20,000 nt of DNA from an uncultured virus (IMG/VR IMGVR_UViG_3300025936_000003) (taxonomy: Duplodnaviria > Heunggongvirae > Uroviricota > Caudoviricetes). How positions within the stretch are numbered: the stretch's first letter is position 1; every line of letters begins with the position of its first letter. Positions 1 to 20,000 of this stretch are shown here, one piece after another. The position numbers were made by a program, and so were the translations under genes. The stretch is from the IMG/VR virus record IMGVR_UViG_3300025936_000003; one strand, given 5' to 3'. The notes beneath the pieces are model-generated. The model did not search any database. It was not told the DNA's origin and worked only from the letters and a program-made list of their open reading frames with translations.

Positions 1-288
1 GAATCATTCGAAATCGAAAAGCTCACCGAAGCGGCACTCGCTTCAACCATTTTGCTCCAGCCACGCTACCAGAAGGCGCTCAGTATCTTCCAGAAAGCGA
101 AGCACGATTACGATTTGATTCAAGCCCTTGTTTGGGCATTGGAGCATAAGAAACGCTCGCTGACTCTTTTGGTCGAACTTCACGGCTTGGGATACTTTTC
201 AGATGTGAAGGTCTCCGAGAAAGGCCGGGAAGCGGTGAACGAGATGCTTCGCAAGAAGGTCCACAAAAAGTTCAGAGACGATGACTAA
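1..288 (+). CDS. UvsY-like recombination mediator (5' truncated by window edge)
   Basis: Frame 1 is open from base 1 (ESFEIEKLTEAALASTILLQPRYQKA...ALEHKKRSLTLLVELHGLGYF) to TAA 286-288. The helical pattern resembles phage UvsY-like proteins, and it lies just upstream of gp32-like and RecA-like genes. Confidence 0.6.
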   Translation, partial: ESFEIEKLTEAALASTILLQPRYQKALSIFQKAKHDYDLIQALVWALEHKKRSLTLLVELHGLGYFSDVKVSEKGREAVNEMLRKKVHKKFRDDD

Positions 289-458
289 TGAATACCTTCG
301 ACATCTTACTCCTTTTGTTCGCGGGACTGATAATACTGCCCATCATGACTTACATGGTGGTGAAATTTGGTGCGGCCGGCTATTTTAGGGCGCGCCGCAG
401 AGAACAGAACAGACAAAACACCGAGAAAGGAAACCTAAATGAGTCGTGCCAAAAGTGA
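288..458 (+). CDS. Small single-pass membrane protein, 56 aa (not in ORF track)
   Basis: ATG at 288 overlaps the upstream TAA (TAATG). Translation MNTFDILLLLFAGLIILPIMTYMVVKFGAAGYFRARRREQNRQNTEKGNLNESCQK ends at TGA 456-458: a hydrophobic helix followed by a basic patch. Confidence 0.65.
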   Translation: MNTFDILLLLFAGLIILPIMTYMVVKFGAAGYFRARRREQNRQNTEKGNLNESCQK

Positions 459-1752
459 AAAACGGCGTTACACGAACGCCCGGGAGCAGGCGAACAAGCA
501 ATCGCTGGGCTTTGTTCCTGCATACCTAAAGCTGCCGAAGGGTGCCAGCCTCTTCAAACCCAAAGCAGGGGTCATGCTCTTGGATATACTGCCCTTCGAA
601 GCAGGCAAGGGCAATCCAAATGCAGACGAAGGGATGCTACACTGGGAGAGGACTTTCAGTGCCCACCGCGGCATCGGAGCCAACAGTGACAGTTTCCTCT
701 GCCCGCGACTGCTAAACAAGAAGCCGTGTCCCATCTGCGAACACCGCCTTCACCTGGTGAAGGCCGGGGACGAGGACGACGAGGATCTCATCAAGGATCT
801 CTCGCCGAAGACCCGTCAGCTGTTCAACGTCATCAACCTCAAGGATCCGGACAAGGGAGTTCAGATTTGGGACATGTCCTACTTCCTGTTCGGCGAGACG
901 CTTTACAAGCGGCTGCGGGATGCCGACGAGGGCGACGAGTGGGAGAACTTCTTCTTCCTAGAGGGCGGGCTAACACTAAAGATCGGCTTCAGTGAGCGGT
1001 CCTTTGGTGGTGCATCCTTCCACGAGGTGGACACCATCGACTTCAAGCCTCGCAAGCGGGATTACGATGACGACATCCTGGAGCAGGTTCACGTCCTGGA
1101 CGACTTACTTGTCGTTCCTGAGTATGACGAGCTCAAAGAGACCTTCCTTGAGACTACCGAGGACGAACCCAAGAAGGGCAAGCGCAGCAAGGACGATGAT
1201 GATGACGATGATGATGAACCAAAGTCAAAACGCCGTCATGCAGACGATGATGACGATGATGATGATGACGATGATGACGAGCCCAAGGGCAAAAAGCGTC
1301 ATGCAGACGATGACGATGACGATGATGACGATGATGAACCCAAGGGCAAGAAAGCAGCTCGCAACGGGGACGATGACGATGACGATGAGGTTGACGAGCC
1401 GAAGAAAAAGTCCTCCAAGGCTGACGACGACGATGACGACGATGACGATGATGAACCCAAGGGCAAGAAAAAGACTCCCAGTGACGATGACGACGACTGG
1501 GATGACGTAGATGACGATGATGACGATGAGCCCAAGGGCAAAAAGAAGCCGGCCGATGACGACGATGATGATTCGGACGACGATGACGATGAGCCCAAGG
1601 ACAAGAAAAAGAAGAACCAGTTCGCCAAGCAGAAGGGCGACAAGGGCTGGGACAAGGACGATGACGATGATGACGATGACGAGCCTAAAAAGAAGAAAAA
1701 GGTCGCCGCGTCCGCCGATGACGACGATGATTCGGACGACGATGACGACTGA
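439..1752 (+). CDS. gp32-like single-stranded DNA-binding protein with very long acidic/basic tail
   Basis: SD GAAAGGA upstream. Contains H...CP...CPICE Zn-type ligands, RQLFNVINLKDPDKGVQIW and a GLTLKI motif as in T4 gp32-like SSBs, plus an acidic C-terminus. It sits between the UvsY-like and RecA-like genes. Confidence 0.8.
   Translation: MSRAKSEKRRYTNAREQANKQSLGFVPAYLKLPKGASLFKPKAGVMLLDILPFEAGKGNPNADEGMLHWERTFSAHRGIGANSDSFLCPRLLNKKPCPICEHRLHLVKAGDEDDEDLIKDLSPKTRQLFNVINLKDPDKGVQIWDMSYFLFGETLYKRLRDADEGDEWENFFFLEGGLTLKIGFSERSFGGASFHEVDTIDFKPRKRDYDDDILEQVHVLDDLLVVPEYDELKETFLETTEDEPKKGKRSKDDDDDDDDEPKSKRRHADDDDDDDDDDDDEPKGKKRHADDDDDDDDDDEPKGKKAARNGDDDDDDEVDEPKKKSSKADDDDDDDDDDEPKGKKKTPSDDDDDWDDVDDDDDDEPKGKKKPADDDDDDSDDDDDEPKDKKKKNQFAKQKGDKGWDKDDDDDDDDEPKKKKKVAASADDDDDSDDDDD
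1165..1749 (+). repeat. Coding low-complexity tandem repeat: 9 x EPK + Lys-rich linker + poly-Asp (GAT/GAC runs)
   Basis: Nine EPK units are separated by Asp runs. DNA-level repeats include cgtcatgcagacgatga (twice) and gatgattcggacgacgatgacga (twice). Confidence 0.95.
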
Positions 1753-2858
1753 TGAGTCCGAAGGCCATACTCACCAAGCGGCGCGACAAGGTGCTGCTTA
1801 ACGGGGAGAGTGCTCTCAGCACTGGGAGCACTCTCCTCAATCTCGCTTGCACAGGCCACCCCGATCTTGGTTTTCTCAAAGGCGGCTACTACTACCTAGT
1901 GGGTGACAGCACCAGCGGTAAAACGTGGCTCTCTCTTACCTGCTTCGCAGAGGCCTGCTGCAATAAAGCCTTCCGCAATTACCGGCTCATCTTCGACGAC
2001 GTGGAGAACGGTGCGCTGATGGATATTGAGCATTATTTCGGCAAGGCCGTAGCGCAGAGGATGGAACCTCCCGCTACTAAGAAAGGGCTGCCTGCCTACA
2101 GCGACACGGTTGAATCATTCTACTACAACATCACCGATCGGCTGAAGGAGGGTGAGCCTCTCATCTACGTGCTCGACTCTCAAGACGCGCTCACGTCAAC
2201 CGCAGCCACTAAGAAATTTCAACAGCAGAAGAAAGCGTCTGAAGAGTCCGAGGATTCCAAAGGGTCCTACGGTGACGGAAAGGCGAAGTATCACAGTGAG
2301 AATCTCCGTGTTGTCCTAGCCGGATTGAGAAAGACCAGAAGCATTCTCATTATCATCGGGCAGACTCGCGACAATCTCGGCTTTGGGTTCGATCCCAAGA
2401 CGCGCTCGGGTGGGCGTGCTCTTCGCTTCTACGCCAACCTCGAGATTTGGACTTCGGTCAAAGAGAAGATCCGCAAGCTAGTCCGTGGACGAGAGCGCAC
2501 GATCGGCGTCCGCTGTTTAGCCGAGATACGCAAGAACCGTGTGACCGGCAAGATTGGTAAGGACCGCATGGTTGAGCTGCCGATCTACTACGATCTCGGC
2601 ATTGACGACCTAGGCTCGTGCGTAGACTTCCTCATTGCCGAGAAGCACTGGCCTAAGGTGAAGCAGGAAGGTGAAGAGGCCAAGTCCAAGAAGAAGATTT
2701 ACGATGCTACCGACTTGATGTTCACTGGCACGCGAGAAAAGATCGTGAGATACACCGAAGTTGAAGATCTTGAGCCGAAGGTGAGGGAGATCACAACTCA
2801 GGTTTGGAAAGGAATCGAAGATGAGTGTCGACCCAACAGGAAGCGCCGTTACGTATGA
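1752..2858 (+). CDS. uvsX: RecA/UvsX-like recombinase
   Basis: STGSTLLN, Walker A GDSTSGKT, catalytic D-x-E (DVE), Walker B YVLDS, RecA-type SGGRALRFYA and KNRV motifs. Confidence 0.9.
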   Translation: MSPKAILTKRRDKVLLNGESALSTGSTLLNLACTGHPDLGFLKGGYYYLVGDSTSGKTWLSLTCFAEACCNKAFRNYRLIFDDVENGALMDIEHYFGKAVAQRMEPPATKKGLPAYSDTVESFYYNITDRLKEGEPLIYVLDSQDALTSTAATKKFQQQKKASEESEDSKGSYGDGKAKYHSENLRVVLAGLRKTRSILIIIGQTRDNLGFGFDPKTRSGGRALRFYANLEIWTSVKEKIRKLVRGRERTIGVRCLAEIRKNRVTGKIGKDRMVELPIYYDLGIDDLGSCVDFLIAEKHWPKVKQEGEEAKSKKKIYDATDLMFTGTREKIVRYTEVEDLEPKVREITTQVWKGIEDECRPNRKRRYV

Positions 2859-3037
2859 AACGAAAAGTAATTCAGATCACATCAAACATTGACTCGGTTG
2901 GAAAGTATCTCATCCTCGCAGTTTGCAACGACGGAACGATTTGGAAACTCGACGGACTTTATGAGGGAGATCCTATTTGGCAGCCCTTCATAACCCCTCC
3001 CCAACCAACTCCTCCTGAAGAAGACGATACCGCATGA
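2855..3037 (+). CDS. Small hypothetical phage protein (60 aa)
   Basis: ATGA overlaps at both ends (start revised to 2855). MKRKVIQI...AVCNDGTIW...W pattern is typical of small phage ORFs. Confidence 0.7.
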   Translation: MKRKVIQITSNIDSVGKYLILAVCNDGTIWKLDGLYEGDPIWQPFITPPQPTPPEEDDTA

Positions 3038-3297
3038 GCCCAGCTGAATTTCCTGAAGCCAATCAAGTGTTCGGACCACCACAAGGGATGGATGTGAATC
3101 AGGTGATGCCTATAAAGGCTTTTGTAGGTCAAATCCTAGGTGGCTCGTGCGACGGGATGCAGATGGTCGTCGTAGCCTGGAGACCTGAACCAGAAGACCT
3201 CGTCGCTCTGAACGATGGGGCGTTGGTGTATCTTGCAGTCATAGGTGGCTTGCCTCCTCATGCCGTAACCACGACATTCCCAACAAGGATAGGATGA
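3034..3297 (+). CDS. Hypothetical phage protein (87 aa)
   Basis: ATGA-coupled to both neighbours. MSPAEFPEANQVFGPP...W.P.PEDLVALNDG...LAVIGGLPP. Confidence 0.75.
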   Translation: MSPAEFPEANQVFGPPQGMDVNQVMPIKAFVGQILGGSCDGMQMVVVAWRPEPEDLVALNDGALVYLAVIGGLPPHAVTTTFPTRIG

Positions 3298-3506
3298 AAA
3301 AAGTCAGAGCACTCGCCAAAGTCCAAATCACAGTAGAAGTCGAAGCCAGTGGTGCGTGGGGACCTGATTGTTCCATCGGCCAACTCTACAACCAAGCAGA
3401 AGAGTCAGCAAAGGGATCACTCGCCAACCTCTTCTCCGCCCAAGGGAAGTCCTTCAGGATTGTAGGATCACCCAAAGTCCTCGGCATCATGACAGAGGAC
3501 TTATGA
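3294..3506 (+). CDS. Hypothetical protein (70 aa)
   Basis: ATGA overlaps at both ends; AGGA-type SD upstream. Confidence 0.7.
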   Translation: MKKVRALAKVQITVEVEASGAWGPDCSIGQLYNQAEESAKGSLANLFSAQGKSFRIVGSPKVLGIMTEDL

Positions 3507-4195
3507 AGAAAAAGCACCACGCCGATCAGTTTGAATTGGGTCTCCTTCCTGCCGATGAGATCAAGAACGAGGGGGCTGGTGAAGTTTGGAAGAAGAGTGA
3601 ACGAGACAAGGCGTTGGACCGTTACTTTGCCGGTGCCCACCCGAAGCAGATTGGGATAGACTTCAAGGGAGCCCCCAAGGCTTTCATGAATTCAATTCTG
3701 AACAAGCTCAAATACAACTATAAGAAGAAGGGGAAAGAGGATCAGCCCGGCCGAGCCGAACGATACGAACCCTTTCGTCGTGCCAGCAGAAAGGGACAGA
3801 GACTCACCCCAAACGAAATTGACTTCATCAGGGCTCATCAGGAGATAGGACTCGACCAGAAGATCACTGCGAAGATCATCTGCCGCGATGTCCTTGAAAT
3901 TTTCCCAGACCACGAGAGTGACAACCGAGTCAACAGTCTGAAAGAGATTGTCCCCTCTCTCGAAGTGGTGCTGGCCTTCCGCTACGTCTTCCACGTTTAC
4001 AACAAACAAATCATTTCTGATAAGAAATACGACGACCTGAAATTTGCTGAGATAGAATATGGCACGGGGTATGCCGAGCTGAAGAAAAGCCCGAAGGATT
4101 GCCCGCACTACATCAAACATCTCGCCATGTATCTGGTCGAGAAGTATGAAGCTCACGAGAGAGACAAGATGAAAACAAGGAAGGACGAGTCGTGA
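3503..4195 (+). CDS. Hypothetical protein with C-terminal NAD-dependent DNA ligase domain-Ia-like motif (230 aa)
   Basis: Start revised to ATG 3503 (ATGA overlap, GAGGA SD). The C-terminal FRYVFHVYNKQIISDKKYDDL resembles the LigA Ia motif YY....P.ISD.EYD.L. Confidence 0.6.
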   Translation: MKKKHHADQFELGLLPADEIKNEGAGEVWKKSERDKALDRYFAGAHPKQIGIDFKGAPKAFMNSILNKLKYNYKKKGKEDQPGRAERYEPFRRASRKGQRLTPNEIDFIRAHQEIGLDQKITAKIICRDVLEIFPDHESDNRVNSLKEIVPSLEVVLAFRYVFHVYNKQIISDKKYDDLKFAEIEYGTGYAELKKSPKDCPHYIKHLAMYLVEKYEAHERDKMKTRKDES

Positions 4196-5022
4196 GCGAA
4201 CTTCTTGTCCTCGACGTGCATCTGCTTTGTCACCGGGCGTTCCATACCATGAAGAATCTCTCATGGGAAGGAAAGGCAACCGGAGTCATATTCGGATTCC
4301 TCAAGACTCTCAACTTCCTCAGGGACGAGCTCCAAACCGACCAATTCGCATTCTGCTTTGAGCACCCTCACCTCTACCGCAAGGACATCTACCCAGCCTA
4401 CAAGCAGAAGCGAGCTGAGCAACGAACACCTGAAGAGAAGAGAGCTCGCAAAGAGCTGTCTCGTCAGATTGGTCTGCTCCGGGAGAGGTACCTCCCAATG
4501 ATTGGATTCAGAAATATCCACTACGTTTACGGGTATGAAAGTGATGACCTGATGGCCGAAATAGCCGAGCTCCATCTCAGGGGAGAAGTTATCCTCGTGA
4601 CATCTGACTCAGATCTCTTCCAATGCCTCAAGCCAGACGTCTCAATCTACTCACCATCTGCTGGGAGGGTCCTAACCAAAGCGTGGTTCGAGAAGAAGTA
4701 TGGGATCCATCCTCTCCAGTGGGCAAGAGTGAAAGCCATTGCGGGTTGTGCCACTGATGAGGTCAAAGGGATTCCCAGGATCGGAGAGCTAACGGCTCTC
4801 AAGTTCCTGCGCGGCGAGCTCAAAGAGTCTAGCGCAGCGTATAAAGCTATCGATTCCGCACGAGGCCAGGCTATCGCGCATCGAAACAGGCGTCTAGTAA
4901 GATTGCCCTTCGAGGACTGCCCAACGCCGATCATGCAAAGAGACAGGCTGAGCAAGAAGGGATGGGAAGAGGTTTGCGACGAACTTGGAATGAAATCATT
5001 AGCAGGAGGCTTTCGTGCCTAA
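4192..5022 (+). CDS. 5'-3' exonuclease / flap endonuclease (Pol I N-terminal / T4 RNase H-like)
   Basis: LLVLD..L.HRAFH, GVIFGFLK, YRKDIYPAYK..R, GYESDD, VTSDSDLFQ and H3TH-like AIAG..TD.VKGIPRIGELTA motifs. GTGA overlap with the upstream gene. Confidence 0.92.
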   Translation: MSELLVLDVHLLCHRAFHTMKNLSWEGKATGVIFGFLKTLNFLRDELQTDQFAFCFEHPHLYRKDIYPAYKQKRAEQRTPEEKRARKELSRQIGLLRERYLPMIGFRNIHYVYGYESDDLMAEIAELHLRGEVILVTSDSDLFQCLKPDVSIYSPSAGRVLTKAWFEKKYGIHPLQWARVKAIAGCATDEVKGIPRIGELTALKFLRGELKESSAAYKAIDSARGQAIAHRNRRLVRLPFEDCPTPIMQRDRLSKKGWEEVCDELGMKSLAGGFRA

Positions 5023-5614
5023 GGCCGCGAAGGGATCAGACTTCGAGCGCGAGTTGTGCAAGCGTCTCTCCTTGTGGTGGACAGATGGTGAGAGAAACGA
5101 TATATTTTGGCGCACCTCCCAATCAGGTGGGCGTGCTACCCAGAGGTCAAAGAAGGGAGAGACCACGTTTGGAAGCTACGGGGATCTGACAGCGATTGAC
5201 CCCATTGGCTCTCCACTCATTAAGATGTTCACGATCGAGTTGAAGCGTGGATCCTCATACGGCACGCCGGGTGACCTGCTCGACTTCAAACCAATCAATT
5301 CAAAGCACCCTTGGGTGGTGTGTCTCAAGCAAGCGATTCGTAGTCATGAACAAGCAGGTAGTCTCGCTTGGATGATGATTTGCAGACGAGACCATCGCCT
5401 GCCGATCGTGTATCTAGAAGCGAGGATCCTTAGGATGTTGAGAGGCGACAGCGGTCCAATATCAAGTGACTCCAATTTCGTGAAATTCTATTTGACCATT
5501 AAGCAGGAGTCCCTGGGATTCGACCGTATCTGCTTCACAGGGCTCCCACTAGAATCCTTCCTTGAATCCATTAGTCCCAAACAGATAATAAGAACGGTCA
5601 AAGGCTACAAATGA
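5015..5614 (+). CDS. Holliday junction resolvase, Hjc-like PD-(D/E)xK nuclease
   Basis: KGSDFERELCK, F.R...SGG, GDL and IELK motifs; recombination-module context. Confidence 0.8.
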   Translation: MPKAAKGSDFERELCKRLSLWWTDGERNDIFWRTSQSGGRATQRSKKGETTFGSYGDLTAIDPIGSPLIKMFTIELKRGSSYGTPGDLLDFKPINSKHPWVVCLKQAIRSHEQAGSLAWMMICRRDHRLPIVYLEARILRMLRGDSGPISSDSNFVKFYLTIKQESLGFDRICFTGLPLESFLESISPKQIIRTVKGYK

Positions 5615-5982
5615 GCAAACCCAAACTCAAAGCACTAGGGAAAAAAGTCACCAAGTTTGAGGGTCTGGAAGTATTCCCAGCCCCAAGCGGGATCCAGAGA
5701 GTCATCTGCACCTCCGATGAGGTGACTGCTCTGTGCCCGGTGACTGGACAGCCAGATTGGTACATCGTCAAGATCGACTACATCCCTCAAAAGCTCTGCG
5801 TTGAATCGAAAACACTCAAGCTCTACCTGCAATCCTTCCGGCAGCAAGGTCACTTTTGTGAAAGGTTCTCCAGCATCATTGCTCACCAGATCCTGAAGAC
5901 CCTCGAACCCTTGAAAGTGTCAGTCACAGTCACCCAGAAACCACGCGGCGGTATCGCCATCGAAGCCACCACCTGCTTATGA
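5611..5982 (+). CDS. queF: PreQ0 reductase QueF (unimodular T-fold)
   Basis: EVTALCPVTGQPD (catalytic Cys/Asp), QueF motif ESKTLKLYL and C-terminal PRGGI; adjacent to queC. Confidence 0.9.
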   Translation: MSKPKLKALGKKVTKFEGLEVFPAPSGIQRVICTSDEVTALCPVTGQPDWYIVKIDYIPQKLCVESKTLKLYLQSFRQQGHFCERFSSIIAHQILKTLEPLKVSVTVTQKPRGGIAIEATTCL

Positions 5983-6665
5983 AAAAAGTCTTAGTCCTCA
6001 CTTCGGGCGGAGTAGACAGCACCACACTCCTTTACCATCACGTTAAGGGAGGTGACGAAGTCCAAGCCATCGCTTTCAACTATGGCCAGCGGCACAGCAA
6101 AGAACTTGAATATGCTCATCTCAATGCGAACCTGTTGCAAGTCCCTTTCACACTGGTAGACGCATTATTCCTGGGGCGGATCTTGACCGGCAGCTCGCAG
6201 ACCGATGCATCGGTTCCCGTGCCGCAGGGTCACTACTCTGAAAACTCGATGAAGGCGACTGTCGTTCCCAACAGGAACATGATCCTCTTGTCCATCGCTA
6301 TCGGCGCCGCTATCGCAAAGAAGCTGGATTATGTCGCCTACGCTGCCCACGCGGGCGACCATGCCATCTACCCAGACTGCCGACCAGAGTTCGCCAGGGA
6401 CATGGGCAGGGTGGCAAGCAAGTGCGATTGGAGGCCCATAAAGCTCTTGAGGCCATTCGTCAAGATGAGCAAAGCCTGGATCATTGGTCACGGGAAAGAG
6501 TTGGGTGTGGACTATTCCAAAACCTGGAGTTGCTACGAGGGAGGCGCTTTGCACTGTGGCCGCTGTGGAACTTGTGTCGAACGGATTCTCTCCTTCAAAG
6601 AAGCGAAGGTTGACGACCCTACCACCTACCAAGATCCAGAGTTCGCAAAGCAATACGAGAAATGA
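5979..6665 (+). CDS. queC: 7-cyano-7-deazaguanine synthase QueC
   Basis: PP-loop SGGVDSTT, YGQRH..E, VPNRNMILLS, YPDCRPEF and Zn site TWSCY...HCGRCGTCVER. Confidence 0.96.
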   Translation: MKKVLVLTSGGVDSTTLLYHHVKGGDEVQAIAFNYGQRHSKELEYAHLNANLLQVPFTLVDALFLGRILTGSSQTDASVPVPQGHYSENSMKATVVPNRNMILLSIAIGAAIAKKLDYVAYAAHAGDHAIYPDCRPEFARDMGRVASKCDWRPIKLLRPFVKMSKAWIIGHGKELGVDYSKTWSCYEGGALHCGRCGTCVERILSFKEAKVDDPTTYQDPEFAKQYEK

Positions 6666-7234
6666 TTGATCTTGAACAAGAGCAGCAAGAGATTGAGCAT
6701 CTTCAATCTCGCCTCACACTGTCGAAGCAGACTGTCGAGAAAGAAGAGAAAGAGCTGAAGGGAGCCGAGCAGAAGTTGAAGGATACTCAGACTGCCCAGG
6801 AGATCCTTCAACTTCTCGCCCAGGCTGTTCAGCAGAAGGCCCATCAACGCATCAGCGAGGTTGTCAGTTCTTGCCTTTCGACAGTGTTTGAAGATGAGGC
6901 GTATAGATTCAAAATTGAATTCGAACGGAAACGTGGAAGGACCGAAGCCAGATTGAGATTTACCCGTAGGGAGTTAGAAGTGGATCCACTCACGGCAGCA
7001 GGTGGTGGAGTAGTTGACGTGGCTTCATTTGCTCTGCGTTCGGCTTGTCTTATCCTACACCGCCCTCGACTCAGTCGTGTTATCGTCATGGATGAACCTT
7101 TCAAGTTCTTGAGTGCTCAATACCGAGAAAGAATTCGATCCATGTTAGAGCAACTCTCAAAAGAATTGGACATCCAGTTCATCATGGTTACCCATATCGA
7201 GGAACTCGAAACGGGAAAGATCTATGACCTCTGA
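6662..7234 (+). CDS. SbcC/Rad50 (gp46-like) ATPase, C-terminal half only
   Basis: Coiled coil followed by a degenerate ABC signature (AAGGG), Walker B VIVMDEPF and H-switch FIMVTH. No Walker A. Confidence 0.8.
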   Translation: MIDLEQEQQEIEHLQSRLTLSKQTVEKEEKELKGAEQKLKDTQTAQEILQLLAQAVQQKAHQRISEVVSSCLSTVFEDEAYRFKIEFERKRGRTEARLRFTRRELEVDPLTAAGGGVVDVASFALRSACLILHRPRLSRVIVMDEPFKFLSAQYRERIRSMLEQLSKELDIQFIMVTHIEELETGKIYDL

Positions 7235-7724
7235 ATCCCGATTTTGGGAGAAGGTTGACATACGATCAAAAGAAGAATGTTGGATTTGGAAGGCTGCACT
7301 CAACGATGGTTATGGTTTCTTCTGGACGGGGAAAAAGGTTGATGGGGCTCATAGGTTCTCCCTAGAATTGAAATTAGGGAGGGAGTTGAAGAAAGGTGAA
7401 TGGTCTCTTCATTCATGCGACAATCGTCCTTGTGTGAATCCAAATCATCTCTTTCTAGGAAATCCAAAAGCCAATACCCACGACAGCATTCAAAAAGGGA
7501 GATTTGCAAGAGGGGAATTGGCAGGGATTTCCAAACTAACAGAAGATGAGGTCCTTCAAATCAGGAACCTCTACCACCAAGGGAAGACAGCAAAGGAGTT
7601 AGACGAGATGTTTGGGATAAAAGTCACCAGTTTCATAGTCAAAGGTCTCACCTGGAAGCATGTCGGCGGTCCTATCCAAACGGTAGACATGAGGAAATTA
7701 AGAAACGGACGGAAACCAAAATGA
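7224..7724 (+). CDS. HNH (homing-type) endonuclease with C-terminal HTH
   Basis: RFWEKVD, CWIW, GYG.F, AHR.S, LHSCDNRPCVNPNHL.LG....N..D, followed by SKLTEDEVLQIR. Visibly more AT-rich than its neighbours. Confidence 0.92.
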   Translation: MTSESRFWEKVDIRSKEECWIWKAALNDGYGFFWTGKKVDGAHRFSLELKLGRELKKGEWSLHSCDNRPCVNPNHLFLGNPKANTHDSIQKGRFARGELAGISKLTEDEVLQIRNLYHQGKTAKELDEMFGIKVTSFIVKGLTWKHVGGPIQTVDMRKLRNGRKPK

Positions 7725-7939
7725 GAAAGATTCTCCAAGACACTGACCCCATGCCGTATGGCAAGCACGGACCCAACGGCACCGAACCCTGCATGATGCA
7801 GGACGTGCCGGCGCAATACCTTCATTGGCTTTGGGTGAATGGTTTGAAGAATGAAACGAAAACTTCAAACGTCGCTGACTACATCCAGCGCAATCTCGAA
7901 GCCCTCAAGAAAGAATGGCCCGACGCTATTTGGAGCTAA
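7721..7939 (+). CDS. Small DUF3820/ExoX-C-terminal-like protein
   Basis: MPYGKH...MQDVPAQYLHWL matches the MPFGKY.G....DVP..YL.W motif. Confidence 0.7.
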   Translation: MRKILQDTDPMPYGKHGPNGTEPCMMQDVPAQYLHWLWVNGLKNETKTSNVADYIQRNLEALKKEWPDAIWS

Positions 7940-8487
7940 GGAGTGAATTGAACCTCTACCAGGCTGACGCGAGCTGCCCAGTGGAACTCCGCAGCTGAGT
8001 AGTTGGTGGCTGTTACCCGGATCCTCAATGAATCATGTCCCGTATCGGCATCCACTTGAGGATCACCGAAGGTGTTAGACTCGTCACCGGCAAGCACAGT
8101 CACAGTCACAGTAGGAGCCTTCGCCTTCGCCGGGTCGAATTTCCCAGCTGTGCTGTAGGAAGGATTGGTGGCATCCCAATTATCAGTGATCTTCACCGTC
8201 CCATCGTTATTGTAGATGGCTCCGGTGATCTTCCAAGCCCCGGCGACTGCCGCTGCGGCTCCTCCTCCACCCGTCCAGCTCAGCAGCAAGATTTCAAACG
8301 CCCAAGCTGTGTCCAGCGGGATGGTCAATCTGGGATCTGACTCATCCTCCATCAGCAATTCAGTTTGGGTGTTGTCTGTCGTGGTAGCTGTCAGAAGACA
8401 CTCAAGGCGAACTGCGCTGATCATCTTGTTGAGCTTCTCCCGAACCGAAAGCCCCTGCTCGTTATTTTCAATTGGTTCAATATTCAT
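7936..8487 (-). CDS. Putative tail fibre / virion accessory protein (183 aa)
   Basis: Start revised to ATG 8487 (ATGA overlap with the upstream stop). N-terminal IENNEQGLSVREKLN and a beta-rich C-terminus ending HWAARVSLVEV; last gene of the tail operon. Confidence 0.6.
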   Translation of the reverse strand: MNIEPIENNEQGLSVREKLNKMISAVRLECLLTATTTDNTQTELLMEDESDPRLTIPLDTAWAFEILLLSWTGGGGAAAAVAGAWKITGAIYNNDGTVKITDNWDATNPSYSTAGKFDPAKAKAPTVTVTVLAGDESNTFGDPQVDADTGHDSLRIRVTATNYSAAEFHWAARVSLVEVQFTP

Positions 8488-8633
8488 GATTGGTCCTTCC
8501 AGTAAAACCGGTCCACCCACTGTCCTCTATCGTCCCACGTTCCTTTTGCGAGAATCCAAAACGGACCGGTCACGAGCGTCGTGCAACCCGCAAACAACGA
8601 CAAGAGAATGATGAATTGGCGACGATTAATCAT
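8484..8633 (-). CDS. 49-aa twin-arginine lipopeptide with Trp-rich motif
   Basis: ATG 8633 overlaps the end of the tail tip gene. MINRRQFIILLSLFAG-C has RRxF and a lipobox. Its TGA overlaps the next ATG. Confidence 0.65.
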   Translation of the reverse strand: MINRRQFIILLSLFAGCTTLVTGPFWILAKGTWDDRGQWVDRFYWKDQS

Positions 8634-11160
8634 ACCAAAATTCACCATCCAACCAGTAACCGTCATCATTCCAAGTGGTGTCCTCAAGAATCCAGAAGAG
8701 ACTGATTTCTTGGATCCAAGGACCCTGCCCGTTGTTGATGCCCGCGACCCGAACGTAGAGTGTGCCCGGCAACACAGGCAGCGCGATCGTCGGCCGGGTC
8801 ACTGTCCCGCGATTCTCCCAGCTTGTCCCGTCCACCGACGTTTGGACAATGTAGCTCTGGGCGCCTAGCGCAGGCGGCCACGTTGCGACAATGTTGGACT
8901 CTGGAACATTCGTCCTGGTGAGGTAAAGAGCTTCAACGACAGGGAGGTCAGGCATCACCGGAGGAACTGAAGGAGTTAAGAGAGGTGGTGCGTCTTCATC
9001 ATCAAACGTGTGAATGATAGGAGCGTCATTCACCAAAGTGATACGAACCCTCTCTCCTCCCTGGGGCTCCATCTTGACCACCTTCCCATACTTCGTGACA
9101 TTCCCTGTTTTGCCGAATAAGAACAGCATCGGCTCTGACGCCCCGCCCAGCAAGAAATCAGGTTCCTCATCCAGCGTGACAACGACTTGCTTTGAGTCAG
9201 GAGTCTGGGTGGCAGTAACAGGACCGATGATATCACCTCTCTTGTCCCTCAAAAGGATCTGGTAGGTGAAGCCATCTTCAAACACGAGTGGTTCAGACAC
9301 GTAGAGGAGGTAATCATCACCCACCTTATCCACTGACACGATGAATCCTGACTGACCCCACTGAGGAAGGTCATGACTGATAGCAACCAAATCTCCATAA
9401 CTAGGCAAGAATCCTTCCATGCCTGTCTCGAAAGTGATGTTCTCCCTCAGATACTTTCGAGACGCGAGCATGTAAAGACCTTCATGGTAGGCGTGATCAC
9501 GATTTTGAATGCCTGGAAAGCGAATATCTTCAGGATTGTCGCTTGTGCCACCCGGCAGTGTGGCTATTACTTGCTCTTGCTTGTAGCCTGTAGCAACCTC
9601 AGTGTATTCAATTGAAACACTGTCATGGTCGGCTGGCTCCCACAATTTGATTTGCCATTCGAAAGACCCCTTGACGATGTTCTCAGGGGTGAACATCGTA
9701 ACGGGCAGCGTCAAGGGACCATCCCTTTTCAAAGTGACAAGGGATCCCACCAGCATCGGCAAACCTCGGCCTACCCGCGCTACCATCCTAGCTGCGTCCC
9801 ACACTGTGAGAGGATCTCTGAAAGTCCAGTCGAAATGCTCACCACGACTCTCGTAAAGGGAGTCGAGGGCCTCAAGAGCATCCCAATCGTAGAAGTTTTC
9901 ATCTACCAGCCGGCCACCATAGTTGGCATTCCTGAATATATCAACAAAAGCCCAGATGATAGACCGAGTGGCAACCGGAGCACTGAATCCACCCGATTCA
10001 CGAATAGGAAGTTTGCGCGTTGCGATGACGTTGAGCTTCCTCTGGGTATTAGAATTCAGGTTGCTGGTGGCTCTAATCTTCACCGCCACCATTGTGAGAT
10101 CTCCGTAATCCGGCTCGTCACCATCTACAAATCCTCTCAGGCCCTCCCAAATGGTCTCGCTTTGGGTTCGTGCATCAATGGTGGCTGTGCTTGTCCTGCG
10201 AGATCTCACCTCATAACGCCCCAAAGCGACATCTACCGAGTAGGTGATTCGTTGGGCCGTTGTGGTAGCCATCGTGATCGAAGGTGAAAAGATAGTAGTC
10301 CATCCTCCCAAAGGAGCCCCGGCATTGTCAATCAGTCTTGCCTGAACCTCGAAAGCGATGGTGACAGTTTCCATCCTCCCTTTATTGCTCTGGTGGTAGA
10401 CACCTCTGGGAAAGATGATGTCAACCTCTATGCGAAAGATTTCAGTTCCTGAACTGTTCGCCGGAAAGGGCCCGATCCATCCATCCGGAAGAGGGTAGTT
10501 TGCTTCACCTGGCTGGTAAAGGATCTGTGACGCAACTTCAACAGAAGTCTGCACGTTGGTGTGGAACAGGGTGGTGCTGTCACCCGGATCAAGAAGCTCC
10601 CAGGTCACTTCTTCATACTCGCTGATCTCCGTATCACCTATGCGAATCTCATCGACCTCATAGGTGCCCTGCCCAACACAATAAAGAGAGAACTGAAACT
10701 GGTCATTGTCCACGTAGCGAAAGAAAGGACGGGCGGCGAAGGACGGGTAGATCCGATTGCGACCGTAATTCACCTCAATAGGCTCACCTAAGCGAATATC
10801 GTTCTGCTGCCCTTTAACTGAGAACACCGGGTCGGACGCCGGCAAGGCTCCAGGAACGGTAGGGGTCAAAACCAACGCAAGCACGATGGCGAGCACGATG
10901 GCGACGATAATGATGATGGCGGCAACCCAGCCTGCTACCACCACAAAATTCACAATGTCGTTTGGCCTGATCTCCCTGTCCCAGTCTCTCCTTAGAACAG
11001 GTTCACCATTCACCAAGCAAATGGTAGGATCCGTGAATTCGATGAAACCTGGATAGGTCGTCTGGAGCCATCCCCTGATTGAGATCCCACCAGGATGGCA
11101 GTGCTTCCTCAGTCCCTCAAACGGCTGAAAAGGATTCTTAGTCTCAATGATGAACGCCAT
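8626..11160 (-). CDS. Tail tip / host-specificity protein (lambda gpI+gpJ-like, TipJ family)
   Basis: About 844 aa. N-terminal gpI-like domain plus hydrophobic helix, then N..RLGEPIEVNYGRNRIYP, CVGQG.Y, GRYEVR.RR, L.SYGDLVAISHD and a C-terminal FN3-like domain. Follows the NlpC gene. Start may be 11160 (ATG) or 11166 (TTG). Confidence 0.9.
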   Translation of the reverse strand: MAFIIETKNPFQPFEGLRKHCHPGGISIRGWLQTTYPGFIEFTDPTICLVNGEPVLRRDWDREIRPNDIVNFVVVAGWVAAIIIIVAIVLAIVLALVLTPTVPGALPASDPVFSVKGQQNDIRLGEPIEVNYGRNRIYPSFAARPFFRYVDNDQFQFSLYCVGQGTYEVDEIRIGDTEISEYEEVTWELLDPGDSTTLFHTNVQTSVEVASQILYQPGEANYPLPDGWIGPFPANSSGTEIFRIEVDIIFPRGVYHQSNKGRMETVTIAFEVQARLIDNAGAPLGGWTTIFSPSITMATTTAQRITYSVDVALGRYEVRSRRTSTATIDARTQSETIWEGLRGFVDGDEPDYGDLTMVAVKIRATSNLNSNTQRKLNVIATRKLPIRESGGFSAPVATRSIIWAFVDIFRNANYGGRLVDENFYDWDALEALDSLYESRGEHFDWTFRDPLTVWDAARMVARVGRGLPMLVGSLVTLKRDGPLTLPVTMFTPENIVKGSFEWQIKLWEPADHDSVSIEYTEVATGYKQEQVIATLPGGTSDNPEDIRFPGIQNRDHAYHEGLYMLASRKYLRENITFETGMEGFLPSYGDLVAISHDLPQWGQSGFIVSVDKVGDDYLLYVSEPLVFEDGFTYQILLRDKRGDIIGPVTATQTPDSKQVVVTLDEEPDFLLGGASEPMLFLFGKTGNVTKYGKVVKMEPQGGERVRITLVNDAPIIHTFDDEDAPPLLTPSVPPVMPDLPVVEALYLTRTNVPESNIVATWPPALGAQSYIVQTSVDGTSWENRGTVTRPTIALPVLPGTLYVRVAGINNGQGPWIQEISLFWILEDTTWNDDGYWLDGEFWYD

Positions 11161-11554
11161 AAACAAAGAATCTTATAGTCTTGAATCCCTTCCAATGCAA
11201 GAACAAAAGAGTCTCGGCGACGACATGGTTGGCGTATTGGTAAGCATGAACGACCTTGCCCCCGTCCGTAGCCGCCCAAACCCCCACGTGATGCAAAGCC
11301 TCTCGCTGGCTCATCGCTACTACACAGCCGTCCACGGGCTTTAGTACCTCCCTCCACAGTCCCTGCGACTGAGCCACGATCTCCCGGCAGATCGCAAGCA
11401 CAGTGTTCTCGGTTACCCCTGGAAGGTCTGGGAGGTGGATCCCCCTTTCTGCTTGGTAGATGAGCTTGACCAATCCGTAGCAGTCCAGCCCACCCGGTTC
11501 CCGACCTCCCAGACAGTAGGGGATTCCAATGTATTTAGCGGCCCAGTGACTCAT
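11144..11554 (-). CDS. NlpC/P60 tail assembly protein (gpK-like)
   Basis: YIGIPY..GGR...GLDCYGLV (catalytic Cys), HHVGVW and VVHA; canonical position before the gpJ-like gene. Confidence 0.92.
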   Translation of the reverse strand: MSHWAAKYIGIPYCLGGREPGGLDCYGLVKLIYQAERGIHLPDLPGVTENTVLAICREIVAQSQGLWREVLKPVDGCVVAMSQREALHHVGVWAATDGGKVVHAYQYANHVVAETLLFLHWKGFKTIRFFVYGVHH

Positions 11555-12054
11555 CCTAATCCTGGGAATCTCGCTCGTGTGTAGAGCTCAGTTGGAAACT
11601 TGCGGTTGACGAGATCAATGAAAGTTGCTCGGCCGGTCACCTGATAAGAGGTGATTTGAATGTCTTTCAAGTAGAGCACTAGAGGAGGATTCATCTGAGG
11701 CTCTTCAAGATTGTCGCTCAGATAAGGTCGATACACCACCTCAACGGGAACCTCCTCAGCCATCGCTGCTTCTACGAACCGGCTCGCAACGCGGTTGATG
11801 TTATCCACCGAAATCGTAAGGCTCCTGAATCCTTCTTCGTTCTCGGGAGGAAGCGAGAATTGAAACCCAGCTGGCTGGAAAGAGCGGAGGACTCCGTTTT
11901 CATCTTTTGCCGAGATTCCTTTGGGAGCCCTGACGATGTAAATAGGATCCTGAACCCCTGTCTGACGAATCTCCAAAGTGTCGTAGACCACCTTGGTGGA
12001 CGGCGCGCTTGCATAGGCTTCTTTGATCGCATCTTGAAGTGAAGGGTTTGGCAT
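11551..12054 (-). CDS. DUF1833 / gpL-like minor tail protein
   Basis: EAYASAP....YDTLEI, LTISVDN, V.YRPYLSDNL..P, NRKFP..LYT...FPGL; canonical position upstream of NlpC. Confidence 0.85.
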   Translation of the reverse strand: MPNPSLQDAIKEAYASAPSTKVVYDTLEIRQTGVQDPIYIVRAPKGISAKDENGVLRSFQPAGFQFSLPPENEEGFRSLTISVDNINRVASRFVEAAMAEEVPVEVVYRPYLSDNLEEPQMNPPLVLYLKDIQITSYQVTGRATFIDLVNRKFPTELYTRARFPGLG

Positions 12055-12058
12055 AGAA

Positions 12059-13036
12059 CTAGCGCCTCAATGTCCTTGTCCTGACGGTGCCGCTGTATCC
12101 TGAAGTTCCAGCCGCGTTCTGCGACAGCGTTCTGTATAAATAACTCGTGTCCCTTTTCAGACCTGTGTCCGCAAGGAAGCCGTCACCTGGCCGCGTTCCA
12201 ACCTGCGCGAATGAACGACCGTCACGTGACCTCTCGATCAACACCGTCCATGCCTGTGAATCCCAACTCACGTCAATCCGAGACGTGCTCACCGGAACCG
12301 CCCGAAGCCCAGACGGCGGCAGCGGCGCGGTCGGTGGCGCATTGGTACCAACCGTGAATAAGGTGAACGTGCTCGCCGTCCAGGTGCCCTGGTTATCTTT
12401 GACGACGATATAGGCCGACCATTGGCCATTCGTCGGCAAGGCCACCCAAGTCCCGTTGATACCTAAAGCAGTGTTCCCTTTGAGTGTCTGCGGCGTGATG
12501 GGAACTAGATCAACATGAGGACCGTCGGCTCTCGTGCCTCCAGGTGGGAGCAGTGTGAGCGCGCCGTCAACCAACATCAAATCGCCCGCGCCGTCATTGC
12601 GGATCACCGCGCCGATGTTCACCGACGATCCCACCGTCACGTTGGTCGTGCTCATAGTCGGTGGAACGAGTGTCAGTATCGGACTTGGTGACGGCACTGG
12701 CGGCGGGACGTTGGTGTAGACATTGCTCTGAAAACTCTCGGCCGTCTGGCCGTTCTTCGTTTCATAGGCCGTGAGTGTGAAAACCATTTCAAGATTGGTG
12801 CTCACCTGCACCGTTGCGTTGGTCTGTGTATTCGGCATTGACACTACCACTCCCCAGGGCCACGGCGGATTGCCCGTCGCGGAGTATAACCTCTGTCCCG
12901 TGACGTTCGTTAACGGGGTTGGGCTTAGGTTCCACACCAGGTTGACCGTTTCGCCCATTGCGTTTGGGTACCAGTTGAACGAACTTACCATACCAAGAAG
13001 CGCCAGCCACAGTGATAAACGGCTCTGTTGCCCCAC
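12059..13036 (-). CDS. Exported FN3/Ig-like repeat protein
   Basis: Hydrophobic segment RLSLWLALLGMVSS followed by ETVNLVWN. Pro-rich linkers, an Ig-like middle domain and a C-terminal FN3 (PSGLRA..VSTSRIDVSW...IERS.DG..F...DTGL...T.Y.YR..SQN.AG.S.YS). Start uncertain: GTG 13036 preferred, ORF extends to 13162. Confidence 0.75.
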   Translation of the reverse strand: MGQQSRLSLWLALLGMVSSFNWYPNAMGETVNLVWNLSPTPLTNVTGQRLYSATGNPPWPWGVVVSMPNTQTNATVQVSTNLEMVFTLTAYETKNGQTAESFQSNVYTNVPPPVPSPSPILTLVPPTMSTTNVTVGSSVNIGAVIRNDGAGDLMLVDGALTLLPPGGTRADGPHVDLVPITPQTLKGNTALGINGTWVALPTNGQWSAYIVVKDNQGTWTASTFTLFTVGTNAPPTAPLPPSGLRAVPVSTSRIDVSWDSQAWTVLIERSRDGRSFAQVGTRPGDGFLADTGLKRDTSYLYRTLSQNAAGTSGYSGTVRTRTLRR

Positions 13037-13178
13037 GCCGTTCTCGAAGCCTGATCCGCTGGCCGGTTTGCTGGTCGAAGAACTGAACGCGCCATCGGAT
13101 TCTCTGATTGTTGATGACATTGGCGTTGAGTGGTGAGGAGCCGTCGAATGGTCGGAATTCATAAAACCCAGGGATCAT
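12789..13178 (-). CDS. Possible hypothetical protein overlapping the FN3 gene (129 aa)
   Basis: Starts 10 nt after the upstream stop and fills an otherwise unexplained gap. The first ~45 codons have protein-like composition with C-ending codons (TTC GAC, ATC AAC, ACC GGC). Confidence 0.45.
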   Translation of the reverse strand: MIPGFYEFRPFDGSSPLNANVINNQRIRWRVQFFDQQTGQRIRLRERRGATEPFITVAGASWYGKFVQLVPKRNGRNGQPGVEPKPNPVNERHGTEVILRDGQSAVALGSGSVNAEYTDQRNGAGEHQS

Positions 13179-13188
13179 TTTTCATAGG

Positions 13189-13326
13189 TTATGTTGCCAG
13201 GTTTCCCAAGCCAAGCCACTCGGCAAACTTTATTGCGGCTGCAACCACGACCGTCATCACCACTGCAATGACCAATATGCCAATGGCTACAGTCGTCCAA
13301 TCCCAATCAGGTTGCTTGTCGTTCAT
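13189..13326 (-). CDS. Small single-pass membrane protein (45 aa)
   Basis: ATGA overlap at 13323-13326. MNDKQPDWDWTTVAIGILVIAVVMTVVVAAAIKFAEWLGLGNLAT. Confidence 0.65.
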   Translation of the reverse strand: MNDKQPDWDWTTVAIGILVIAVVMTVVVAAAIKFAEWLGLGNLAT

Positions 13327-14168
13327 GGTAGCGTCGTCACCCGGACCTTGTGCCAGTTCGTGTAAAGATTGCCGCACTCCGTGGCAGTCAGCTCGCGCGA
13401 GTAAATCAGGAGCGACTCCAAGTTGCCCAGGAAGAATTGTGTCGTCCCACCAAAGGAGCCGATCACGTTGATACCAATGTCGGCCACCAACGCCGTGGCC
13501 GGGTTCCCAATATCCGAGATATTCTGCCGAAATTGGGCCTTGTTCCCCGACGAGTAACGAAAGAATCCGACGCCAGCATTTGTGCCAGAGAAACTGTTCG
13601 GGTTCGACGATGGGAAGGCTGTCCCGTCATACTCGAACCACTGGGCCCCTGGAGTGTCAATCCTGATTCCTCCAGCACCCGCCCCTGTTTTACTAATTAG
13701 ATATTTCGTGCCTGAACCGCCGTTGTAGGACCAGAGCCCAATCACCGTGAAACCGCTGGTTATACTGAGCGTGATCGTGTTGCTGATGCTGAGCGTGTCC
13801 GTAGTCCCATCAAAAACCAAAGCGGGTTTTGCCCCTGCTGCGTTGGTTCTCCAGGTCGGCCTCGCTGTACCTGATGCTGTGGCGACGTTTCCAGACTTCA
13901 GATCGACCCAAGTAGAGACTGGGTCACCGTCGTTCAGGGTTGTGATCGAATCTGCTGTCCAGATATACACCAGTCCTGAGATCGTGTTTGGGTATCCAAT
14001 TGGATCAGACGCCGCTGAGCCACCTAGCTTCATGCGTGGTCCAGGCACGATTGTCGTTGACGCCTGAACCGTTCCGATCCTTTGCGGCAACCAAGTCTCC
14101 GGCACACTGACGATGATTGTGCTGGCCAGAGTGCAAACCGCAAAGAACTTGACGAATGGATTCTTCAT
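13323..14168 (-). CDS. Signal-peptide protein with LamG/concanavalin-A-like lectin domain
   Basis: N-terminal MKNPFVKFFAVCTLASTIIVSV, then W.AD.I....G..V..W.D, P.W, FDGT.D.L and F.G......IYSREL motifs typical of phage LamG-like domains. Confidence 0.75.
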   Translation of the reverse strand: MKNPFVKFFAVCTLASTIIVSVPETWLPQRIGTVQASTTIVPGPRMKLGGSAASDPIGYPNTISGLVYIWTADSITTLNDGDPVSTWVDLKSGNVATASGTARPTWRTNAAGAKPALVFDGTTDTLSISNTITLSITSGFTVIGLWSYNGGSGTKYLISKTGAGAGGIRIDTPGAQWFEYDGTAFPSSNPNSFSGTNAGVGFFRYSSGNKAQFRQNISDIGNPATALVADIGINVIGSFGGTTQFFLGNLESLLIYSRELTATECGNLYTNWHKVRVTTLP

Positions 14169-15646
14169 TGTGTGCTCCCATAACTGATGACGAGGGGTCC
14201 TGAAAAGCTGACGGCTGTGCTGGCATCAGACCCATCCCTGGCCAACCTGATCGTCCACATCTGGCCAGCCGTGACGTTGCTGTTCCAGTTCGTGAGGACA
14301 ACGTTGCTGATAGTTTCCACGTCGCCTGATGCGCCCGAAGCGTCACCGGCAAACGAGAGTGTGACCGAAGTGCTCAATGACGGCGAGTCGTAGGGGTTGC
14401 TGTCCGCATCGCTTTTCATCGTGAGGACGTAGGAGTGCGCCGCCGTGTCCGCTGCGCCAAGGCGAAACTTGAACCGTTCCACCTTAAGGTTAACTCCCGT
14501 ATCTATATCCTCAGGTACCGTCAGGCGATACTCGCAATAGTTGGTTGTGGTGGCTCCAGCCGACGCGAATATGACCTGACCGAAAGTGGCAGCCGTGTTG
14601 GTCGTATTGAAGACAGCTCCCGTGCCCTCGACTGAATGAGGCGAGGGAAAGACGAGGTAGTTCTTGGTCTTGAGCGAGTGACTGCCGCCGTCTGCCGTGG
14701 TCTGAATCGTTCCAAATCTCGCGGCAGCGAGTGTGCCGCTGGATAGATCGCCGGCGCTTCGCGTGTCCAAGTCAGCCAAGCTACTCCCCGTCTTGCTGAC
14801 CTTTGACCAGCCTATCGCCGCGCTGGCGCTGATCTGCGCGTTCGCCAAGTTCGTCGGGTTAACGGTGAGGTTGGTTGTGCCGCTGACCCCCACGACGGCA
14901 GTGCTGGAGTCCTGTAAGTTGGCAATGGGCATCTCCGTTCCATTGGCGCTGAAAACGGTCGCGGCTTTGCCGTTAACCTTGATCGTGTTGCTGACGTTGA
15001 CCACTGAGACGTTCTGGGTGGTGACGTTGATCGTGGTGGCATAAAGGTTCGTGATGAATACATCAGAAAAGTTGGTTGACCACGCCAATACCCCATTTGA
15101 GACGACCAGGACAAACCCCTCGGAGCCCATCGGGAACCTCCGCAAATGGGACCCGTCATAGTAGAACAAATCTCCCGCCGATCCGACGATCGCCCCAAGG
15201 TCTTTGACGAGCGCCGGGAAACGGTTTGTGTCCAGGGTGCCGCTGGTAATCTTTGACGCAGCGAGCGAAGGGATATCCGCTGCCACCAAAGCACGCAAAC
15301 TGGAAGCTCCCGTCATACCATCAGGAGTAGCAAGGACTTGGTTCGCCGACTGCCCGGTGGCAGCCGTGACTGCAAAGGTACCACTTGAGGTGATTGAGCT
15401 CGGCGATACGGACAGCCAAGAAGGAACAGTCATACCTACACTCGTCACCGTCCCAACTCCTCCCGCTGTGCTGTCGACGTATCCCTTGGTGGCAAGGTCG
15501 CCAGACAGAGTAGGTGTTGCTGCGTTGGTGGCTTTGAATCCACCCATGTTCAGATCGCTTTGCAGCTTCCCATTGTTGATGAGAAAGGGAGTCACAGCGG
15601 CGAAAGCCAATAACGGGAAAAGGAATATCAATAGAATCTTTTTCAT
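14165..15646 (-). CDS. Tail-fibre-like protein carrying a classical Sec signal peptide (493 aa)
   Basis: MKKILLIFLFPLLAFA signal peptide; fibre motifs PT.SGDLATKGYVD, GTVTSVG, LVAADIPSLAASKITSGTL and GDLFYYDG...W; beta-rich C-terminal domain. Confidence 0.75.
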   Translation of the reverse strand: MKKILLIFLFPLLAFAAVTPFLINNGKLQSDLNMGGFKATNAATPTLSGDLATKGYVDSTAGGVGTVTSVGMTVPSWLSVSPSSITSSGTFAVTAATGQSANQVLATPDGMTGASSLRALVAADIPSLAASKITSGTLDTNRFPALVKDLGAIVGSAGDLFYYDGSHLRRFPMGSEGFVLVVSNGVLAWSTNFSDVFITNLYATTINVTTQNVSVVNVSNTIKVNGKAATVFSANGTEMPIANLQDSSTAVVGVSGTTNLTVNPTNLANAQISASAAIGWSKVSKTGSSLADLDTRSAGDLSSGTLAAARFGTIQTTADGGSHSLKTKNYLVFPSPHSVEGTGAVFNTTNTAATFGQVIFASAGATTTNYCEYRLTVPEDIDTGVNLKVERFKFRLGAADTAAHSYVLTMKSDADSNPYDSPSLSTSVTLSFAGDASGASGDVETISNVVLTNWNSNVTAGQMWTIRLARDGSDASTAVSFSGPLVISYGSTQ

Positions 15647-16023
15647 ACTAAATAGAGGTGGTAGTGTAGAACATAGTTGGATGAATCCGTCATTCCCGTC
15701 AAGGCAAAATCAAATCCATCTGTGGTTGGGGCACCTACCAAGCAAGCCACAATGACACCCCCGCCCACTGGACTCTGAACCGTCAGCAGAACAGAGATAG
15801 GATCATAGTCGAGGTCAAGTCCAGTGACAGACCCACTGCTGACTCCATTCCCAAGAGCAAGGGTACCATGAACATTGGTCGCCTCATTGACGAAATCGGC
15901 GACGTCCTGCATTGAAAGCTTCACGTCATCCCCTACTTCGTAAGGGGATCGTGTTGCGTAGAGCTCATCGGTAGCCAGCGCCGGCGCTCCCGTATCCATC
16001 TCATGAACGTTTTTACCCGCCAT
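15643..16023 (-). CDS. Small fibre/adaptor-like virion protein (126 aa)
   Basis: GGAG SD and overlap with the upstream gene. Beta-rich C-terminus (GSVTG...P..V.LTV...TTDGFDF...Y.LHY) is reminiscent of H-type-lectin-like fibre tips. Confidence 0.55.
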   Translation of the reverse strand: MAGKNVHEMDTGAPALATDELYATRSPYEVGDDVKLSMQDVADFVNEATNVHGTLALGNGVSSGSVTGLDLDYDPISVLLTVQSPVGGGVIVACLVGAPTTDGFDFALTGMTDSSNYVLHYHLYLV

Positions 16024-16453
16024 AGGTCACTCCTGATTGGAGAGCTGAATCACTTGAGCCTGACAGCAAAATCGGTTCGATGTGACTGCCGGACAAGGCC
16101 AAGAATACGCTCAGGTTGGTTATGATTTGAAGAGATCCGCCCACTGACACCTCGCCATCTGAATGAGAATGGGAATACTTACCTTCCATGAAAGCCACCA
16201 CTTTGTTCTCACCATGAATGGATATGATGAAGGTCTTCGATCCATTCTCAAGAGTCTCCTCGAAGAAGGACTTGAAGGTGGAAAATTGATCTCTGATGAA
16301 ACTCCACTTGACGTCTGTCACCAGAAAAGGATCAATAAAGAATCGACGCCGGCGAACCCTACCACTTTCCATTTCCATCTGCCCGGCCCTGGGAGCCACC
16401 TCTGTCTGTGAACTCACCAGCGGTAATGGCAAGGATGATGGCCAGTTGTCCAT
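16013..16453 (-). CDS. gpM/distal-tail-like protein, copy 2
   Basis: WPSSLPLP...MESGRVRRRR.F...V.W.F..DQF..F..FF...L.NG...F.I, paralogous to the N-terminus of 18753-19826. Confidence 0.8.
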   Translation of the reverse strand: MDNWPSSLPLPLVSSQTEVAPRAGQMEMESGRVRRRRFFIDPFLVTDVKWSFIRDQFSTFKSFFEETLENGSKTFIISIHGENKVVAFMEGKYSHSHSDGEVSVGGSLQIITNLSVFLALSGSHIEPILLSGSSDSALQSGVTYGG

Positions 16454-16459
16454 GAAAGG

Positions 16460-16487
16460 AGACTAACACTTCAAATAAGCTGGACAA
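16460..16487 (-). promoter_or_regulatory. Putative sigma70-like promoter for a leaderless transcript
   Basis: Minus strand reads TTGTCC-16 nt-TAGTCT with a TG extension, then 6 nt, then ATG 16453. No SD is present. Confidence 0.3.
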
Positions 16488-16493
16488 GCAAAA

Positions 16494-17600
16494 TCATTTG
16501 ATGGCGAAGAAAGCTGAGAAGGTTGAACCATTCGGAGGGTCCGACTGAACATCCACGAAGCCATCATATTTGGTGGCGATCGTCCTCACCGTCGATAGTC
16601 CAATACCTGATCCCTTACCAACAGGCTTGGTGCTGAAGAAGGTCTCAAACATCTTCCCCATCACTTCAGGGGGCACCCCGCTGCCGTCATCCCTAACAGA
16701 AATCTTGACGAACTTGCCTGTGTATAAAAAACCACCCACGTTAGGTTTGTAATCTCGGATGTCAACATCTTCAGCTCTCACCTCAAGATGAGTGGCCCCG
16801 GCATCCTTTGAGTTGATACAGAAATTCAGAATGACTTGACGGATGACAGTTGGGTCAATCGCAATCACCGCTTCTGTCGTGACCTTAGAAGTGATCGTGG
16901 CTGTGGGGATGATACCAGGAAGGAATTGAATAAATTCTAAAACGACCTGGCGCATTGAAACATTCTCTTTGTGCCCGTTCCTCCCGGACACGAAAAGCAT
17001 CATCCTGTCAATCATCGCGACGATCCTATCGGCCGATCGCTGAGCCCCCTTGAGGAGTCCCATCTGGGCCTCAGGAACGTATCTCTCAAAAAGGTGGAGA
17101 ATCCCCATGATAGGAGTGAGCATGTTTCGCATGTCATGGGCAAGACCTGAAGCCACTTCTCCTACCGCTGCCTGGCGCTGAGCCTCCAGAGCGATGCTCT
17201 GAGCTTCCAGAGCCTCTCTCTGCGATTGCTGCAAGTTTCTCAATCTCTCTCGATCACGAATAGCCCGGCGGATTGCCCAGCGCAGACGGTGAGGACGATC
17301 CTTCAGCATCACGTCATCAATGTCCTGTGCCTCCAAAGGCGGAATCATATCATCGGTGATGGTTCCTGAAAAGATCAGGACAGGGATTTCGGGCCACTTC
17401 TTGCGTGCTTCGACGGCAGCGGCAATCCCACTCCAACCTGGAATGGCATAGTCCAAGACAAGAATATCGAAAGGTCCCTTATCCAGTGCCTCACTGAATT
17501 CCGTCTTATTCTTAGCCACAACCAATTCAGCCCCCTCAGGCATAAAGCGCCCAGTGAGAACGACATCAAAGTCGGCATCCTCCAGCAATAGTATTCTCAT
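16494..17600 (-). CDS. Hybrid histidine kinase (receiver-HisKA-HATPase), no sensor domain
   Basis: Receiver: RILLLED, LVLDYAIPG (phospho-Asp), IFSG, LKD. H-box LAHDMRNMLTPI, N-box QVILNFCINSKDA, G1 DDGSG, F/G2 FETFFSTKPVGKGSGIGL, and GSTF. Confidence 0.95.
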   Translation of the reverse strand: MRILLLEDADFDVVLTGRFMPEGAELVVAKNKTEFSEALDKGPFDILVLDYAIPGWSGIAAAVEARKKWPEIPVLIFSGTITDDMIPPLEAQDIDDVMLKDRPHRLRWAIRRAIRDRERLRNLQQSQREALEAQSIALEAQRQAAVGEVASGLAHDMRNMLTPIMGILHLFERYVPEAQMGLLKGAQRSADRIVAMIDRMMLFVSGRNGHKENVSMRQVVLEFIQFLPGIIPTATITSKVTTEAVIAIDPTVIRQVILNFCINSKDAGATHLEVRAEDVDIRDYKPNVGGFLYTGKFVKISVRDDGSGVPPEVMGKMFETFFSTKPVGKGSGIGLSTVRTIATKYDGFVDVQSDPPNGSTFSAFFAIK

Positions 17601-17929
17601 TTTAAGTGCCCCTCTGGATCTACCTGAGATTTCCTCAGCAGATCTGTTGCATCCCTATCCCGCTTCCCCTCCCTCCATGTATTGAATGCTTTGCTCCTAA
17701 ATCCACCTAATGCTGTGAGTGCCGCAACACCACAATCACAAATGATCAGAATGGACCAGCTGGCAAAGGTGGTATCTCCTGCCTTCACCAGAGCGAGGGC
17801 TCCCACCTTCAAACAGATTAAGGTGGGACACAGAACTGAGATTGCCCCATCAATGACCATAGGAGTCAGATGAGGCAGCTCCCTACGAATGATTTCTGTT
17901 ACATGGCCCATAAGAAAAGGTTCTGTCAC
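17597..17929 (-). CDS. Small two-TM membrane protein, holin-like (110 aa)
   Basis: Two hydrophobic segments and a charged C-tail. GTG start with an AGAGGG SD; alternative ATG at 17911. Its stop overlaps the kinase ATG (ATGA). Confidence 0.55.
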   Translation of the reverse strand: MTEPFLMGHVTEIIRRELPHLTPMVIDGAISVLCPTLICLKVGALALVKAGDTTFASWSILIICDCGVAALTALGGFRSKAFNTWREGKRDRDATDLLRKSQVDPEGHLK

Positions 17930-18033
17930 CGTTACCCTCTACAGGAGGGAACTGACAACGGGAAACGATACTCTAGGAAAACTGAACGTGAAAACCAGAG
18001 TACCAAAACCATTAGTCCAGTCCGGTGACAGAA
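17921..18033 (-). ncRNA. Putative cis-regulatory three-way-junction RNA occluding the SD and start codon
   Basis: Perfect 11-bp inverted repeat (17921-17931 / 18023-18033) encloses a long G-U-rich hairpin and a CCCUC/GAGGG hairpin. Confidence 0.65.
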
Positions 18034-18038
18034 GTTGT

Positions 18039-18221
18039 TCACAACGGATCTCGAGGTTGAGCTTCAGGCTTCGAGAAGACCTCCTTCTCGTGTGCTTGGT
18101 AGGCTGCTTCACCTTCCGGAGTCAGTTCTCCGTTCTTCCTCAGGGTGTCCACCCACGATGGGGCGTTGCGGAGGATCCAACGGGCCGTTTCCAGCAGTGC
18201 GAGTAATTCAGCTTCTTTCAT
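18039..18221 (-). CDS. Small hypothetical protein (60 aa)
   Basis: ATGA overlap with the lipoprotein gene; amphipathic helical sequence. Confidence 0.7.
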   Translation of the reverse strand: MKEAELLALLETARWILRNAPSWVDTLRKNGELTPEGEAAYQAHEKEVFSKPEAQPRDPL

Positions 18222-18676
18222 GGTACCTTCGCTTTCCTTGTGGCTTCTGCCAGGTGTTTAGATGCGGATAGCAAAGCATCGTCTACGAGTTTCAGCGCCG
18301 CCTTCAACTTATCCCCGTTGGTGGCACTCCTTTCCTTTTGGTAGTCGGCGATGGCCGCCGACAACTCATCCAACCACTTCGGCCCGTTCCTGCGAACCTC
18401 CTCAGCCGCTTTGTGGATACCAGGACTGAGTGCTTTGAGGGTCTCTTCGTTGTGAGCCTCAATCGTCATCAGTCCGTCGAATACATCCAGCGCGATCTTG
18501 CGGGTGTTCTGCGCGGTGACTACGAGCACGTCGGCCATCTCATTCGTGTTGTAGACCCCTGTGGAGGGGTTGTATTGACCCTTTCCAGCAAGACACCCGC
18601 TGTTACATCCAGCGATTGTCAACGCCATGACTACGATCACGAGACCTCCCATGATCCGTTGTTTGATTTGTTTCAT
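18218..18676 (-). CDS. Helical lipoprotein (152 aa), possibly lysis/spanin-associated
   Basis: GAAAGG SD; basic n-region, hydrophobic h-region and lipobox TIAG-C; mostly helical mature part. Confidence 0.75.
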   Translation of the reverse strand: MKQIKQRIMGGLVIVVMALTIAGCNSGCLAGKGQYNPSTGVYNTNEMADVLVVTAQNTRKIALDVFDGLMTIEAHNEETLKALSPGIHKAAEEVRRNGPKWLDELSAAIADYQKERSATNGDKLKAALKLVDDALLSASKHLAEATRKAKVP

Positions 18677-18752
18677 TTCAGCCTTTCTGTTGATGGTTGA
18701 CTCAACACGGATCTAACCTAACGGAACTTCCAAGAGATAGCTAGAAGAAAAA

Positions 18753-19826
18753 TCAAAAGCAAGGATACTTTGAATTAAGCTCATCTACCACAACCGCCAC
18801 TTCGCTATTAGAAAGGGCATAATTGTAGACTCGAATGGCTCCAATCAGACAATTACAAAATTCGTATCCGTGTCCAATCTGAGCGAGGGAGGGCCAAGGG
18901 CCACCTACACCTCCTGGACCTATGGTGTAACCATCCAAGGTGTAGAGAGCCGGGGTGGATCCGTTCTTTGACCACGCATAAGAGGCGTCTCCAAAGCGGT
19001 GCATGTGAATCGCCTTCTCAGGAGCGAAATAGAAGCCGGCACCATAGCGGCTAAGAATGACGGTATTGGTGGCGTCCGTTGCTACGAGATTGGGTGCCCA
19101 GTGAGAGGGATTGCCCACTCCGTCTACGAACAAGAACCCCGCTTTGCCCGATGCGCGCCAGGACAGCGGGCAGCTGAATTCTGCCCAGGTAATCAGCTTC
19201 CAAGCAATGAACATCGTCCAACTGGTGAGACTGGCAGGATTGAAAGATAAGAAATCATCCACCCCATCAAACTGAACTCCCGGTGCGACTCCGAAGGATC
19301 CCTCTTTGTAGAGAGGCTTCGCATCATCAATGGTTTGGATAGCCGAACGGGAGAACTGACTCGTATCAGGCCAAACCACAACCTGATCGTCATCGGCGAG
19401 ACCTGTGATCTCCAAAGCCTCCCAATTGACGACGACACCGGGCAGGAAGCCCGGCACCCTTTCAATCAGTTCAAGAATCGATTTGACGTAGTAGTGACCT
19501 CCGTCATACTCGCGTTGATACCCTCCCTGGAATCTCACTGACCATTCTGTGAGACTCGAAGTCTCAGGAAATCTCAATTCGATCTTGAACTGTGCTGTGC
19601 CGTTGCCGAGGTCGTCAGAGAAGAAGGCGTCGAAGATTTGTATCTGATCGCCCGTAAAGCACCAGGTTACTGATAGTGTAGAGTAGGAGCGATCAAAGCG
19701 AGATCGGCGCGAGATCGCAGCACTCTCGGTGGGACTCGTGATGGTTGCATTGCGAGGGTTGCCCGAGAACTCGATTTTCGGCAATGGCAGGCTTGTCGGC
19801 CAGGTGTTGTCAACTTGAAGGATCAT
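18753..19826 (-). CDS. gpM/distal-tail-like protein fused to a LamG-like lectin domain
   Basis: N-terminal WPTSLPLP...RRSRF...VTW.F..DQ...F..FF...L.NG...F directly after the tape measure gene (ATGA). C-terminal W.A..I.G..D...V..W.D, FDGVDDFL and IG.IRVYN.ALS..EV motifs. Confidence 0.8.
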   Translation of the reverse strand: MILQVDNTWPTSLPLPKIEFSGNPRNATITSPTESAAISRRSRFDRSYSTLSVTWCFTGDQIQIFDAFFSDDLGNGTAQFKIELRFPETSSLTEWSVRFQGGYQREYDGGHYYVKSILELIERVPGFLPGVVVNWEALEITGLADDDQVVVWPDTSQFSRSAIQTIDDAKPLYKEGSFGVAPGVQFDGVDDFLSFNPASLTSWTMFIAWKLITWAEFSCPLSWRASGKAGFLFVDGVGNPSHWAPNLVATDATNTVILSRYGAGFYFAPEKAIHMHRFGDASYAWSKNGSTPALYTLDGYTIGPGGVGGPWPSLAQIGHGYEFCNCLIGAIRVYNYALSNSEVAVVVDELNSKYPCF

Positions 19827-20000
19827 TGGCCTCTCTTCAGCCTGTAGCTGGATTCCATAGAGCGTGTCACATCACCCCTTCCATCTCGTATCTCAGAACT
19901 GATCTCACCTTTAACGCGACGGAGGATAACCTCAACGATCCTCTCATCTCCTTCGTTTCGTTCCCTCACTTCAGGACGAACGTCCGTGTAGTTATTGATG
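19823..20000 (-). CDS. Tail tape measure protein, C-terminal end (5' truncated)
   Basis: Open frame INNYTDVRPEVRERNEGDERIVEVILRRVKGEISSEIRDGRGDVTRSMESSYRLKRGQ*, a lambda-like TMP C-terminal pattern. Its stop overlaps the gpM-like ATG. Confidence 0.75.
   Translation of the reverse strand, partial: INNYTDVRPEVRERNEGDERIVEVILRRVKGEISSEIRDGRGDVTRSMESSYRLKRGQ

Follow-up and report, generated by a model that had tools for sequence, protein, structure and literature searches.

Within the 20,000-nucleotide stretch of uncultured phage DNA analysed here (the window), a small gene sits between the tail-tip and fibre genes (Table 1), and the Trp-rich end of its product resembles the C-terminus of the tail tip protein. 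Our leading reading, given a probability of about 0.45, is that the small gene presents a fibre-socket Trp peptide on a predicted lipoprotein signal and, late in infection, would anchor the fibre at the host envelope. The tail-tip copy of the motif would mount the same fibre on the virion.

Table 1. Positions of the features discussed, in window coordinates.
Feature	Position	Strand	Remarks
Short fibre	7936..8487	-	183 aa; N-terminal helix and tailspike/fibre tip beta-sandwich (modelled)
Fibre N-terminal partner motif, residues 6-21	8425..8472	-	consensus I-x-N-G-E-S-G-x-S-V-R-x-K-L-N
Small gene	8484..8633	-	49 aa; predicted lipoprotein signal and Trp-repeat peptide fused; putative docking
Trp-repeat motif, small-protein copy	8493..8561	-	core net charge +1
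Shine-Dalgarno-like GGAAGGA	8494..8500	-	in the small gene's final W-K-D codons, 6 nt ahead of the fibre ATG
Cys17, predicted lipidation site	8583..8585	-	invariant in 3/3 copies
Predicted signal peptide, residues 1-16	8586..8633	-	RRQF, hydrophobic core, lipobox
J-like tail tip protein	8626..11160	-	844 aa; phrog_469, phrog_31, PF13550, PF24801
Trp-repeat motif, tail-tip C-terminus copy	8629..8697	-	core net charge -6
Shine-Dalgarno-like GGTGA	8642..8646	-	within tail-tip codons, 8 nt ahead of the small-gene ATG; from sequence

The small gene is conserved, is under purifying selection and overlaps both of its neighbours. Its ATG and the stop of the tail-tip gene (phrog_469, E 1.9e-134; phrog_31, E 6.5e-82; also PF13550 and PF24801) overlap by 8 nt, and its stop and the ATG of the fibre gene by 4 nt. 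Homologues were found in two relatives, L002 (55% identical) and L143 (84%), both with the lipobox kept. Whole-gene dN/dS across the three copies was 0.25-0.34 (motif 0.17-0.32, signal 0.26-0.57) and so not near 1; two of the three pairs were at dS of about 1.3-1.5. Conservation and selection at the sequence level support this being a real gene. Starting at a TTG would give a longer product (67 aa; 61 aa in the protein collection) that overlaps the tail-tip gene; this start was set aside for the ATG, which the relatives keep, and matches in L022 and L145 were discarded as spurious, being in wrong frames. Contigs from four DNA runs contained no variant within the stretch, with full coverage of the gene only in X9, in two pieces. 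A search for host-linked relatives found no J relative in the genome contigs.

The two 23-residue peptides were identical at 12/23 positions without gaps, with four Trp at 7-6-6 spacing, and 39/69 nucleotides were identical, with different codons behind 6 of the 12 residues in common; the original prediction had described both the likeness and the divergence of the DNA correctly. Among the 153,932 six-frame 23-mers of the 77-kb genome, the next best reached only 7/23 against the tail-tip peptide, so the likeness is not due to chance. The claim that the small gene copies the tail tip was, however, overstated. Over a 21-residue core the window's copies share 10 residues, and each shares a median of 10-11 with 93 distinct copies from other viral loci. 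As the two are no closer to each other than to these, the likeness reflects membership of a widespread family, and an origin by recent duplication was rejected.

The family consensus is W-I-L-x4-WxDxGxWxDx3WxD, that is, a leading Trp followed by three 6-residue W-x-D repeats (positions that were set by the scan pattern itself), giving a pseudo-three-fold aromatic repeat on a single chain. Tail-tip and distal-tail proteins, among other virion proteins, end with it, as do many ORFs of 37-90 aa; elsewhere it forms internal loops, 59-282 residues before any stop, or is repeated three times in tandem. Against a family mean of -2.5, the cores of the lipopeptides have a basic net charge (+1, +4), a possible sign that binding is weak or has been lost. 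Pfam, PHROGs and NCBIfam contained no usable family model for the Trp motif or for the partner motif described below, and PDB sequence searches with either gave no match.

The protein encoded downstream was modelled at pLDDT 69.5 with a fibre/tailspike tip fold and an N-terminal helix. Foldseek matched the model to 7xy1 (E 1.2e-4), VIA gave Z 9.5 to the Kp9 fibre C-terminal domain, and the top six VIA rows were phage fibre, tailspike or baseplate chains; we infer a trimer from these structural matches. The protein has no signal peptide of its own, and its relatives show swapped N-termini. Its N-terminal partner motif scored 29 bits and was the sole copy in the genome.

We built a Trp-motif profile and surveyed gene neighbourhoods, as proposed with the original prediction. 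A gene starting with the partner motif came after the Trp motif in 66/120 viral loci; as a control, 706 non-adjacent ORFs yielded a single match to the partner motif, which proved to be the same gene. Genome loci gave 43/81, scored with a partner profile that had been built from the viral loci. Of 32 tail-tip relatives, picked by J homology, 11 had both motif and partner, 21 had neither and none was discordant; their tree requires 4 changes, of which well-supported branches force 3. The cultured Roseobacter phage CRP-143 provided an out-of-sample case: a loop of its nozzle protein carries the Trp motif, and gp52, encoded about 14 kb away, carries the partner motif. The motif-partner loci were drawn from Alphaproteobacteria, Bacteroidota, Verrucomicrobiota and other phyla. 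None of the 37 loci in one motif-bearing Bacteroidota prophage class (600 aa) has an adjacent partner. Across 70 non-redundant motif pairs, residue-level mutual information (sum 13.6 vs. 13.0 +/- 0.5 in shuffles) and charge correlation (r = -0.09) were not above shuffles. No description of the motif pair was found in the literature covered, for the most part main texts of open-access papers; structure supplements might show the motif.

Taken together, the motif-partner co-occurrence and the fibre/tailspike fold of the partner suggest that the Trp peptide is likely a pseudo-three-fold socket for the N-terminal helix of a trimeric fibre, and that the 183-aa fibre is the likely partner of both motif copies. 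Among the roles proposed originally, that of an additional place for the downstream fibre to dock best fits the viral, genome, tail-tip and CRP-143 comparisons, whereas a receptor block or Llp-like decoy is not supported, since the peptide tracks the fibre's N-terminal motif over many phyla and not a host receptor. In the docked state the three W-x-D repeats would, with good probability, wrap the base of the fibre trimer, the conserved Asp meeting the likewise conserved Arg/Lys of the R-x-K-L-N helix and the Trp packing in the helix grooves. With carriers that range from tail tips, distal-tail proteins and nozzles to LysM-like proteins and very small adaptors, in loci of several bacterial phyla, the motif pair looks like a joint for trimeric fibres that can move between proteins and be recognised by sequence. 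Many genes now labelled 'hypothetical' could be annotated with its help, and a 25-mer peptide or cultured CRP-143 would allow a direct test.

The closest analogue, without a sequence match, is the fibre attachment loop of gp59, the tail hub of Pseudomonas phage Pa223, where, as described in 10.1101/2025.06.11.659172, a single loop with three Trp offers the base of the trimeric fibre a pseudo-three-fold surface. Both use repeated Trp on one chain for such a base, and both are acidic with W-D steps, but the Pa223 loop is internal with three Trp at 7-7 spacing, and the window motif has a fourth Trp, is portable among many carriers and has a predicted lipid-anchored form. Homology was rejected: gp59 scored -0.5 bits with the motif profile, and gp60, at 1.0 bit with the partner profile, lacks the partner motif. 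In the accounts of E217 gp45 (PMC10329688) and Mu gp48 (PMC11915804), a single-chain loop likewise fits against the helices at the N-terminal interface of a fibre trimer, and the Mu loop (residues 133-155) has the same 23-residue length as the window motif. These loops, however, belong to myophage wedge proteins and had no PDB sequence match to either window motif; the available text of the two papers mentions no stand-alone or lipoprotein form. In T4, gp7 binds the N-terminal domain of gp9/gp10, according to PMC3004832. The partner motif bears a weak likeness to gp9-type N-termini: 5 of 54 members matched phrog_677 at E 0.003-0.1, and one member had matches in 168 phage records with E values reaching 10, nearly all of the 40 listed being annotated gp9. 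The window's own partner copy is not among these matches, the window motif is shorter than the T4 counterpart, and T4 gp7 does not match the Trp motif.

The other half of the small protein is its signal. As predicted, the 49-aa ORF (8633-8484, minus strand) begins MINRRQF and has Cys17 within a lipobox; RRQF and L-x-A-G-C are invariant in 3/3 copies, with core positions exchanging among hydrophobics. By inspection all three have the SPase II features (positive n-region, hydrophobic core, lipobox with Cys), and the signal is probably exported, lipidated at Cys17 and cleaved. Of the Tat-like character claimed for it, the RR-x-F at the n/h boundary stands in 3/3 copies; overall the assignment is borderline. 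Eleven residues lie between the second Arg and the Cys (12 positions apart), at or below the range of 12-21 given for haloarchaeal Tat lipoproteins in PMC2945643, and TIGR01409 stayed below its cut-off of 16.7 (P0005, 15.6 bits; P0001 and P0007, no match). An ESM Atlas search returned only weak Tat-signal look-alikes, under 0.9. The lipobox form of the motif was found only in three related phages; 0/38 small viral motif carriers and 0/57 small motif proteins carry a lipobox, and none was noticed among the genome motif loci listed. Neighbouring appendage genes likewise begin with signal-like peptides, and in L195 and L214 the partner-motif fibres have a Sec-like signal immediately ahead of the motif.

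Joint export was considered since the fibre lacks an export signal and the mature peptide is too short to form a fold. Modelled alone, the peptide was poor (pLDDT 64, pTM 0.26) and a structure search found no fold match; as a Tat passenger it would require bound cargo. Tat could then take the peptide-fibre complex out as one through the RR motif, a step that we regard as possible but doubtful. Hitchhiker export by Tat is established (PMC4273604), and in HybOC and PaoABC, as presented there, one signal-bearing subunit brings a folded signal-less partner, as the small protein would here; those are host enzymes with large folded carriers, unlike this 33-residue phage peptide, a putative carrier. 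In a literature covered mostly through open-access papers, none was found on signal-bearing or Tat-exported phage fibres. Once outside, tethered fibre heads might, speculatively, be staged for hand-over at lysis to the more acidic tail-tip site, or else mask host surface sugar on cell debris. The full sequence, in which a 33-residue lipid-anchored Tat carrier grips the folded fibre trimer in the cytoplasm, draws it through the inner membrane, holds it beside Sec- and Tat-exported appendage proteins and passes it at lysis to the acidic tail-tip socket, is unlikely; if true, part of tail assembly would lie outside the cytoplasm. The lipid-anchored form, if real, would be a fibre socket on the host membrane. 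Were Tat to take the fibre along, signal-less virion parts would have a concrete route to the periplasm, with a bearing on where phages with signal-bearing fibres complete their tails.

In another reading, the N-terminal half of the small protein would be no export signal but a hydrophobic anchor into another virion part, giving the particle one more site for a fibre. In its favour, 35 of the 38 small viral carriers lie before a partner-motif gene and have no lipobox, and L032 has the same gene order as the window (motif-ending gene, small motif gene, fibre). Many small carriers start with an M-x-L-G-L-G-L-like Gly/Leu strand, and many come after an 80-120 aa gene, which in one case shows a weak likeness to the RcGTA head-spike base (E 0.06). 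In RcGTA, as reported in PMC7296036, the pentameric spike base Rcc01079 binds an I-A-L-G-L-G-L-G-L strand, the anchor of head fibre Rcc01080; by analogy, the Gly/Leu starts suggest that these small carriers are five-to-three adaptors, and they probably serve so on head spikes. The window peptide, in contrast, begins in lipoprotein style: its three copies keep RRQF, an unbroken hydrophobic core and A-G-C, not alternating Gly/Leu, and no small spike-base-like gene lies upstream at the locus. An adaptor role is improbable here. Slightly less probable still is a lipoprotein exported by Sec that would not encounter the fibre until lysis has occurred, a membrane sink for surplus free trimers that would otherwise occupy receptors of new hosts. 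The short, strongly hydrophobic signal with its borderline Tat features would suit it, and translational overlap would match the dose of peptide to fibre; yet plain Sec export needs no RR-x-F, which is invariant in 3/3 copies across dS above 1.

Direct blocking of a host receptor, by a superinfection-exclusion lipoprotein of the T5 Llp/Cor type, is considerably less probable. The parallel is a small lipoprotein, here a predicted one, next to a host-recognition gene: in T5, PMC9586334 places the Llp gene beside that of pb5, and the window neighbour is fibre-like with a putative receptor role. But Llp is described there as having a Cys11-Cys58 disulfide and binding the FhuA plug, while the window protein has a single Cys in 3/3 copies and its entire conserved mature part, a putative virion docking motif, tracks the fibre N-terminal motif over several phyla and not one receptor. 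The small gene also lies overlapped within the tail operon, and its product had no family match in Pfam, PHROGs or NCBIfam. The least probable reading, in which the gene is a decaying copy of the tail-tip gene's end or its own ending is kept only for the next gene's ribosome-binding site, is largely refuted: the final W-K-D codons do give the fibre gene a Shine-Dalgarno-like site, but the dN/dS values of gene, motif and signal, the lack of close likeness between the window's two motif copies, and the internal loops and tandem repeats seen elsewhere all speak against it. The small gene is dispensable, since it is missing from relatives, L152/L153 among them, whose appendages bear signals.

The gene that follows a Trp-repeat motif (W-I-L-x4-WxDxGxWxDx3WxD) very often opens with a second motif, I-x-N-G-E-S-G-x-S-V-R-x-K-L-N, hereafter the partner motif. 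Loci with the Trp-repeat motif were gathered by a degenerate DNA scan, yielding 120 viral loci (of about 580 stretches estimated) and 81 genome loci. A two-fold cross-validated profile placed the partner adjacent in 66/120 viral loci, a proportion that near-duplicates may inflate, the profile being trained on rows from the same loci. By type of motif-bearing protein (carrier), the adjacent partner was present for 35/38 small carriers, 31/45 others, and 0/37 of a 600-aa Bacteroidota prophage class. Among non-adjacent ORFs at these loci 1/706 scored, and this hit was the adjacent gene itself, called from an earlier start. With the profile from the viral loci, the partner was adjacent in 43/81 genome loci (23/27 for small carriers; a few loci repeat viral ones), and the profile also hit 5/388 non-adjacent ORFs; two of these hits were to the adjacent gene and the other three to a gene beyond it.

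The J family provided a cleaner test of co-occurrence, since its loci were fetched by J homology alone. Removal of 7 partial matches (one being the window's own genome) from 46 loci left 39, of which 7 had an open J end. The 32 scorable loci comprised 11 with both parts, 21 with neither, and 0 with one alone; they include three near-duplicate pairs, a locus of doubtful frame (L168), and one repeating a training row (L171). A quick J tree of 29 rows needed 4 label changes, 3 of them forced, and L158, with both parts, was nested among sisters with neither. The cultured Roseobacter phage CRP-143 (OR420748.1) carries the Trp-repeat motif as an internal nozzle loop (gp36 residues 698-721, 31 bits) and the partner motif in exactly 1/21 scanned proteins, gp52 (15.8 bits), about 14 kb away. 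This phage, in which the two halves of the proposed joint lie on genes far apart, offers a bench system. The window's genome holds two copies of the Trp-repeat motif and one of the partner. In the Bacteroidota class the partner may be more distant; in L228 it lies about 300 bases further along. At L026 and L132, of this kind, a longer partner look-alike comes next. Proteins of the class (L031, L034, L042 and similar) end in a basic motif variant. Prosthecobacter and related genomes (L204/L205, L259/L260, L240/L249) hold two cassettes per contig of a 44-60 aa motif ORF and a partner-motif fibre.

The motif lay at most 6 residues from the stop in 113/120 viral loci. Carriers, mostly labelled by reading of their sequences, include tail tips and distal-tail proteins, LysM-like proteins with as many as three copies in tandem, the Bacteroidota class, and many small ORFs. 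A distal-tail-like protein ends in the same motif in L152/L153 and L070; in L152/L153, where the tail tip has it too, this may be a second fibre site.

As modelled, the partner gene encodes a short fibre. The model of the window's fibre (pLDDT 69.5; residues 1-25 below 50) shows a helix at 15-23 together with a beta-sandwich, best matching C-terminal domains from the Kp9 tail fibre (Z 9.5, rmsd 3.1, 114 aligned) and from Acinetobacter tailspikes, with further matches to collagen- or YadA-type viral fibres. Three beta-sandwich relatives have other N-termini, which identifies residues 1-25 as an exchangeable piece for attachment. The partner motif is weakly similar to the N-termini of T4-type gp9, a domain that binds gp7 in T4 (PMC3004832, in part).

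We consider it likely that the Trp-repeat motif is a socket for the trimeric fibre. Its three 6-residue W-x-D steps would suit a three-fold partner, and its conserved Asp would face the partner's conserved Arg and Lys. A precedent, but no sequence relative, is the solved structure of Pa223, in which a single loop carries three Trp at the trimeric fibre's base (10.1101/2025.06.11.659172, in part); E217 and Mu have similar loops (PMC10329688, PMC11915804, both in part). The socket reading is weakened because residue-level covariation between the two motifs was not detected and the Bacteroidota class lacks an adjacent partner. Fibre docking loops are already known; the portable motif pair and its predicted lipid-anchored form were not found described in the main texts of the open-access literature.

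The putative lipid-anchored form is the 49-aa ORF of the window, and its RRQF and lipobox were confirmed. The gene overlaps its upstream and downstream neighbours, has a Shine-Dalgarno-like site, and has same-position homologues in two relatives (L002, 55%; L143, 84%). Its peptide was originally described as copying the tail-tip C-terminus. The identity of 12/23 is real (next best 23-mer in the genome, 7/23), but special copying is not supported: the two share 10/21 core residues, the family median, and therefore neither was specially copied from the other. RRQF and A-G-C are fixed in all three lipobox copies and the hydrophobic core is free, a signal-type conservation pattern. Tat use is borderline (PMC2945643, PMC13673990, both in part). 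RR plus lipobox occurred in 0/38 viral and 0/57 database small carriers, and a fourth lipobox copy was not found among 5.8 billion proteins, 1.84 billion representatives, and viral and metagenome contigs; by inspection, the small carrier P0056 opens with a Tat-like signal and P0057 with a Sec-like one. Small carriers mostly open with a Gly/Leu strand after an 80-120 aa gene. These are probably head-spike adaptors, because one such neighbour weakly resembles (E 0.06) the RcGTA head-spike base, which binds a strand of this type (PMC7296036, in part).

We favour tethering of the fibre to a membrane as the role of the small gene's product, at a probability of roughly 0.45 over all forms; the particular form of a Tat carrier with hand-over is doubtful. 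On the finished virion the fibre base would already sit in the tail-tip socket, so the putatively lipid-anchored peptide could act on free fibre only. This argues against two roles proposed originally, a decoy for incoming phage and an Llp-like receptor block (compare PMC9586334, in part), the latter now very unlikely. A virion adaptor whose start only resembles a signal comes second to the tether and is improbable, and a post-lysis Sec sink slightly more so. Least credible is a remnant; pairwise dN/dS among the three copies was 0.34, 0.29, and 0.25 (Nei-Gojobori, only 47-49 codons). Core charge is +1 and +4 in the lipopeptides, -6 and -7 in their tail-tip copies, and -2.5 in the family mean, with only 2/93 cores positive. 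A basic core could reflect a grip that is weaker and releasable, a surface turned towards the membrane, or a loss of binding.

The contig (77,034 bases, the window being its final 20 kb) is probably a complete circular phage genome, because it bears a 127-base terminal repeat; sequencing runs in which the stretch occurs carry rhizosphere or soil metagenome labels. On the minus strand, a block of genes forms a long-tail module with distal-tail-like genes, DUF1833, NlpC/P60, the tail tip, the 49-aa ORF, and the fibre as final gene. Appendage export in this clade looks real from the predicted signals: by inspection and a simple heuristic, signal-like starts were assigned to two appendage-like tail products, to their homologues in L166 and L153 (with RR in those of the shorter gene), and, directly before the partner motif, to two fibres elsewhere. 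Just past the predicted cleavage site, the shorter product and these homologues have a hydrophobic-P-G-P strand, loosely resembling T-T-L-V-T-G-P of the small peptide. The tail modules of L166 and L153 also hold a prepilin-like gene, whose style resembles that of Verrucomicrobiota pilins.

Coordinates of features in the window and in two related phages
Feature	Position	Strand	Remark
queF- and queC-like genes	5611-6665	+	possible 7-deazaguanine DNA modification
Fibre, 183 aa	7936..8487	-	partner motif
49-aa ORF	8633-8484	-	motif at 8493..8561
J-like tail tip, 844 aa	8626..11160	-	motif at 8629..8697
Probable exported fibronectin-like protein	12059-13162	-	late operon; label by reading, no Pfam match
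Appendage-like, shorter	13323-14168	-	signal-like start
Appendage-like, longer	14165-15646	-	signal-like start
Receiver and histidine-kinase gene	16494-17600	-	within late operon
Clear lipobox protein	18218-18676	-	late operon
Prepilin-like gene	L166:6458-6826		TIGR02532 above cut-off
Prepilin-like gene	L153:13181-13558		TIGR02532 above cut-off

Follow-up and report, generated by a model that had tools for sequence, protein, structure and literature searches.

A conserved phage unit couples a receiver-controlled histidine kinase to a small membrane protein gene

The final 20 kb of the 77,034-bp genome of an uncultured phage (G000; we call this whole stretch of 20,000 nucleotides the window) encode a complete histidine kinase that is headed by a receiver domain and coupled to the gene for a two-helix membrane protein (Table 1). 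Comparisons of gene order and protein sequence across related loci indicate that this kinase unit is real and conserved in phages. It sits between two virion-structural genes (phrog_384) and is co-oriented with the tail genes, as a first-pass annotation of the DNA had recorded. A search of titles and abstract openings, mainly in the open literature, returned no account of a phage late unit in which a receiver-controlled kinase is coupled to a membrane gene.

Table 1. Features of the kinase unit and its upstream neighbours, in window coordinates.
Feature	Position	Strand	Evidence
Rec-controlled histidine kinase (REC-DHp-CA), 368 aa	16494..17600	-	Pfam, alignments, model, fold match, dN/dS
Two-helix membrane protein of an unnamed family, 104 aa, basic cytoplasm-type C tail	17597..17911	-	Homologs, hydropathy, model
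Structured RNA leader	17921..18033	-	Folding z, compensatory changes
60-aa protein, amphipathic N-terminal helix, no transmembrane segment	18039..18221	-	ORF, hydropathy maximum 0.6
Predicted 152-aa lipoprotein, signal peptide and lipobox C24, no C-terminal anchor	18218..18676	-	Sequence, hydropathy
11-nt hairpin-loop motif, candidate late start or processing site	18693..18703	-	RNA contig ends, exact copies

The G000 contig carries a 127-bp terminal repeat, and its record is classed as a complete virus. It belongs to a tailed phage, with portal, capsid, tail tube and tip genes and a tape-measure-sized ORF. The phage also has a DNA polymerase gene of its own and a sigma-like gene, and none of the scanned ORFs was identified as an integrase. 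The stretch is held by 24 listed sequencing runs, and the 13 that contain at least half of its sampled words are rhizosphere or soil metagenomes, five of them flagged as possible sources; this habitat reading leaves out runs X21–X24, which hold a small share of the words. The host may be a member of the Verrucomicrobiota.

Several other genes of the phage deserve mention. Genes of the 7-deazaguanine pathway (QueF, QueC, QueD, a QueE-like radical SAM protein, FolE and a tRNA-guanine transglycosylase-like protein) lie at window positions 5611–6665 and at G000:45118–47873, and the pathway probably serves DNA modification; QueF and QueC are present too in the sister phage G001. A glycosyltransferase and methyltransferase block between the head-morphogenesis and scaffold genes (G000:10150–14971) and a sialyltransferase-like gene in the head–tail module (G000:5184–5831) represent probable virion glycosylation. 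The large terminase gene (G000:50883–52355, plus strand) is located within the replication module, on the strand opposite to the head genes, as in G001, and a weak small-terminase match lies about 30 kb away from it. A small superinfection-immunity (Imm) membrane protein is encoded at G000:39145–39351 (plus strand), and a gp32-like single-strand binding protein, whose acidic and repetitive tail spans about 200 residues, at window positions 439–1752. The sister phage's family A DNA polymerase (L043:4644–6842) carries an intein with an HNH domain that is absent from the window's phage. Three tail-module proteins (window positions 12059–15646) have signal-peptide-like N termini; an FN3-like protein with such an N terminus is encoded directly upstream of the cassette in loci L007, L013 and G003, and Tat-like leaders were seen in L004 and L007. 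The tail module of the sister phage L004 contains a type IV pilin-like gene with an N-methylation motif (L004:11814–12182) where the window has an FN3-like gene, and a plasmid search returned no plasmid match for it.

The kinase matches three Pfam families, Response_reg (E 2e-8), HisKA (5e-9) and HATPase_c (1e-16), and neither PAS nor GAF was matched in Pfam. Its peak 19-residue hydropathy, 1.6, falls inside the ATPase domain, and the structure model contains no membrane helix. The acidic pair, Asp, Ser/Thr and Lys of a Rec-controlled kinase (Rec-HK) are all present in the receiver (E7/D8/D50/S78/K100), as are intact H, N, G1, F and G2 boxes in the core (H155-D-x-x-N159, N263, D304-x-G306-x-G308, F318/F321 and G330-x-G332-x-G334-L335), and every one of these residues is kept in an alignment with three close homologs. 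Pfam, hydropathy, model and alignment thus agree with the earlier description of a complete receiver–HisKA–HATPase protein that lacks transmembrane, PAS and GAF input; the order Rec-DHp-CA with no sensory domain is the Rec-HK architecture. The continuous signalling helix of heptad-varying length that marks this class was also found: in the model (pLDDT 84), a single helix (residues 103–174) runs from the receiver into the DHp domain, and the distance from the receiver Lys to the His is 55, 48 or 41 residues, in steps of seven, in nine of 12 aligned kinases, the heptad step being broken in the other three (49, 37 and 37). The distance is 55 in the kinase of G003.

The best whole-chain PDB match of the model was LvrB of Leptospira, the prototype Rec-HK (8vc9, NF047466; E 3e-24). 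In Rec-controlled kinases, receiver phosphorylation is the input; in LvrB it draws the linker helices together into a coiled coil and releases the ATPase domain, linker lengths in its class favour multiples of seven, and LvrB acts on transcription through a downstream regulator (PMC13269768). Because the phage kinases fit this architecture and its heptad linker, the likely input is their receiver, and they need no sensor; by analogy, that input is likely to be phosphorylation by the host. Both proteins are sensorless Rec-DHp-CA kinases of similar length with one long receiver-to-DHp helix and a heptad-stepped linker, and both have a D-to-H spacing of 105 (D50/H155 in the phage kinase; D56/H161 in LvrB, PMC13269768). 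By contrast, the phage kinase is 21% identical to LvrB and scores 127 bits against the NF047466 cut-off of 500, and so is not an orthologue; it has Ala at the position of LvrB E150, and it is phage-encoded with no LvrA or LvrC partner, being coupled to a membrane gene instead. Its core groups with the PAS-bearing CckA-like hybrids P0006 and P0076, but, compared with CckA-type hybrids (NF046020, NF046026; PDB 5idj), the phage kinase has no PAS or transmembrane input and its clade has lost the C-terminal receiver that clade-B phage relatives retain. As a CckA equivalog it reaches 121 of 1000 bits, far under the cut-off. Equivalog identity with either protein was rejected on these scores and on the lack of a cognate partner, there being no other receiver in the genome. 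Judged by its sequence, then, the phage kinase is a Rec-HK by architecture and an orthologue of neither LvrB nor CckA.

The first-pass annotation had noted that no partner response regulator lies in the window. A whole-genome search (E ≤ 1) extended this to all of G000, in which no second receiver was found. Because G000 has no other two-component gene, we infer that the phosphate donor and acceptor must be host proteins, which upholds the earlier proposal that the kinase taps into host two-component signalling.

The kinase has a history within phages. Among 8,000 candidates scored, the best three proteins are 57–58% identical to it over their full length, and the next matches fall to 30–35% over two thirds of the length. 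One of the three belongs to L004 (57%), where the kinase occupies the same slot as in the window, flanked by a lipoprotein pair and by the same small tail gene. Against L004, pN is 0.27 and pS 0.74, giving a dN/dS of about 0.11 that is rough because dS is near saturation and that lies within the range of six neighbouring tail genes (0.06–0.28); core and receiver are each 58% identical, with dN/dS of 0.13 and 0.08, respectively. GC and GC3 match those of the tail genes. The best non-cassette relatives are 24–35% identical and the best bacterial matches about 35%; a GTDB scan with the close kinase alignment gave two loci at 28% identity, and 23 INPHARED records matched at 23–36%, none of them orthologous. 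One phage-collection locus, L083 (MW495066.1, 'Microcystis phage'), has its kinase among aspS, coaE and rnhC and looks like bacterial DNA. The relatives P0003 and P0005 have no genomic context of their own, although P0003 and the membrane homolog P0016 each come from a 4,525-bp contig. In a 38-row tree of kinase cores, which omits two partial kinases and 52 of 79 other matches and samples bacteria thinly, the cassette kinases form two clades (support 100/100, four rows; 100/99, seven rows), both inside a 96/87 group with two PAS-bearing CckA-type hybrids, and a single origin was recovered in 44% of bootstrap trees; a quick tree of 89 rows agrees. Because bacterial sampling is thin, we name no donor. 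Assembly across the locus is sound, in that L001, L003 and L005 match the genome at 99.99–100% across both kinase borders and four runs show no joint there. Two of the four outcomes that had been named at the outset as fatal to a phage role, recent capture (against which stand sister-phage synteny, dN/dS, the distance of bacterial matches and the phylogeny) and an assembly chimera, were therefore not borne out.

The kinase ATG overlaps the stop codon of the membrane gene (ATGA at 17597–17600), as had been reported. The membrane gene had been described as a 110-aa, two-transmembrane ORF; the two hydrophobic segments stand, and the length does not, as 110 aa is reached only from GTG 17929. Homologs start at a Met that matches ATG 17911, so the gene probably starts there and encodes 104 aa. 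The protein is modelled as a helical hairpin with an interhelix loop of about 5–7 residues, and three cysteines are at least 90% conserved in the close family, several distant relatives being without them. It has 23 homologs, 21 of them at 65–84% identity, and a profile adds about a dozen distant relatives. No match was found in Pfam, PHROGs or NCBIfam; in GTDB species genomes none of 12 pattern matches was confirmed, and the family was not found in INPHARED isolate phages.

We compared the loci that carry this membrane family. The search returned 22; L022–L025 were dropped before counting, as just 18–27 residues matched in unrelated genes, and near-identical copies such as L008 and L010 (equal length and coordinates) were merged, leaving 12 distinct loci including the window. 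The gene directly after the membrane gene begins with a receiver in all of these except L011. A kinase H box is visible in nine of the 11 receiver partners, one more breaks off after 73 residues, and L016 holds two bare receivers; the junction is an ATGA overlap in nine of the 11. The membrane family, 67–85% identical among its members, thus precedes two kinase clades that are about 27% alike, as well as bare receivers. Conversely, the L004 slot has a non-homologous membrane gene before the kinase, again with ATGA, and in the integrase-bearing phage G003 the tail region holds a receiver-kinase-receiver gene that no membrane gene precedes. These exchanges indicate that, at the level of gene content, the membrane and kinase partners are modular and interchangeable. 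Phage context is evident for the window, L004, G003 and L007/L009 (the last with an SU10-type portal and capsid); most other loci are too short to prove it. Scans with the L004 membrane gene and the tail gene downstream brought up no third phage of this group.

Next to the unit lie two further small genes, the start of the 60-aa gene overlapping the stop of the lipoprotein gene. A lipoprotein followed by a 60–70-aa protein adjoins the unit, on either side, in the window, L004, L007, L013 and L018, and similar small ORFs follow the lipoprotein in L004, L007, L013, L018 and L032. Lipoprotein homologs at 54–55% identity occur in L013 and L032, and the protein maps to unnamed, virus-dominated Atlas clusters (score 0.93–0.94). 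The synteny that the first pass had put forward for checking holds for the order of membrane gene and receiver gene and for the adjacent lipoprotein pair at these five loci, and is broken in L011 and in G003, where the pair lies about 16 kb from the kinase. In a spanin, the lipoprotein would either have a partner anchored in the inner membrane or carry a C-terminal membrane helix itself. Neither was found (hydropathy of the 60-aa protein peaks at 0.6 and lipoprotein C-terminal windows reach at most 0.6), nor was any family match, and on these predictions the pair has a non-spanin layout.

The structured RNA that had been proposed as part of the unit was supported by folding. Between the 60-aa gene and the membrane gene lie 113 nt that fold with a z of −4.57, with 0 of 200 shuffles folding as well, and form an 11-bp outer helix around a long stem plus a small hairpin. 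The leader stops 9 nt short of the membrane ATG; no Shine–Dalgarno-like site is visible before this codon, and Rfam gave no match to the leader at E ≤ 1. The L004 leader has the same layout (z −3.5), and in this comparison of two sequences all three outer-helix pairs that differ are double compensatory changes. Among the other 11 upstream regions, z was below −4 in two and not in nine. Leader, membrane gene and kinase hold up as a conserved phage unit, but because of those nine regions the leader is not universal. A scan of viral contigs for the covarying-helix pattern yielded five loci, two from this phage and three chance matches in unrelated contexts; it missed L004, whose span is one base over the allowed gap. 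In seven of 14 upstream regions (L011, L012, L014, L017, L019, L021 and L042; not the window or L004), a sigma70-like −35/extended −10 motif with 16-nt spacing, derived after the fact from the loci themselves, lies 7–11 nt before the start codon, a position that suggests leaderless or near-leaderless transcripts. Among 33 matches to this motif in viral contigs, only the known G003 leads to a receiver, kinase or membrane gene, and a consensus promoter/terminator scan was at chance level (1 versus 1.8 and 2 versus 2.6).

Two rhizosphere metatranscriptomes from the same year, possibly from one campaign, provide RNA contigs at 17696–18701 and 17889–18695, ends past which a DNA run continues to 18817, and a further RNA contig (17376–17685) bridges the membrane–kinase junction. 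These data are contigs with no strand or level, from runs chosen by presence of the stretch. Within the kinase, the listed RNA contigs reach just the first ~225 nt, at low depth, and, because contigs drop low-cover parts, low or absent cover over the rest does not amount to silence. Lack of expression had been named as a further outcome that would count against the phage unit; the two metatranscriptomes weakly contradict it, for the kinase over those ~225 nt. As a control stretch we used the capsid operon, whose long RNA contigs end at the same base, G000:9671, in both runs; there the RNA runs cover 15 and 9 of 30 bins and the DNA run 28. The 11-nt motif at the upstream end of the unit's contigs has its only other exact copy in the genome at G000:9663–9673, the upstream end of the capsid-operon contigs (two exact copies against 0.065 expected), and lies in a hairpin loop each time. 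It is kept at the sister phage's capsid site and absent at its cassette. Together these ends hint weakly at a separate late transcript for the unit.

Holins are typically small proteins with one to three membrane helices and a charged C tail, and the membrane protein, with its two hydrophobic helices and charged tail, is of this size and form. We tentatively favour a model in which the kinase, last in a phage unit that is probably expressed late, takes its input from a host kinase and gates the holin-like membrane protein and the timing of envelope breach; lysis-linked control is preferred because the two-helix protein, charged tail, structured leader, lipoprotein neighbour and late timing make up a holin-like anatomy. 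The base of the model is the kinase architecture, its intact motifs, the ATGA coupling, purifying selection and the absence of a phage partner receiver, and the end motif that the RNA contigs share with the capsid operon weakly points towards late expression. A host protein would phosphorylate D50, which, by analogy with LvrB, would zip the linker helices into a coiled coil and free the ATPase domain to phosphorylate H155, from which another host protein would accept the phosphate. The RNA leader may damp translation of the membrane gene, so that the coupled kinase would be made in step with it. The output, as the least certain step, could be to control membrane permeabilisation or lysis, by way of either the receiver of the kinase itself or a host single-domain receiver. 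A broader version seems to us possible yet doubtful: a phospho-gated lysis switch in which a host relay, through either a phage receiver-kinase or a bare receiver, is wired to the holin-like family and the non-spanin lipoprotein pair, such that the host's signalling state would set burst time in hosts with no recognisable known endolysin.

Holins lack conserved domains (PMC12642591). No holin family was matched by the membrane protein or its distant relatives in Pfam, PHROGs or NCBIfam, nor by the membrane protein in BFVD at E ≤ 0.001, and an Atlas holin lead scored 0.82, under the 0.9 bar. No endolysin family was recognised among the scanned ORFs of G000, a set that includes many ORFs without a family and part of the alternative frames, or among those of G001, G002 and G003, two of which are records about half complete. 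A lambda-type dual start was rejected: GTG 17929 is in frame, six codons ahead of ATG 17911, but most homologs lack the extension, and the corresponding GTG of L004 lies out of frame. Against lysis control, G003 has the kinase without the membrane gene and far from its lipoprotein pair, and, given the sigma70-like motif, the unit could be expressed apart from the late programme. We know of no kinase-to-holin mechanism. The holin–regulator systems T4 T/RI/RIII, N4 gp63/gp62 and lambda S105/S107 (PMC12642591) resemble the phage unit in having a small late membrane protein, a coupled putative regulator and a structured leader, whereas the phage unit shares no homology with them and has no adjacent endolysin or conserved dual start. 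The 'Receiver domain' of N4 gp63 is its authors' name for a mutation cluster and not a CheY-type domain, and the available text of that account describes no His-Asp chemistry for the T4, N4 or lambda regulators (PMC12642591).

Much of this evidence could also be read as a relay that rewires the host, an explanation that is credible but rather unlikely. Here the kinase would phosphorylate or dephosphorylate a host response regulator and so alter the envelope, the pili or receptors, or stress transcription, the membrane protein and lipoprotein serving as envelope effectors (for example, in superinfection exclusion) and not as lysis proteins. In HisKA kinases, the D-x-x-N motif that follows the His allows phosphatase activity, and this motif is intact. 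The lack of a recognised endolysin, the kinase without a membrane gene in G003, the promoter-like motif before half of the units, the pilin-like gene near the L004 unit and the action of LvrB on transcription through a downstream regulator (PMC13269768) are consistent with rewiring. However, the RNA ends point to co-expression with the capsid operon, which is late for transcriptional rewiring, a role that does not call for so close a coupling to a membrane gene as is seen at 11 of 12 loci, and the motif scan of viral contigs uncovered no further cassette except G003 itself.

A phosphate sink or decoy, in which the receiver is the working part that drains or jams a host phosphorelay for stress or defence and the kinase core is secondary, appears improbable. 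It would account for the two bare receivers of L016 and for the N-terminal receiver being the sole element common to all 11 partner genes, but core and receiver are equally conserved, every ATP-binding motif is retained and linker phase is kept in nine of 12 kinases. The first-pass annotation had suggested that the membrane protein could be a detached sensor, which would sense the membrane and switch the kinase by direct binding. Translational coupling and the conserved cysteines speak for this idea; it is nonetheless quite improbable because the partners are interchangeable (L004 swaps the membrane gene, G003 lacks one, and one membrane family precedes two distant kinase clades and bare receivers), and both the very short interhelix loop and the distant relatives that have no cysteines argue against it. 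Finally, histidine kinases are bacterial in origin and some phage-collection matches sit among bacterial housekeeping genes, but a recent capture, hitch-hiker or assembly chimera retains next to no probability and is already largely refuted by the intact borders, the shared slot in a sister phage at near-saturated dS, the remoteness of non-cassette and GTDB relatives, and tail-like GC and GC3.

Kinases carried by viruses have been described before. The agrC gene of C. difficile phage phiCDHM1 encodes a kinase with no cognate response regulator that is thought to plug into the host system (PMC6127314), a lack that it shares with the kinase reported here, and histidine kinases, some with MASE1 domains, also occur in Ectocarpus virus insertions (PMC6324907). 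Those are sensor kinases (peptide-sensing in the case of agrC) from a temperate phage or algal viruses (PMC6127314, PMC6324907), whereas the kinase of G000 is receiver-controlled, sensorless and part of a virion/late unit. According to the available text of PMC7824862, the divergent receivers of jumbo phages are not found together with kinases. Unnamed families of kinases and receivers are present in PHROGs.

The timing of lysis determines burst size. As far as the available text of PMC12642591 goes, described lysis regulators act by holin–antiholin contacts and not by His-Asp phosphorylation. If only host phosphorelay proteins feed the kinase and receive from it, the kinase would be a direct viral route to read or write host signalling late in infection, and, as it is small, soluble and complete, the switch is testable in vitro with no host at hand. 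No described family was matched by the membrane protein, the lipoprotein pair or the RNA leader, and these three are candidate parts of the lysis machinery that is missing in these soil phages. Should the output prove to be host rewiring, the kinases would still form a conserved, phage-specific branch of Rec-controlled kinases; if lysis control is the correct reading, the kinase may tie membrane breach and lysis timing to the state of the host.

Follow-up and report, generated by a model that had tools for sequence, protein, structure and literature searches.

A branched RNA fold closing an intergenic gap in a phage cassette: a possible lineage-specific brake on translation

Described RNA structures and the phage cassette

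In lambda S, which codes for a small phage membrane protein, the sdi hairpin lies close to two starts in the same frame; in a dual start of this type the second in-frame start is conserved and the extension basic. In phage T4, leaders silence gene e on long transcripts; on read-through transcripts of e, soc, 49 and I-TevI, genes that may be harmful, a leader helix sequesters the initiation region, and a late promoter inside the 5' arm of the helix makes a short, translatable RNA that lacks it (PMC3014915). Between operon genes, melting of structure by upstream ribosomes, which unwind a helix that would otherwise prevent de novo initiation at the next gene, is the favoured mechanism of translational coupling, and short intergenic distances are optimal (PMC7538156). 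Operon stoichiometry can also be set by intergenic stem-loops, as in the cip-cel operon, where stable stem-loops (−6.6 to −31.8 kcal/mol) lie just 3' of operon genes and are gained and lost between relatives (PMC4423207). The minimal RNase III helix is 11 bp, and where there is an internal loop a protective 3' hairpin is left behind; T7 R1.1-type substrates have an 11-bp helix above an internal loop and coaxial helices (PMC1540722).

The RNA element described here has points of likeness to each of these systems. As in the T4 leaders, a phage helix would sequester an initiation region on a read-through transcript; unlike them, the element is branched, is 113 nt long, stops 9 nt before the conserved ATG of the gene that follows and has no late promoter that could be seen. 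Similarly to the cip-cel stem-loops it stands just 3' of an operon gene; it is more stable than these and branched. It shares the helix above an internal loop and the coaxial helices of the R1.1-type substrates, but its hairpin P2 does not follow the proximal-box preferences of the E. coli enzyme. Compared with lambda S, the upstream start is non-conserved and its extension, TEPFL, is acidic and not basic.

The element lies in the window, the whole stretch of 20,000 nt that was analysed, which is part of a tailed phage with recombination, nuclease and QueF/QueC genes on the plus strand and tail genes on the minus strand. Between two PHROG-384 virion genes on the minus strand is placed a cassette of, in order, a 152-aa predicted lipoprotein (18218..18676, minus strand; the lipobox-like Cys of this ORF was read by eye), a 60-aa protein (18039..18221, minus strand; TGA stop at 18041-18039, 5 nt before helix P1 of the element), the RNA element, a 104-aa two-helix membrane protein of an unnamed family (17597..17911, minus strand; conserved start ATG 17911) and a 368-aa hybrid kinase lacking a sensor (16494..17600, minus strand; receiver-HisKA-HATPase by Pfam), which overlaps the membrane gene by 4 nt. 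The lipoprotein has no Pfam or PHROG match and its homologue search gave 12 matches, its own cluster among them; in the related tail operon L006 a homologue of the 60-aa protein also comes after the lipoprotein. The receiver Asp and H-box His of the kinase are invariant in an alignment of 10 sequences. The kinase is only 25–29% identical to the kinases of relatives compared with 65–87% for the membrane protein, and the Atlas gave generic kinase clusters only for the kinase and nothing for the membrane protein. Elsewhere in the window, the QueF- and QueC-like genes (5611-6665, plus strand) suggest 7-deazaguanine DNA modification, and an SSB-like protein (439-1752, plus strand) with a weak match to PHROG 224 has an Asp/Lys repeat tail of about 200 residues.

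Homologues of the membrane gene were compared at 12 distinct loci (L055, L057-L063, L065-L067, L072). Duplicates were counted once (L003/4/55/56/70/71; L063/64; and, for the tail operons discussed below, L135/136), and L073, which begins inside the gene, and L074, a spurious 20-residue match from a GTDB scan, were left out. The coupling of membrane gene and kinase proposed in the first-pass annotation is supported: a receiver-domain protein comes next, overlapping or within 2 nt, in 11 of the 12 loci, L057 being the exception and the Pfam matches of L058 and L060 lying below the curated cut-off. The same annotation called the membrane protein holin-like. The protein is modelled as a two-helix hydrophobic hairpin (pLDDT 77); a holin identity found no support, the protein having no Pfam match, only weak PHROGs of unknown function with no holin among them, and no viral fold match at E up to 0.001. 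An endolysin neighbour was not found, the next gene being the kinase. By position and predicted topology a holin is possible, and a role as membrane partner of the sensor-less kinase would fit the conserved coupling at least as well. The unnamed family is often found beside a lipoprotein and small amphipathic gene pair, among virion genes. Because of the receiver coupling, the setting among virion genes and the frequent presence of an apparently leaderless promoter of its own (see below), the cassette (16494-17911 in the window, and the 12 loci) is probably a mobile phage signalling cassette under various forms of control. It is this membrane family and receiver cassette under differing expression control, more than the fold itself, that gives the locus its interest, and the fold offers a simple handle for testing control of the cassette.

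The fold and its occurrence

On the minus strand the element is closed by P1, in which an 11-nt 5' arm (18023..18033) pairs with a 3' arm (17921..17931) that reaches from −20 to −10 relative to the family start and holds an in-frame, non-conserved GTG at 17929. Enclosed are P2 (17950..18022), an irregular hairpin consisting of a lower helix with a bulge, an internal loop, an upper helix of 10–11 bp and a U-rich apical loop (17994-17977), and P3 (17935..17949), a 5-bp hairpin that pairs the SD-like GAGGG (17939-17935). A 9-nt pyrimidine leader (17912..17920, minus strand), which is also a weak U-tract, separates the fold from the ATG. Considered as DNA, the element has terminal inverted repeats of 11 bp that are perfect, or of 18 bp at 83%. 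All helices were found where the first-pass annotation had placed them, and its count of 22 pairs in P2, six of them G-U, is correct in its own register (−44.3); the minimum free energy register differs and has 23 P2 pairs and five G-U in all. An ATG ORF of 26 codons within the fold (17932..18012, minus strand) is probably due to chance, such an ORF being present in 17% of shuffles, and a leader peptide was rejected for this reason. Counted to the ATG the intergenic gap has 127 nt, of which the fold covers 113; counted to the GUG it has 109 nt. A nominal 160-nt gap (13162-13323) contains a small ORF. A small ORF with a single transmembrane segment (13189-13377, minus strand) is located among the tail genes.

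The folding energy of the minus strand, −47.6 kcal/mol (z −5.86), was reached by none of 200 shuffles, and z is −4.37 when flanks are included (146 nt). As had been claimed, the plus strand folds less well (−36.7 kcal/mol, z −3.58). The strand difference of −10.9 kcal/mol was matched by 18 of 1000 shuffles and becomes small under DNA parameters (−20.9 versus −18.6). Folded by itself, the interior is better than all of 1000 shuffles (z −4.0), and 1 of 1000 reached the observed energy when P1 was kept fixed, so the signal does not come from the 11-bp closing repeat alone. The element ranked first among 996 grid windows, on a grid that happened to coincide with its exact ends, and z is sensitive to boundaries, falling to −2.8 with a shift of 6 nt and to −2.5 with one of 9 nt. 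Hairpins in coding regions of the same phage (n=3) have z values of −4.0 to −4.5; they are located at 1745-1857, 5640-5752 and 6740-6852 on the plus strand, a short way into the recA-like, queF and SbcC-like genes, and the queF hairpin is closed by the same 6-bp core as P1, probably via Val-Thr codons. No Rfam match was found for the element with covariance models of Rfam 15 at E up to 5, as the first-pass annotation had expected of an RNA without recognised family; by inspection alone, readings as a hammerhead-, attC-, SECIS- or pRNA-like element were set aside on the general features of these RNAs. On these results we judge the fold to be real, biased to the mRNA strand and without known family, with a residual chance that it is an unselected extreme.

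Structural conservation in homologs, on which the first-pass annotation had made its reading depend, was not found: the fold is present in 0 of the 12 homologous loci, of which L058 has only 91 nt upstream, and none of the 12 matches Rfam at gathering score. The region is found at 100% identity on two viral contigs, in the same orientation on both. Pattern scans of viral contigs returned, besides these two identical copies, 45 unrelated stretches for the P3 15-mer (47 in all), 41 unrelated matches for the P1 arm pair (43 in all) and five for the P2 upper helix (seven in all). Searches with the RNA gave five short matches at E 8 among annotated phages and two at E 0.1 among plasmids, both at chance level. 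Of seven records examined directly, two have identical RNA copies and five have none. All copies of the RNA found are identical, without variation in any pair. A literature search of an open library found no prior description of such an RNA. As far as these sequence collections reach, the fold is known from one phage population only and is lineage-specific. The P1 pattern also caught an unrelated long, near-perfect inverted repeat of −68 kcal/mol (L090:599-712), which is REP- or MITE-like.

Such a distribution raises the question of selection. The fold could be a neutral or near-neutral relic at a rearrangement junction of the cassette, i.e., a self-folding insertion, an inverted duplication or an invertible segment, or else the tail of a chance distribution, and an insertion of this type would be tolerated because the element loops itself out. 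The absence of the fold from all 12 homologous loci, and from L006 and L135 where the cassette genes abut, is in agreement with this, as are the shuffled gene order among relatives, the unequal identities of kinase and membrane protein, the perfect 11-bp terminal inverted repeat, the P1 3' arm that repeats codons 4–6 of the gene at 8 of 9 nt, and the dependence of z on the boundaries chosen. However, there is no target-site duplication of at least 4 nt, the pattern scans of viral contigs gave only identical or unrelated matches and thus no copies elsewhere, and 6 of 6 wobble positions work on the mRNA strand, which is expected once in 64 if random. When the element is flipped in silico, its promoter score is borderline at 9.2 (95th percentile, 9.4), and both other copies are oriented alike. 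A neutral origin is on this balance quite unlikely. An invertible promoter was rejected for its borderline score and the single orientation seen. Of the features of a MITE-type element, the inverted repeats are present, but neither a target-site duplication nor dispersed copies (viral contigs, annotated phages and plasmids) were found. That the element is instead a discrete small RNA, cut from the late transcript and acting in trans, e.g., as a decoy for a dsRNA-binding protein or a partner in the kinase pathway, is highly improbable. Its paired 5' and 3' ends, near-complete pairing and high stability are as in stable small RNAs; against it stand the lack of a family-type or sigma-70-type promoter at the 5' end and of any homologues or Rfam match.

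The start codon and access to it

The first-pass annotation had taken GUG 17929 as the start of the membrane gene, with GAGGG as its SD, and had viewed the locking of both as the point of the fold. The homologue search for the membrane protein gave 26 proteins, the window's own included. Among the other 25, 21 start at the position of ATG 17911, one starts three residues later and three have unrelated extensions; the TEPFL extension encoded from GTG 17929 is present in none (0/25). In DNA, the family start position holds ATG or GTG in 12 of 12 distinct homologous loci. As the family start is ATG 17911, the fold stops 9 nt short of the start and does not bury it, and neither the GUG start nor a locked SD and GUG could be upheld as a conserved feature. 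The analogy to the lambda sdi dual start likewise failed for want of a conserved upstream start. Judged by this comparison GUG 17929 is not a family feature. It may still be used, because GAGGG precedes the in-frame GTG by 5 nt while the ATG is without a correctly spaced SD, though several genes of the phage have one, and because gene callers picked GTG 17929 (P0001, P0048). The same two points, together with the stop of the internal ORF 2 nt before the GTG, would favour GAGGG/GUG 17929 as a real regulated start that P3 and P1 lock and that opens in response to a protein or ligand, or when the 26-codon ORF is translated; two forms of the protein might then be made, as in lambda S. This reading is very unlikely in view of the extension missing from all 25 homologues, the cost of opening the GUG through P3 alone, the absence of thermal opening and of a second state (both below), linkers of 0, 0 and 3 nt that leave no pocket, and an internal ORF at chance level whose ATG is buried. 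Stop-codon read-through was rejected, since it would add 9 residues only, and so was a recoded TAG, with which 2 of 29 genes end.

Opening positions −15 to +12 was computed to cost 14.1 kcal/mol at ATG 17911 and 19.2 kcal/mol at GTG 17929, compared with 3.4–14.8 (median 8.3) at 21 other starts. With a narrower footprint (−12 to +10) the cost at the ATG is 8.9, inside the 3.3–11.0 of other genes. Removal of the P1 5' arm (5' ends at 18025-17950) lowers the cost at the ATG to 5.4–8.1, so that access is regained with loss of the 5' arm as in the T4 leaders; P3 alone then keeps the GUG at about 10.5–12 kcal/mol. When 9, 11 or 13 nt past the upstream stop were held unpaired the cost at the ATG was 9.4, 5.5 and 7.5, respectively, whereas 5 or 7 nt gave no relief (15.4 and 13.3). 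A terminating ribosome would reach roughly that far.

Of the openers considered in the first-pass annotation, a thermometer finds no support in the computed melting, as P1 stays paired at 0.99 or more up to 80°C, the SD is unpaired at 0.01 at 37°C and 0.10 at 65°C, and the GUG at 0.00. Nor does a two-state switch, for the best alternative conformer, with the P1 5' arm bound to codons 4–6, has −43.8 against −56.1 kcal/mol. With linkers of 0, 0 and 3 nt, no aptamer-like core is present in the fold. The structure appears static, because there is no melting at physiological temperature and the alternative is 12.3 kcal/mol worse.

It is conceivable that the element is a lineage-specific, cis-acting intercistronic brake on the membrane protein, and through the 4-nt overlap on the kinase, on a long late transcript; we favour this reading tentatively, at somewhat less than an even chance. 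In the computed fold P1 pairs the nucleotides directly behind the upstream stop with those at −20 to −10 relative to the ATG and raises the cost of opening the initiation region, which it would occlude; ribosomes terminating at the 60-aa gene would unzip it briefly, and P3 would keep the SD-led GUG silent. Since P1 would be unzipped only briefly, synthesis of membrane protein and kinase is proposed to be low and tied to upstream translation. The brake would be static rather than a sensor, and the fold would stand where relatives have a promoter of their own or direct gene overlap. The proposal follows the melting mechanism of coupling (PMC7538156), in which short distances are optimal; here the distance is 127 nt, and coupling would be carried by the closing helix. 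A T4-type helix over SD and start is present for GUG 17929 and only partly for ATG 17911. As other ways in, an internal promoter, thermal opening and an alternative conformer are all lacking, which supports the brake. Damping of translation of specific genes would be favoured over full termination because the same strand carries essential tail genes further downstream. The geometry is consistent with a brake and does not discriminate, because any stem closing the whole intergenic gap would show the same. Against the brake, the cost at the ATG is ordinary with the narrower footprint, covering 5 or 7 nt past the stop brings no relief, the long P2 arm is not needed by the mechanism and is left unexplained, there is no homologous RNA, and coding hairpins of the same phage are close in z.

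The element is most likely an ordinary kind of translation brake, and probably not a new sensor. If so, it would add to the phage mRNA structures that limit the output of a potentially harmful membrane gene, and would be unusual among them for its size and for spanning the whole intergenic gap. Its significance is modest, because the fold is seen in one phage population only.

RNA-level readings and control in related loci

The element could also act on the RNA itself, as a leaky intrinsic terminator or as a stem-loop that protects 3' ends or is processed by a nuclease. The terminator would consist of P1 and the U-tract, with P2 and P3 as a pre-folded loop, and in each form the mRNA of the lipoprotein and 60-aa genes would be raised over that of membrane protein and kinase. 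We consider such a role fairly unlikely; it is compatible with the brake and not exclusive of it. The fold starts 5 nt after a stop, six of the eight nt starting 2 nt after P1 are U, and in L059 and L061 the same gene is preceded by terminator-like hairpins. Nevertheless, the element was not listed by a terminator scan, whose loop limit is 8 nt where the structured loop of the element has 91 nt; the U-run is preceded by CC and the U-tract is interrupted, and the downstream tail genes need read-through. A stabilising role would be in line with the setting of operon stoichiometry by intergenic stem-loops (PMC4423207). For processing, the P2 upper helix of 10–11 bp above an internal loop, 11 bp in the minimum free energy fold, fits the minimum of 11 bp for E. 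coli RNase III (PMC1540722), as does P1 with 10–11 bp. The RNase III-type site suggested in the first-pass annotation fits the E. coli boxes poorly, with positions inferred from PMC1540722: 0 of 4 registers in P2 avoid both inhibitory proximal-box positions, and the only one of 8 registers overall that does is at the outer end of P1. These E. coli rules may not be those of the host.

In the related loci the place of the fold is taken by other arrangements. A motif TTGC-N18-CA-N3-T (16-nt spacer) is present in 6 of the 12 loci (L057:539-573, L060:1023-1057, L065:127-161 and L067:262-296, as well as L058 and L063), ending 7, 10, 7, 11, 7 and 7 nt before the start, against a background of 19 in 90,966 positions. 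By the usual promoter geometry it would be a −35/−10 promoter giving a leaderless or near-leaderless mRNA, with a −10 box that starts with C rather than T. Leave-one-out scores of 15–22 bits exceed the 99.9th percentile in the window (5.8), in a test that is circular because the motif was drawn from the same loci. For two held-out proteins, P0015 and P0021, the N-terminal extension could result from translation of the motif with gaps of 6 and 7 nt, which is also true of 244 and 45 of 5000 shuffled peptides, respectively; in the same check P0020 was uninformative and the window's own extension incompatible. In L055 the preceding stop and the start of the membrane gene overlap, and in L072 the gap is 3 nt. 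Upstream of the membrane gene, L059 (1440-1520) and L061 (70-130) share a simple and strong GC-rich hairpin, homologous between the two, in which both arms carry changes; a short T-run comes after it, and it is terminator-like and has no Rfam match. Two related tail operons, L006 and L135, have abutting genes in the order membrane-lipoprotein-small-kinase with a different membrane family, and no comparable fold was seen in them. The element has no motif-type promoter (best 2.2 bits against a shuffle mean of 5.0), and a promoter scan listed no sigma-70 site in it; an internal promoter was rejected on this family-type score, which is below the shuffle mean, though a phage-specific promoter is conceivable.

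It is tempting to speculate further that the element is a ribosome-gated valve that loops out the 127-nt gap so that upstream translation licenses the membrane and kinase pair, that it replaced the leaderless promoter of relatives and that the long P2 arm binds some regulator. This more elaborate version is unlikely; if true, the cassette would have been rewired from independent transcription to late-operon coupling.

Promoter-like sequences were also noted elsewhere. A site of 10.1 bits with an 18-nt spacer (L006:2585-2624) lies in a 50-nt gap before the cassette of that phage. The best motif score in the window, 15.3 bits, is on the plus strand at 13202, inside the ORF at 13189-13377. On the plus strand the P1 arm at 17921-17931 looks like the extended −10 box in the homologues' promoter but lacks a −35 match (4.4 bits), and is possibly a trace of an inverted promoter.
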